From the NCBI GenBank assembly GCA_049513915.1, contig JBEKVN010000001.1, positions 158,283 to 222,282 on the forward strand: a stretch of DNA of 64,000 nt, in the 5' to 3' direction. The position numbers and the translations under genes were made by a program. The stretch comes from Candidatus Aminicenantales bacterium. Lineage in GTDB: Bacteria; Acidobacteriota; Aminicenantia; Aminicenantales; Saccharicenantaceae. Positions 1 through 64,000 of the stretch are shown here, in pieces; position 1 is the stretch's first letter; each line of letters opens with the position of its first letter. The notes under the pieces are model-generated. The model was not told the DNA's origin. It did not search any database and saw only the letters and a list, made by a program, of their open reading frames with translations.

Positions 1-832
1 ACAGCAACAAGAGACGACCGCCGGCGTTATGAGTCTCACACGCTTTTTGGTAGAGCACCTGTTTAAGTGCCCTCTGAACTAGTCCCATCGGGGCACTCAA
101 AATGCGAACTCCAAATGCATATGCCCCGGCTATGGCAATTCCGAAAAAATGAGTTAGCAGGAATATCGGCAATCCTAGTGACAATGTGTTGATGAGATTA
201 GTGGACGCGGAATACACCGGAAAATCGTGATATTCTTTCGCCAATTGCCAAATACGTTTCCATCGAATTTTATCTCGTAATAGCCGGAGGTCTCTTGACA
301 CTACTCTCGCAAGATTCGCGCTGGCCAACGTATCTCCTAAAACCGCCGCGAAGACAAGCGCCGATGAGCCTCCTTTCAGATAACCCAGACCAAGCTGTGT
401 GCCATTAGTCGATATGCTGCGAATGACCTGTGAAGCTGAGGTATGTTTAAAGGATTTAACGCGGACACACCAGGCCTGACAGGCTTGATTGAGGCCGTCT
501 CCCAAAATAGCTAAAATCAGCAAGATCAGGATCCAGCTTTTGGGCGCCTTTATGAGACGCTGAACGTAACCCGGGGCAAGAAGGCAAATAACGAGGCAGA
601 TGGCGCTTATTATGGCGGTGGATATGCAAGAAAGCGCAAAAAGGTTAATGGCGTCATCTTTGTTCTTAGGCAGCATGATCGCCAAGCTATAATCCAAAGT
701 TAATCCAGCCGCGATGATACTTACGACGGCATAAAATGACCCAAACACGCCGAAGTCCGAGGGGGAATAAAGACGACTGATGAGAGGAGAAAGAGCAAAG
801 CCAAGGATCTGGGCCAAGGCCGTGCCAGACAT
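1..832 (-). CDS. Polysaccharide biosynthesis protein, Wzx-like flippase (PST/MOP family); N-terminus at 832, 3' end runs off window start
   Basis: Reverse-strand translation from ATG at 830-832 gives MSGTALAQILGFALSPLISRLYSPSDFGVFG... followed by multiple hydrophobic helices. This N-terminal pattern is typical of O-unit flippases. The ORF is not in the supplied track because it is open to the window edge. Confidence 0.55.
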   Translation of the reverse strand, partial: MSGTALAQILGFALSPLISRLYSPSDFGVFGSFYAVVSIIAAGLTLDYSLAIMLPKNKDDAINLFALSCISTAIISAICLVICLLAPGYVQRLIKAPKSWILILLILAILGDGLNQACQAWCVRVKSFKHTSASQVIRSISTNGTQLGLGYLKGGSSALVFAAVLGDTLASANLARVVSRDLRLLRDKIRWKRIWQLAKEYHDFPVYSASTNLINTLSLGLPIFLLTHFFGIAIAGAYAFGVRILSAPMGLVQRALKQVLYQKACETHNAGGRLLLL

Positions 833-1103
833 CACAATAAATAGGTTCTTAACGAAAGATGAGCCCCATATTTTGGAGGAGATTGAACGCAGATTACTCT
901 GAGAACTTCTGAAGCTCGATATCACTGTCACTGTTGGAATTCAACTCCAGACATGGGCAGCAACGTACTCAAATGATAGCCTCCACTTTCCAAATACTGC
1001 ACTGACCTACCCGCGCTCAATGTACCGCCTCTGAAGTGAGATTTTCAACATTTGGACCGATCCCCGTCGACGCGGCTTATCCCCACCGATTTCGGCTTCT
1101 CCT

Positions 1104-2234
1104 TCATTCCGGCGATGGTTCATCTTTTCTCCAAACCTCCCTCTCCGGGGAAAATGGGGCCTGCGTGCCTATCTGCGTGAATATCGCATCCATAATCCGG
1201 GACGTAAGCAGGATCTCGCGGTACGCAATGGGCACGGGCGCGCCGTCCGTGATCGAGCGATAGAATTCCTCGATCAGGTGCTTCTTGCCCGAATTCATGT
1301 GGAAGTCCCTCGCGAGGAATAATCGCGCATTGCGGAAGAAGCTCCCAACGTATTGCTTCGCAAACCCCGCCTGGGGCAGGAATTTCTCGGCGTAGCTCTT
1401 GAATCTTTCTCCTCGAAGCTTGATTAGCCATTGCTGATCCTCATCGAACACCAGGCTATTCTCGGGCCCATAGACGCGGAATTCGTGCAGGGACGGGCGC
1501 ATTTGGGAGGAAAACGTGAAATAGGCCGTGGTGCCTCCCTCTCCTTGAAGGATGACCCTGAGCTCGTCAATGATCTCGTTTTCTCCCAGTTGTTTCAGGA
1601 ACGGACTCACAAATCCATGGGCAATGACTTGAGGAGATTCGCCCGGGAGATACTCGGCGATCTTCGCGATCCCGTGGCTGATCGTATTATGCAGCAATCC
1701 GCCGGGCAAAGTGCGCGCCCAGTGCTGCTTATCTCCCAACAGGGCTTTCGTATAGGCGCTGTCCCCGAATTCGTAACACCAGGTACTCTCGATATGAACG
1801 GGGGTGCCGCCCAGGTACCCATCGCGGATCAGCTTGCGCATCCGCCTCGCTACCGCGCTGAACTGCTCATCGGTGCCCACGGTGAGCCTGAGGCCCGTCC
1901 GATCGGCCAGCGAGATGAGCTTCTCAGTCTCGACGGCATCTATGGCAAAGGGCTTTTCGACGTAAATATGACACCCGGCTTCCAAGCATTGTCTGCCGAT
2001 CTCATAATGACTTTGTGGCGGCGTTGTGATGTGGACGACATCCGGCTGGCCTTCTCTCAATAGGGGGTCGAGATGGCCATAAAATCGCTTGACGCGGAAT
2101 CTCTCGGCCAGCTGCTTGGCCATGAGTTCTTCCCGGTCGCAGGTGCCGATGATCTCGCAACCAGGAATCCTCTGGATTTGAGAGGCATGCGAATCGGCGA
2201 TCTTCCCGCATCCGACGATGGCGACCTTTAGCAT
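1104..2234 (-). CDS. Gfo/Idh/MocA-family NAD(P)-dependent oxidoreductase (sugar dehydrogenase)
   Basis: N-terminal Rossmann motif MLKVAIVGCGKIADSHA. Length and architecture are typical of the Gfo/Idh/MocA family, which includes the WbpB-like sugar-nucleotide oxidases. Confidence 0.75.
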   Translation of the reverse strand: MLKVAIVGCGKIADSHASQIQRIPGCEIIGTCDREELMAKQLAERFRVKRFYGHLDPLLREGQPDVVHITTPPQSHYEIGRQCLEAGCHIYVEKPFAIDAVETEKLISLADRTGLRLTVGTDEQFSAVARRMRKLIRDGYLGGTPVHIESTWCYEFGDSAYTKALLGDKQHWARTLPGGLLHNTISHGIAKIAEYLPGESPQVIAHGFVSPFLKQLGENEIIDELRVILQGEGGTTAYFTFSSQMRPSLHEFRVYGPENSLVFDEDQQWLIKLRGERFKSYAEKFLPQAGFAKQYVGSFFRNARLFLARDFHMNSGKKHLIEEFYRSITDGAPVPIAYREILLTSRIMDAIFTQIGTQAPFSPEREVWRKDEPSPE

Positions 2235-2283
2235 GATCGATCCTTTCCGCGCAAAACGCTAAGCCCGAACGCTAGCCAGATTT

Positions 2284-3339
2284 CTAGTGCGACCGAGATT
2301 CCCGACAGCTCTCAAAATAACTTCGCAGGCCTTCCGACGTCGTCACGCCGGGCTTCCAACCCACCATGTCCTTGATCTTGCGGTTGCTGTAATACGTTTT
2401 CTTCCAGGTCGCCGCCCATTCCCGGCGCGTGTAGACCGGCGGCAGCTGCCCGTGCGACCATTCCGAGTATTTTTCCCACAGGTAGCAAAAAAGGTAGCTG
2501 AAGGCGTGGGGGACGTAGATGGATTTGAACGATTTCACGTTTTTCTTGTAGAGACGCAAATAGCGCCTGGATGATGGCAGGTCGTCGTCGACGACGTTAA
2601 AGACCTCGCCTTCGATTCCGGCCTTGAGTCCGGCGAGGACGATGGCGTCGGCACAATTATCCAAATGCGTGAACGGAATAGGGTTTGCCCCCCCGAAGTG
2701 AAGATAGAGGCCAAACGAGTCGATCCCCACTCTCCCGGGAATGAAGTCCTTTCCCGGGCCATAGACACTGCCCGGCCGCACGATCACGTACGGAATGGCG
2801 TGCTTCCGCCCATACTCGATGACGAGCTCATCCTGCTTCACTTTGCCATAGCAGTAAGCCTCGGCGCGCGATTCAGGGTGCTCCTCCACCGGGCACGTTT
2901 CATCCAGGAGTCTCCATTGTGGCTTCTTCCGGTTCGTGTATACAGCGAACGAGCTGATGTTCACGAAACGCCGCAGGCACATATTTTCGAAGGCCGCATC
3001 CAGGAGGTTCCGCGTCGTGACCACGGAATTGAGGAAAGCGTCCGAAAACGCCTTCGTGCCGGATCCCGCCGCCAAGTGGTAAATTAGGGGTACGTCTTTA
3101 ACGAACTTTGTACAGTCCTCCCGGGATAAAAGCGTGCCGGTGACGATCTCGGTGCGGCCGAGCCCGTTATGGCGATCGATTTCCTTTTTTAATCTAGCTA
3201 GGTTGCTTGTGGACCTCGTCAAGCAGCGAATTCTACGAAAGCCCTTGTCGAGCAGACTGCCAACGACCCGCGGTCCGAGAAAACCCGCGGCCCCCGTGAC
3301 CAGGATAGGGTCATCGGATGTTGCTATTCCAAAGTCCAT
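2284..3339 (-). CDS. NAD-dependent epimerase/dehydratase (extended SDR) acting on a nucleotide sugar
   Basis: Motif ILVTGAAGFLG (GxxGxxG) close to the internal Met MDFG. The track ORF extends to 3396, but the start at 3339 places the Rossmann motif near the N-terminus. A catalytic YxxxK-like region (YCYGK) is present. Confidence 0.75.
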   Translation of the reverse strand: MDFGIATSDDPILVTGAAGFLGPRVVGSLLDKGFRRIRCLTRSTSNLARLKKEIDRHNGLGRTEIVTGTLLSREDCTKFVKDVPLIYHLAAGSGTKAFSDAFLNSVVTTRNLLDAAFENMCLRRFVNISSFAVYTNRKKPQWRLLDETCPVEEHPESRAEAYCYGKVKQDELVIEYGRKHAIPYVIVRPGSVYGPGKDFIPGRVGIDSFGLYLHFGGANPIPFTHLDNCADAIVLAGLKAGIEGEVFNVVDDDLPSSRRYLRLYKKNVKSFKSIYVPHAFSYLFCYLWEKYSEWSHGQLPPVYTRREWAATWKKTYYSNRKIKDMVGWKPGVTTSEGLRSYFESCRESRSH

Positions 3340-3823
3340 TGTCACATCTAGTCTCCAAAAGAGGCTTATTATACCCATTTCCTCACCCCTCCTCAAGCCA
3401 GTGCAGTGCTCAGCATGCCGTGGTCGCTAGACCTATGCGACATTAGGAGGGGTTCTTGCCAGAATGCCAATCAGCGAATCGGATATATTGCTTCCAATCA
3501 TATCGGATTACCGATCATCTGAAGCTGCGGTTTGAGACGGAAAAGCCTCCGCCGTTCCATTTTTTCGAGCAGGTTGCGCTTGCGGCGGCCGAGGAGAACG
3601 TGGACTATTTTTGACCATCTCAGTATTATGGGATGGGTAAGTCTGTCGCCTTTCTGCAGGCGTGGGGGGTTCTTCGTATCTATTGACACCGCCATGCGGC
3701 CAGCCATACACTTCCGGGATGGATAGGCGGGGAGATTCATCGTCAGGAGCTGGAATCAAGCTGATGAAAGGATAGTTTATTCTTACATCAGCCAGAATAT
3801 AGGCCATAAAGCTTATTAAGGGA

Positions 3824-4738
3824 GTGTCTGTGAATCCCATAAATGGGCTATTTAGAATATTATATTGGCCAGTATGCCGGGCGTATTCACGTCATTTAGG
3901 AGACAGACCGGCCGACGCTTTGCTTCGCTTCTTGTGCAGTACCTACTACTTGAGGGTTTATCGCCTTTGGCCTAATTTTGTGCAGCCACGCCGCTTTACC
4001 GAGAAGGTGTGGAGCCGCATGCTTCACGAGCGAGACCCCCTGTTCACATTGATCTCGGATAAGTTTCGGGTGCGGGACTATGTAGCCGAGAAGGTAGGCG
4101 GGGGGTACTTGATTGCACTGCTTTGGAGCGGAGAAAAGCCTGAAGAAATTCCCTTCGATAGATTACCAGACAAATTTGTAATGAAAACGAACCATGGGTG
4201 TGAATATAACATTATTGTTCAAGATAAAACACGACTGGACAAAAAGAAAGTAATTCTGCAGTTGAACAAATGGCTGGGCGAGAATTTTGGTAATGACACG
4301 TTTCTTGGTATAGCGTGGGCCTATAGGAATATCAAACCGCATATCATTATAGAAACTTTCCTGGAAGAGAATGGTCAGGCTCCAGTGGATTACAAGTTTT
4401 TTTGTTTTTCGGGTCGCGTGGAATTCTTTAAGATGGACTTTGATCGATTTAAGGGTCACTCGGAAACGTTTTTTGATAGAGATTTCAAAAGACTGGATCT
4501 TTTTGAGCCGGGGTTCAAACGGTATCAAGGAAAAGTTGAGTTGCCAAGAAATATTAACAATATGTTGCGTCTCGCGGAATCTTTGGCGGCGGGATTTGAT
4601 TTCATCAGAGTGGATCTTTACAGTATTGAGGATAAGATATACTTTAGTGAATTAACGCCCTATCCTGGCGGAGTATTCCATAAATTCGAGCCTGATTATT
4701 ATGATCATGTATTTGGTGAAAAGTGGAAGTGGAAATAA
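3824..4738 (+). CDS. TupA-like ATP-grasp protein (teichuronopeptide-type amino acid ligase family)
   Basis: Signature DYKFFCFSGRVEF is typical of ATPgrasp_TupA proteins found in polysaccharide loci. GTG start, preceded by AAGGGAG. Confidence 0.65.
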   Translation: MSVNPINGLFRILYWPVCRAYSRHLGDRPADALLRFLCSTYYLRVYRLWPNFVQPRRFTEKVWSRMLHERDPLFTLISDKFRVRDYVAEKVGGGYLIALLWSGEKPEEIPFDRLPDKFVMKTNHGCEYNIIVQDKTRLDKKKVILQLNKWLGENFGNDTFLGIAWAYRNIKPHIIIETFLEENGQAPVDYKFFCFSGRVEFFKMDFDRFKGHSETFFDRDFKRLDLFEPGFKRYQGKVELPRNINNMLRLAESLAAGFDFIRVDLYSIEDKIYFSELTPYPGGVFHKFEPDYYDHVFGEKWKWK

Positions 4739-4776
4739 AAGACAATCGCGCCTCCTGCCCCATTCGTGAGGGCAGG

Positions 4777-5685
4777 TCAGTTACGCTTTTTGGCCAAATC
4801 AAATCCCAGCATGGTTAATAACCAGCTCAGATGGTATGCACACTTCTCTAAATATTTGATCAGTGTATGACTCCCGATAAAGAAGCAAAATGGTAGTAAG
4901 AATGTATAAATCAATAATGCAGTTATGGCCTTAATCGGCACCAATACCTTGGATAATCCATGCAGCAGTGGCGCTCTATATTTTCGTTCGTTTGAGGCTT
5001 GCAGCAATGCACGCCTCAGATAATAACTTTTGGTCTGGCGCTCAGGAGGCACAACTTCGTAAACCGGTGCTTCTTCAACGGCAACAAAACGGTAGCCTAG
5101 TTGCATGGCCTCTCTGAAGAACTCTTTATCCGAACCGCTGGTTTTATACTCTATATCAAAACACAGTTGGTGTTCGCTAAAAACACGTTTTTTGAGAAGA
5201 ACATTTCCAGTACGGGTTTGGTCCCAGGACAGGAGTGTGCCTGTCCGGTGCACGGGTCGTTCACAGAGGTGGCTCTTAGCTAGCCATGAAGGCGGCGGTT
5301 GCTCGAAAAATGGAATGACAGGACCTAGTGCACCATCTACTCCAAATGTTTGGATTGCTTTATACATTGTCTTTAACCAATACGGCGGCGCGAATTCATC
5401 ATCGTCAATAATGCCGATGTAATTGCCTTTTGCCAATTGAAGGGCATGGTTTCTGGCTGCTGCAATCATTTGAACCGACTCGATCCCGTAGGTCAGATCC
5501 AAACCTAGTTCATCCTTTAATTGTGTTACTGTTTCTCTAGCAGGGCCTGCAGCGTCATTATCCGCAACAACCACTGAAAAATCAAAAAGATCGTCTGCTT
5601 CCTGCAGCGCCAATTTTCTCAAGAGACGCTCGAGCATCTGATTGCGGCGGAAAGTACAAATGCAAACCGAAATGTGGTCTTTCAT
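4777..5685 (-). CDS. Glycosyltransferase family 2
   Basis: ISVCICTFRRNQML plus VVVADNDAAG (DxD region) are GT-A fold hallmarks. Start chosen at the internal Met MKDH (5685). Confidence 0.75.
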   Translation of the reverse strand: MKDHISVCICTFRRNQMLERLLRKLALQEADDLFDFSVVVADNDAAGPARETVTQLKDELGLDLTYGIESVQMIAAARNHALQLAKGNYIGIIDDDEFAPPYWLKTMYKAIQTFGVDGALGPVIPFFEQPPPSWLAKSHLCERPVHRTGTLLSWDQTRTGNVLLKKRVFSEHQLCFDIEYKTSGSDKEFFREAMQLGYRFVAVEEAPVYEVVPPERQTKSYYLRRALLQASNERKYRAPLLHGLSKVLVPIKAITALLIYTFLLPFCFFIGSHTLIKYLEKCAYHLSWLLTMLGFDLAKKRN

Positions 5686-5718
5686 GAAAAATCCTTTTTT
5701 CGGCTCCAATATCGCAAT

Positions 5719-6822
5719 CTATTTAAATATCCCTATTTTCTTAATAGCCCTCTTAATTGATGGAAATATCCTATCGGCAGCACGAGCTAGTTTGGCTGTT
5801 CGTTCATTCGCATAACTATCGAATCTTCCAAGATACTTAACGTCCTGGCCGTTTTTTCCTGAAAGACCCACCTTGAAATGGTAGCCGCCTGGGTTTTCTA
5901 TAGGGTTGATGCCGTTGAGATTGTAATAACGGCATTCGTTATTCTTCATCCACTGGATGGCTTTCCATTGAAGCAGGTATGAGCCTTTATTGGTCATGCC
6001 TTCATCGTTTGTTGCGCCAAATAAATAAATGCCCGTATCTCCAACGAGTGAGCAAATAACCCCGGCCGAACTCACGCCGTCGGAATGGCAGAGAAAGATC
6101 CGCATCTTATATTCGGGCGGGAGATCTCTCTGGATCATTCTGAACTCGTTTATGTCGTTGGGCTCCGGGAATTTCTTTCTATCCAGCAAAGCCCGATAAA
6201 GTCCGATAAAGTCGGCAAAAAAACTGTCGTCTGCGCCTTCGATCACTTCCAGATTGTTGCGCTCTGACTTGTTCAGGCAATTTCGCCATTTTTGATCAAG
6301 TTTCTTTCGCACTTCATCTAATGGTTGGCTGATGTCCATGATAATTGTGCGGCCACGATTTTCTCGGGGAACGGGTGTGTACCCTTCTATTGATAAGATG
6401 TCGGTGTATATCTGAGAATTATCATCATACAAAATAGGGAAGATCCGCAGTATCAAGCCGCGCCGACAGACATATTCGTTTCTCAGCGAGCGGAGTGCCT
6501 GTTGAAAGATAGCTGGATCCGGGATTTGGTTCCGGGGCTGCCAGACGGGCGCCCATCTAATATATGCCGCACCTTGCCCTAGAAGCGGGATGCTCACGAG
6601 GCGTGCTTGTGCCGCTGCGACGGTTTTGTCGCCTGATCGCAAAACCATATGGGTGATATTATTTTCACCACAACGAACGGCGTCGTATGACCAGGTTTGA
6701 TAAATATTCGCATCAGAAAGTTGATTAAGAATTATGTGCCATTCCTGTTTGTTGATGGTGTCGAATTGCGCAATGTATCCATGATCAAGAGGTTTTGGTT
6801 TAGCGCCCATGGATATTGTCAA
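5719..6822 (-). CDS. FemAB-family / BioF2-like GNAT-fold aminoacyl- or acyl-transferase (paralog 1)
   Basis: The C-terminal region SYLLQWKAIQWMKNNECRYYNLNGI resembles the FemAB (peptidoglycan bridge-formation) family. A PEP-CTERM-associated FemAB subfamily exists. Confidence 0.55.
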   Translation of the reverse strand: MTISMGAKPKPLDHGYIAQFDTINKQEWHIILNQLSDANIYQTWSYDAVRCGENNITHMVLRSGDKTVAAAQARLVSIPLLGQGAAYIRWAPVWQPRNQIPDPAIFQQALRSLRNEYVCRRGLILRIFPILYDDNSQIYTDILSIEGYTPVPRENRGRTIIMDISQPLDEVRKKLDQKWRNCLNKSERNNLEVIEGADDSFFADFIGLYRALLDRKKFPEPNDINEFRMIQRDLPPEYKMRIFLCHSDGVSSAGVICSLVGDTGIYLFGATNDEGMTNKGSYLLQWKAIQWMKNNECRYYNLNGINPIENPGGYHFKVGLSGKNGQDVKYLGRFDSYANERTAKLARAADRIFPSIKRAIKKIGIFK

Positions 6823-7578
6823 CTAACTCCGATAGATTATTTCATTAAAATTGCCTACGTGAGCCGATTCCATTAGACTCAAATATTGGTCGCCGAGCAA
6901 ATATCCGATTTCATCGGCATTTTCCGGATGTACCTCAATTTCAACATTACTGCTGACGGCTCGATTGAAGATATTCCGGAGGCGTTCATGATTTTGCAGA
7001 GGCAAGATGCTGAAAAAGCAATCGGTTGAAATATATCTTCGGGCGATAATATTATCCAGGAGACGTCGATAGAAGAGATTGAATAAGTTTACTTCGCCCT
7101 TATCTAAGGTAAATGTCCTGCGCGCTCGCGCGCCTTTCGGAAGTATCTTGCCCATCAGCATATTCGCACAGAGATGCATGTGATGATGACCGTTGTAAAA
7201 GTCGGGCGCCTTGCCATACAGACGCATAAACTCTTCCAACTGCGCTTTAAACAAAAAGTCAAATGAATCGGCAAGCAAAGGGTTGTAGATGATTTGTGCT
7301 AGCTTGCTTTTCGAAAGATAGGATATCACCCTGCTGTGGCGATCACGAATATTCGAGGATATCTTGTCAACGCTAAACGGCATCGTAAAATTGATGTGCA
7401 ATCCCACTTCCATGCCGGCCTGCAAGGCCAGCGGGGCAGCACGTTTCGAATCCTCCATAAAAACCATTACACTTGCCGACGTAATGCTCTTGTTTGAAAA
7501 GCATTTAAGAATGCTGTCCGTGGCATGGCGGGTTTTGCCATAATCATCGGCTGTGATAATAATCATTGTCCTCGGCAA
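6823..7578 (-). CDS. ChbG/YdjC-family carbohydrate deacetylase
   Basis: N-terminal IIITADDYG matches the YdjC ITADDFG signature. Confidence 0.7.
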   Translation of the reverse strand: MPRTMIIITADDYGKTRHATDSILKCFSNKSITSASVMVFMEDSKRAAPLALQAGMEVGLHINFTMPFSVDKISSNIRDRHSRVISYLSKSKLAQIIYNPLLADSFDFLFKAQLEEFMRLYGKAPDFYNGHHHMHLCANMLMGKILPKGARARRTFTLDKGEVNLFNLFYRRLLDNIIARRYISTDCFFSILPLQNHERLRNIFNRAVSSNVEIEVHPENADEIGYLLGDQYLSLMESAHVGNFNEIIYRS

Positions 7579-8737
7579 TTGACTTAACGCATTGAGCGAT
7601 ATAGTCCATATGATGCAAATCTAAACCTTGATGAACAGGCAACGTCAAGAGATCATTTTTTAGATGGCGTGCTTCCGGAAATTCCCTCCAGTCAAAGCCC
7701 CGATGGTAAGAAGGCCAGCCGCCGACTAGTATGCCCTTAGATTCTAGTGCGTTACTCCAGAAGGTTCTGTCAGCAACAAAATAGGGAAAAGATAGGGGGC
7801 AAACACTATCAGGTAAATCATCAAACAGTATTTGTACAGACGGTATGTCACAGAGGGCTTTGTGTAAACGCTGGTAATTGCGCCGGCGCACCTCAACTAT
7901 TTCGTGAGGATTTGTTTTGCATATGATTCCCTTTGATAATCGTGATATGGCCCATCCAATCTTTCGTCCATCAAAATAGTTGCTCTTAGGCATTTCGCGT
8001 TCAACTTCAATATCTTGATTAACGGGGCCTTTTAACCAGCTCTTAGTAAGCAATTGGCGCGTGATGTCGTAACGCTGCCAGAATTGATTGGTATTCATAA
8101 ACCACTTTTTTAAAAGAGGTAAGCTATTGAGGATTATATTACGGGATTGCGGCTGCCTGAGGGGTTTCGTATCATTCAAAACAGTTCTGGTTTTAAAAAT
8201 TAAAGCACCGCCGTCCGGCACCGGCAAAGATTTTACAAAACTGTAGATTGCGGCATCTCCGATACGGCCAATTGTATTATGTGGGCTACGGCTGAAAAGA
8301 CATAATGCACAATCTTCCACCAGGAAAAGTCCTTTTTCCTTACACCATTTGGCAAGATCGTCAATTTCCTGGGGCCAACCAAAAAAGTGTGAAACATAGA
8401 TTAGTTTTGTCGACGGTGTGGAACGTCTTATGATGTCCTGCATATCGATTCTTGCTCTGTTGTCGATTCTATAGAAAATGACTTTTGCGCCCGTCCAGAC
8501 AAACGGGTCAATTTCCGCCCCGCAATTGTAGGCGGGAACCAGGACTTCGTCACCCGCTCCGATATTCACCAGTTGACAGATCAGATTAACGGCGTAACGT
8601 CCCTGATAGGTGTATATAACTTCAGCGTCTGAAAACCCGAAACCTTCAGGTAATGCTGACGGGGTAAAAAGCAATCCGGCAATAATTTGTGCCGGGCTTA
8701 ATCCCGGCCCATTACATGAGAGGAACTTAGCCGTCAT
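7544..8737 (-). CDS. DegT/DnrJ/EryC1/StrS-family PLP-dependent aminotransferase (sugar aminotransferase)
   Basis: GDEVLVPAYNCGAEIDPFVWTGAKVIFYRID is typical of the DegT fold. The track ORF (to 9106) carries a 123-aa Arg/Ser-rich N-extension that overlaps the upstream gene. ATG at 8735-8737 (MTAKF) leaves a 128-nt gap instead. Confidence 0.6.
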   Translation of the reverse strand: MTAKFLSCNGPGLSPAQIIAGLLFTPSALPEGFGFSDAEVIYTYQGRYAVNLICQLVNIGAGDEVLVPAYNCGAEIDPFVWTGAKVIFYRIDNRARIDMQDIIRRSTPSTKLIYVSHFFGWPQEIDDLAKWCKEKGLFLVEDCALCLFSRSPHNTIGRIGDAAIYSFVKSLPVPDGGALIFKTRTVLNDTKPLRQPQSRNIILNSLPLLKKWFMNTNQFWQRYDITRQLLTKSWLKGPVNQDIEVEREMPKSNYFDGRKIGWAISRLSKGIICKTNPHEIVEVRRRNYQRLHKALCDIPSVQILFDDLPDSVCPLSFPYFVADRTFWSNALESKGILVGGWPSYHRGFDWREFPEARHLKNDLLTLPVHQGLDLHHMDYIAQCVKSIAEDNDYYHSR

Positions 8738-8864
8738 AATTCTGCCGCAATTATTCAAGACTGCCGATATTGCGTAGCGACTTGCTCGACTATTGCATCC
8801 ATTGTTCTGGCGGCCAACAGAATCGCGCGATGCGATATGGGAACAGGCGTCCCAGGCTTTGCAC

Positions 8865-10385
8865 TCAATTCGTGCGACCGCCGGCGCGAATAATGTTCGT
8901 GGAGGAAACCGTAATAAATAGGACGATTGCCGATAGATACCCCGTGAAAGAATTAATTGAAGACTCACCCATGTTGTGAACCACCGACATGATAATATAG
9001 CAGATCCAAAGGGCTCCCCAATCGAAGTCATGGGAAAGTTCCCGATAAGCCTTCCTGCAGGAGGATAAGAAAAAAGACGAGACCAGCAAAATGCCGACGA
9101 TGCCAAGCCCTAAGAGCACGTCCAGATACCCATTGTGGGCTCCGGAGATTTGGAATAAGTCCTGTCTTCTAGGGGTCCAGAAGACTCCGAAGCCTCTTCC
9201 TACGAAGGGGCTCTTCATCACTGTTGGTACGAGAGAGGTCCATACTTGCGTCCTACCCGTTAGTGTCGCGTCCCGTCCCGCGGCGGAAGCGAAGAACCCC
9301 AACCTCGACCCACCGGTGAATATGGAAACAATTCCGAAAACAATGATGACGGTCACGAGTGTCGTTAATATGCCTCCCGATACCTGTATCTTGTTTCTCT
9401 TCGCTAGATGGAATCCGCCGTAAACCAGAAGCCCCGCACAAAGTGCATAGACAGATGTTGCGGAATAGAAGATACTACCCTGGGGTCCTCCCAATAGCCA
9501 AAAAGCAAGAGCCAAGAGCATTATTTCCGCGTAAGTCTGATACTTCCATCCAACAGGATTATTGCCCTGCCACCTCCTGATAAGCGACCAGATTAGGAAG
9601 GTTGCGGAAATAATACATAAGCAAGCGAGGCTGTTCTTATGGTTAGCAGCTCCTATCCACATCTCATCACCTGACCAGCGGTTATACAAGCGCCCGTATT
9701 CAGGGAAATATTTGATGAGAATCGGCGAAAAGGGAATAAGAATGTAAGTCGTCCTTTTTAGAATACTCTCCATCGCATGGCGGGGCGAAGGCTCCGAGAG
9801 GACGACGAAGGCCATTAAAATTGCCAATAATTCTTTGCCCCACCGTTTAATAGAAAGCAAGGGAAGGTCCGACCAGAGGGTGCTGATAAGCATGAAAATG
9901 ACCAGCGCCATCAACCAAGCGTTCTCTCTCATGGCGGCAGACCAGTTGAAATCTCTCCGGATGAGGATGACAATGCCCACCAGAATGAAAGCCGCCTGGA
10001 ACGCAAGGTCCAAATCGCCTCCCTGCTCGGGGTCGGAGCTCCAAACTCGAAACCATGCTGCTAAAGGCTTGCTGGCAGTAACAAGTATCCAGATTGTGGG
10101 AATCCAAAGTGTTCTACTTACGTCAGCGCTTTGTTTACGTTCGAGTCGAAGAAGGAAAAGAACGAACGCAATGCAAAGAACTAATGCGAGCGTTGGCGGC
10201 AAATATGTCTCCTCTTCACTTTTCCTCCCGTCAATATACCACTCCCAAGCCGGGTTTTTCAATGAGCGAAAAGGAATTGACGCTGGACAGGGAATGACAT
10301 AATTTATCTGAAGAGATGAACCTCCATGAAAATCCTTTTCTAGGTGGCCAACGCAGTATGGAATACTTGAGAAAATGAGATTCAA
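8865..10385 (-). CDS. O-antigen ligase/polymerase-like membrane protein (Wzy_C domain)
   Basis: More than 10 predicted TM helices and a periplasmic-loop motif SGAHNGYLDVLLGLGIVG typical of the Wzy_C/O-antigen ligase family. The true start is probably internal or non-ATG, because the ORF 5' end overlaps the divergent MBOAT gene. Confidence 0.55.
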   Translation of the reverse strand: MNLIFSSIPYCVGHLEKDFHGGSSLQINYVIPCPASIPFRSLKNPAWEWYIDGRKSEEETYLPPTLALVLCIAFVLFLLRLERKQSADVSRTLWIPTIWILVTASKPLAAWFRVWSSDPEQGGDLDLAFQAAFILVGIVILIRRDFNWSAAMRENAWLMALVIFMLISTLWSDLPLLSIKRWGKELLAILMAFVVLSEPSPRHAMESILKRTTYILIPFSPILIKYFPEYGRLYNRWSGDEMWIGAANHKNSLACLCIISATFLIWSLIRRWQGNNPVGWKYQTYAEIMLLALAFWLLGGPQGSIFYSATSVYALCAGLLVYGGFHLAKRNKIQVSGGILTTLVTVIIVFGIVSIFTGGSRLGFFASAAGRDATLTGRTQVWTSLVPTVMKSPFVGRGFGVFWTPRRQDLFQISGAHNGYLDVLLGLGIVGILLVSSFFLSSCRKAYRELSHDFDWGALWICYIIMSVVHNMGESSINSFTGYLSAIVLFITVSSTNIIRAGGRTN

Positions 10386-11820
10386 CTCCTTCTATTATCT
10401 GGGCTTCCTGACGATCGTCGTGCTCCTATATTATCTGGTCGGGTCCCGCTTTCGGTGGGCGTTGTTATTATTGGCCAGCTATTATTTCTATGCCTCCTGG
10501 AAACCGGAGTATCTCCTCCTCATCGCGGGGACCACGGTCATCAACTATTTTGTCGCCGTCCTCATGGCCCGCCGGGAGGAGAAGAGGAGAAGGCGCAAGT
10601 TCCTCCTGATATCGCTGGCTTCGGGCCTGGGGCTGCTGTTTGTTTTCAAGTATTTCAATTTCTTCTCCGCCTCCATCCAGGACATCCTGCGGGGAGCCGA
10701 TGTCTTTGTTAAAAGCCCACTTCTAAACATCATGATGCCCATCGGGATCTCTTTTTATACTCTCCAGACGATCGGCTACATCTTGGACGTTTATCATGGA
10801 AGAATTGAACCCGAACGTCATCTTGGGACGTTCGCCGTATACGTTTCTTTTTTCCCGATCGTCTTATCAGGCCCGATCGAGCGCTCGAAGCACCTCCTGC
10901 CGCAACTTCAACGTGAGAACAAAATGGCCTTTTCTTACGAGAATATTTCCAGGGGGGCGAAACTGATCATCCTGGGATTATTCTACAAGTTGGTGGTCGC
11001 CGACAGGGCGGCGATCTATGTGAACGCGGTTTTTGCCAACGCCGACAAGCACTCGGGCCTTACCTTTCTAGTCGCCACGATATTCTTCAGTTTTCAAATT
11101 TACAGCGACTTTGCCGGTTATTCATATGTCGCCATCGGGTCCGCCAAGCTTCTGGGCATCGATATCATGCAGAATTTCAACCGCCCCTTATTTGCCGCCT
11201 CCATCAAGGATTTCTGGCGCAGATGGCACATCTCGCTTTCCACCTGGCTCAGGGATTACGTCTTTCTCCCTCTGGCCTATTCCTTTTCGCGAATGCTGAA
11301 AAAAGAAAGATATCTGTCTATCCGGACGGACCGGATCATCTACTTCTGTGCCATTTTTGTCACTTTCTTCCTCTGCGGTCTCTGGCATGGTGCGAATTGG
11401 ACGTTTATCGTCTGGGGGTGCTTGCACGGCTTCTACCTGGCCGTTGAGAATATTCTGAAGCGGAAAACGAGGCCCCGGCTCTTGAACATTGGCCTCACCT
11501 ACATCCTTGTCTTGTTCACCTGGGTATTTTTCCGGGCGGCTTCGATCGGTGATGCCCTGGCCATTGTCGGCAAAATGTTTACGAAACCGGGTTCGCTTTA
11601 TATCCCCCAAGGTTCGGATATCGTCGCGCCAATTTATGCCGGGATGGCCATACTCATTTTGCTCGCGATGGAATTCAAGCAGGAATTTTTTCCAGCCCGG
11701 TTTTCCTTCTTTAATAACGAGCGGGAGCTCGTCCGCGTGTTTTCTTATGCGGCGATTATTGCCCTGATACTGAGTCTGGGAGTTTTTGATGGCGGGCAGT
11801 TCATCTATGCACAGTTCTGA
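10375..11820 (+). CDS. MBOAT-family membrane O-acyltransferase (AlgI/DltB-like)
   Basis: Classic MBOAT block FWRRWHISLSTWLRDYVF (with catalytic His) and a polytopic membrane topology. Confidence 0.85.
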   Translation: MRFNSFYYLGFLTIVVLLYYLVGSRFRWALLLLASYYFYASWKPEYLLLIAGTTVINYFVAVLMARREEKRRRRKFLLISLASGLGLLFVFKYFNFFSASIQDILRGADVFVKSPLLNIMMPIGISFYTLQTIGYILDVYHGRIEPERHLGTFAVYVSFFPIVLSGPIERSKHLLPQLQRENKMAFSYENISRGAKLIILGLFYKLVVADRAAIYVNAVFANADKHSGLTFLVATIFFSFQIYSDFAGYSYVAIGSAKLLGIDIMQNFNRPLFAASIKDFWRRWHISLSTWLRDYVFLPLAYSFSRMLKKERYLSIRTDRIIYFCAIFVTFFLCGLWHGANWTFIVWGCLHGFYLAVENILKRKTRPRLLNIGLTYILVLFTWVFFRAASIGDALAIVGKMFTKPGSLYIPQGSDIVAPIYAGMAILILLAMEFKQEFFPARFSFFNNERELVRVFSYAAIIALILSLGVFDGGQFIYAQF

Positions 11821-11826
11821 TCAACG

Positions 11827-12789
11827 ATGAATAAGCAGATATTGCTCCTCGTTTCCAAATCCATCAAAGTCATCCTCTGCATATTTCTCATCGATCTTAT
11901 TTTTGGAGAAATCCATAGGTACGTCTTTTTTCAGCAGACGTCGGGGAAATTCTACCGCATCAACTATACGATGGATGTATCGACCGACGAACTTCTCATT
12001 TTTGGCAGTTCCCACGCGGCCGCCCACTATGTTCCCGACGTCTTTGAAAAGGAACTGGGCTTATCCTGCTACAACGCGGGCGTCGCGGGGCAACAGATAT
12101 TGGTTCATAAGACGTTGCAGGAGATCATGCTCCAAAGAACGACTCCTAAGATCATGGTCTTGGATATCGATACGAATGGGTTTTATCAAGATACCTACCA
12201 TTACGATAGGCTGTCGGATCTCCATCCGTTCTATTCTAAGCATGCCGATATCATCGGGAAAGTCCTGGCCCTAAAGTCCGGGCTGACCAAGTATTTTCTC
12301 AGATCGAAGTTATATCAGTATAATTCAACGATTGTCCATGTCGTCAGGTACTGGCTCGCACCTCAAAGGGACAGGAAAGGGTACCAGGCGACATTTGTCG
12401 AGCTGCCCAAGCCGGCGCAAAGGGCGCCTGACCGGCGGGAGGACCAGCCACCCCCTGTACGAAAGACTAGGCCGTTCGATAAGAACCTGATTGCCGCTCT
12501 TGAGCAGTTCGTGCTAAACGCAAAGCAAAGGAATGTCGGACTTATTTTTACCATTTCTCCGACTCTCGACTATACAAGGACATCGGCTGATGATTCCGTG
12601 GAAGAAATACGCTCTATCGCCGACAAATACGGTATCGAATTAATCAACTATATCAACAACCCTGATTTTCTAGGTCACTACGAGCTATTCGCCGATTCCG
12701 GCCATTTGAATGACCCGGGGGCGAGATTGTTCTCCAGGATGGTTGCCGACAAGATCAAGCAAAAGTTCCCGGATCTTCTCCGGAACTAG
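11827..12789 (+). CDS. SGNH/DltD-AlgJ-like O-acyltransferase partner of the MBOAT protein
   Basis: N-terminal TM anchor, GDS-like block FGSSHAAAHY and C-terminal DxxH block FADSGHLND. Immediately downstream of the MBOAT gene, as in AlgI/AlgJ and DltB/DltD pairs. Confidence 0.55.
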   Translation: MNKQILLLVSKSIKVILCIFLIDLIFGEIHRYVFFQQTSGKFYRINYTMDVSTDELLIFGSSHAAAHYVPDVFEKELGLSCYNAGVAGQQILVHKTLQEIMLQRTTPKIMVLDIDTNGFYQDTYHYDRLSDLHPFYSKHADIIGKVLALKSGLTKYFLRSKLYQYNSTIVHVVRYWLAPQRDRKGYQATFVELPKPAQRAPDRREDQPPPVRKTRPFDKNLIAALEQFVLNAKQRNVGLIFTISPTLDYTRTSADDSVEEIRSIADKYGIELINYINNPDFLGHYELFADSGHLNDPGARLFSRMVADKIKQKFPDLLRN

Positions 12790-13954
12790 AGTATCCTTGG
12801 TTCACATTCCGAACTATGTACCTGATATCCTTGGGCTTGAGAGTGTAAAAACTGGGGATGACCAGCGTTCTTCTCAATGTGCGCTCAGCTGATGGACAGT
12901 CACCTTCATAGCCATAGTGTTCTGCGGCGCCCGTTATGACTTCTTCGTAAGGTCTCGATGTGCCGACCCCGCGGTCCCGAAGATAGGTCGCTATCATGTC
13001 CCGCTGTTCGGTCGACGGAAGAATGATGGGATACATGAAGCGATTGGAATAGGCCCGGGGCCTTTCGAGGCACAGCATTCGAGGATCCAATTGCAGATTG
13101 TGCTCGAAATACTCGGCGTTAGCCCTTTGCGATGCAATCATGGAATCCAGCCGGGGCATCCGTCTCCGGACCGTCGCCAAGTCCGATGCGAAGATGCGGC
13201 TTATGACAATAGGCGACTTATCCGCAAACTCGGTCTTTCTATTGTAAACGGCCCATATCCGGGAACCCACCAGCCCCCAGAGGGGCTGGCTGCGGAGCTT
13301 CGACCTGATATAGGTTTCCATGATGTGTTTCATTTCCTCGGCACGGGTGGGCACGGGCAGGGCCGCGGTCAATTCGGAGATGCGAGCGCGGAGATCCGTC
13401 TTGCCCGAATAGAGCGCTCCTCCCTCGCCCACGGAGAGGTATTTTCCCGACCGGAAGCTGAAGAAGGATATATCCCCGAATGACCCACAGGCTCGGCCGT
13501 CGAGCTTGCTTCCGATGGACTGGGCGCAATCTTCGATCACCGGCTTGCCCTCAATGATTTCGAGGATCTTCGGCATGTCGCAGAGGTTTCCGAACATGTG
13601 GACCGCCATCAGGACATCAATACCGGAACGCTTCGCCCGCAGGTCCTCGAGCGATATGCAGAAGGTCTCGGGATCTATGTCCAGAAACCTCGGCACGCAG
13701 TCCGCCGCCTTGATGGCCTTGAATACGACCGGGCAACAATAGAGAGGGACTCCGATCCTCGACCCAGGCGGCATACCGAGGGCCTTGAGGGCGACGATCA
13801 CCGCGGCTCTCGCCGATCTGACGGGGATCCCATTGCCAAGCCCCGGCAAGGAAATCGTAGTTTGGGATTCGACAGGTTTCCGCGCGGCTACCATGCCATG
13901 GACGACATCGCGAATGGAATACCGATGGAGTTCTGTTGGCATTAGACCTGACAT
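12755..13954 (-). CDS. DegT/DnrJ/EryC1/StrS-family aminotransferase
   Basis: PLP aminotransferase fold of the DegT type; its size and composition (399 aa) are typical. Confidence 0.75.
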   Translation of the reverse strand: MSGLMPTELHRYSIRDVVHGMVAARKPVESQTTISLPGLGNGIPVRSARAAVIVALKALGMPPGSRIGVPLYCCPVVFKAIKAADCVPRFLDIDPETFCISLEDLRAKRSGIDVLMAVHMFGNLCDMPKILEIIEGKPVIEDCAQSIGSKLDGRACGSFGDISFFSFRSGKYLSVGEGGALYSGKTDLRARISELTAALPVPTRAEEMKHIMETYIRSKLRSQPLWGLVGSRIWAVYNRKTEFADKSPIVISRIFASDLATVRRRMPRLDSMIASQRANAEYFEHNLQLDPRMLCLERPRAYSNRFMYPIILPSTEQRDMIATYLRDRGVGTSRPYEEVITGAAEHYGYEGDCPSAERTLRRTLVIPSFYTLKPKDIRYIVRNVNQGYSSSGEDPGTFA

Positions 13955-13961
13955 CGGCGCC

Positions 13962-14954
13962 TCAGGAGTTTCCCGTGCCGGAGTCTTTCAGCATATGTCT
14001 CTCGGCATCGACGATATCTCCTCCGCTGCGAACCCGGGCCGCTAGGCCGTAAAGGCGGTATTTCAGAGGACGAAGAGGATACTTCCATATGTAACCGTGC
14101 TTGAGTGTCGCCCCAAAGCGTTTCTTAAACAGGCCAAGCGCTTCTTGTTTTGAACCCTTCTCAGGGCTGATTCTGGCACCCACAAAATCATAAATTCGAA
14201 CGCCCAAGTTCTTGAACAGCCGGATGGCCTCCCAATATAGGAGCTTATTCGCGCCCTGTGGCTGGCCAAGCGCATTTCCGGCATAAATAGCATATGCGCA
14301 ATAATCGCTGTAAGCGAAGACACAAAAGCTTTGAGCGACGCCTTGCTGATCTGCGATCAAAAGTTTCCCGAATTCCGCAAGCCCCAATAGGTAGCCTTTA
14401 AAGGACTCCTGGTCCATGAAAGGGAGCTTCGAGCGCTTGAACGTATCCTTTATCAATTGATAAGCCCCTTCAAACTCTTCTCCGACCGCGTCCCGAATGA
14501 TAATGCCGGCCTTAGAAGCCGACTTGATATTCTGCCGGGTTATCCTGTCGATATTCTTCCATAGGACGTCTTCAGACTGACTTAAATCGATGACATAGCT
14601 GCCGTAGGGGGCGGCGTCGGCCCCATCCGGATAGGTACGGAAAATCGTATTCGTCGTCGCCGGAATGACCATGTCAGCGCCGATCGAGCGGAAATATTCG
14701 ATGGTTCCGTTCAAAAAGGACTTCTCTTCAGAGACGTCGAATCCCTGAACCATGGGAATGGTCTCGACCCGGAAGCGGACCATACGAAAGATGGCTTTCC
14801 GAACAATCGTGTAAGGCAGCACGCATCGGAGCTCACCCGATTCGGCAAACCCGCCCAGCCAGCCGTATTCGTCGCTCACCGCCTTCAAGAAGGATTCTTT
14901 GGCAAAAATGGGAAGCTCGGGGTGCCAGTTGATTTCGACGGGTTGAACTCTCAT
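13962..14954 (-). CDS. FemAB-family / BioF2-like GNAT-fold transferase (paralog 2)
   Basis: NKLLYWEAIRLFKNLGVRIYDFVG matches the C-terminal FemAB-type block. Confidence 0.55.
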   Translation of the reverse strand: MRVQPVEINWHPELPIFAKESFLKAVSDEYGWLGGFAESGELRCVLPYTIVRKAIFRMVRFRVETIPMVQGFDVSEEKSFLNGTIEYFRSIGADMVIPATTNTIFRTYPDGADAAPYGSYVIDLSQSEDVLWKNIDRITRQNIKSASKAGIIIRDAVGEEFEGAYQLIKDTFKRSKLPFMDQESFKGYLLGLAEFGKLLIADQQGVAQSFCVFAYSDYCAYAIYAGNALGQPQGANKLLYWEAIRLFKNLGVRIYDFVGARISPEKGSKQEALGLFKKRFGATLKHGYIWKYPLRPLKYRLYGLAARVRSGGDIVDAERHMLKDSGTGNS

Positions 14955-14980
14955 TTCATCCTTCTCAACGTGTTATCCGT

Positions 14981-15856
14981 CTATTGAAGATGGGCCAAGG
15001 CCTTTCCATAGTAGTCTCTAAGCCAGCGCATCTGCTCTTTTCTCCTGAATCGGACGAATTCCTCCGGGACCGGCTTGGCCGGATGAGTGATCATCCCCCA
15101 GAAGTATCCGGACAGAAGGAGAAACCCGGACAGGAACAGGGGCTTCGCGCTCATCTGATAGATCGAGCGCAAAAATTGCCAGACGGGATGAACCCCGAGC
15201 ATGTAGTCGCCGTGTCCGCTCTTGAAAGTATATTTCAGGAAGTGAGGGCCCGCTTTTCCCATGGGCCGGAGATGCAGGCAGGACTTTTCCGTGAAGGTCT
15301 CCGTTTTCCAACCCCTCATTCTCGCCGTCACGACGGCGGTAAGATCGATCCCTCCTCCTTTGAGTGGGATGTATCCTCCGATCGTCTCGAAGCATTCCCG
15401 CCGGAACAATTGGCAAGCCCCCGACACATGCTCCTTCCGGGAGAAACGATAGTCGTATTGGGCATCCCCCTCCCGGAAAGGCGTTCCAGCGACGCCCAGG
15501 GTCTTATCCTGGGCGAACTTGTTCAGCAAGAATTCAAAGTAATCAGCGTCAAAGGTGATGTCCGCATCGAGGTTGCCGATGATGTCGTACGGAATATGCC
15601 GTAACTTATCGCGGCCCGCGTTGAACGCTATGGCCTTGCCTCCGAAATGCCGCTCGGCCCGCTCGGGCATCCGCACGAGCTCCATCCAAGGATGTTCGCG
15701 GGCATATTTTTTGACGATCTTATCGGTTCCATCCGTGGAGCCGTCGCTGACGATCACCCACTTGGCCGGCTTGACGGTCTGGTGGATGACGGCTTGGATC
15801 GTCCGCTCGATGAAGGCCGCTTCATTCCGGGCCGGTGTGATAAGGACATAGGTCAT
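14981..15856 (-). CDS. Glycosyltransferase family 2
   Basis: VLITPARNEAAFIE and VIVSDGSTDGT are GT-A motifs. Confidence 0.75.
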   Translation of the reverse strand: MTYVLITPARNEAAFIERTIQAVIHQTVKPAKWVIVSDGSTDGTDKIVKKYAREHPWMELVRMPERAERHFGGKAIAFNAGRDKLRHIPYDIIGNLDADITFDADYFEFLLNKFAQDKTLGVAGTPFREGDAQYDYRFSRKEHVSGACQLFRRECFETIGGYIPLKGGGIDLTAVVTARMRGWKTETFTEKSCLHLRPMGKAGPHFLKYTFKSGHGDYMLGVHPVWQFLRSIYQMSAKPLFLSGFLLLSGYFWGMITHPAKPVPEEFVRFRRKEQMRWLRDYYGKALAHLQ

Positions 15857-16863
15857 GATCGTTCGTCCCGCCTCATGATCTTATCATGCACATCCCTGAA
15901 GGTTGAAATGGGGACGCCCCTGTCTCGCAGGTATGACAGGGAGGATTCGACGGTTTCGAGATCGACCAGGTCCTTCGTGTGACCGATGGCGACGATGGGC
16001 CGAAATACAGCGGGATTCCTTCGATCCTTCGCCATTTCCTGGTCCAGCATCCGGATCATTTCCGCCGCCGTCAAACGACAGAAATCGAGCTTCATCGGAT
16101 GGCGGAACCGTGCGAAATCCCTCAGACGGGCCAGCCCTTTTTGCCGATGCTGGGTTTTCGACGGGCTCTTTTGCTGCAAGCCGATTCGCTTGGCGGTGAA
16201 CATCTTCCATATCGGGACCATCTTGGTGAACGTCGGAATTTCGAGCAGGATCCCTCGGGAGTCGGGAACGTTGACGTCTTCGGAAAACGCCCAATAATAC
16301 CCGTTCTTGCGCGACCCGCGGTAATCGAGATTGTGCTGGTGTTGCAGTCCTCCTTTGAAGATGGAGGAGTCGACCCTGATGCCGTGCCCGGCGAGGGATT
16401 TTGCCGTGGCCCCGGTGGGCTGCAAGAGCCAATTCCCGGCCCGGAAGGACAGGGGGTGGTAGCCGGGCGCCCCAAGGGCCTTTTGGAGATACGCGATGGA
16501 GCGATCGATGATTTGATCTATCCGGCCCGGGGAAAGTCGACACAAGTTGTATTCGCCGTAATCAAGCTGCCATTGGGCGTCTTGGCGTCGCGCGTTATAC
16601 CACTGCGGATGCAGGTGGAGCCCGACCTCGAACCCCTCTCCATGGAATTCGCGGATCTGCCGTTCGACCAGGTCGATGGCCGGGTCCGCGCGCTCGGATC
16701 CTATGATCTCCAGCTCCGCGGCCTCGACGAAAACCACTGAGCGCGCGTTCCACTTCCGGAAGACGGCCTTCAACTTCTCGGCCGGCTCATAGACCAATTC
16801 CCTCAGCGAACCCTCGCCGTTACCGTAAATCTCGTAGTCAACCGTGAAAATGCACTCGATCAT
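15853..16863 (-). CDS. Polysaccharide deacetylase-family protein (PEP-CTERM-locus-type, CE4-like)
   Basis: CIFTVDYEIYG (Asp-x-Glu metal-binding-like) and VGLHLHPQW (His pair). Start at the internal Met (16863) forms an ATGA overlap with the upstream stop. Confidence 0.5.
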   Translation of the reverse strand: MIECIFTVDYEIYGNGEGSLRELVYEPAEKLKAVFRKWNARSVVFVEAAELEIIGSERADPAIDLVERQIREFHGEGFEVGLHLHPQWYNARRQDAQWQLDYGEYNLCRLSPGRIDQIIDRSIAYLQKALGAPGYHPLSFRAGNWLLQPTGATAKSLAGHGIRVDSSIFKGGLQHQHNLDYRGSRKNGYYWAFSEDVNVPDSRGILLEIPTFTKMVPIWKMFTAKRIGLQQKSPSKTQHRQKGLARLRDFARFRHPMKLDFCRLTAAEMIRMLDQEMAKDRRNPAVFRPIVAIGHTKDLVDLETVESSLSYLRDRGVPISTFRDVHDKIMRRDERS

Positions 16864-18059
16864 GGAACCGTCTTTCCCCGGCCCCCCTGTCCATCGAGGA
16901 GATTGGCCAGCGCCTGGAGCATCCACGCCTGAGACCACCTCATGAACGAGGTGCGTACCGTGAAGCGGGCATGTTTCTGGAAGTAGAAGAAACCCCGATT
17001 ATCCCACATGTTCCTCAGCGCCCAGCCGAGAACCGAGTCTGCGAGGTCGACGTTGTCCTTTCCGAAATCCCGGAACTCGGTCAGGGTGATCAGGCTTTGA
17101 GCGACGCTGTGGATGTCGATCGGGTAAGTGGCATCGTGATAGTACCGCGGCGCGCCGTCCTCCCGGAAAAAATGGGCCTTATAGAAATCGAAGCCGCGGC
17201 GGCTGGCTGATTCGAATTCCGTCGTTTGCCCGTATTCGCCGATACGCCGCAGTGCGACGAGATTGAAGCCCGTATGAAAGTTGTCGATCCATCGTTGGGC
17301 CGGCGCCTCGCCGTAATCCCAGGCGCCGTCCGCGTGCTGCTTCCCGACTGAGTAGCGCGCGGCGTCGAGGGCCGGCTCGAGGAACTTCCGTTCTCCCGCA
17401 AGCCGGCTGACCCGGCATAAGAACGCGGCGCCAAGAAGGTTGGCGTTATGGATTTCCGTCCGTTCCAAAGGGGTATAGCTGAAACAAGCCGTTGACGTCC
17501 CTTCTCTCCAAAAGAGCGTCTCCAGGATGAAGTCCGCGGTGCTGATCGCCGTATCAAGATGAGCGGGGTCATGTAAATACTCGAAAGCATCAAGCAGAGC
17601 ATTGGCGGCGAACGTCGAACAGATGATGTTTGGAGACCCTTTCGGCACGAGATAGGTCCTTGTTTGCCAATCGAAATTATACCCCCAACAGGAACGGCGT
17701 GGATGCCGAGACCGCAGGCCCAGGAGTTTGTCCGCCGTAAGGCTCGACAAGTCGTCTTTCCCGATAAGCCCGATTTTTTGAAGTCTCGTAATCGAGGAAA
17801 GGAAGAGCGCAATACCTTTCGGATTAGGGGTCCTCGGCACCAGGAGCAGAGGCCTGAGGTTGACGGGGCATCTTTTTACAGTTTGCGTTAGAAAGAGCCG
17901 GAAGAGCTTGAAGTTGAGGAAAGGGAAAGCCCTAAAAACCTTGCTGTTGAGCGCGTCGTAAGGGTCGAAACCCGCCCAATCATGGGCCCGGCAATAGGCC
18001 AGGAGCTTGAGCGTGGTCTCCTTGGCGCTCTCCCTGTCTGCGACTGTGGGATTGGCCAT
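16860..18059 (-). CDS. Conserved hypothetical protein, possibly an (alpha/alpha)6-barrel epimerase/hydrolase-like enzyme
   Basis: 399 aa, soluble, Trp-rich motifs (WGYNFDWQ, MWDNRGFFYF) that resemble six-hairpin sugar-modifying enzymes. No firm family assignment from sequence alone. Confidence 0.35.
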   Translation of the reverse strand: MANPTVADRESAKETTLKLLAYCRAHDWAGFDPYDALNSKVFRAFPFLNFKLFRLFLTQTVKRCPVNLRPLLLVPRTPNPKGIALFLSSITRLQKIGLIGKDDLSSLTADKLLGLRSRHPRRSCWGYNFDWQTRTYLVPKGSPNIICSTFAANALLDAFEYLHDPAHLDTAISTADFILETLFWREGTSTACFSYTPLERTEIHNANLLGAAFLCRVSRLAGERKFLEPALDAARYSVGKQHADGAWDYGEAPAQRWIDNFHTGFNLVALRRIGEYGQTTEFESASRRGFDFYKAHFFREDGAPRYYHDATYPIDIHSVAQSLITLTEFRDFGKDNVDLADSVLGWALRNMWDNRGFFYFQKHARFTVRTSFMRWSQAWMLQALANLLDGQGGRGKTVP

Positions 18060-18061
18060 GC

Positions 18062-19198
18062 TTATCCGACGGAAGCTGCCAGCAAATGCTCAAGGACCCT
18101 TTTCGCCGTGTGCCCGTCCCATAATGGCGGAATCTGTCCCGTTCGCTGTGGCCCATCAAGCACTGCGCTGACGTCGTCAATAAGGCTATCGAATTTCGTC
18201 AGACGGTTGCTTCCCATGGTCACCGTGACAGGCCGTTCCGTCGTCGGTCGGAGCGTCAGGCACGGAGTCCTGAAGAAGGTGGCTTCCTCTTGGAGACCTC
18301 CGGAATCCGTCAGCACGAGCCTGGCGTTCTCTGTGAGGCATAGAGATTCAAGATATCCGATCGGCTCCATTAAAAGCAGCCGACCCTCAGGCCGCGGGGT
18401 CAGCCCGAATTCGGTCAGGTTCTTGCGCGTGCGTGGATGAATCGGAAAGACCACCGGCAGGTCTTGCGAGAAATGTTCCAGGCCGGACATGATCGTCGAG
18501 AGATTGGTTCGCCCATCTACGTTTGACGGCCGGTGTAACGTAACATAAACAAAGCGGCCGGGTTCGAGGCCAAGTCTGGCCAGAGTGTCGAGTGAACGAG
18601 TCTTCGGCAGGCTCTCGATCAAGGAATCGATCATGATGTTGCCGACGAACTTGATCTTTTCCCCGGGAATCCCTTCATGCATAAGGTTCTCGTTGGCGTC
18701 CCGGGAGGGAGTGAGAAGCAGGTCCGCCAGGGTGTCGGTCACGATGCGATTGATTTCCTCGGGCATTGTCCGGTCGTAACTCCGAAGGCCTGCTTCAATA
18801 TGCGCGATGCGAATGCCCATTTTCGCGCAGACTAGGGCACAGGCCATCGTGGAGTTGACATCCCCCACGACCACCACCCAATCCGGCTTTTCCCGTTCGC
18901 AAACAGTCTCGAAACCCGTGAGTATCTTAGCCGTTTGAGTGGCATGCGAACCCGACCCGACTCCAAGATTGACATCGGGAGGGCGGATTCCGAGCTCCCG
19001 AAAGAAGACCTCGGACATGTTCGCGTCATAATGCTGTCCGGTATGAACGAGCAGCGCCTCTACCGTTAAGGCTGCCGGCTCCTTGATGGAATTATAGGCG
19101 CTGATTTGCTTTAGGAGAGGCCCCACCTTCATGAAATTCGGGCGGGCGCCCGCAACAACTATTATTTTCAGCTTTCGCATTCGTGCATCTTCGGCCAT
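18062..19198 (-). CDS. wecB: UDP-N-acetylglucosamine (or UDP-GlcNAc3NAcA) 2-epimerase, non-hydrolysing (copy 1)
   Basis: IIVVAGARPNFMKVGPL...HTGQHYD...DSGGLQEE are WecB/MnaA hallmarks. Confidence 0.85.
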   Translation of the reverse strand: MAEDARMRKLKIIVVAGARPNFMKVGPLLKQISAYNSIKEPAALTVEALLVHTGQHYDANMSEVFFRELGIRPPDVNLGVGSGSHATQTAKILTGFETVCEREKPDWVVVVGDVNSTMACALVCAKMGIRIAHIEAGLRSYDRTMPEEINRIVTDTLADLLLTPSRDANENLMHEGIPGEKIKFVGNIMIDSLIESLPKTRSLDTLARLGLEPGRFVYVTLHRPSNVDGRTNLSTIMSGLEHFSQDLPVVFPIHPRTRKNLTEFGLTPRPEGRLLLMEPIGYLESLCLTENARLVLTDSGGLQEEATFFRTPCLTLRPTTERPVTVTMGSNRLTKFDSLIDDVSAVLDGPQRTGQIPPLWDGHTAKRVLEHLLAASVG

Positions 19199-19200
19199 CG

Positions 19201-21288
19201 CTAAAGCTGTTCAGGCCGGACAGCAATTCTATGGCTTCCGGAACGCACCCTCTCAATCCGGATGATATCCTCGATGTGTTCGATGATATCATGCAAGGCG
19301 GCTCGGGGCCTGCTGTCAGGCTGCCGGACTTTGTCCCGGCGGACAAATTGGATTTTGGACGTGACTTCTTCGACGCTATGGATCATTGTCAGCCGGCCCT
19401 GCTTCTCGAGGCTGAGATCCACGGCCCCGGTTTTTCCGCGAAATATGCTGTAGACCGGTATCCCCAAGGCTGCGGCCTCGCGGTTCATGGTTCCGCCGCC
19501 GCTGACTACGAAATCGGAAAACCAGAGAAGGTCGAGGCCATTCACGGCCCAGGGGGGAACGAGGGTCTTTGCATCCACGAACCAACCAGGATGGTTCTCC
19601 CGGAAGCCCTCCTCCTGAGCATGGTTACGCGGCAACAGGATCGCCTGGATATTTGGAGTTTGGCAGATCCTCGACATCAGCTCGACAAGCAGCACATCGC
19701 TCTCCGGATTATAGTAGTGGGCTTCGTTCGCCGGAGGCCTCACGGTGACGATCATGTCCTCTTCGCGCACGCCCAACGTTGCCAATAGTGCGGCCGAAGG
19801 CTTGAATTCAGGGACGTAGACATCCTCCTTTATCCCCCGGTAATATCGGACTCGGCTGATCCTTGAGGGCAAGCCCTCCGGGGCCAGGGAATCCGGTACG
19901 ATCGCCCAGCGGGGGTGGGTCAGCGGGGCGGTCTTCGCGTATTCGTAGTCGGCGATGAGGATGGTCGGAATTCGAAGCAGATTGCAGGCCAGAGTTTGAG
20001 AGCGGGCCCCATGCGATAACGCCAGGCCCGGTTTCTGCCGGATGGCAAATGGGAGTAACTGTCCTGCTCGCCATAGCAGGCCAATGACCTTCATGACGGG
20101 GTTCTTGCCATAATGGCGGCCGACCTTGAGGTAATTAAGCCCGTTCTTGTCTGCAAGCTCGCAAACCTGGAACGCATCGCGGGCGGTCAGAACGACCTTG
20201 TGCCCTCGCCGTGTCAGTTCGCGGATAATCGGGATGAAGAAAGGAACGTGCGGCGTATTGTCGAGGTCAATCCAGATCTTTGTAGATGGCGTCGAAGTCT
20301 TTTGAATTTGCTGGAGCAAGTGCTCCTGCGGTAAAAGCTTGGCCCCTTCCGGAAGTGGGTAGCTGGGGTCATGCCAGGACATTGTTCTTCGCCAGAATCG
20401 AGCCATGTCTCGGGAAAGAACGTGCCAGTAATGATCCGCATATTTTGTTCGAACATAATCGAGGAACTCAAGGTAAAAATCAACCGGATATTCCTCGTAG
20501 GCCAAGGGACCTTCGCCAAAATTCATATAGTCGGGATGTGTATTCAACGCGGCCATCCCGCCTTTCTCGGCAATCCAGTCAACCTTCTGCTTCCAGATCT
20601 TTATGTCCTTTTCCTGCAGGATCACAAAGAGCCCGTGGTCTTGAGGCAACGTGTAGGGAATCTCAACATAGGTCCTCGTGTTCAGGGCGTTATTCGCCAT
20701 GAAGGGGAATATGGTCCCCACACCGTCGGATTGGGGCTCGAAAGGATCCGTATCGAAAGTGGAACAGGCATGCTTGATGGAGAGTTCGCCTATCCAACTG
20801 AGGTTGCGAAGCATGGACGGGGAGGTAAAGCCCTCCGCACCCCATTTCTTGAGGTAGCTATTTATTCGAGGCACCTTCTCGCAAAATTCAATCGGATTCC
20901 TGAAGAGCTTTCCGTCGTGCTTGAGCCCATGCACCCCGATTTCAAACCCCGACTCGTCCAGGCTATGCCGTAGGGAGGGGGGCAGGGGATAGTCCTCGGG
21001 CACGAAGTTGAACGATGAGCGGAAACCCAACTCCTTTTCCAATTTCATAAGCTTGGTACACTGCTTGAGGCCCTTTACGGAGTCCACATCGTGCTGAAGG
21101 ACCAACGCGAATTTCCTTTTTTCTGGCCAACCTTTCCAACCCTGGGGCGCCTGGGACGACTTGGGGTCAATCGGCCATACATTCGCGTATATTCTCCGTT
21201 TATGACGCGCGATCGTCCTTCTTATCCAAATCTGCAGCCTGCGCGGGAAGACGGGTTTTACCTGATAATAGATATCGATCAGCTTCAT
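19201..21288 (-). CDS. Two-domain protein: N-terminal polysaccharide deacetylase-like domain fused to a C-terminal DUF354 (GT-B-like) domain
   Basis: N-terminal half has FALVLQHDVDSVKGL and IGVHGLKHD (CE4-like). C-terminal half (TKIWIDLDNTPHVPFFIPIIRELTRRGHKV) matches DUF354 proteins, which have a Rossmann glycosyltransferase/epimerase-like fold. Confidence 0.5.
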   Translation of the reverse strand: MKLIDIYYQVKPVFPRRLQIWIRRTIARHKRRIYANVWPIDPKSSQAPQGWKGWPEKRKFALVLQHDVDSVKGLKQCTKLMKLEKELGFRSSFNFVPEDYPLPPSLRHSLDESGFEIGVHGLKHDGKLFRNPIEFCEKVPRINSYLKKWGAEGFTSPSMLRNLSWIGELSIKHACSTFDTDPFEPQSDGVGTIFPFMANNALNTRTYVEIPYTLPQDHGLFVILQEKDIKIWKQKVDWIAEKGGMAALNTHPDYMNFGEGPLAYEEYPVDFYLEFLDYVRTKYADHYWHVLSRDMARFWRRTMSWHDPSYPLPEGAKLLPQEHLLQQIQKTSTPSTKIWIDLDNTPHVPFFIPIIRELTRRGHKVVLTARDAFQVCELADKNGLNYLKVGRHYGKNPVMKVIGLLWRAGQLLPFAIRQKPGLALSHGARSQTLACNLLRIPTILIADYEYAKTAPLTHPRWAIVPDSLAPEGLPSRISRVRYYRGIKEDVYVPEFKPSAALLATLGVREEDMIVTVRPPANEAHYYNPESDVLLVELMSRICQTPNIQAILLPRNHAQEEGFRENHPGWFVDAKTLVPPWAVNGLDLLWFSDFVVSGGGTMNREAAALGIPVYSIFRGKTGAVDLSLEKQGRLTMIHSVEEVTSKIQFVRRDKVRQPDSRPRAALHDIIEHIEDIIRIERVRSGSHRIAVRPEQL

Positions 21289-21380
21289 GATCTTAAGCTC
21301 TTGCCCGCTTGGAAAATATAGCCAAAATTAGCCCTCAACGTCCCGGGTAATATACCATTTTTTGTGTTTTTTTTGAATGC

Positions 21381-21410
21381 TTGACAGGCGGCGGCTATTG
21401 TGGTTATAAG
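21381..21410 (+). promoter_or_regulatory. Candidate sigma70 promoter (TTGACA-N17-TTATAA) for the radical SAM operon, in a divergent intergenic region
   Basis: TTGACA at 21381-21386 and TTATAA at 21404-21409, preceded by a T-rich UP-like tract, about 85 nt upstream of the rSAM start. Confidence 0.4.
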
Positions 21411-21492
21411 TATTCCAAACACGGGGACCTAGGCCATGGGCCAGGCTCCGGACAGAATTGCGGGGCTAAATGCGCATTCAAGGGCCGCTCAG

Positions 21493-22935
21493 ATGAGAGT
21501 TGTTCTCATCAATCCTCCGACATCGTTCGAGCAGATCTACGGCGATTGGGATCTATCGGCGCTCGACACCTACACGCCACCCTTGGGGATCCTCCATATC
21601 GCCAGCTATATCAGAAAATTCGGGCACTCCGTGAAAATATTCGATCTCCAGCTTCCTGACCTGAAAATCTCGGATGCTATCCGACAAATCCGGTCCTGGC
21701 CCGCGGATATCGTCGGATTTACCGCCATGACCTCGAATTGCCGGAGCGCGCAGGAAATTGCCAAGGAAATCAAAAAGAGCCTTCCCGCCGTTCCCATCAT
21801 TCTGGGCGGGGCTCATATTTCGGCCGTTCCCACGGAAACCATGAAAAGATTCGTTGCCATCGATTTCGGCGTCATCGGAGAAGGCGAGGTCTCTTTTCTA
21901 GAGCTGCTTGGAAAAATCGCCGACGGGCAATCCGTTGCAGAGGTCAAGGGAATCGTCTGGCGGGCGGAAGACGGGAGGGCCGTCCTGAACGAGCCCCGGG
22001 CTCCCATCCAAAATCTGGACGACCTCCCGATGCCCGCCTGGGATCTCCTGGATCGTTTTCCCGAGGGCTATCCAAGCTCTCTCCTGGAGGCGAAGAGACT
22101 GCCGGGAACGGCAATCATGACGTCCCGAGGATGTCCATTTCACTGCACCTTCTGCGATCATCGGGTCTTCGGTTCGCGGGTCCGGCACTTTAGCGCGGAA
22201 TATTCCTTGAACATGATGAGACACTTGAAAAGCCGATATGACATAAGGGACCTGATGATCATCGACGACAATTTCCTGCTCGATAAAAGGAAGCTCTTCG
22301 AGATATGCGACGGGATGATGGCTGAAGATATGGATTTCACTTGGTATTGCATGGGCCACGAAAAATCCATGACAGACGACAGGCTGGCGAAGATCCGGGA
22401 AGCGGGATGTTGGTTCATTGAGATGGGTATAGAAAGCGGTAATGACGGTATTCTTGCGAAGATAAAGAAAGGGACAACAAAAGCCGACGTCGAAAGTGCG
22501 GTGAAACGGGCGAAGAAGGCGGGGTTGAAAATCAAAGGCAATTTCATTTTCGGATTTCCCGGCGAAACTCTCGAAACGTTGGAAGAAACAATCGAGTTCG
22601 CCTTGGGTCTCAAGATTGATTTCTTCCAACAAAACTTTTTGACCGTTTGGCCGGGGTGTGAGATAGCCGAGGAATTATCCAAAACGCCGCAGGCCGTTCA
22701 CAGGCTTGAAGATGATTGGGATAGGCTCGCCCATCAGAGGGCTACGTTCGTCCCCGCTGGAATGACTGGAGAACAGCTGGTCAAAGCTTCAAAAAGAGCA
22801 TTCCGGAGATTCTATCTGCGCCCTAGGATCATCAGCGGACTCATCCCGAGATTGGCATCGTGGCGGGGGCTAAAATTCGGCTTGCTCAGCTTCAGGGCAT
22901 TCCTGGGCACGATTTTCAGGCATAACACGGCTTGA
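21493..22935 (+). CDS. B12-binding-domain radical SAM protein (class B rSAM, probable C-methyltransferase or related)
   Basis: N-terminal Rossmann-like cobalamin-binding region (RVVLINPP...) followed by the radical SAM cluster motif SRGCPFHCTFCD (CxxxCxxC). The track ORF starts 19 codons upstream. Confidence 0.75.
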   Translation: MRVVLINPPTSFEQIYGDWDLSALDTYTPPLGILHIASYIRKFGHSVKIFDLQLPDLKISDAIRQIRSWPADIVGFTAMTSNCRSAQEIAKEIKKSLPAVPIILGGAHISAVPTETMKRFVAIDFGVIGEGEVSFLELLGKIADGQSVAEVKGIVWRAEDGRAVLNEPRAPIQNLDDLPMPAWDLLDRFPEGYPSSLLEAKRLPGTAIMTSRGCPFHCTFCDHRVFGSRVRHFSAEYSLNMMRHLKSRYDIRDLMIIDDNFLLDKRKLFEICDGMMAEDMDFTWYCMGHEKSMTDDRLAKIREAGCWFIEMGIESGNDGILAKIKKGTTKADVESAVKRAKKAGLKIKGNFIFGFPGETLETLEETIEFALGLKIDFFQQNFLTVWPGCEIAEELSKTPQAVHRLEDDWDRLAHQRATFVPAGMTGEQLVKASKRAFRRFYLRPRIISGLIPRLASWRGLKFGLLSFRAFLGTIFRHNTA

Positions 22936-23019
22936 CGTTGACAGGCCAGTTCCAAGGGTGTTACGGTATCCCGGATAGCAGCTGCCCGGAATCATGCTAT
23001 CCGAAAACGGGGCGGGAGA

Positions 23020-25302
23020 ATGAGCGCTAAGTCTGAAAAACAAACGCTTGCACGGCAGTTTACTTGGCTGGATCTGGTGAAGGCGGTTGCGCTCACCGGC
23101 ATCTTCCTCAACCATCTTGTCGAGAGGATATTCGGCTATCCGGAGATCGCCAACCCCCGCGTGGGGTGGCCTGCTTTCAGCGCGCGCTTTGAACAGCTGC
23201 GTCCTCTGACGGACCACGGCATCCTAAACGCTCCCATCAACCTCCTGCGCTGGACAGGATGGTTTGGCGAGCACGGTGTGGAGCTATTCCTGATCGTCAG
23301 CGGATTCGGCCTGACCTGGGGCCTCCTGGCCCGGTATGGAAACAAAGCTCTTCCGTTGCGTGATTTCTATTTCCGGAGGGCCGAGCGCATCTATCCCCTA
23401 TGGTGGGGGGCACACCTGGCCTTTATGGCCCTCTGGCTTCTGACCGGATTGGGATTGTCGATGGCCGATCCGGCCACCTATATGAGCTTTCTAGGCATCC
23501 GCGTTACGCCGTACCTGCTTTACTACTTCACGCCCGCTTGGTGGTATATCGGGCTCCTGCTCCAGCTCTACCTCGTATACCCGTTGCTGTGGGAGGCGCT
23601 TCGCCGCTGGAGCCCCGGAAAGCTTCTGATCGCGAGCTGCGGCATCGGCATCGCCGCCAGGGCTGTCGGATCGTTGATATTCACGAATTACCTGGAAGCA
23701 TGGCTGCGGGGTGCCATTTTTATTACCCGGCTGCCGGAGTTCGTGTTCGGCATCAGTCTTGCTGCTTGGATGTTCCGTGATCCCCAGCATATCGACGCCC
23801 GGATGCGCGCGCCGTCTACGATAATCTTAGCCCTGGCCGCCTGCCTCGTATCCTTCCCTCTGGCGTTAACGTTGCTCGGGATGGCGGTCGTGCCGTTCCT
23901 CCTTGGAGCGGGTATGTTGGTTCTTTTGTACGTCGTTCTGAGGAAAATCAAGAATTCAAAAAGGGGGATCGTCGGCCTGGGATCTTGGGTCGGCCGGCAT
24001 TCCTATTCTCTCTATATCGTCCACCATCCCTGCGTTCAGCTATTCATTCCGAAGGGACCAGCCGTATCGGGCAAAAGGGCCGTCGTTGGCTTCTTCATCG
24101 CCGTCATCGCCATGGCTATCAGTGCGTTGCTTCTGGAATTGGTGGTAAAACGCGTTTTGATGAGGCTGGGAAGATGGAAATTAAAAGTGGGGACGCTCGG
24201 CGCCGCGGCCCGCGTTGCCGTCATCGTGGCCGGGGTTGCGCTTGTTCTCGCCGCCGGCGACCTCGCGGTGCGCCGTTTCGCCCCGCAGGAAGTGCTCGGG
24301 TGGGGCGAACGGGCTTCCCTCGAACCCGATCCCGTGCTCGGGTGGCGGCTGAAGCCCTCGAGGACCACCCGGCTGCGCTGGGAGGGCTACGATTACACGG
24401 TGACATCGAACTCCCTCGGTTTCCCCGGGCCGGAATATCCCGAACTGAAAGAGCCGGGAGTGATCCGCGTCATGACGGTGGGCGATGCCTTTACCAGTGC
24501 CGAGGGAGTTAACACGGATCAGGCGTGGCCACGCTTGCTCGAGGCCGATTTGGCTCAGGGGCTTCCCGGTCAGCGGGTGGAAGTCTTGAATTTCGGCATT
24601 ACGGGTTTCGGCCCCATTCAGTACGCCCTCGTCTTCGAAAAGTATGCCCCAGTCTATAGACCGGATCTGTTGATCATCGGCTTTTTCGTCAACGAATACG
24701 AAGATGTGTCGATGAACGTGGAGAAGTTTCGTGATTCCATCGGCTTCGACCTTCCCTCCCAGGACAGCTGGCGGTCCATCGCTCAATTCGCGCAACTGCG
24801 GTCCTTCATCAAGCTGGAGCTCCGCCAGCCTCTTATGGAGCTGGTCGTTGGAAAACCTCGGGATCACGGCTATTTTCTCGGGAATTTTTCGGCCCTGGAA
24901 AAGGGAAGGACTGACATCAACGTCATTGGCCGGCAGCGCGTCGCCGAGCATCTCGAGCGGATCAAGGCGGTTGCCGACCGGATCGGCGCGAAGGTCCTGA
25001 TCGCCATGATCCCCGCTTCCGTGCAGGTTTGCGGACCCGCGCAGCTCGCTTATTACCCGAAGCCCGTGGACTTGACGGATTCCGAACGATTCGATATGGA
25101 ACAGCCGCAACGGATGACTCGCGGAATCGCCAGTTCGTTGGGCATCGCTTATCATGATCTGCGCGCGGTCCTCAAGTCCGTTGCAGGAGGCTGTGCGTAT
25201 CATCCCAAAAACATGCACTGGACCGTCGACGGTCACAAAGCCGTAGCCGAAGACCTTGCTCGAACATTGATTTCCGATCCGGACATCCTCCTGCGGCGAT
25301 GA
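23020..25302 (+). CDS. OatA-like O-acyltransferase: acyltransferase-3 membrane domain fused to a C-terminal SGNH hydrolase domain
   Basis: N-terminal 10-TM acyl_transf_3 region (LDLVKAVALTGIFLNH) and C-terminal SGNH block IRVMTVGDAFTSAEG. The architecture is that of OatA/peptidoglycan O-acetyltransferase. Confidence 0.7.
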   Translation: MSAKSEKQTLARQFTWLDLVKAVALTGIFLNHLVERIFGYPEIANPRVGWPAFSARFEQLRPLTDHGILNAPINLLRWTGWFGEHGVELFLIVSGFGLTWGLLARYGNKALPLRDFYFRRAERIYPLWWGAHLAFMALWLLTGLGLSMADPATYMSFLGIRVTPYLLYYFTPAWWYIGLLLQLYLVYPLLWEALRRWSPGKLLIASCGIGIAARAVGSLIFTNYLEAWLRGAIFITRLPEFVFGISLAAWMFRDPQHIDARMRAPSTIILALAACLVSFPLALTLLGMAVVPFLLGAGMLVLLYVVLRKIKNSKRGIVGLGSWVGRHSYSLYIVHHPCVQLFIPKGPAVSGKRAVVGFFIAVIAMAISALLLELVVKRVLMRLGRWKLKVGTLGAAARVAVIVAGVALVLAAGDLAVRRFAPQEVLGWGERASLEPDPVLGWRLKPSRTTRLRWEGYDYTVTSNSLGFPGPEYPELKEPGVIRVMTVGDAFTSAEGVNTDQAWPRLLEADLAQGLPGQRVEVLNFGITGFGPIQYALVFEKYAPVYRPDLLIIGFFVNEYEDVSMNVEKFRDSIGFDLPSQDSWRSIAQFAQLRSFIKLELRQPLMELVVGKPRDHGYFLGNFSALEKGRTDINVIGRQRVAEHLERIKAVADRIGAKVLIAMIPASVQVCGPAQLAYYPKPVDLTDSERFDMEQPQRMTRGIASSLGIAYHDLRAVLKSVAGGCAYHPKNMHWTVDGHKAVAEDLARTLISDPDILLRR

Positions 25303-26888
25303 ACGTGAACGATCTCTATCTTTATCGCATGGCTTTCATCCTTTTCGGAGCCGGCCTTGTTTCATTCGGCTTAATTTTTTCGCGCCGCAGGGACGGCTCA
25401 AGAAGCATAGCCTGGTGGGCCTTGAGTGGGTTCCTTTGCTTGAATATCGGTTTCGTCATCTATCTTTGGTTCAATCATATCCAATTCCCTTTGAACTTGG
25501 ACTTGATGGAAGGCACTATTTTGCAGGAATTCCAGCGGGCGGCTTCGTTTCAAGCGATTTATCCGGCTCCGACTCCAGGCTATATTCCTTTGGCCTACAA
25601 TCCGCTCTACTATTTCTTAGCTGTGCCCTTCAGTTGGATATTCGGAGTCAATCTGTTCACGTTGAGGTTCGCGGCCATTTTAGGGATGATGGGCAGCGGG
25701 GTTATCCTGTACCTCGTGGTGCGGAAAAAAACCAATTCCATTTGGTGGGGATTCGCAGCGGTCGGCCTTTTCGCGGGGGCCTATCGGGTCATGGACGCCT
25801 ACCTCGATTCCGCCCACTCGGACTCGTGGCTCCTGTTTTCCGCCCTCTTGGGGTCCTATCTCATCGACCGCAACAAGTCGAGGGCCTCAAGCCTCATCGG
25901 CGTCCTCGTTCTCGTATCGGCTTTCTGGTTCAAGCAGCACGGGGCTTTATTCGCCATCGGGGGCCTGCTCTATCTGACCCGGCGCGACGGCATCAAGGGC
26001 TCGATGGTCTATTGGCTGACGGCCATCGTTGCGGGACCGATCTTGTACATCTTCGCCGGCCCAACACTGTTCGGGCCATTCTTTCATTATTTCACGTGGG
26101 AAGTCCCCCGCAGATGGTCCTCGTTCGGATTGCATACGCTACGGCGATATTTCGGGTTCATCGCGCTTTCATACCCGATCCTGGCCCTTTCGGGCGGCCT
26201 GACGGTATTAGGGAAATTCGTGAAAGATACGAAAAAGCTGAGCATATGGGATGTCCAGTTCGTCTTCGCCCTGTTGAGCGGTTTCATGGGCAGCCTCGAT
26301 GCCGATTCATCGCACAACATCTACATCCCCATGGGAATGTGGTTCATTCTTCTGGGCTCTATCGGATTGTGGGAGTTCAGCCGAAAAAGGGAAACTCTCA
26401 AGAGGTTCGAGGTCCACATTTTCGCCCTCTTCGTAAGTCTCGCCTTCTTCATTTACAACCCAACGACGGTCATCGTTTCGCCGCGTGCCGACGCGGCCTA
26501 TAGCGAATTCGTCGGTGTCCTCAAAGGACTCAATGGGCCCGTTTATGCCCCTTCGCTCGGTCAGCTCCAGAAGGGCTACGCTTTCTATCCGGCAGCTCAT
26601 TGGGCGGCCTTGGAGGATATGATACGCGGGCCGGGTCTCGATACGAGAAACCATCCTAATACGCGCCGCTTCCTCGACCCCGTGATCAACCCCGGGGGGC
26701 CGGCCTATATATTTGCCAATTACCCGCTCGAGAAGTATCAATTCCTCGCGTTCTTGGAAGAGTATTATGTCCTGGCAGAGGATTTCGGGGATCGATTCAA
26801 AGCCCTGAGGGTCCTCCCGAAGCGCTGGGACCATGGCTGGCCCCGATACCTTTACCGACATCGAGGGTCCGAGACATCCGCGGAATGA
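25299..26888 (+). CDS. Polytopic membrane protein, GT-C-fold glycosyltransferase-like (ArnT/PMT-like)
   Basis: About 11 TM helices in the N-terminal two-thirds, a soluble C-terminal domain, and no other recognisable motifs. The call is from topology and context with the polyprenyl-P-sugar synthase gene. Confidence 0.45.
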   Translation: MNVNDLYLYRMAFILFGAGLVSFGLIFSRRRDGSRSIAWWALSGFLCLNIGFVIYLWFNHIQFPLNLDLMEGTILQEFQRAASFQAIYPAPTPGYIPLAYNPLYYFLAVPFSWIFGVNLFTLRFAAILGMMGSGVILYLVVRKKTNSIWWGFAAVGLFAGAYRVMDAYLDSAHSDSWLLFSALLGSYLIDRNKSRASSLIGVLVLVSAFWFKQHGALFAIGGLLYLTRRDGIKGSMVYWLTAIVAGPILYIFAGPTLFGPFFHYFTWEVPRRWSSFGLHTLRRYFGFIALSYPILALSGGLTVLGKFVKDTKKLSIWDVQFVFALLSGFMGSLDADSSHNIYIPMGMWFILLGSIGLWEFSRKRETLKRFEVHIFALFVSLAFFIYNPTTVIVSPRADAAYSEFVGVLKGLNGPVYAPSLGQLQKGYAFYPAAHWAALEDMIRGPGLDTRNHPNTRRFLDPVINPGGPAYIFANYPLEKYQFLAFLEEYYVLAEDFGDRFKALRVLPKRWDHGWPRYLYRHRGSETSAE

Positions 26889-26909
26889 CCGTTTTGGCCC
26901 GCTCTTCCG

Positions 26910-28262
26910 TTATCGGGCCGCTTTGTCGAATTCAGGGGAATGTTTAAACTCGCCGACGAACTCCAGGGCCTTCCCGTTCGCCAAAGCGACGATCTCATTG
27001 ACGTTATTGGTTCCGTTGGGGATTTGGGCCGAGTTGGCTATGAAGACATTCCTCATGGACGTTGCCGACGGCGGAAAAGATTTTTCGTAATAGTCGAGAG
27101 TCGGGATGACCGGGAAATCGACGATCCTGGAAATACATGAAGCGACGAGGTCGTCGGATCCCAGGTCCGGATACATGATCCTCAAGGATGAAAGAAATAT
27201 GTCTTTGACCGCCTCGTCGTCTTTCTGGAACAGGGGATCGCCTTTCGTCAGGTATCGCGGCAGGTAGACGAGGGAATGGCCTCCGAAATTGGCCCTGTCC
27301 ACCAGGGCCGTCATCTCGATGATCCCAGTGAAGGGGATGCTCCCCTCGGCGATATTCGTGATGTAGAAGTCCGATAGGGGTTTTTTGAGGATGAGCGCGG
27401 CGCAGAGTAGATCCTGATGAACGACGCTCTTCAGTCGCGCCGTTTCCTGGACTGACAGCTGGGGACACAGCTCCAGGATTCGCGTGCACGGGACGGTCAG
27501 GACGACTTTATCGAAGTGGCGGGATTCGCCTCTCCCGGTTTCTATCGTCACACGGGGACCCTCGTCCTTCACCTTATGGACACGCGTTCCGGCCAAGGTC
27601 GTAACGCCCCTGTCGTCGAGCGAGCGCTGCAACGCATCGATAATCGTTTGATAACCGCCGTCCACGTACCCGAACATTTCTTTCTTCAGGCCTGTCCGCC
27701 GGGCCGCATATAACCGCGAGATGTGGGCCCATATGAACGACGCGCTGGCGAGGCCGTAGTCGGCGCCCAGCTTGCTCTTGAGCAGGGGCAGCCACATCTT
27801 GTCGAACGTGGCCCGGCCGGAGTGCCTTTTGAGCCAATCGACGGCCGTGATCCTCTCCAATCGTCTCCAATTCTTGATCTTCGAGCCGTAGAATATCGTC
27901 CAGCCGAGACGGAATTTATCGAGGATATTCAGCGGCGGGAAAAGCAGGTATTCGACGAGGTTCGATATGGAATAGAGCTTGCCGTCCGCGCAATAGCCCG
28001 TTTTCGTCACGCCCCAGCTCAGCCGGTCCTTAAGCCCCAGTTCGTCGAGGAGGGACAACAGATGGGAATCGGACAGGAGAATGACATGATAAAACCGGTC
28101 CCATCGATAGTCCCCCATGGCGCACGAGGCGGCCACGCCGCCCGTGTTCTCGGAGGTTTCCATCAAGGTGACGTCCAGCCCCGATTCCGCCAGCCGGAGA
28201 GACAACGCCATCCCAAGCAGGCCCCCTCCGACGACTCCGACGGACAACCGGCTATTGGTCAT
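26910..28262 (-). CDS. FAD/NAD(P)-binding oxidoreductase (amine-oxidase/PPO-like fold)
   Basis: Dinucleotide-binding motif VGVVGGGLLGMALSLRLAESGLDVTLME at the chosen start (ATG 28260-28262). The 81-aa Ser/Pro/Thr-rich extension in the track ORF overlaps the upstream gene and is rejected. Confidence 0.65.
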   Translation of the reverse strand: MTNSRLSVGVVGGGLLGMALSLRLAESGLDVTLMETSENTGGVAASCAMGDYRWDRFYHVILLSDSHLLSLLDELGLKDRLSWGVTKTGYCADGKLYSISNLVEYLLFPPLNILDKFRLGWTIFYGSKIKNWRRLERITAVDWLKRHSGRATFDKMWLPLLKSKLGADYGLASASFIWAHISRLYAARRTGLKKEMFGYVDGGYQTIIDALQRSLDDRGVTTLAGTRVHKVKDEGPRVTIETGRGESRHFDKVVLTVPCTRILELCPQLSVQETARLKSVVHQDLLCAALILKKPLSDFYITNIAEGSIPFTGIIEMTALVDRANFGGHSLVYLPRYLTKGDPLFQKDDEAVKDIFLSSLRIMYPDLGSDDLVASCISRIVDFPVIPTLDYYEKSFPPSATSMRNVFIANSAQIPNGTNNVNEIVALANGKALEFVGEFKHSPEFDKAAR

Positions 28263-29331
28263 TTTTCCGGCGGAGGTCCTTGTGGATGGTCGTGTTGAGG
28301 TAGTAAAGCTCCTCGAAATAGCGCTTCTTCTGGAGGGAAAGAAGGCCGAGGCTGATGAGCTGGATGGCCACGAGCAGGGCGATGCCGCCGACGATGAACG
28401 AATGGGGCGAGGCTGCGAAGGCTGCGCCGATGGCGTCGGATAATCTGTAGTCGAAGGACAGGCCGGGGCCCGCGGCCTTGCGATAGGCGTGGATCGTGTG
28501 GACAACCGTCCAGGTCAACGGATAAAGGGAGAGCACGAAAAGAAGGCCGCCCGGGACGATGAAAAACATGAAGGGCCGGAAGATGTATCCGGAGAGGATG
28601 TGATGGACCATGCTCCTCGCGACCTTCAGGGACGATTTTCTCCGTACCGCGAGAGACCCTGTCTCAAGAGCCGGCTTCCAATCGAGATGGGCCGGGCATT
28701 CCATGATCCGGGCCCGCAGGATCTTTGCTTTGTAGATGATTTCCGGGTTGATCTCGACGTCCATAGACTTAAGGGTCAACCGACGCAGGAATTTGCCGTC
28801 GTAGGCACGGACCATACCCGTGATCGTCGTGAGCTTGTCGGACTGGCTGTCCTTGGCGACCGTCATAGCCAAAAAACGGTTGGCCCAAAAGCTCAGGAGC
28901 CTGCGGGCCCAGGGAACGTTCGAGACCTTGCCGCCCTTAGCGTAGGGAGAGGCGATAACGATCTTGGCCCCCGTCTCTTTCATCCGGGCCAGCATCCGGC
29001 CGACATGCGCGGGGGTGTAGCTGAGGTCGATGTCCAGGACGGCGACATAATCGCCCTTGCTTTCATTAAAGGCGAATCGGAGGGCCTGCCCGAGCTTGAA
29101 ATTGAACTTGTGATGGAGGACGACTACACGACCCCGCTCCGCCGCGAAAGAGTCGGCGATCTTGCCGGTCGCGTCGGTGCTCCCATCGTCGACCACGATC
29201 AGCTCCCAGCGGTATTCCGCCTCGAGGCTGGCCAGGTATTCGCAGATGATGGACAAATTGTGTTGGATGATCTGTTCTTCGTTGTAGGCCGGGACGATGA
29301 CCGTGAGGAGAGGCTTCTCTGGAGGCATCAT
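28252..29331 (-). CDS. GT2 polyprenyl-phosphate sugar synthase (DPM1/GtrB/ArnC-like) with C-terminal TM helices
   Basis: PLLTVIVPAYNEEQ, VVDDGSTD and DID motifs, plus two C-terminal membrane helices. This architecture is typical of bactoprenol-P-sugar synthases. Confidence 0.7.
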   Translation of the reverse strand: MMPPEKPLLTVIVPAYNEEQIIQHNLSIICEYLASLEAEYRWELIVVDDGSTDATGKIADSFAAERGRVVVLHHKFNFKLGQALRFAFNESKGDYVAVLDIDLSYTPAHVGRMLARMKETGAKIVIASPYAKGGKVSNVPWARRLLSFWANRFLAMTVAKDSQSDKLTTITGMVRAYDGKFLRRLTLKSMDVEINPEIIYKAKILRARIMECPAHLDWKPALETGSLAVRRKSSLKVARSMVHHILSGYIFRPFMFFIVPGGLLFVLSLYPLTWTVVHTIHAYRKAAGPGLSFDYRLSDAIGAAFAASPHSFIVGGIALLVAIQLISLGLLSLQKKRYFEELYYLNTTIHKDLRRKNDQ

Positions 29332-30305
29332 GCTCCTTTCGCCCTGAGGCTTCGGACCCTCGATCGCCCTTTTTTAACCATGAGCGATTCGGCATAGACA
29401 TCCATAGGCACGAGTTGGAACTTCTTCGAAAGGATTTCCATGACTCTCGAGAGCGCCCTCTGCTTCTTCTCTTTTATTATGTCCATGCCGGGAAAAAAGG
29501 CAAGCCCGGGAACCTCTTCGGCGCTCAGGAAATCGAGGGGATGGAGAAGGAAGCTCAGGCCGGTCCGGGTCCACCGGCACAAATTCGCGGCGGTCCCGAG
29601 ATAATCGAGCATCAAGGCGTCGGAAAAACGGGCCATATAGAGAAGATAGCTGAAATGGATCGGGACTTTGAAAAACGGCATAGTCGTCACGGGGATTTCC
29701 AACAAACGTCCTCCGCCTGGAAGAGCCCAAGAATAGGGTTTTACCGGCAGGAGGGCCTCGCGAAAGCCGCCGAAGAGCTTTTTCCGGTCCCTCTTTTCGT
29801 CGGGGGTGAGGTCGGATTTCCAGAAGTAATAGAGACGCCCAAGCGGGCCGATCCACGTCGGGAGCGTCGAAGCGTCATAGTTGTAGTCGAGCTCCTTCAA
29901 GACGAGGATTAAGTCTTCGCTCCAGCTGAAGCCCGGTCCGCGGAAGCCGGCCGGTCTTCGTCCTGTGGCTTCTTGGATGGCTTTTTCTGCAAGAAGGATC
30001 TCTTCCCGGATCTTCTCCCGTGGGAAAAGATGGAGCCACGGCTCGTGCCGATGGGAGTGATTCCCGACGTCGTGGCCGTTTCTGGTGATCTCGGCCAGGG
30101 CTCTACGGTTCTTGTCCAGCGCGGCATCCTGACCCACGACGAAGAAGGTCATTTTCAAGTCCAGGCGGCCGCAAAAATCGAGGACCTGCGGGATTAAGAT
30201 GTCCAAATAGGAAGGGTAATCCTCCCATCCCGTATCGCCGTGGGTCTTCACGTAGGACCACTTGTTGTCGAGGTCGAGAGAAAGCGCGGCCAGGGGCTTT
30301 TTCAT
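29328..30305 (-). CDS. Polysaccharide deacetylase (CE4, NodB homology domain)
   Basis: MTFFVVGQDA and GNHSHRHE are classic NodB motifs. Start at Met-30 (ATG 30303-30305) makes an ATGA overlap with the upstream stop. Confidence 0.75.
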   Translation of the reverse strand: MKKPLAALSLDLDNKWSYVKTHGDTGWEDYPSYLDILIPQVLDFCGRLDLKMTFFVVGQDAALDKNRRALAEITRNGHDVGNHSHRHEPWLHLFPREKIREEILLAEKAIQEATGRRPAGFRGPGFSWSEDLILVLKELDYNYDASTLPTWIGPLGRLYYFWKSDLTPDEKRDRKKLFGGFREALLPVKPYSWALPGGGRLLEIPVTTMPFFKVPIHFSYLLYMARFSDALMLDYLGTAANLCRWTRTGLSFLLHPLDFLSAEEVPGLAFFPGMDIIKEKKQRALSRVMEILSKKFQLVPMDVYAESLMVKKGRSRVRSLRAKGA

Positions 30306-31969
30306 GAGTGGACGGCCTTTTGGACCAGACGCGAGGCAAATCCGTCCCAACCGGCCGGTTCCTCCACCGGGCCGGGGTCGGCGAGGAGGCATCCGGTCGT
30401 GCAGGTTTCCGCGATGGCCTTGACTTTTTCGAAACCGGCCCGGTTGAACTCGTCCAAGGCATAGCGGTCGTTGGCAAAACGGATGAAGGAGTCGACCTCG
30501 TTGGAGAAGCCCGTCTTCATGGCCCGGAAGCCGTGGTAGACGGCGTCGACGAATTCGAGCGGTGGCCTGGTCTTGCCGCGTCCTAAGCCATGGAAGGCGA
30601 TGTCCTTAGCCGGACTATCCGTCCGGCCGAGCAGGTTGCAGCCGTCGAAGATGTGTTTCAATCTCGGCGCCGCCCGCAATATCGACTCCAAGTTCTCGCG
30701 GTAGGCGCGGTGGCCCGCGCAAAACACGAGCAGATCGGCTTTCCCGAGGGCTTCGTCAAGGTCCCGTGTGAAGTGCCCGGTGAGCCGGGATTTTTTCAAA
30801 TTCTGATCATCCTTTTTGACGTAGGGATCATGGAGAACGACATCGGCGCCCTTGGCCAGCAGCAAGTTGGCCAGGACGAGCGTCGGCGAATTACGGGTAT
30901 CCTCGGAGTCTGGACGGTAAGCCGTGCCCATGAGCGCGAGGGTTTTGCCGGCGACGTCCCCCGAGCGCCGCTCGATGAGCGAGATCGCCACGGCCGGGGA
31001 CTCGTCGTTGATACGCCGCGCTTCGAGGATCAGACTGGAGGACATGTCCCGGCCGCTCTCGATCTGCCTCCAAAGGAGGAGGATCCCGTCCTTGGGAAGG
31101 CAGTGCCCCCCGACCCCGACCGTCGGGATGAGCAGGCCGCCGGTCGGGACCTCGCTCGAGGCCGAGGAGGCCAGGTCGCTCCACGCCAGGCGCCGGTTGA
31201 CTTCATCCCGGATGCAGTAATAGTCGATATCCTTATCTTCGCAGGCCCGGGCGATTTCGACCGAGTAGGCGATCCGGACGTCACGGTAGGCGTTCTCGAG
31301 CGTTTTCACGATCTCCGCGGTGAGGCTGTTCGTGAGATGGAGCTTGCCGTTGCGGACGATCGAGGAATATAGGGAGTGGATGAGCTTCGGCGTTCGAGGG
31401 TCGAGCCCGCCGGCGACCTTGTCGGATCGCCTAATCCGCTCCACGAGCCGGCCGGGCATGACGCGATTGGGGCTGTTGCCGAGAAGGATCGTCCGGCCGT
31501 CGGCGAAACCATGCCGGCCGAAAAGGTCCGCGACCCAGGTGGCCATGGATGTCGGGGCGAGGGTGGACTCGAAGATGACCAAGGGAGTCTTCCCGGAACG
31601 CCTTCTCTTGAGGGCTTCCGCCGTTCGATGGATCGCGTCTTCCAAGGGCTCGTAATCGGGCCCGAACCCCTTTTTATCGGTCTGGACGCAGATAAGGATC
31701 GCATCGGCCTCTCTGAGGTCGGCGTAATCATGGCTGGCCGTCAGCCGTCCCCGAGCGTGCGCTTCGGCCACGATCCCATCGAGCTCGGGCTCGATCCCTC
31801 CGATGGGGGATTTTCCGCGATTGATCGCGTCCACCTTCCAGCCCGAGGTCGGGGAGGCACGTTGGATGACGACGACGCGATGGCCGGCTTCGGCGAGCAG
31901 GGCGGCCATCGGGACTCCGACGATGCCCGCTCCGATGACCGCAATGTCCTGGATTTCCGTTTCCGGCAT
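30302..31969 (-). CDS. UDP-sugar 6-dehydrogenase (UDP-glucose/GDP-mannose dehydrogenase family; WbpA/WecC-like) with C-terminal extension
   Basis: IAVIGAGIVGVPMAALLAEAGHRVVVI (NAD site) and GGHCLPKD (catalytic Cys). Start at ATG 31967-31969. Confidence 0.8.
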   Translation of the reverse strand: MPETEIQDIAVIGAGIVGVPMAALLAEAGHRVVVIQRASPTSGWKVDAINRGKSPIGGIEPELDGIVAEAHARGRLTASHDYADLREADAILICVQTDKKGFGPDYEPLEDAIHRTAEALKRRRSGKTPLVIFESTLAPTSMATWVADLFGRHGFADGRTILLGNSPNRVMPGRLVERIRRSDKVAGGLDPRTPKLIHSLYSSIVRNGKLHLTNSLTAEIVKTLENAYRDVRIAYSVEIARACEDKDIDYYCIRDEVNRRLAWSDLASSASSEVPTGGLLIPTVGVGGHCLPKDGILLLWRQIESGRDMSSSLILEARRINDESPAVAISLIERRSGDVAGKTLALMGTAYRPDSEDTRNSPTLVLANLLLAKGADVVLHDPYVKKDDQNLKKSRLTGHFTRDLDEALGKADLLVFCAGHRAYRENLESILRAAPRLKHIFDGCNLLGRTDSPAKDIAFHGLGRGKTRPPLEFVDAVYHGFRAMKTGFSNEVDSFIRFANDRYALDEFNRAGFEKVKAIAETCTTGCLLADPGPVEEPAGWDGFASRLVQKAVHS

Positions 31970-31971
31970 GA

Positions 31972-33873
31972 TCAATGCTTCTCCGGGCGCTTCTTGTCGA
32001 TGAATTCCCTGAACCAGAGCTCGAGAGCCAGAAGCCCCCAAAGGCGGCGGCCGAAGGCTTCCTCCTGGCTGATTAGCTTCTCGACCTGGGCCGGGGCGAA
32101 GAGGCCGCGGTCCTTGCAGGCCGAAGACAGGAGAATATCCTGGCAGAAACCTCTTAGCTTGTTCCTTGCCCAGAGGTGGAGCGGGACAGGGAATCCCATC
32201 TTGTCTTTTCGTCCTAGGATGACGGGCGGGAGCAGGTCCCTCAGCGCGTGTTTGAAGATGTACTTCATCTCCGCGCCCTTGAATTTCAGGGCGGGAGGCA
32301 TGGAAGTGACCAATTCCACCAGGCGGTGATCGAGAAGAGGAACCCGGGACTCGAGGGAGACGGCCATGGTGACCCGGTCTTCTACGTGGAGAAGGGCGGG
32401 CAGGCTGGCGGACAGGTCGAAATGAACCATCTTGTTGTAGTAGGACAAGGTGTTCGGATTGTTGAAGACCTGCTGGAACCTGGCGAATATTCGGTCGATG
32501 GAGAAGCTCCTGTTGAACTCGTAGCTCAGGATGCTCCGGTCGCTCCTCCCGCCCCTGTTGATCAGCCGGAAATACCGGGCGTCCATCGGCTCGAAAAGGC
32601 CGTCTTGCCAGAATTTCTGAAGCATGGGAACGTATTGCTTGACGGCCGGCAAGTTGGGCAGTATGGAGTGAAGGGAGACGATGTGCTCGCCCTCGTCGTT
32701 GGTCTCGAAGATGGCGCCCTTGAGTGCCTGTTCGAGATAAGCGATAACGTATCGCGTGTAGCCGCCGAAGATCTCGTCCCCGCCTTGGCCCCCGAGGACG
32801 ACTTTGACATGTTGGGCGGCCAGGCGAGAGACCATATATTGGGGGAAAAGCCCGGGCCCGGCCATCGGCTCGTCCATGTGATAGATCAAGCGGGGGAGGA
32901 GGGAAATGAAATCGTCCTCCGTCGGGAAGATTTCGAAGACGTCGGCTTCGCAGGCTGCGGCCACGGCCCGGGCGTAGGCGGTTTCATCGAATTCCGGGCC
33001 TTCCTTGAAGGCGCCCGTGAATGTCTTGAGCCGCTGCGGGTAAGCACGCGACGCCAGCATGGTGATCACGCTGGAATCGATCCCGCCGCTCAGATAGGCC
33101 CCTACGGGGACATCGCTTCTCAGCTGGATGCGGACCGAGTCCTCGAGCAGGCCCCTGAGCCGATCGGCGAAATCTGCTTCTGTGGTCCGGGTATCCACCG
33201 TGAAGTCCAGCTCCCAATATTTCACCGCCCTCGTGTCGTAGGTTTCGAGGTCGATGAGGAGATAGTAGGCCGGCGGGACCTTGTGAATACCTTTGAACAG
33301 AGTCTCGGAGTTGAAAACGAACTGAAGGACCAGATACTCTTGGATGGCATCCATGTCCGGTTCGGCCTTGACGGCCGGGTGCTCGAGCAGGGCCTTGATC
33401 TCCGAACCGAAGACGAGGTGCCGCTTGTCTTCGAAATAATAGAGGGGCTTGATGCCGAAATGATCCCGGGCGGCCATGACCCTCTTCCTTTCCCGATCGT
33501 AGAGCACAAATGCGAACATGCCGTTCAGGCGCCGGATGAAATCGGGGCCATCCTCGAGATAGAGATGCAGCATGACCTCGGTGTCGGATTGAGTGGAAAA
33601 GACGTGGCCGGCCTGCTTCAGGGACTCCCGCAATTCGATGTAGTTGTAGATCTCCCCGTTGAAGACGATGGTCAGGGGCCCAAAGCTCATCGGCTGCTTC
33701 CCCGATACGAGGTCGATGATGGAGAGCCGCTTGTGGTAGAGCCCGGCGCCCCCCTCGATCCAATGGCCCTCTTCGTCGGGACCGCGGTGGCTGATTTTTT
33801 CCGCCATCCGCGCGAGCAGGCGGAAATCGACAGGCGCTCGGTCTTTGTTGAAGATGCCCACGAAACCGCACAT
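31972..33873 (-). CDS. Asparagine synthase-family glutamine amidotransferase (EpsI/WbpS-like, probable uronate amidation)
   Basis: N-terminal nucleophile MCGFVGIF and PP-loop SGGIDSS in the synthetase domain. 633 aa. Confidence 0.85.
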   Translation of the reverse strand: MCGFVGIFNKDRAPVDFRLLARMAEKISHRGPDEEGHWIEGGAGLYHKRLSIIDLVSGKQPMSFGPLTIVFNGEIYNYIELRESLKQAGHVFSTQSDTEVMLHLYLEDGPDFIRRLNGMFAFVLYDRERKRVMAARDHFGIKPLYYFEDKRHLVFGSEIKALLEHPAVKAEPDMDAIQEYLVLQFVFNSETLFKGIHKVPPAYYLLIDLETYDTRAVKYWELDFTVDTRTTEADFADRLRGLLEDSVRIQLRSDVPVGAYLSGGIDSSVITMLASRAYPQRLKTFTGAFKEGPEFDETAYARAVAAACEADVFEIFPTEDDFISLLPRLIYHMDEPMAGPGLFPQYMVSRLAAQHVKVVLGGQGGDEIFGGYTRYVIAYLEQALKGAIFETNDEGEHIVSLHSILPNLPAVKQYVPMLQKFWQDGLFEPMDARYFRLINRGGRSDRSILSYEFNRSFSIDRIFARFQQVFNNPNTLSYYNKMVHFDLSASLPALLHVEDRVTMAVSLESRVPLLDHRLVELVTSMPPALKFKGAEMKYIFKHALRDLLPPVILGRKDKMGFPVPLHLWARNKLRGFCQDILLSSACKDRGLFAPAQVEKLISQEEAFGRRLWGLLALELWFREFIDKKRPEKH

Positions 33874-33886
33874 GCTTAAAGACCTC

Positions 33887-35005
33887 TCATTGGGTCAGCC
33901 CGGCCAGGATTTTGACGATCCGCTCGGATGTCTTGCCGTCCCCGAAATAGGGGGGAGGTTCCGGGAGGTCCGCGCGGTCCAATTTTGCAAAGGCCCGGAC
34001 GATGGCTTCGGTCTTTGCGCCCGCGACGATGTTCCAGCCGCTCTCCACCGTTTCCGTCCATTCAGTTTCGTCTCGCAGGGTGACGCAGGGGACACGGGCG
34101 AAATAGGCTTCCCGCTGAACACCCCCCGAGTCCGTCAATATGGCTTTGGCCTGAGACTCCAGGGCGACCATGTCCAGGTAGTTGATAGGAGGGATCAGCC
34201 GGACATGTCGATTCATGGGCATAGGGAGCTTATTGTCGAGCAGCGATTTGCGTGTCCGGGGATGAAGGGGCACGATAATCGGGCAGCGCTCGTTCGCCAG
34301 CTCCGAAAAGGAGGAGAAAATGGAATGTAATCGGACAGGATCATCGGCATTCTCCTGCCTGTGGACCGTGGCCAAACAATAAGAATGGCGCTTGAGATCG
34401 AGGGTCCGAAGGACTTCGGATGTCTTCAACGCGACTTTCTTGTGGAGCAGGAACGCATCCAACATGACGTCCCCGACCCGGTGGACGCCCCGGACGATGC
34501 CCTCCGTCTTCAGATTCAGGATGGACGCTTCCGTCGGGCAGAAGAGCAGGCTCGAGATCCGGTCCGTGAGTATCCGGTTGATTTCCTCGGGCATGCGGCG
34601 ATTATGGCTCCTCAAGCCGGCCTCGACGTGAGCGATCGGGATGTTCATTTTCACCGCGGCCAGCGCCCCGGCAAGAGTCGAATTCGTATCCCCATAGACG
34701 AGGGCCAGGTCCGGGCGTTCCTCTATCAAGACACCCTCGATGCGGGCCAGCATTTTGGCCGTCTGCTCGCCGTGTCGACCCGACCGTACGCCAAGATGAT
34801 ATTGGGGGGTGGGGATATCGAGCTGGTCGAAAAAAACCTGGCTCATTTCGGAGTCGTAATGCTGCCCCGTGTGGACCAGGACCTCATCCAGCCGCGGGGC
34901 CTGCTTTCGACGGTTGTAGGCCTTGATCGCCTTGTTCACAACGGCCGCCTTTACGAATTGCGGGCGTGTGCCCACGATCGTCACGAGCCGAACAGTCTTT
35001 TTCAT
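33887..35005 (-). CDS. wecB: UDP-N-acetylglucosamine 2-epimerase, non-hydrolysing (copy 2)
   Basis: VTIVGTRPQFVKAAVV...HTGQHYD...DSGGVQREA. A clear paralog of the 18062-19198 gene. Confidence 0.85.
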   Translation of the reverse strand: MKKTVRLVTIVGTRPQFVKAAVVNKAIKAYNRRKQAPRLDEVLVHTGQHYDSEMSQVFFDQLDIPTPQYHLGVRSGRHGEQTAKMLARIEGVLIEERPDLALVYGDTNSTLAGALAAVKMNIPIAHVEAGLRSHNRRMPEEINRILTDRISSLLFCPTEASILNLKTEGIVRGVHRVGDVMLDAFLLHKKVALKTSEVLRTLDLKRHSYCLATVHRQENADDPVRLHSIFSSFSELANERCPIIVPLHPRTRKSLLDNKLPMPMNRHVRLIPPINYLDMVALESQAKAILTDSGGVQREAYFARVPCVTLRDETEWTETVESGWNIVAGAKTEAIVRAFAKLDRADLPEPPPYFGDGKTSERIVKILAGLTQ

Positions 35006-35260
35006 TTGGTATCAATCACGACCATCATCAGCCGTCAAGTCGGCCGGATCCCAGCCGTGCTGCCGGATACCATTCTTGTTGTTTTAGGCAAAAATATCAA
35101 TACTCGTGACGGATTAGCTAGGGGGTGATAATTACGTGCCGAAGATCACCTCAAAGGGTGAGGCCGGGCGTCTCCATTTGCCCGGTTGACTATAAGGCGA
35201 GCGATCTTTCTTGATGTAAATGCCTCAATAGATATAATAGGGCCAGCGAACACGCCAACA

Positions 35261-36787
35261 ATGGCAAAAATCAGAGGGCTTTTGCGTTCCTTCGACAAAA
35301 ACTCACGGGCGGCCCTTTTCCCGATTCTTATCCATCTTTCCATCACTATTCCGCTGGCTGCGGCGCTCAACATATGGATCGATGAAGCCCATACGATGAA
35401 CACCATCAGCGGCTCCTTGTCTCATACGCTCGACAGGGCGATGAGTTTCGAGATGCAGCCTCCCTTGTACTTCATTTTCATGAACCTCTGGGCAAGATTG
35501 GGATCCTCGGTTCTTTTCCTGAGATTATTCTCCGTCCTCTGCATGATCTCGGCCATCTGGCTGGCCTCGCGGATATCGAAGAGCATGTTTCCCGAGCTCC
35601 ATCCCGGTTGGCTGCCTCTGGCCGTCGCGATCAATCCCTACGCTATATGGGCCGCGACGGAAATGCGGTTATATGCTTTCCTTGTCCTCTTGACTTCGGC
35701 CCTCCTCTTGACGTTCTACCAGGGATTCCTGTCGGACGACCCGGCAGCGAAGGGAAAAAGGAAATGGTTTTTCGTTTTTTGCGTGCTGTCCCTCTATACC
35801 CAGTATTACGCGGCATTCCTGCTCACAGCCATGTTCTTAGGGCTCGTTCTATTGAAGAGATGGGGGCCGCTGAAAAAGCTCGCTGGATATTATGTTTTGG
35901 TAGTCGCCAGCGTTCTTCCGATTCTCTTGGCCGCGGTGCGGCAGACGGCGCAGCACCGGAAGTTCATGATTGCCGATAACGGTGTCCTAAACTATTTATC
36001 CGTGGGAACTCGCTTCCTGCGCTATCTTTTGAGGCTGGAATGGATGCCCTCGCCGATCTACATGTTTATTTACACTGCCTGCCTGGCCGGCTTCCTGGGT
36101 TTTATCATGAAGCATCGTAAGAATCTCAGAGACGTACATAAAATGATTGGGGTCATGATCCTCATCGTCACAGTTTTTTACCTAGCATCCATGCCTTTTG
36201 TAAATAACGAACTGGTCAATACCAGACATACCACCGTACTGTTCATTCCCGCGCTCCTGCTACTGGTTGCCGCCCTGAGTCTCCTGCCTGCGGACCGAAG
36301 AAGGAAAAGTGCCATCGGTGCGCTCTTGGTAATGGCGTTGGCAAATGCAATCTACATGGTCGGGGAATACTCGCCAATGGCAAAATTCGGGGATTCTCGG
36401 AGAGTCGCCGAATACATCGCCAACAATGAAGTGTCCGGACAGCCCATATTGGTTTTCATATCAGAGTTGGCCCTGCCCTTCGCTTATTATTATTCGGGCA
36501 AAAATATCGTCATTCCGATACCGGATAAAGCTCCGACAACCTACTATGATGTGAACGACTTTGCCCTGAAAAGCGAACAGGATATCACTCGGGCTGTCGA
36601 TAGGGAGGGATTGCGGCCGGAGTATGTCTGGGTCGTCACTTGGGGATTATGCGAGTACCTTGGGGTGGACTATCACTGCGAAATATTGGAGAAATATATC
36701 CAGAATTCCTTCACCGTCGAAGACGATAAGAGCTTTTACCATTCAAGGGTACGCCTGCTACGCCTAAAGAACATAAGCGGACCATAA
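35261..36787 (+). CDS. GT-C-fold membrane glycosyltransferase (ArnT/PMT family-like)
   Basis: Short cytoplasmic N-terminus, TM1, then NIWIDEAHT (the DE motif in the first periplasmic loop typical of ArnT/PMT). More than 10 TM helices plus a C-terminal soluble domain. ATG 35261 is preferred over the TTG at 35186. Confidence 0.55.
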   Translation: MAKIRGLLRSFDKNSRAALFPILIHLSITIPLAAALNIWIDEAHTMNTISGSLSHTLDRAMSFEMQPPLYFIFMNLWARLGSSVLFLRLFSVLCMISAIWLASRISKSMFPELHPGWLPLAVAINPYAIWAATEMRLYAFLVLLTSALLLTFYQGFLSDDPAAKGKRKWFFVFCVLSLYTQYYAAFLLTAMFLGLVLLKRWGPLKKLAGYYVLVVASVLPILLAAVRQTAQHRKFMIADNGVLNYLSVGTRFLRYLLRLEWMPSPIYMFIYTACLAGFLGFIMKHRKNLRDVHKMIGVMILIVTVFYLASMPFVNNELVNTRHTTVLFIPALLLLVAALSLLPADRRRKSAIGALLVMALANAIYMVGEYSPMAKFGDSRRVAEYIANNEVSGQPILVFISELALPFAYYYSGKNIVIPIPDKAPTTYYDVNDFALKSEQDITRAVDREGLRPEYVWVVTWGLCEYLGVDYHCEILEKYIQNSFTVEDDKSFYHSRVRLLRLKNISGP

Positions 36788-38023
36788 TCAACTCACCAAG
36801 TTCAGTCTAAAAACAGCGTACTTCATCAAGGACTTGATATCACCGCCCCACTGCGTTTCCGCGCGGATGACCCAGTTTTTATCCGCTTGAAATGAATGTG
36901 TCGAAAAGTCGAACGACTTGATCTCGACATACTTCTCATCGATACAATACCCCCCCGTGCGGGCGCATTGATCCAGGGATTGGCGAGTCGGCGATTTCGG
37001 GGCCTCCGAATCATGAACGGAAACGTGCGAGTTCGGATAGAGCACGTACCTGGCCATGTGGAAATCGAGGGCGACGGGATCCGTGGATGCGGCGATGGCC
37101 TTGGTATGGGCGACCGGCAAATTGGTCCTATCGATAAGACCACAAAACTCCGCTGTGGTGATATTGAGGTAAGGCCTTCGGACAGTTTTTAGGAAATATC
37201 CAACCTCGGCGCCGAGCATCCCCGGAACAGGCCCTTTCTTCGACCAATTGAACGCGAACGAATGGAAATTGTGATAATGATCGACCAATTTGCCGCCGCC
37301 GATGGGACTTGATCCCCCGCTCAGATCACTGACTCCAAGGTAATTCTTGACGGAGCTGGTCATGCCGCAAAACTGGCTGTGATGGTTGAGCGCCGCGCAG
37401 TTGATGAATTTAACCGGCTGAGGAGTATATGAGTCCTTCTCCCAAGCGCCCCACCGATAATCGATGATTGTCCCCTTGTCCGTTCGGATGATGGGATAAC
37501 TCATGATGACTTCACGCTTGTTTAGCCCAGGCAGGCCGTTGTCCATGGCCAGAAGCGGGATACCGCCCGATCCGTCGCATAGCACATACCCCGGCCCGTC
37601 AGGGGGGGAGTAGACCCTTTTCCCGCCGCTCCCGACGTCGATAAGGTGACACACGGAAAACCGGTCTCCAAAGGCTTTCTTGAGGCGGTCGGCCAGGCCG
37701 TTGTAGCTCTTAATGCCGGGCAGATCCGAATTTCGATCGAAATCGGTGTGCCAGCCACCCGTTTCCCAAGGCCTGGAGCCCCTATGGACATTCTCCGCGA
37801 TTACGACTTCGCCCTTGAATCCGCCCCTCTTCTCCATGATCAGAGTGATCAGCGCTTCGACGGCGGCGATGTTGGGCGCGCCCTGGTTGAACCACTGAAG
37901 ATTCGGCTTGATGATGACGATGTCGTCATCGCCGAAGAGCCTTTCCGCGCCGCCCATCATCGCCAGGACTTTCTCCATGTTCTCGGAGGGGGATCCATTG
38001 ACGGCACGAAAGACCTTAGCCAT
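36788..38023 (-). CDS. DUF362-domain protein
   Basis: DDIVIIKPNL near the N-terminus and overall length match the DUF362 family. Function unknown. Confidence 0.5.
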   Translation of the reverse strand: MAKVFRAVNGSPSENMEKVLAMMGGAERLFGDDDIVIIKPNLQWFNQGAPNIAAVEALITLIMEKRGGFKGEVVIAENVHRGSRPWETGGWHTDFDRNSDLPGIKSYNGLADRLKKAFGDRFSVCHLIDVGSGGKRVYSPPDGPGYVLCDGSGGIPLLAMDNGLPGLNKREVIMSYPIIRTDKGTIIDYRWGAWEKDSYTPQPVKFINCAALNHHSQFCGMTSSVKNYLGVSDLSGGSSPIGGGKLVDHYHNFHSFAFNWSKKGPVPGMLGAEVGYFLKTVRRPYLNITTAEFCGLIDRTNLPVAHTKAIAASTDPVALDFHMARYVLYPNSHVSVHDSEAPKSPTRQSLDQCARTGGYCIDEKYVEIKSFDFSTHSFQADKNWVIRAETQWGGDIKSLMKYAVFRLNLVS

Positions 38024-38103
38024 GATATCCTTCTATTTCTTTAACGGGGGTTTCCTGGATTCCTTGGCGGACCAGCAAGTATCTCTGGCTTCATCCGACC
38101 TGA

Positions 38104-39099
38104 TCAGGTTACGATCTCCGGCACCGCGCCAGCCAAAATCGGAGGCAAGTGAAGGTACAACGTCGTGGAGCGCTTCCTTTCGATGTCCCGGTAGATGCTG
38201 CGAACTTGTTGCGGCGAAAGGCCGGTGTGTCCGCTGACCGTTTCGGCGTCGATGCCGTGGTTTTTTCCATAGAGGCAGAGGTCCATGATCTCGTAAGGAA
38301 CGGTGAAGTAGAATTCGTCCTGCCCCTGAGGCAGGGAATAGGTGTCCGTCGTCGGCGGTCGGCGGAGGACGGCCTCCGGCAAGCCCAAATGGCGCGCCAG
38401 CTGGTAGACCTGTGTCTTGTACAGGTGGGCGATGGGCTTGATGTCCGCGGCGCCGTCGCCGAGCTTGACGAAGAATCCCTGGTCGTATTCCAGCCGGTTA
38501 GGGGTGCCCGCGACGGCATAGTTGTGCTTATCGGCGTGGTAGTATTCCAGCATCTTCCTGATTCTTTGCTTGAAATTGGTGGCGGCCACGATGGCTAGAT
38601 AGGAATTCAAATCAAGCCGCTTTTTTATCTCCCTTCCATCCGGCGAAACGGCGACTATCGAGAACAGCGTGTAGGGCTTGTCCTCTCCGATGCCCGGCAA
38701 GACGAGCTTCGACTTCCATCCGGCGCCATATTTGGGAATGACCGACCGGACAGCTTCGTCATACTTGGTATAGAAGCCGGCGGCATCGAGGAGTGAGGAG
38801 ATGTCCCAGTGGACCTTTCGTATTCCTAGATGATCTGCAACCACCGAGCTCAGCGCCATTGTCTCGTCTGCAGAATGGCGTTCGGGCATCTGGAGGCCGA
38901 TGACCTTGTCTTTCCCGATGGCGCGAGCACACAAGGCCGCCGTGACACTGCTGTCGATCCCCCCGGAAATGCCGAGGATCAGGCCCCTCCGGCGGAGCCT
39001 CTTGGCCAAGGCCTCTCTTATCGAGAGAGCGATCCTCGCCACTTCGCGATCGCCATCGATCGTGAGAACCTCCCGGGAAAAATGAACGCCTGCCATCAT
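38104..39099 (-). CDS. NAD+ synthetase-like PP-loop ATP pyrophosphatase (NadE family, paralog 1)
   Basis: GLILGISGGIDSSVTAALCARAIG is the PP-loop SGGxDS motif. Size and C-terminal region are typical of NH3-dependent NadE. Confidence 0.7.
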   Translation of the reverse strand: MMAGVHFSREVLTIDGDREVARIALSIREALAKRLRRRGLILGISGGIDSSVTAALCARAIGKDKVIGLQMPERHSADETMALSSVVADHLGIRKVHWDISSLLDAAGFYTKYDEAVRSVIPKYGAGWKSKLVLPGIGEDKPYTLFSIVAVSPDGREIKKRLDLNSYLAIVAATNFKQRIRKMLEYYHADKHNYAVAGTPNRLEYDQGFFVKLGDGAADIKPIAHLYKTQVYQLARHLGLPEAVLRRPPTTDTYSLPQGQDEFYFTVPYEIMDLCLYGKNHGIDAETVSGHTGLSPQQVRSIYRDIERKRSTTLYLHLPPILAGAVPEIVT

Positions 39100-39173
39100 G
39101 TTAGCCTCGGGGCGCCTAGAGATCTTCTTCTGTCCTCAGTGTCAAAGAGCCAGTCCGTAAGGCGCATATCCTG

Positions 39174-39419
39174 TCAGGACACCTTTTTTTCCAGAAAGGC
39201 GCGGATGCTCGCGATCGAATCCAGGTTTTCGGGGACGAGCTCGTCGTCGTTCACTTTGATGTGATAATGCTGCTCGAGATGTGAGATAAGCTCAAGGACG
39301 CCCATGGAGTCGATGATTCCGGCGTCGACCAGCGATTCCTCGGCGCCCAGCGGCCTGTCGTCCCCGAAGAAGAATTTATCGGCCAGGAACCGACGGAGTT
39401 CTGCTTCAATGTCGGCCAT
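39174..39419 (-). CDS. Acyl carrier protein (ACP 1)
   Basis: 81 aa, acidic, phosphopantetheine site GIIDSMGVLEL. Confidence 0.8.
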   Translation of the reverse strand: MADIEAELRRFLADKFFFGDDRPLGAEESLVDAGIIDSMGVLELISHLEQHYHIKVNDDELVPENLDSIASIRAFLEKKVS

Positions 39420-39490
39420 GGCGATCGTCCTTTTCGTGAGGAGGGCATACCCCGATCTCCGCGGTGAAGATGCGGTCCGCCTCCCGAGTA

Positions 39491-39949
39491 TTATAACAAA
39501 TCATCGGGGATTTCCCTGCGACCGGCTTTCTTATCGGTATCGATCAGCTCGATATTCAAACCAGGCCGGGCGTAAAGAAAGGCGATTTTCTCGTTCTCGA
39601 AGGCCTCTCCGGGCTGTGGCTCCGCGATTACGCGCATTCCTTTCTTCCTCAACCGCTCGATTCCGGCGGCGAGGTTCGTGCATCTGAAGCAGATATGGTG
39701 GAGACCGCCTCCCTTGAGAGCGAATTGATAAATTGGAGATCGCTTATCGGAGGGCTCGATGAGCTTGACCAGGCAGGAATCCTTCTTGGCCAGGAAGATG
39801 ACGTTGACCTTCTGGCGGGTGTTGGCGACTTTTTCGGTTATCGGGACGTAGCCGAATAACGATGTCCATTGCTCAATGCCTTCGTCGAGCCGCTTGACGA
39901 CGAAACCTATGTGATCGATGACCATCGGTTCATTTCCATGGTGGATCAT
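39491..39949 (-). CDS. VOC-family (glyoxalase/methylmalonyl-CoA epimerase-like) protein
   Basis: VIDHIGFVV is the VOC beta-alpha-beta-beta-beta N-terminal module. 152 aa. Confidence 0.55.
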   Translation of the reverse strand: MIHHGNEPMVIDHIGFVVKRLDEGIEQWTSLFGYVPITEKVANTRQKVNVIFLAKKDSCLVKLIEPSDKRSPIYQFALKGGGLHHICFRCTNLAAGIERLRKKGMRVIAEPQPGEAFENEKIAFLYARPGLNIELIDTDKKAGRREIPDDLL

Positions 39950-40839
39950 TGCCGGTACTGGGTCCGCAAGGTGATTCCGAAATGGAGACGGATGAAGTCC
40001 AGAAAGTCCCTGTGCAGAGGATCGCGACTGAAGTCGGTATAAAAGTGCTCCAAGTCGTAGGAGATCTTCTTGTTGCCCTTCATGACCAATTCTATCGTGT
40101 TCGTATCGGGAAGGGAACAGAAGGCGCGGTCGTCCGGCAGCGTGTAACGACCGGAGTCCTTCTCGTGCTGGAATGGTATCGATCGGGCATCCAGGAACGA
40201 AGAAATGATTTTATCATGATAATAGGTTACGCTTTTTTTCGATATCCTTTGCAGCCGGACCAGGTCGTGGGTCGTGTATTGGTCCGGATCCTGCTGGATA
40301 ATGCTGTTCGGCCTGACGTGGCCTTGGACGACGACTCCCGGATTAATGATGCAGTTGCGCTCGATATGGGCGCCGGGCATGATGGTGACGGCCATGGCAA
40401 TCCAGACGAAATCATCGATGACGACGGGCGCGAATTTGGCGGGATACCCCATGGTCACAGGCAGGAAGGACCCGTGGGTGTACACGGTGCATCGAGGACC
40501 CAATCCAGAGTAAAAGCCCAAGGAGACGTCCTCGGCGCAGTGAATGATGCAATGGATGCCGAAAAACGAATTGTCCTTGCAGCTGAAGGAGGCCTTTCCC
40601 TTGATCTGAGTTCCATAGCTGATGATGGCATTGGCGCCCATGGACAGCTTGTGGACGTTGATGTACACCAGCCTCCTGATACTGATGTCGTTGCCGAGTG
40701 AGATCTCATCGGCATGCACGTACGTCATGATCGGAATGCGGACGTTTCTGCCGATTCGGTAACCGCAGAGCCGATAGAGGAACCTCGTCGGTGAAGAGGG
40801 GAGAAACACACATAGGACGGCGACGAGTTTCTTGAACAT
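39946..40839 (-). CDS. Hexapeptide-repeat (left-handed beta-helix) acyl/acetyltransferase with C-terminal extension
   Basis: Repeating [LIV]-G-x-x-x-x hexads (IGRNVRIPIMTYVHADEISLGNDISI...) in the N-terminal half. Confidence 0.55.
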   Translation of the reverse strand: MFKKLVAVLCVFLPSSPTRFLYRLCGYRIGRNVRIPIMTYVHADEISLGNDISIRRLVYINVHKLSMGANAIISYGTQIKGKASFSCKDNSFFGIHCIIHCAEDVSLGFYSGLGPRCTVYTHGSFLPVTMGYPAKFAPVVIDDFVWIAMAVTIMPGAHIERNCIINPGVVVQGHVRPNSIIQQDPDQYTTHDLVRLQRISKKSVTYYHDKIISSFLDARSIPFQHEKDSGRYTLPDDRAFCSLPDTNTIELVMKGNKKISYDLEHFYTDFSRDPLHRDFLDFIRLHFGITLRTQYRQ

Positions 40840-40841
40840 TT

Positions 40842-42425
40842 TTAACTTTCCTTCCCCCTATTATACATATTCTGAAAAAACCGGATACTGCCCGTTCTGT
40901 CCGGCTTTCCGATGTCGTTTTTGGGGATGGAGGCGACAATCAGCAAGGTCTGCGGAATCTTATAGTTAGGCAGCTTTTCGCGGCAATAATCGAGCATGCC
41001 GGCCGCCGCACCTGGAGTGTTCCGCATGGGGACGACCAGTCCCGCCAACCGATGACCTGCGAGCGGATCCGGGATCCCGAAAACGATGCATTCCACGACG
41101 CGGCCGGATTCCATGATGACATCCTCTATTTCCTGGGGATTGATTCGGTGCCCCCCGACTTTGAGCTGGTCGTCCTTCCGGCCCGTTACGTAGAGAAACC
41201 CGTCTTCGTCGAAATAACCAAGGTCGCCCGTGTGATATCCATGCTTATCCAGGACTTTTTTTGTCGACTCTTCATCCCGGAAATAGCCGATCATGATATT
41301 TTCCCCTTGCGCGACCAGCTCGCCCGTATCGCCGGGTTTTAAGACCTTGCCCGAATCGGAAAGGATCTTGATGGTCACCCCCGATATGGGCTTCCCGATG
41401 GAATCGATTTTCTTTAACAGGAATTCCGGCGCAAGATAGGCGAGGCGCGCTGCGGCCTCCGTGGCCCCGTACATGATGTAAAGTCTGGTATGGGGCGGGA
41501 GGACCCTCAACAGCTCGAGTTTGACGTATTTCGGCATATGTCCGCCCGCTTGCGAACAATAGCGGAGAGCGGGCAGCTTGTCGCGAAAGCAGGCCAGCGG
41601 CGACTTGAACAGCAGGTGGGCATACGTCGAGGGGACTCCGGAGAAACCGGTCACGCCCTCCGCGGCCATTTTTTTCAATACCGATGCCGTATAAGCGAAT
41701 TTGTTGTGAATAACGACCCTGCCTCCGACGGCGATGTGGGTATTGAGCAACGATTTGCCCATGACGTAGAAAAAGGGGAGTACGACCATCTGGACGTCAT
41801 GGGACGTGAGCTTCAGAAATTCGACGATGGAGCGTGTGTTTGCGATAATATTGGCATGCGTGAGCATGACACCCTTGGGCCTGCCCGCCGACCCTGAAGT
41901 GTAGACGATCATGGCGCATGTCCGAGGGTCGATGTCAAGGTCGGGATTGTTGTCTGATTGGGATGATAAGAGTGCAGGCAATAAGGCGCCGCCGCCAGGG
42001 TCGGATGATTCCGTCCGGCGGGCGTTGGCGACATAAATGTGGCGGATGTCGAGCCGCGACAAGTGGAGGGATGTGAGAATCGGCTCGAATCTTGACGAGA
42101 TGATCAGGACTTTTGGTCTCAGCTCTTCGAGCAATCCCTTTATCGTTTCGGGCTTCAGCCCGGTATTGAGGGCGACGGAAATGCCGCCCGCCTTCAGGAT
42201 GCCGTAGTAGCAAAAGATGTAGTCGGGGCTGTTTTCGGATATCAGGACGACCCGGTCGCCGGGTTGGACGCCGGCTTCGATAAGCCCATGGGCCAGCTGA
42301 TTGGCAAGACGGTTCATGTCCGCGTAGGACCGCCGCTCGTCATCGAATACGACGGCGACGGAATCGGGGAAGGATTCAGCGCTCCGTTCGAGAAAGTGAT
42401 GGATGAGCGTCTGCCCGGTCCTCAT
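40842..42425 (-). CDS. AMP-dependent synthetase/ligase (acyl-CoA or acyl-ACP ligase, copy 1)
   Basis: AMP-binding motif IVYTSGSAGRPKGVMLTH and the downstream YGATE and GDLG blocks. Confidence 0.8.
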   Translation of the reverse strand: MRTGQTLIHHFLERSAESFPDSVAVVFDDERRSYADMNRLANQLAHGLIEAGVQPGDRVVLISENSPDYIFCYYGILKAGGISVALNTGLKPETIKGLLEELRPKVLIISSRFEPILTSLHLSRLDIRHIYVANARRTESSDPGGGALLPALLSSQSDNNPDLDIDPRTCAMIVYTSGSAGRPKGVMLTHANIIANTRSIVEFLKLTSHDVQMVVLPFFYVMGKSLLNTHIAVGGRVVIHNKFAYTASVLKKMAAEGVTGFSGVPSTYAHLLFKSPLACFRDKLPALRYCSQAGGHMPKYVKLELLRVLPPHTRLYIMYGATEAAARLAYLAPEFLLKKIDSIGKPISGVTIKILSDSGKVLKPGDTGELVAQGENIMIGYFRDEESTKKVLDKHGYHTGDLGYFDEDGFLYVTGRKDDQLKVGGHRINPQEIEDVIMESGRVVECIVFGIPDPLAGHRLAGLVVPMRNTPGAAAGMLDYCREKLPNYKIPQTLLIVASIPKNDIGKPDRTGSIRFFQNMYNRGKES

Positions 42426-42442
42426 GTCCGCACTCCCACTCC

Positions 42443-43477
42443 TTATCCGACGAGCCTATAAAACAGCCTGCCAATGATGCGCAGAATGCTCGTCGGAGTC
42501 CTCGCGACGAGGAATCTCGATAATCCCCCGCGGCCGCGGTGCTCCGCAAGGTAAGCCTTCTCGCCGAGGTCGTAACGGAAATATTCCAGCACAGTTTCTT
42601 TCGCGCCCCATGCCCTTTTGTACCGCAAAAGGCCGCGGTTATCGATCTCGGTCCTGCCAAGGCTCATCGTCGCAAAATTTCGGTCATTGTACCAATTCAG
42701 GGCTTCCCACATGAGAAGATTGTTTGGTCTTAGACACTGGTGCTCCATCTCCGAAGCCCCGTACTTGAATAGGGCCTCGTTTCCGAAATGAAAAAAGATG
42801 GACGCCGCGATGACTTTGCCCGCGTGATAGGCGGAAAAAACCTGGCCGAGATCCCGGGAAAGGACATGTTCGAGGACGTTCTTGAAGAAGATGAAGGGCT
42901 GGGGTGGGAGGGCGTGCCTTTTTCTGGTCATGCAATTCAAGCGATAGAAGGATCTCAGAGATTCGGCCGAGCGGTCGGTCCGTACGGACACGCCCTCGCG
43001 GAGGGCTTTTTTGATGTTCCTTCGATTGTTGGAGCTTAGACTCTTAAAAAGGTCCGCCTTGGTCTTTCGGAGGCCGATTTCATGCATGAGATAAGTTTTC
43101 CATGCTGGTGCGCCCTCCGGGCCATACGGATCGTCCCGCCACTCGATGGATCGCCACCCGTTTTTTTCTCCGTAATCGATGGCGCTCTTCACCGCGGCCT
43201 TCAGCGACTCCGGCTCGAGGACATGAGGGGCGCATCGGTCCGTGAATGGGAGGGCCACCCCTCGTTTCCCTTTCAGGGGGCCATACACCTCCATCATGGG
43301 CATCAAAAGAGCGAGCCGTCCACTCTCCGAGGAAACGAAATAGAGGGGCTTGAATCGGTAGGTCGCTTGAAGGACCTTCGCCCAAGCCGATGTATGGAAA
43401 AACGAGTGGTCGTTGTTCTGCAACAAGACCTCGTCCCAATCGGGAGACTCGGCCGGGTTGAGAATCCGGAATTCCAT
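42443..43477 (-). CDS. FemAB-family / BioF2-like GNAT-fold transferase (paralog 3)
   Basis: MEFRILNPAESPDWDEVL...FFHTSAWAKVL is the typical N-terminus of the Acetyltransf_6/FemAB-like family. The C-terminal LLRYKRAWGAKE block is also typical. Confidence 0.55.
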   Translation of the reverse strand: MEFRILNPAESPDWDEVLLQNNDHSFFHTSAWAKVLQATYRFKPLYFVSSESGRLALLMPMMEVYGPLKGKRGVALPFTDRCAPHVLEPESLKAAVKSAIDYGEKNGWRSIEWRDDPYGPEGAPAWKTYLMHEIGLRKTKADLFKSLSSNNRRNIKKALREGVSVRTDRSAESLRSFYRLNCMTRKRHALPPQPFIFFKNVLEHVLSRDLGQVFSAYHAGKVIAASIFFHFGNEALFKYGASEMEHQCLRPNNLLMWEALNWYNDRNFATMSLGRTEIDNRGLLRYKRAWGAKETVLEYFRYDLGEKAYLAEHRGRGGLSRFLVARTPTSILRIIGRLFYRLVG

Positions 43478-43562
43478 CGATATTTCCTAATGATTCGTGT
43501 TTTTCGGTTCAAAGTCAAGGCCGGAAGCGGGGGGATTGGCTCAACGAGATCGCCGCGCCTTT

Positions 43563-44525
43563 CTACTGTAATATCGGCGGCGCCTGATTCAGGTGTCTGG
43601 TTGCATTGTATTTTGTGCCAAAATCCCTGAACGCCCTCCGGACCTGTTCCTCGGTTAGCGCCATGACACGACAGACCTCAGATATGTCGACCTTGTTCTC
43701 CCAGGCATAGAGCAGCAGATCGAGCTGGTTGAAGGGCATGCGGAAATACCATTCTTCATCAGTGACCGGCGCGCTGTAAGTATCCGGAGATGGGGCGCGT
43801 TCGAGTATTTTTTTGATAACTCCCAGATTTTCGGCCAATTGGAACACCTGATTTTTAAATAGATGGGCGATCGGCTCGATATCCACTCCTCCGTCACCGT
43901 ACTTGACGAACAACCCCTGCAGGGCTTCGCTCTTGTTGGTCGTCCCGCAGACCAGGAAGTTGCTTTTCTCTGCGAAATAATATTGGGTCATCATCCGAAC
44001 CCTGTGTTTGGTAGAGGTGGCCGCGATAATGCCGCGCGCCTGCGCATTGTTCAGGCGAGCACTTTTAGCAGCACCTGCGGGATCGATCACGGTCAACGTG
44101 AAGAAGTTTAAGTTGCCTCTATTGAGGATATCCGAAGGGAGCGTGATCTTCAGCCTATGCCCTTCGCTGAATTCAGGAAAGACCGATTTGGCGACCGCGT
44201 CTCTTTTCTCATACGTCCCGAAGGCCTCCAAAACCGGGGTGATATCGAATAGGATTGTTTTTATACCAAGCCGCTTCCCATAAAGCGAGGCGAACTCAGC
44301 GCTTTGCGGGCTCGATTCCTTGTCGGGAAGCAGCAAGCCCAGAACCTTTTCTTTGCCGATTGCCCTTGCCGATAACGCCGCACACAAAGCCGAATCTACT
44401 CCCCCGCTGAGGCCGATGACAAGGCCTTCTCGATGCATGGAGAGCAACTGATCCTTGATGAAAGCACAGATTCTATCGGCCTCAGATTCGCAGTCGATCT
44501 TGAGGACATCTTTGGTGAAATCCAT
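43563..44525 (-). CDS. NAD+ synthetase-like PP-loop ATP pyrophosphatase (NadE family, paralog 2)
   Basis: GLVIGLSGGVDSALCAALSARAIG PP-loop. A paralog of 38104-39099. Confidence 0.7.
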   Translation of the reverse strand: MDFTKDVLKIDCESEADRICAFIKDQLLSMHREGLVIGLSGGVDSALCAALSARAIGKEKVLGLLLPDKESSPQSAEFASLYGKRLGIKTILFDITPVLEAFGTYEKRDAVAKSVFPEFSEGHRLKITLPSDILNRGNLNFFTLTVIDPAGAAKSARLNNAQARGIIAATSTKHRVRMMTQYYFAEKSNFLVCGTTNKSEALQGLFVKYGDGGVDIEPIAHLFKNQVFQLAENLGVIKKILERAPSPDTYSAPVTDEEWYFRMPFNQLDLLLYAWENKVDISEVCRVMALTEEQVRRAFRDFGTKYNATRHLNQAPPILQ

Positions 44526-44668
44526 CGTGCGTTTCCTTTACCCAAACCCTTTATGTTTTTCGCATGGAGGACTGTCAAAGAGATAGCACCTCCATGCGGA
44601 CCAGTCAAGAGGGCGCTCCGGATAGCGTTTAATCTGGGGGAGATCGCCGCGCGGGTGCGGGTTGGTGT

Positions 44669-45718
44669 TCAGGCAGCTTTCTTCGAATAGTGTTTTAAGC
44701 CGAGACGCATGGCGCATTCATTCCGTAAAGACCAATACGTTTTGTGAAGATCAACGGCTTTCGCATGCCGTAACCGGTTGACATATCTAAGAGCGAATAA
44801 CGATCCGTAGAACTTTTCTCGACCATACTTCGAACCAGCCTGCAAAAAATAAACGAAAAGCCTGAATATCAAGAACCTCACCAGCCGTTCACGCGCAGGG
44901 GAACATGATTCATTGTGCTTACAAACTATGTAGGTTCTGTTCAGCATCTGCATCATCCCCATCTCTTTTCCGTCGACCCTTCTCGATGGGAAGGTGTAAT
45001 GGAAAACCCTGGCATTTTTGGCGCACACGATCAAGTGCTTTTTCAAAATGCCCAGCGACGCGTCGATATCCTCGCTCAAAGCGTATTCCCCAAGGGATTC
45101 ATCGAAGCCCATGCTCCTGATCAGGTCCGTCCGGAAGGACATCCTAAAGCCGGCCATGGGGCCTTGAACAATCGCATTCTCACCGGGCAACCAAAGCGGA
45201 GCCGTTAGAATGTCTTCAAAATAATAAAGAGGATCCGGGAAATACCTTGACAACAGAGGGTAGACAAATTGATGATATTGACGCTTTAACCCGTCCGTCA
45301 AAGTGATGTTGTAAAGCTTACGGCTAATCGATCCCAAAGGCGGATGCGCCGACTCCGCGGCGCAAACACCTCCGATCTTGTCATCGATGTCCTTCTCATA
45401 AACCCTCATGACGGAGGCGGCCGTATCGGGAAACCAGAGTGAATCGTCATCCGGGAATATCACAACCGGCGAGTTCACATGCTTCAGCCCGACATTGCGT
45501 TGATGCGCTGTCCCGGGTTCCGCGTGCAACAACACGAAGTTTATGGATTTGTCCGACACGCATAGCTTTCCGACTATCCTTTTAACGGTGTCGTGATCAT
45601 CGCTGGAATCCACGATGATGAAATTCGCGGGAGGCCTGCTTTGTGAAATCATGAGGGGCACAGAAACCGGAAGGATGACAGGCCTATTCCTCGTGACCAG
45701 GACGATGTCATATTCCAT
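44669..45718 (-). CDS. Glycosyltransferase family 2
   Basis: YDIVLVTRNRPVIL and IIVDSSDD motifs. Locally AT-rich gene. Confidence 0.7.
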   Translation of the reverse strand: MEYDIVLVTRNRPVILPVSVPLMISQSRPPANFIIVDSSDDHDTVKRIVGKLCVSDKSINFVLLHAEPGTAHQRNVGLKHVNSPVVIFPDDDSLWFPDTAASVMRVYEKDIDDKIGGVCAAESAHPPLGSISRKLYNITLTDGLKRQYHQFVYPLLSRYFPDPLYYFEDILTAPLWLPGENAIVQGPMAGFRMSFRTDLIRSMGFDESLGEYALSEDIDASLGILKKHLIVCAKNARVFHYTFPSRRVDGKEMGMMQMLNRTYIVCKHNESCSPARERLVRFLIFRLFVYFLQAGSKYGREKFYGSLFALRYVNRLRHAKAVDLHKTYWSLRNECAMRLGLKHYSKKAA

Positions 45719-45964
45719 GAGTCATCAGCCGCAATAGGTCATCAAGCTGCCGGGCGCCGAACCCTGTCCTTGCCCAAGAGAATGATCGCATCTCAGTTTT
45801 CTGAATGCCATGAAAAAGGACTTCGCCAACCCTCTCCCTTCTTCCGCCTATGATAATTTCCCCCGGATGCTTTGTAAAGAGGCTGAACCAGTTCAGGGGC
45901 CACTCGATAACGCCGGGGAAACGATAATACGGCGGAAGGTTGCGTCGCTCGGGCTACCGGTACT

Positions 45965-45992
45965 TGACACCGGTCCGCGGCCGAGGATAAAG
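45965..45992 (+). promoter_or_regulatory. Candidate promoter (TTGACA-N16-GATAAA) upstream of the GNAT/FkbH/ACP/ligase operon
   Basis: TTGACA at 45965-45970 and GATAAA at 45987-45992, about 20 nt before the first plus-strand gene start. Confidence 0.3.
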
Positions 45993-46013
45993 TAAACGAC
46001 GGGACGAACGGTC

Positions 46014-46973
46014 TTGATTATCGAGAGCTTTCGCGGCGATTTCGAACAGGCCGCTTCTTTGATCCAGCGCGCGTGGGCGGATAACGAAAAACAGCCGTTG
46101 CTCTACACGGCCGAATTCCTGGGCTCCTTGTTCGAGTATCCGGGCGCAGACCTTTCTCTCGCGCCGACCCTGTATGACGGGACGAAGCCGATAGCCTTCA
46201 CCGCGGGTTTTCCGCGCCGCTTGCGTTTCAAGGGCCGGGAATTGCGAATCGTCATCGGCTCATTCCTGAGCGTATCGAGCGAATTCAAAAAAAGGGGATA
46301 TGGCATTGTCCTTTGGAGTGAGCTCGTAAGGAGGGTGCAGGCCGCGGGCTTCGACGGCATGATGAACTACTGCGTCGAGGGAGAGCCGATGAACGGCATG
46401 ATCCTCGGTTGTTGCCGTCGGCTGAAGATGCCGGTCGAGCGCGTCTTTTCCATCCATTACCTTACCTGCTTACTTTGGCCGAAAGAACCCAACGCCGTGA
46501 AGAGAGAGCAGGGGGAGGGGGTCGTGGATACCTTTCTGGAATTGGCCGCTCCGATCGCGGACCGTGCGTCTCTATCTCGTATCTGGAGCAGGCCGGAAGC
46601 TGAGTGGCAGTGCTCTGGACGGCTTGGGGCCATCGTCGCCAGACGAGTCGTCGAGCGAAGCCAGGGGATCCTAACCGGCTACATCATGCAGGTCGCCGAC
46701 CCGAAGCGTACGAAGTGCCTTCTTATCGAGGACATCCTCTGGGGTAATTCGCAGCCGGAGGAACGATCGGAATTGGTCCTCCGGCTTAAGAACGAGGCCG
46801 CCGCGGCGGGGGCCAGGCTGGCCGTCGTCCCCGTCCTGGGTTATGGAGATATGGCCCCGTTCCTCTCAGCGGGTTTCCGTCCTTCACCTCGGATCGTGCA
46901 GGCGTATCTATCCGCCTGGTCTGGTCCGACAGACACGGGGACCCTTGACGCAATGTACCTGGACGTGTTTTGA
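46014..46973 (+). CDS. GNAT-family N-acyltransferase
   Basis: Acetyl-CoA-binding-like block FKKRGYGIVLWSELV. TTG start in track, so the 5' end is uncertain. Confidence 0.45.
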   Translation: MIIESFRGDFEQAASLIQRAWADNEKQPLLYTAEFLGSLFEYPGADLSLAPTLYDGTKPIAFTAGFPRRLRFKGRELRIVIGSFLSVSSEFKKRGYGIVLWSELVRRVQAAGFDGMMNYCVEGEPMNGMILGCCRRLKMPVERVFSIHYLTCLLWPKEPNAVKREQGEGVVDTFLELAAPIADRASLSRIWSRPEAEWQCSGRLGAIVARRVVERSQGILTGYIMQVADPKRTKCLLIEDILWGNSQPEERSELVLRLKNEAAAAGARLAVVPVLGYGDMAPFLSAGFRPSPRIVQAYLSAWSGPTDTGTLDAMYLDVF

Positions 46974-46995
46974 TGCGCAAGGTGGGCGACACAGC

Positions 46996-56606: not shown

Positions 56607-57188
56607 ATGGGTTTTTTCGTTCACGAAAGCTCTTACCTGGACGATGGCGTCATCATCGGAGAAGGTACAAAAATCTGGCATTTCTGCCATATTCAGAAGG
56701 GTGCTCAAGTAGGAAAAAACTGTACGCTCGGGCAGAACGTCAATGTCGGGAACAACGTCGTCATCGGGAATCACGTGAAGATCCAAAACAATGTCTCGGT
56801 CTACGAGGGCGTCACCCTCGAGGACTACGTCTTCTGCGGGCCATCCGTCGTTTTCACAAATATCATCAACCCGCGCAGCAAGTATCTCCAGTCCGGCGCG
56901 GAGTTCTACAAAAAAACGATCGTCCGCGAGGGGGCTACCCTCGGCGCCAACTGCACGGTCATGTGCGGGCACAATATCGGACGTTTCGCGTTCGTTGGAG
57001 CCGGAGCGGTCGTGACCAAGGATGTCCCGGATTTCGCGCTTGTCGTCGGATGTCCGGCGAAGGTCGCGGGGTGGGTCAGCGAAGCCGGAAAGCGCCTCGA
57101 GTTCAATAAGGACGGGCTGGCGTATTGTGAAAAATCGGGGGTGACGTATAGATTTGAAAAAGGCCACGTCGTGGAACTTAAGAAATAA
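56607..57188 (+). CDS. Hexapeptide-repeat N-acetyltransferase, WbpD-like (UDP-GlcNAc3NA N-acetyltransferase type)
   Basis: 193 aa LbH protein ([44 protein letters not shown]). It directly follows the WbpE/WbpB-like genes, as in wbp/wlb clusters. Confidence 0.7.
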
Positions 57189-57244
57189 GCTCTCCGCGCA
57201 TAGCTCGCCGGCCTGTTGATTCGTTCCCTCTTTTACGGTATAGC

Positions 57245-58375
57245 ATGGGCGACATGAGCCGCGAGTCGACGAGCGTCATGGTCCGGGAAGGCCGCGTGCT
57301 TTCGGTCGACCTTTTCCGCGGCGTCATCATGTTTCTCCTGATCGGCAAGGTGACCGGTTTGTACGACCTTCTCGCCGCGCCGGCCCTCGACGGGACGGTC
57401 GTCCACGCCCTGGGCCTCCAATTCCAGCACCACCCGTGGCACGGCCTGAGGCTGTGGGACCTCGGCCAGCCCTTTTTCATGTTCATCAGCGGTGTCGCTA
57501 TGGTCTTCTCCTACGAAAAGCGCTGGGAGCGGGGAGAGAGCTGGGGGACGATGCTGGGCCAGGCCCTGCGGCGGTCTTTCCTGCTGTTCGCGCTCGGCTG
57601 GGCGCTTTACCAGGTCGGTTCCGAGGCGGGCGGCTTCAAAGGCGCGTTTCTCTTCGACATCCTGCCCCAACTCGCTTTCGCCAGTCTCGTCGCTTTTCTT
57701 CTGATCAGGCGGCCGGCGCGGACGCAGATCGGCGTCGCCCTCGGCCTCGTCGTCCTGACGGAGCTCCTCTATCGCCTCTGGCCCGTCGCCGGCTTCGACC
57801 AGCCCTTTACGGCCGGTCATAACTTCGGCTCCTGGCTCGACACGGCCCTGTTCGGCGCGACCTCGGAGGAGTGTCTGGTCACCTTCAACATGGTGCCGGC
57901 GGCAGCATTTGCGATTCTTGGTGTTCTTGCCGCGGGTCTGCTCAAGAGCGGCCGATCGCAGAAGAAAAAGCTCATGAGCTTGGTTTGGACGGGCTTGGCG
58001 GGAGTCGCCCTGGGCCTCGCTCTCGATCCTCTGACGCCGGTCGTCAAGCGCCTCTGCACGAGCTCCTTCGTCATCCTGGGCGGGGGCCTGGCCTTCCTAT
58101 CTCTCGCCCTGGGGTATTGGCTGATCGACATCATGAAATTCCGGAAGCGGTCGGAGTTTTTCGTCATCGTGGGCATGAACCCGGTTTTCATCTACCTTTT
58201 CGCGCTCTCGGGCGGAGCGGATTGGCTCCACAGGATCGTCGCGCCGTTCTCCATGGCCTTCTCCGGATGGATGGGGGAGGGACCGGCCCGGATCCTGACG
58301 AGTTTGGCGGTCTGGGGCCTGTTGTGGGCCCTTACCTATTGGCTCTATCGGAGAAAGATCTTCATCAGGATCTAG
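57245..58375 (+). CDS. Polytopic membrane protein, DUF1624/HGSNAT-like putative transmembrane acyltransferase
   Basis: N-terminal RVLSVDLFRGVIMFLLI resembles the catalytic-domain start of heparan-alpha-glucosaminide N-acetyltransferase-like bacterial proteins. About 10 TM helices. Ends 11 nt before the exosortase gene. Confidence 0.45.
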   Translation: MGDMSRESTSVMVREGRVLSVDLFRGVIMFLLIGKVTGLYDLLAAPALDGTVVHALGLQFQHHPWHGLRLWDLGQPFFMFISGVAMVFSYEKRWERGESWGTMLGQALRRSFLLFALGWALYQVGSEAGGFKGAFLFDILPQLAFASLVAFLLIRRPARTQIGVALGLVVLTELLYRLWPVAGFDQPFTAGHNFGSWLDTALFGATSEECLVTFNMVPAAAFAILGVLAAGLLKSGRSQKKKLMSLVWTGLAGVALGLALDPLTPVVKRLCTSSFVILGGGLAFLSLALGYWLIDIMKFRKRSEFFVIVGMNPVFIYLFALSGGADWLHRIVAPFSMAFSGWMGEGPARILTSLAVWGLLWALTYWLYRRKIFIRI

Positions 58376-58386
58376 CGGATTCGTTC

Positions 58387-59277
58387 ATGAGGAAGAAGGA
58401 TTGGCTGTTCGCTTTATTGACAGCCGTGACGCTGGCGCTTGCCGTGCCGCCGCTTGTCGATCTGCTGCGGACAAGGTGGTTATCGGAGTACTACGGTCAT
58501 ATCTCTTTGATCCCGATCGTCAGCGCTTACCTAATGTTCCGGCGCAGAAGGGAGATATTCCGGGGGACGGCATCGGGCCATCCTTGGGGGATTCTGGCCG
58601 CGGCGGCGGGCGTCGGGCTGTATGTGGCCGGCAGGTTCCTCGGCGGGGGGTTCGACGTCCGGGCCTCGCTGACGACCCTCGGGGCGCTTCTCTTCTGGTG
58701 CGGCTCCTATCTCTTGCTTTACGGAAAGAACGGCAGCCGGCGGGCCTTCTTCCCGCTCGCCTTCCTTCTTTTCGCCGTACCCATCCCGGCCCCAATTATT
58801 GAGAAGATCATCGCCGTCCTTGTCGTCGGCTCGGCCTACATGACCCGCCTGTTGTTGGTGGGTTTGGGCGTGCCGTTCGTTCAGGAAGGGCCCGTATTCC
58901 GCCTCCCCGGCTTCGCTATCGAGATCGCCCAGGAATGCAGCGGGATCCGATCGAGCCTGGCCCTCCTCATCACCACAGTCCTGGCCGGGCAGATCTTTTT
59001 GAAGAAGTTTTGGAAGCAAGCCCTGTTGGCCCTGGCCGTATTCCCCGTGGCCTTGTTCAAGAATGCCATCCGGATCGTCACCCTTTATCTGCTGTCCTAT
59101 TTTGTGGACATGAGGATTATTAAAGGGGGGTTCCTGCACAGGTCAGGGGGCTTCATTTTCTTCGGCTTGGGACTAGTCGTGCTGGCTTCGATCCTCTGGC
59201 TTCTCAGGGAGGGGGAGGGCCGAAGATCCGGGGCAAAAATGGACCTGGGGGATTTTAAAGGCAAGAAAATAAATTAG
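58387..59277 (+). CDS. Exosortase (EpsH/Xrt family transpeptidase)
   Basis: Conserved N-terminal YYGHISLIPIVSAYLMFRRR, active-site Cys block IEIAQECSGIRSS, Arg block LFKNAIRIVT, and about 8 TM helices. ATG 58387 is in frame within the longer track ORF 57871..59277. Confidence 0.8.
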   Translation: MRKKDWLFALLTAVTLALAVPPLVDLLRTRWLSEYYGHISLIPIVSAYLMFRRRREIFRGTASGHPWGILAAAAGVGLYVAGRFLGGGFDVRASLTTLGALLFWCGSYLLLYGKNGSRRAFFPLAFLLFAVPIPAPIIEKIIAVLVVGSAYMTRLLLVGLGVPFVQEGPVFRLPGFAIEIAQECSGIRSSLALLITTVLAGQIFLKKFWKQALLALAVFPVALFKNAIRIVTLYLLSYFVDMRIIKGGFLHRSGGFIFFGLGLVVLASILWLLREGEGRRSGAKMDLGDFKGKKIN

Positions 59278-59321
59278 ATAGGTAGGAGGGGGTGATTTTT
59301 TCCCGTTTAGGCTATTTCTGA

Positions 59322-59350
59322 TTGACAACAAGGGCGGCTTGTGCGATATT
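59322..59350 (+). promoter_or_regulatory. Candidate strong sigma70 promoter (TTGACA-N17-GATATT) plus AAGGAGG Shine-Dalgarno for the PEP-CTERM mini-protein
   Basis: Perfect -35 at 59322-59327, 17-nt spacer, -10 GATATT at 59345-59350. SD AAGGAGG at 59381-59387, 6 nt before ATG 59394. Confidence 0.45.
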
Positions 59351-59393
59351 TGGCTAGCCAAGTTTTCTCTAATCGTGGAAAAGGAGGCTTTTG

Positions 59394-59648
59394 ATGAAAA
59401 GAGCCAAAATCGTCGTTCTCTCAGTGATTCTGCTATTCTTCGTCCTGTCGACGGTGGCCAGCGCCGCGGGGATGTGGCCCGGCTGGTGGAAATCGAAAAC
59501 GGACCAGCATAGTGGCACGACCGGCACTGCCGGCGGCACAGGAAGCAGCGCCGTTTCCGTCCCCGAGCCTGCGATTATCGCCCTTCTCGGCGCCGGCCTG
59601 GTTTCCCTCGGTCTTTATGCCAAAAGGAAACGCGGCAAGAAGCAGTAA
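59394..59648 (+). CDS. Tiny PEP-CTERM sorting-domain protein (signal peptide + ~30-aa Trp/Gly/Thr-rich segment + PEP-CTERM anchor)
   Basis: MKRAKIVVLSVILLFFVLSTVASA (signal peptide), then AGMWPGWWKSKTDQHSGTTGTAGGTGSSAVS, then VPEP-AIIALLGAGLVSLGLYA-KRKRGKKQ (PEP motif, TM helix, basic tail). This is the canonical exosortase-target C-terminus. It lies directly downstream of the exosortase. Confidence 0.75.
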   Translation: MKRAKIVVLSVILLFFVLSTVASAAGMWPGWWKSKTDQHSGTTGTAGGTGSSAVSVPEPAIIALLGAGLVSLGLYAKRKRGKKQ

Positions 59649-59684
59649 TCGCCGGAAAATTCTTTCCTGACTTTTGAAATGACG

Positions 59685-59708
59685 GGAGGCCCCTAAGAAG
59701 GGGCTTCC
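59685..59708 (+). terminator. Possible hairpin terminator downstream of the PEP-CTERM gene
   Basis: GGAGGCCCCT-AAGA-AGGGGCTTCC forms a 10-bp stem (one G·U) with a 4-nt loop. There is no clear U-tract, so the call is weak. Confidence 0.25.
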
Positions 59709-59803
59709 GTGGTTGGCACGGCCTGCCCTGACCCCATATACCTTCTTGTCTCATTCCCTTATTTATGCTATCGTCCCGAGAAAGTGACAGAGGAGGGGTC
59801 TTC

Positions 59804-59923
59804 TTGATCATCGTAGGCGAACGCCTCAACTCCAGCCGGGAAGTCGTCCTCGAGGCGCTCCAAAAAAAGGACGCCGACTATCTCAGCTACATCCGGGAAC
59901 AGGCGAAAAAGTCGGGGGCGTAG
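59804..59923 (+). pseudogene. Truncated remnant (39 codons) of a methyltetrahydrofolate pterin-binding domain gene (MetH/MtrH-type)
   Basis: TTG start with GGAGG SD. The translation LIIVGERLNSSREVVLEALQKKDADYLSYIREQAKKSGA* matches the start of the pterin-binding domain (E. coli MetH: [38 protein letters not shown]). It then stops and abuts the convergent HMT/MTHFR gene. Confidence 0.4.
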
Positions 59924-59930
59924 GCCAGGC

Positions 59931-61754
59931 CTACAGGACTTGCAGGACCTCTAGCGCAAGGTCATATTTCCCCAGCGGCGGGCTTATCTGGACACCCTGA
60001 ACCATGCCCTTGATCCTGCCCAGAATGTCCCGGGCAATCTCCACACCTTCCCGCCGGGCGCTCTCGGGACTCTGATCCTGCGCGCGGCGCATCCGTTCCA
60101 TGATTTCGTCAGGGATCGAGGTGCCGGGCACCTCATTGTGCATGAATTCGGCGTTTCTTAGGCTCCACAGCGGCCAGATGCCCCCGAGAATGGGAACCCC
60201 GCACGATCCCGTCCTCTTGAGAAATTGCTCGAGAAGGCGGACGTCGAAAACCGGCTGGGTGATGGCGAATTCAGCCCCGGCTTCCACCTTCCGCTCAAAC
60301 CGGTGAATTTCGTTGTTGAGGTCTATAGCCCCTGGGTTGACGCCGACTCCAACTAAGAACGAGGTCGGCTTATCCATCTTTTTCCCGCCGATGTCGAAGC
60401 CGCGGTTGAGGCAGCTGACGAAGCCCGCGAGGCCGATCGAATCGACGTCAAAAACCGCTGTCGCATCCGGATAATCTCCGAGTTTGGGCGGATCGCCCGT
60501 GATGATTAAGATATTCTGGATATGTTGGGCCTGCAGGCCTAGAAAATCCGACTGTATCCCGAGGAGGTTCCGGTCGCGGCACGTGTAGTGCAGGATGATG
60601 TCCATCTTGGTGGTGGCCGTCAAAATGGAGGCAAGGGCCATGGGACTCATCCGGGCGCTGGCCCGGGGCCCATCGGGGATGTTTATCCCATCCACCCCGT
60701 GTTTCTCGAGTTTCCGGACGGCCTCGATCGCCGGGGACGGGTCATGCCCGCGGGGCGGCACGACTTCGACGCTGGTCACGAATTTTCTGTCCGCGAGTTT
60801 TTTCCCGAGGGCGGACTTCTCTCGGATCGGAATTTGCGGCGCGCCCCGGGCCTCGGCAAGATGTCTAGCGGCCGGCATCACCCGCCTGGGCGGTTGCAGC
60901 GCTTTTATCGCGGATCTCATGGCCTTGATGTGGGCCGGAGTCGTGCCGCAGCATCCGCCGACGATCCTTACGCCGGTCATGATAAACCGTTTGGCGTATT
61001 CAGCCATGTAGTCGGGCGAACAGAGATAAAGGTTTCGCCCGTCGACTTCCCGGGGCATGCCGGCGTTGGGCATGGCCGATAGGGGAAGGGCGGTGATTTT
61101 CATCATCCGCTCGATGCATTGGAGCATGAGGGCGGGCCCGACGCTGCAGTTGACCCCAATAACCTGAACGTCCAGGCTTTCGAGCTCTTTGGTAAAAACT
61201 TCCGGAGTCGTGCCGTATAAGCTGTTGCCGTCTTCTCCGATGGTCATCTCGGCGATCACAGGGATATCCGGGGCGGCCTCCCGGATTCCCCGGACGGCGT
61301 GCTCGATTTCATGGACGGCCGCGAACGTTTCCAAAATGAAAACGTCCACTCCGCCTTCCTGAAGGGACCGGGCTTGCTCGGCGAACGCGTCTTCGGCCTC
61401 TTCGGCCGCGAGTTGCCCCCAGGGCTCGACCTTGACCCCAAGGGGGCCTATTGAGCCGGCCAGAAATACGTCGGGGCCGGCTTCCTCGCGCGCGATCCGG
61501 GCGCCGGCACGATTGATTTCGGCGACCTTGTCGTTGAGTCCGTACTTCTTGAGCTTGAAACGGTTCGCCCCGAACGTATTGGTCTCGATGATGTCCGCTC
61601 CGCTCCGGACATATTCGCGGTGGATCTCTTGAACAATACTGGCATTGGTCAGGTTGAGCTCGTCAAAACACGTATTCAGGTAGATCCCCTTGCTGTAGAG
61701 CATGGTTCCCATGCCGCCGTCGCCAAGAAGGATCCTCTCCGCAAGCGCGTCCAA
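59931..61754 (-). CDS. Bifunctional homocysteine S-methyltransferase / 5,10-methylenetetrahydrofolate reductase
   Basis: N-terminal LLGDGGMGTML...ETNTF (HMT domain with Zn-binding GGCCGTTP later) and a C-terminal MTHFR-like TIM-barrel half. Confidence 0.8.
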   Translation of the reverse strand: MDALAERILLGDGGMGTMLYSKGIYLNTCFDELNLTNASIVQEIHREYVRSGADIIETNTFGANRFKLKKYGLNDKVAEINRAGARIAREEAGPDVFLAGSIGPLGVKVEPWGQLAAEEAEDAFAEQARSLQEGGVDVFILETFAAVHEIEHAVRGIREAAPDIPVIAEMTIGEDGNSLYGTTPEVFTKELESLDVQVIGVNCSVGPALMLQCIERMMKITALPLSAMPNAGMPREVDGRNLYLCSPDYMAEYAKRFIMTGVRIVGGCCGTTPAHIKAMRSAIKALQPPRRVMPAARHLAEARGAPQIPIREKSALGKKLADRKFVTSVEVVPPRGHDPSPAIEAVRKLEKHGVDGINIPDGPRASARMSPMALASILTATTKMDIILHYTCRDRNLLGIQSDFLGLQAQHIQNILIITGDPPKLGDYPDATAVFDVDSIGLAGFVSCLNRGFDIGGKKMDKPTSFLVGVGVNPGAIDLNNEIHRFERKVEAGAEFAITQPVFDVRLLEQFLKRTGSCGVPILGGIWPLWSLRNAEFMHNEVPGTSIPDEIMERMRRAQDQSPESARREGVEIARDILGRIKGMVQGVQISPPLGKYDLALEVLQVL

Positions 61755-61911
61755 AAATGGATTTTTGATGTGTCGGCCCCCGCTTTCAGCGTGTTTTCGT
61801 TACAGAGCGATTATAAGGAGCGGTCTCGCGAAAAGTCAAACGACTGCGAAAAACCGTTCCGTGCGGGTCTTGATTCTTCTTTCCCTTTTGGGGTAATCAT
61901 AGAGGAGCGCC

Positions 61912-62586
61912 ATGGAAACGATCGACCGCATCCCTGTCACGCTCGACCCCGCCGCCGTCGCCAAACGCCTGAGGCACAACCCGGCACGCGCCTCTTCCGT
62001 AAACCTCGACGAGCTCCTCGCCCTGGCCGGCTCGCTCATTCGCCTGCGCGCCGTCTACGAGGTCTCCTATACGGGCGCGAAAGGGGAGGACACAGTCGAA
62101 GTGGCCGGCGTCACATTCCGCAGCCGCATCCTTCGCCGCAACCTCGACCAGGCCCAGAAGGTCTTCCCGTTCATCATGACCGCGGGGCCCGCGCTAGAGG
62201 CCGCCGCGACTTCCTCGGGCGACCTGCTCAAGCAGTATTACCTCGAGGAAATGGCCAATATCGCCCTCGAGAACGGCGCCGCGTGGCTCGCCGAACGCCT
62301 CAAAACGCGCTATGGACTTCCAGGGCTCGCCAGCATGGACCCCGGCTCGCTCGAGGATTGGCCGATCACCGAGCAGCCGAAGCTTTTCTCGATCTTAGGC
62401 GACACGGAACGGCTCGTCGGCGTGCGCCTCACGGACAGCATGCTCATGATCCCGCGGAAGTCCATTTCGGGCATTTTCTTTCCGTCGGAGGAGGGGTTCT
62501 CGTCCTGCCAGCTCTGCGACCGGGATGCCTGCCCGGCCCGGCGCGGCCCATACGATGAAGTTATGGCCATTAATTACAAAGCGTAA
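61912..62586 (+). CDS. Stand-alone vitamin-B12-dependent methionine synthase activation (AdoMet-binding) domain-like protein
   Basis: 224-aa soluble protein with the composition and length of the MetH reactivation domain. It sits next to the HMT/MTHFR gene, as in split-MetH organisms. Confidence 0.45.
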   Translation: METIDRIPVTLDPAAVAKRLRHNPARASSVNLDELLALAGSLIRLRAVYEVSYTGAKGEDTVEVAGVTFRSRILRRNLDQAQKVFPFIMTAGPALEAAATSSGDLLKQYYLEEMANIALENGAAWLAERLKTRYGLPGLASMDPGSLEDWPITEQPKLFSILGDTERLVGVRLTDSMLMIPRKSISGIFFPSEEGFSSCQLCDRDACPARRGPYDEVMAINYKA

Positions 62587-62600
62587 TAATAAATGGGTAA

Positions 62601-62685
62601 TAAATGGGGACGGTCCTGTTTTCCCGATCGGTCCCAACGGGTCGAGTTATGATTCTTCAGAAAGAAACCAGGACCGTCCCTATTT
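62601..62685. repeat. Hairpin element copy 1: 12-20-bp inverted repeat (AAATGGGGACGGTCCTG...CAGGACCGTCCCTATTT) around a ~48-nt loop, followed by a T-run
   Basis: GGGACGGTCCTG at 62607-62618 pairs perfectly with CAGGACCGTCCC at 62669-62680. The same arm sequence recurs at 63635/63706. Located between the MetH-activation gene stop and the peptidase gene. Confidence 0.6.
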
Positions 62686-62698
62686 TTGAGGAGGCGCC

Positions 62699-63625
62699 AT
62701 GAAAAAAGCCCTATTTGCCCTGTTCATTCTCGCGGCCCTCGCCGCACTGATCATTCCCTTCCTTCCCGCCAATCTCCCGGCCCAGCAACGTGATGCCCAG
62801 AAGCTCAAAGTCTTCATTTCGGCCGACATGGAAGGGATCACGGGTGTTGTCGCCTCCGAACAAACGACCCCCGGCAACCCTGAATACGCCGCCGCCAGGA
62901 AATGGATGGCCGAGGACGTCAACGCCGCGGTTGAGGGCGCCCTCCGCGCCGGCGCGACCGAGGTCGTCGTCAACGATTCCCACGGCAGCCAGCGCAACAT
63001 CGACCCCGGCGACATCCACCCCAAGGCCATCCTCATCTCGGGCTACCCCAAGCCGCTTTCGATGATGCAGGGGATCGACGAATCCTATAACGCCGTCCTC
63101 TTCATCGGCTACCACGCTGGCGCCGGCACCCAGGACGCGGTCCTCGACCATACGATCTCGGGGAGCGTCGTCCAGAGTGTCAAAGTCAACGGGATGGAAC
63201 TGCCCGAGCTCGGGCTCAACGCGGCCATCGCCGGCGCCTACAACGTGCCCGTCGTCTTCATCAGCGGCGACGTGGCCGTCTGCCGCCAGGCGAAGACGAT
63301 CCTGGGCGGTGACGTCGTCACGGCGCCCGTCAAGGACGGTATCGGGCGCACGGCCGCCCGCCTCGTCCCCTTCGCCGAGGCCCGCCGCGGCATCCGCGAC
63401 CGGGTGACCGATGCCCTCCGCAAACTGGGCCAGGTTAAGCCCTTCAAGATCGCGGCGCCCTGCCGGTTCGAGCTCATGTTCTACATCTCGGCCCAGGCGG
63501 ACATGGCCATGTATTTTCCGAACGTCCAGAGGGTGAACTCGCGGACCGTGGCCTTCACGTCCGATGATTATCTCAAGGGATTCAAGACGCTCCGGGGGAT
63601 GATCGCCATCGCGCCCGGGCGGTGA
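62699..63625 (+). CDS. Peptidase family M55 (D-aminopeptidase DppA-like) with N-terminal signal/TM segment
   Basis: KVFISADMEGITGVV matches the DppA N-terminal motif. Hydrophobic leader ALFALFILAALAALIIPFL. Confidence 0.7.
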   Translation: MKKALFALFILAALAALIIPFLPANLPAQQRDAQKLKVFISADMEGITGVVASEQTTPGNPEYAAARKWMAEDVNAAVEGALRAGATEVVVNDSHGSQRNIDPGDIHPKAILISGYPKPLSMMQGIDESYNAVLFIGYHAGAGTQDAVLDHTISGSVVQSVKVNGMELPELGLNAAIAGAYNVPVVFISGDVAVCRQAKTILGGDVVTAPVKDGIGRTAARLVPFAEARRGIRDRVTDALRKLGQVKPFKIAAPCRFELMFYISAQADMAMYFPNVQRVNSRTVAFTSDDYLKGFKTLRGMIAIAPGR

Positions 63626-63634
63626 CGGCTAACT

Positions 63635-63726
63635 AAATGGGGACGGTCCTGGTTTTCCTTGGCTAATGGCCGGAAGGAGAGGATCTGGGGAAATCCGTAC
63701 GGCGAAACCAGGACCGTCCCCATTTA
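63635..63726. repeat. Hairpin element copy 2: perfect 21-bp inverted repeat (AAATGGGGACGGTCCTGGTTT / AAACCAGGACCGTCCCCATTT) around a 49-nt loop
   Basis: Arms at 63635-63655 and 63706-63726 are exact reverse complements. The arm sequence is shared with copy 1 and the loop differs. Located between the convergent peptidase and ABC permease genes. Confidence 0.65.
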
Positions 63727-63729
63727 GGC

Positions 63730-64000
63730 TTATTCCCACCGGAACGTTTTCGCCGAGACGATTCCTCCCACGACCAGGAATCCCGCCAGCACCACGACCT
63801 CCGTGATGTGCTTTGACCAGGGATTGCCGATCCAGAGCCCCTGCATGAGGTTCACGACGTGGGTCATCGGGAAGACTTTGCTGACCGACCGCATGGCGGC
63901 CGGGAAGATCTCCTTCGGCACCGTCGCCCCGGACAGGAAAATGTTCGGAAAGTAGAGGAGCATCCCGAAGATCTGGGCGACGCGCGACGTCCGGGCCAGG
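63730..64000 (-). CDS. ABC-2-type transporter permease, C-terminal part (5' end beyond window)
   Basis: C-terminal sequence ...LSGATVPKEIFPAAMRSVSKVFPMTHVVNLMQGLWIG... is typical of ABC-2 permease last helices. The ORF is open at the window end. Confidence 0.45.
   Translation of the reverse strand, partial: LARTSRVAQIFGMLLYFPNIFLSGATVPKEIFPAAMRSVSKVFPMTHVVNLMQGLWIGNPWSKHITEVVVLAGFLVVGGIVSAKTFRWE

Follow-up and report, generated by a model that had tools for sequence, protein, structure and literature searches.

Gene content around the right-hand edge of the polysaccharide locus

The window (the whole 64-kb stretch of DNA that was analysed; labels such as L002, L008, L083 and L095 denote related loci compared with it) contains the right end of a polysaccharide locus. 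This end is formed by a variable 8.2-kb cassette (51524–59743, plus strand) that encodes an unknown protein of 858 amino acids, a DegT aminotransferase, a Gfo/Idh/MocA oxidoreductase, a hexapeptide transferase, a NagX-like membrane acetyltransferase, an exosortase (EpsH) and a PEP-CTERM protein (PF07589, gene at 59391/59394–59648). As the original prediction had it, a short ORF with a TTG start and a good Shine–Dalgarno (SD) sequence follows the PEP-CTERM gene. It begins 155 nt downstream and comprises 39 codons, LIIVGERLNSSREVVLEALQKKDADYLSYIREQAKKSGA* (59804–59923, plus strand; start codon 59804–59806, TAG stop codon 59921–59923), preceded by the SD sequence GAGGAGGGG at 59790–59798.

The stretch between the cassette and the ORF (59744–59803, plus strand) is the conserved upstream block of a pterin-binding gene, to which the sequences ahead of the intact genes in L002, L083, L089 and L095 can be aligned; the homology of L002 and L083 to the window begins at 59742/59744. 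The block carries a promoter-like pair of elements, TTGTCT (59746–59751) and, after a 17-nt spacer, TG-n-TATCGT (59766–59774), which may be a promoter although it agrees with the consensus at 8 of 12 positions and lies under the threshold of the promoter scan. An Rfam search of the window was negative for riboswitches and other RNAs.

On its other side the ORF is separated by 7 nt (59924–59930) from the stop codon of a convergent, intact gene for a bifunctional homocysteine S-methyltransferase/MTHFR (HMT/MTHFR; 59931–61754, minus strand, 607 amino acids from a TTG start). Beyond this gene lies a stand-alone, TM0269-like gene that resembles the MetH activation domain (61912–62586, plus strand, 224 amino acids).

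The short ORF consists of the two ends of a 267-codon gene

The closest relative found, L095 (90–93% DNA identity), has the PEP-CTERM gene, then an intact pterin-binding gene of 267 amino acids, then HMT/MTHFR. Window positions 59465–59883 match it at 90% identity (blastn, E 3.5e-164), which bears out the predicted descent of the ORF from a pterin-binding gene. In DNA alignments the window differs from its intact relatives by a single clean gap of exactly 684 nt, or 228 codons, in frame. The 5′ part of the ORF, LIIVGERLNSSREVVLEALQKKDADYL (59804–59884, plus strand), corresponds to codons 1–27 of the ancestral Pterin_bind gene; it is identical to L095 at 74 of 81 nt, with two amino-acid differences, and matches L002 with a tblastn E value of 4e-11. 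The 3′ part, SYIREQAKKSGA with the native TAG (59885–59923, plus strand), corresponds to the last 12 codons; together with the stop codon it shares 38 of 39 nt with the end of the L095 gene and is collinear with homology that runs on downstream into HMT/MTHFR. Accordingly, tblastn splits the peptide into residues 1–27 and the C-terminal 12–14, which lie at opposite ends of the 267-residue gene of L002. Upstream region, start codon, codons 1–27, last 12 codons, stop codon and 7-nt spacing are thus all native in the window, and collinearity with the intact genes of L002, L083 and L095 (83–97% nucleotide identity) extends over both ORF ends, the upstream block and the spacer downstream.

The original prediction had aligned the whole peptide with the first ∼ 40 residues of the MetH folate domain and had taken the gene to be truncated at its 3′ end, with ∼ 250 residues missing. 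Residues 1–27 are indeed the N-terminus of such a domain and the loss is real (228 codons), whereas residues 28–39 are the last 12 residues of the protein and the native 3′ end has been kept. Likewise the distance of 7 nt to the convergent stop codon was correct but is no truncation scar, as the gap between the intact gene and HMT/MTHFR is also 7 nt in L083 (8659–8665) and L095 (1144–1150).

On its own, the 39-residue peptide gave no match at E ≤ 10 to the Pterin_bind profile (PF00809) or to any PDB chain; its descent is seen in its orthologous position and nucleotide homology. The sole weak match, to DUF4116, was dismissed (16 bits, below the family cutoff).

A short direct repeat marks both break points

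Bacterial pseudogenes can arise by deletion between short direct repeats, through slipped-strand or microhomology-mediated illegitimate recombination. A direct repeat of 5–6 bp is present at both break points (codons 26–27 and 254–255) in five intact relatives: TATCTC/TATCTC in L082, L083 and L087, TATCTT/TATCTC in L095 and TATCTC/TATCTA in L002. The window has a single copy, TATCTC (Tyr-Leu), at the junction (59879–59884, plus strand), where the two segments of the blastn alignment to L095 have 5 nt in common. The left copy was probably TATCTC or TATCTT in the ancestor, the closest available relative being ∼ 93% identical. The gene contains many 6-mer direct repeats, with 165 pairs of which 57% keep the frame, so the microhomology is suggestive of the mechanism and no proof of it. 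The junction also holds a terminator-like hairpin, on the minus strand (59887–59873), but such hairpins are at chance level (three found, 4.5 expected).

These data make it very probable that 59804–59923 is a pseudogene of a 267-codon Pterin_bind gene, produced by a single internal deletion of 684 bp between short repeats. In the proposed course of events, the ancestor would have been a stand-alone MeTr/AcsE-type gene convergent to HMT/MTHFR. In the lineage of the window, one deletion between direct copies of TATCT(C) would have taken out codons 28–255 and with them practically all of the TIM barrel, so that one copy of the repeat remained; it was probably brought about by replication slippage or another microhomology-mediated illegitimate recombination. 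The repeats being in phase, a 39-codon ORF now runs from the native start codon to the native stop codon, with the ancestral upstream region and SD ahead of it. Its product would be predicted from the sequence to be unable to bind folate, so that the methyl-THF half-reaction encoded here would be lost. Clean loss between 5–6-bp repeats, retention of one copy and collinear flanks are as in textbook cases of short-repeat deletion; what sets this one apart is only that the loss is in frame, so that the native start and stop are kept and a small gene is mimicked. We regard it as an ordinary and probably recent pseudogene; the divergence of the remnant from L095 is no higher than that of its neighbour (dS 0.21 versus 0.25 for HMT/MTHFR).

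Support for the junction in two assemblies

If the contig had caught a rare deleted variant, or a chimeric join, the dominant genome could still carry an intact gene. The junction is known from one ENA contig and one Logan contig, possibly built from the same reads and the only two contigs of the strain that look-ups returned, two scans of JGI metagenome contigs did not find it, and intact alleles abound in the sister samples (ERZ2725xxxx series). These alleles are only ∼ 87% identical to the window and thus come from other species or strains. Against an artefact, 502 nt that span the junction recur with 100% identity in the Logan assembly of run SRR7028477, so that two different assembly pipelines yield the same bases, and the flanks are perfectly collinear on both sides. 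A repeat of 6 bp, much shorter than k = 141 or even k = 31, cannot have made the assembly graph collapse. We consider an origin in assembly or population structure improbable.

The variable cassette is independent of the deletion

The original prediction had ascribed the loss to the EPS/exosortase island, whose insertion, or a deletion accompanying it, would have cut off the 3′ 250 codons and left the ORF as a scar. The cassette is indeed absent from L083–L088, where nothing of it lies between Hexapep159 and the pterin-binding gene; L089 has a different cassette of 3.6 kb at the same site, and synteny is repeatedly broken at this point, in L002, L003 and L089. The variable locus ends near 59743, 61 bp ahead of the start codon of the remnant, so the right-hand edge, placed by the prediction at about 59.7–59.9 kb, was located about correctly, while the mechanism attached to it does not hold. 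Next to the cassette the pterin-binding gene has kept its 5′ end and upstream region, at its 3′ end the last 12 codons, stop codon and native spacer are preserved, and the deletion starts and stops inside the gene, with the nearer break ∼ 135 bp away from the cassette. The right end of the cassette, with the PEP-CTERM gene, is common to the window and L095; because L095 has this gene directly upstream of an intact pterin-binding gene, the exosortase cassette did not cause the damage. Intact genes in the same synteny are also found beside another cassette (L089) or none (L083–L088), so the comparison with relatives that lack the cassette speaks against a cassette-linked truncation too. We conclude that the cassette predates the deletion and is independent of it, and an island scar is very unlikely. 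The cassette varies in presence among relatives; horizontal acquisition, as the word 'island' would imply, is not supported, the GC content being 0.53–0.62 inside and 0.59–0.64 outside without a step, with no tRNA and no flanking repeats at the cassette.

That the 39 codons are a functional small gene, for a micro-protein or a regulatory leader, is hardly credible: the upstream block and strong SD are intact, the frame is open and nonsynonymous changes are few (three versus five synonymous), but selection cannot be read from only eight substitutions, chance alone would often leave the frame open given the share of repeat pairs that are in phase, the same gene has plainly decayed in L008, and a 42-residue query found no small independent gene as homologue among 5.8 billion proteins, only the ORF itself.

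The lost gene belonged to the MeTr/AcsE type

The intact orthologues score 68–79 bits against PF00809 (threshold 25.5), with the match starting at residue 5, and an intact orthologue reaches 275.8 bits against NF005719 (cutoff 259). As a family they score higher with MeTr/AcsE and O-demethylase methyltransferases than with MetH; the L002 protein, which passes the NF005719 cutoff, scores 172 bits with 4o0q, 163 with 2yci and 126 with 1f6y. The CODH/ACS subunit model NF040758 yields 118 bits, well below its cutoff of 370. By these scores the ancestral gene product is a stand-alone pterin-binding methyltransferase of the MeTr/AcsE type, nearer to MeTr/AcsE than to the MetH folate domain. The description 'MetH-type' was hence right about a pterin-binding methyltransferase of the corrinoid kind and loose in its reference to MetH. 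From the family membership of the orthologues, the ancestral protein would have bound methyl-THF and transferred the methyl group to a corrinoid.

The closest known relatives are thus the MeTr/AcsE-type methyltransferases and the O-demethylase methyltransferase of Desulfitobacterium hafniense (2yci, 1f6y, 4o0q; NF005719). Like MeTr/AcsE, the intact orthologues are stand-alone Pterin_bind TIM barrels of ∼ 265 amino acids that start with an (I/L)IGER(I/L)N motif. Unlike it, the intact gene stands outside any acetyl-CoA-pathway or O-demethylase operon and is paired with HMT/MTHFR, with no corrinoid protein adjacent, and in the window only 39 of the 267 codons survive.

Across the 14 loci inspected there was no recurrent partner on the far side of the pterin-binding gene. 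hgcAB lies beside it in L017; a functional link was considered and dropped, because this is one of 80 loci and because SAM is named as the methyl donor of HgcAB in the title of a 2024 PNAS paper (PMC11588087).

Neighbouring genes and the relation to split methionine synthases

HMT/MTHFR is well preserved. Its product matches PF02574 (E 6.6e-73, residues 9–282), PF02219 (E 1.5e-33) and NCBIfam NF006396 (745 bits, cutoff 453), and dN/dS against L095 is 0.09. The PF02574 domain carries the motifs GVNCSVGP and GGCCGTTP and so provides a homocysteine-binding component with the Zn-binding Cys triad. A strong promoter-like site precedes the gene (TTGACT-18-TATAAT, 61839–61810). HMT/MTHFR is a conserved neighbour and presumably was the functional partner of the lost gene, which it adjoins in 14 of the 38 related loci with enough flank to judge.

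A stand-alone MetH activation-domain gene had been predicted to follow, and an activation-domain-like gene does. Its product scores 26.5 bits against PF02965 (cutoff 25) over a stretch of 42 residues, and nearly all 894 members of its family carry PF02965. The best 11 Foldseek matches are all MetH activation domains, led by TM0269 of Thermotoga maritima (1j6r, E 3.5e-4), although the AlphaFold model is poor (pLDDT 61) and the similarity weak (TM-score ∼ 0.4); the family profile found no match among PDB sequences. This gene is a weak candidate for the reactivation component (PF02965 or RamA-like).

A regular-expression search for the corrinoid-binding motif (DxHxxG...SxL...GG) returned nothing in the window or in 89 related loci, no methyltransferase-type PF02310 protein occurs in the Pfam-annotated neighbourhoods, and neither the window nor any of ∼ 95 related loci yielded a B12-binding partner gene. 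The pterin-binding PF00809 component is destroyed in the window and intact in relatives. The ancestral protein may have formed a split methionine synthase with the HMT domain, the activation-like protein and a corrinoid carrier whose gene lies elsewhere; the lack of a B12-binding gene in these loci, and adjacency to HMT/MTHFR in only 14 of 38 loci, speak against such a role.

A three-part split MetH has been proven genetically in Phaeobacter inhibens (PGA1_c13370, PGA1_c16040 and MtbC; Price et al., 2018, PMC5764234). The two systems share separate PF02574 and PF00809 genes and the placing of reactivation on another protein. Here, in contrast, PF02574 and MTHFR share one fusion protein, the putative reactivation protein resembles PF02965 and not RamA/DUF1638, no PF02607/PF02310 corrinoid protein lies near any member, the pterin component is destroyed in the genome of the window, and the system is known from sequence alone. 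The comparison with T. maritima is similar: TM0269, the best structural match of the 224-residue neighbour, is also a stand-alone activation-domain-like protein, but MetH (TM0268) unites the Hcy, folate and B12 domains in a single chain, and in the present system they are spread over separate genes or absent.

Loss of the pterin-binding gene in other lineages

Damage to this gene is not confined to the window. In L008 it has been disrupted by an IS91-type insertion and a deletion, L096 lacks both the pterin-binding gene and HMT/MTHFR, and 21 of the 38 loci have no adjacent pterin-binding gene. On the strength of these cases we speculate, as a rather doubtful generalization, that peatland Aminicenantes repeatedly discard the methyl-THF module of a multi-gene methionine synthase, while strong purifying selection maintains HMT/MTHFR and the activation-like protein. 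If so, the HMT domain would be fed by another methyl source (another corrinoid protein with its methyltransferase, or SAM/S-methylmethionine), and a MeTr-like gene beside HMT/MTHFR would be an optional modular add-on rather than part of an obligate split MetH. The recurrent decay is in itself a modest hint that the module is dispensable.

For annotation the result is mostly a correction, as an automatic gene caller took the joined ends of a gene with an internal deletion at face value. In metabolic reconstruction the locus should not be counted towards methyl-THF-dependent methionine synthesis unless another copy exists elsewhere; there is no second Pterin_bind copy within the 64-kb window and 6 kb beyond. 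For the polysaccharide locus, the right-hand limit of the variable region is set at ∼ 59743, and turnover of the cassette is independent of the gene loss.

A pterin-binding gene remnant beside HMT/MTHFR

The 39-codon ORF that the original prediction described, with a good Shine–Dalgarno sequence and a TTG start following a PEP-CTERM protein gene, is present at 59804-59923 (+ strand; SD GAGGAGGGG at 59790-98, TTG at 59804-06, TAG stop at 59921-23). The PEP-CTERM gene (84/85 aa, PF07589) ends at 59648 and is itself preceded by an exosortase gene (TIGR02602, 130 bits versus a cutoff of 105.55). Seven nucleotides separate the stop of the ORF from that of the convergent gene at 59931-61754, whose 607 aa product has S-methyl_trans and MTHFR matches and scores 745 bits (cutoff 453) against the NCBIfam equivalog for bifunctional homocysteine S-methyltransferase/methylenetetrahydrofolate reductase (HMT/MTHFR). 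Divergent from HMT/MTHFR is a gene for a 224 aa MetH activation-domain-like protein (61912-62586; PF02965 marginal, 26.5 bits versus 25).

On its own, the 39 aa peptide matches neither the Pterin_bind profile nor any PDB chain, even at E ≤ 10, and its sole match among 5.8 billion proteins is itself, on the ENA contig from which the window derives (ERZ27250059:k141_221467, 203,652 bp). Comparative evidence, not the peptide alone, is decisive for its descent from a pterin-binding gene. We compared 80 loci encoding relatives of the HMT/MTHFR protein, about the first half from Candidatus Aminicenantes MAGs and the remainder mainly from other Acidobacteriota, chiefly Pyrinomonadaceae. tblastn against a 91%-identical relative in this set (L002) split the peptide in two: residues 1-27 and the last 12-14 residues fall at opposite ends of a 267-codon gene that is convergent with, and adjoins, HMT/MTHFR. 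PF00809 is matched both by this gene and by its homologue in L003 (68 and 79 bits). The ORF is a real remnant of a pterin-binding gene. The L002 gene also exceeds the cutoff of NF005719, the NCBIfam methyltetrahydrofolate:corrinoid/iron-sulfur protein methyltransferase (275.8 versus 259 bits). The best solved relative of its product is a Desulfitobacterium O-demethylase methyltransferase (4o0q, 172 bits), followed by the MeTr/AcsE structures 2yci (163 bits) and 1f6y (126 bits), whereas MetH folate domains reach ∼ 100 bits. The family comprises 854 members at E ≤ 1e-20, all of ∼ 263–280 aa, and the intact protein is predicted to be a stand-alone methyl-THF:corrinoid methyltransferase.

Anatomy of the deletion

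Aligned with the L002 DNA, the window shows a single clean gap of 684 nt (228 codons). On the 5′ side of the gap the upstream block (from ∼ 59744) and codons 1-27 survive; on the 3′ side the final 12 codons survive with their stop, as does the 7-nt spacer. In intact genes both break points bear a short direct repeat encoding Tyr-Leu (TATCTC/TATCTC in L082, L083 and L087, TATCTT/TATCTC in L095, TATCTC/TATCTA in L002); the window has one TATCTC only (59879-59884), and this pattern is the signature of a deletion, probably by slippage or microhomology-mediated recombination. Residues 28-39 of the ORF are the true C-terminus: their DNA agrees at 38/39 nt with the 3′ end of the gene in L095 (NCBI GCA_054327775.1), the closest relative found (90–93% nucleotide identity). 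Their original alignment to domain positions 28-39 was therefore wrong and is a coincidence of composition. The 7-nt gap, originally taken as a sign of truncation, was likewise misread, because it also occurs in L083 and L095 with intact genes. Selection need not be invoked for the open frame, since 57% of the 165 6-mer direct-repeat pairs in the L095 gene are in phase. The stretch 59804-59923 is an ordinary pseudogene produced by an in-frame internal deletion.

It is improbable that the deletion is instead a minority variant or an assembly artefact. Across the junction, the Logan assembly of SRR7028477 and the window share 502 nt at 100% identity, although the two assemblies may share reads and the junction was not found in the JGI metagenome contigs scanned; moreover, a repeat of 6 bp is too short to mislead a de Bruijn assembler.

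The adjoining polysaccharide locus

Loci L083 (Logan SRR12951266) to L088 were recovered via the pterin protein; four of L084-L088 belong, like the window's sample, to the ENA assembly series ERZ2725xxxx. Their gene order is AMP-binding/PP-binding/Hexapep159, intact pterin gene, HMT/MTHFR, activation-like gene and M55 peptidase. In blastn the window aligns collinearly with these loci to either side of an additional 8.2 kb (51524-59743), which separates Hexapep159 from the pterin upstream block. This cassette encodes an 858 aa protein at its left end (51707-54283; no Pfam or NCBIfam match), DegT, Gfo/Idh/MocA, a hexapeptide transferase, a NagX-like membrane protein, the exosortase and the PEP-CTERM protein. 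At this site L089 carries another cassette, of 3.6 kb, and L002 and L003 have yet other neighbours. These varying segments set the right-hand boundary of a variable polysaccharide locus ∼ 61 bp upstream of the ORF start codon, in agreement with the island edge originally placed at ∼ 59.7–59.9 kb.

In L095 the PEP-CTERM gene and the intergenic region are as in the window, and the 267-codon pterin gene that comes next is intact; the cassette is therefore older than, and unrelated to, the in-frame deletion. Thus the remnant and the approximate boundary of the original prediction stand, but truncation by an EPS/exosortase island does not. The term ‘island’ in the mobile-element sense is also unsupported, as no compositional step, tRNA or flanking repeats were found for the cassette segment.

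Identity to L083 is ∼ 75% over the shared polysaccharide genes (46012-51523) versus ∼ 86% over HMT/MTHFR, the activation-like gene and M55 (59879-63482), so the polysaccharide locus diverges or recombines faster than the housekeeping flank. In L095 an inserted GH16 glycoside hydrolase gene (3004-3801) separates HMT/MTHFR from the activation-like gene, where the window has a 117-bp divergent promoter region only.

Function and recurrent loss

Of the 38 species-level Aminicenantes loci with enough flank to judge, 14 have the pterin gene next to HMT/MTHFR (7 convergent, 7 co-directional), as do all closer relatives. Such adjacency links its product to a methyl-THF-making enzyme and a homocysteine-methylating domain. 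This pairing follows the same logic as the three-part MetH that genetics has proven in Phaeobacter inhibens (PMC5764234). Because neither the window nor any related locus yielded a B12-binding gene, we go no further than to infer that the pterin gene may belong to a split MetH system.

With codons 28-255 gone, the folate half-reaction encoded at this locus is predicted to be lost, and no second pterin gene copy was found in the 64-kb window or 6 kb beyond. HMT/MTHFR and the activation-like gene are intact (dN/dS versus L095 of 0.09 and 0.10), and the remnant is no more diverged from L095 than they are. Low divergence and intact neighbours fit equally well a recent deletion or neighbours that are still useful without the pterin gene.

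The pterin gene is missing within 6 kb in 21 of the 38 loci judged. L008 (JADGNU010000256.1, 2146-3563) holds an independent pterin pseudogene that lacks the N-terminus, retains residues 58-117 and ∼ 251-269, and adjoins ORFs resembling IS91-family transposase (CKTRGFCPLCHAKR motif). L096 (JGI 3300056618 Ga0566189_0000055, 9664-11601) is without both HMT/MTHFR and the pterin gene; it keeps the activation-like gene (protein 92% identical to the window's), M55 peptidase and ABC transporter in synteny with the window. There is a mild hint here that the pterin module is dispensable in the Aminicenantes clade. In L096 the activation-like gene directly adjoins EPS genes (Asn synthase, UDP-glucose dehydrogenase, exosortase).

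In L017 (CAYHHI010000001.1, 7867-10385), an Aminicenantes-like MAG, HMT/MTHFR, a MeTr-like pterin gene, an hgcA-like gene (343 aa, NVWCAAGK cap-helix motif) and an hgcB-like ferredoxin gene (two CX2CX2CX3C motifs and a C-terminal CC) follow in order. Such genes lie beside the pterin gene in one of the 80 loci, and the adjacency may be coincidental because SAM is reported as the HgcAB methyl donor (2024 PNAS, PMC11588087).

The activation-like protein and hairpin elements

The activation-like family profile matches no PDB sequence. The AlphaFold model is of low confidence (pLDDT 61); its 11 best Foldseek matches are MetH activation domains, with nothing else at E < 1, the top one being stand-alone TM0269 (1j6r, E 3.5e-4). 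Given these matches and the marginal PF02965 score, we label the product ‘activation-domain-like’ with modest confidence. An invariant C-terminal motif (C199, C202 and C207, CQLC-x4-C, within residues 199-210) suggests a metal or Fe-S site; such a site is not known from classical MetH activation domains.

The M55 gene lies between two copies of one hairpin element, ∼ 80–90 nt long (62603-62684 and 63636-63724) with 20-nt terminal inverted repeats, AATGGGGACGGTCCTGGTTT (4 arm matches versus 0 expected), and predicted folds of −40 and −55 kcal/mol (z-scores −2.9 and −6.2). They have no match in Rfam and look like REP/MITE-like elements or bidirectional terminators.
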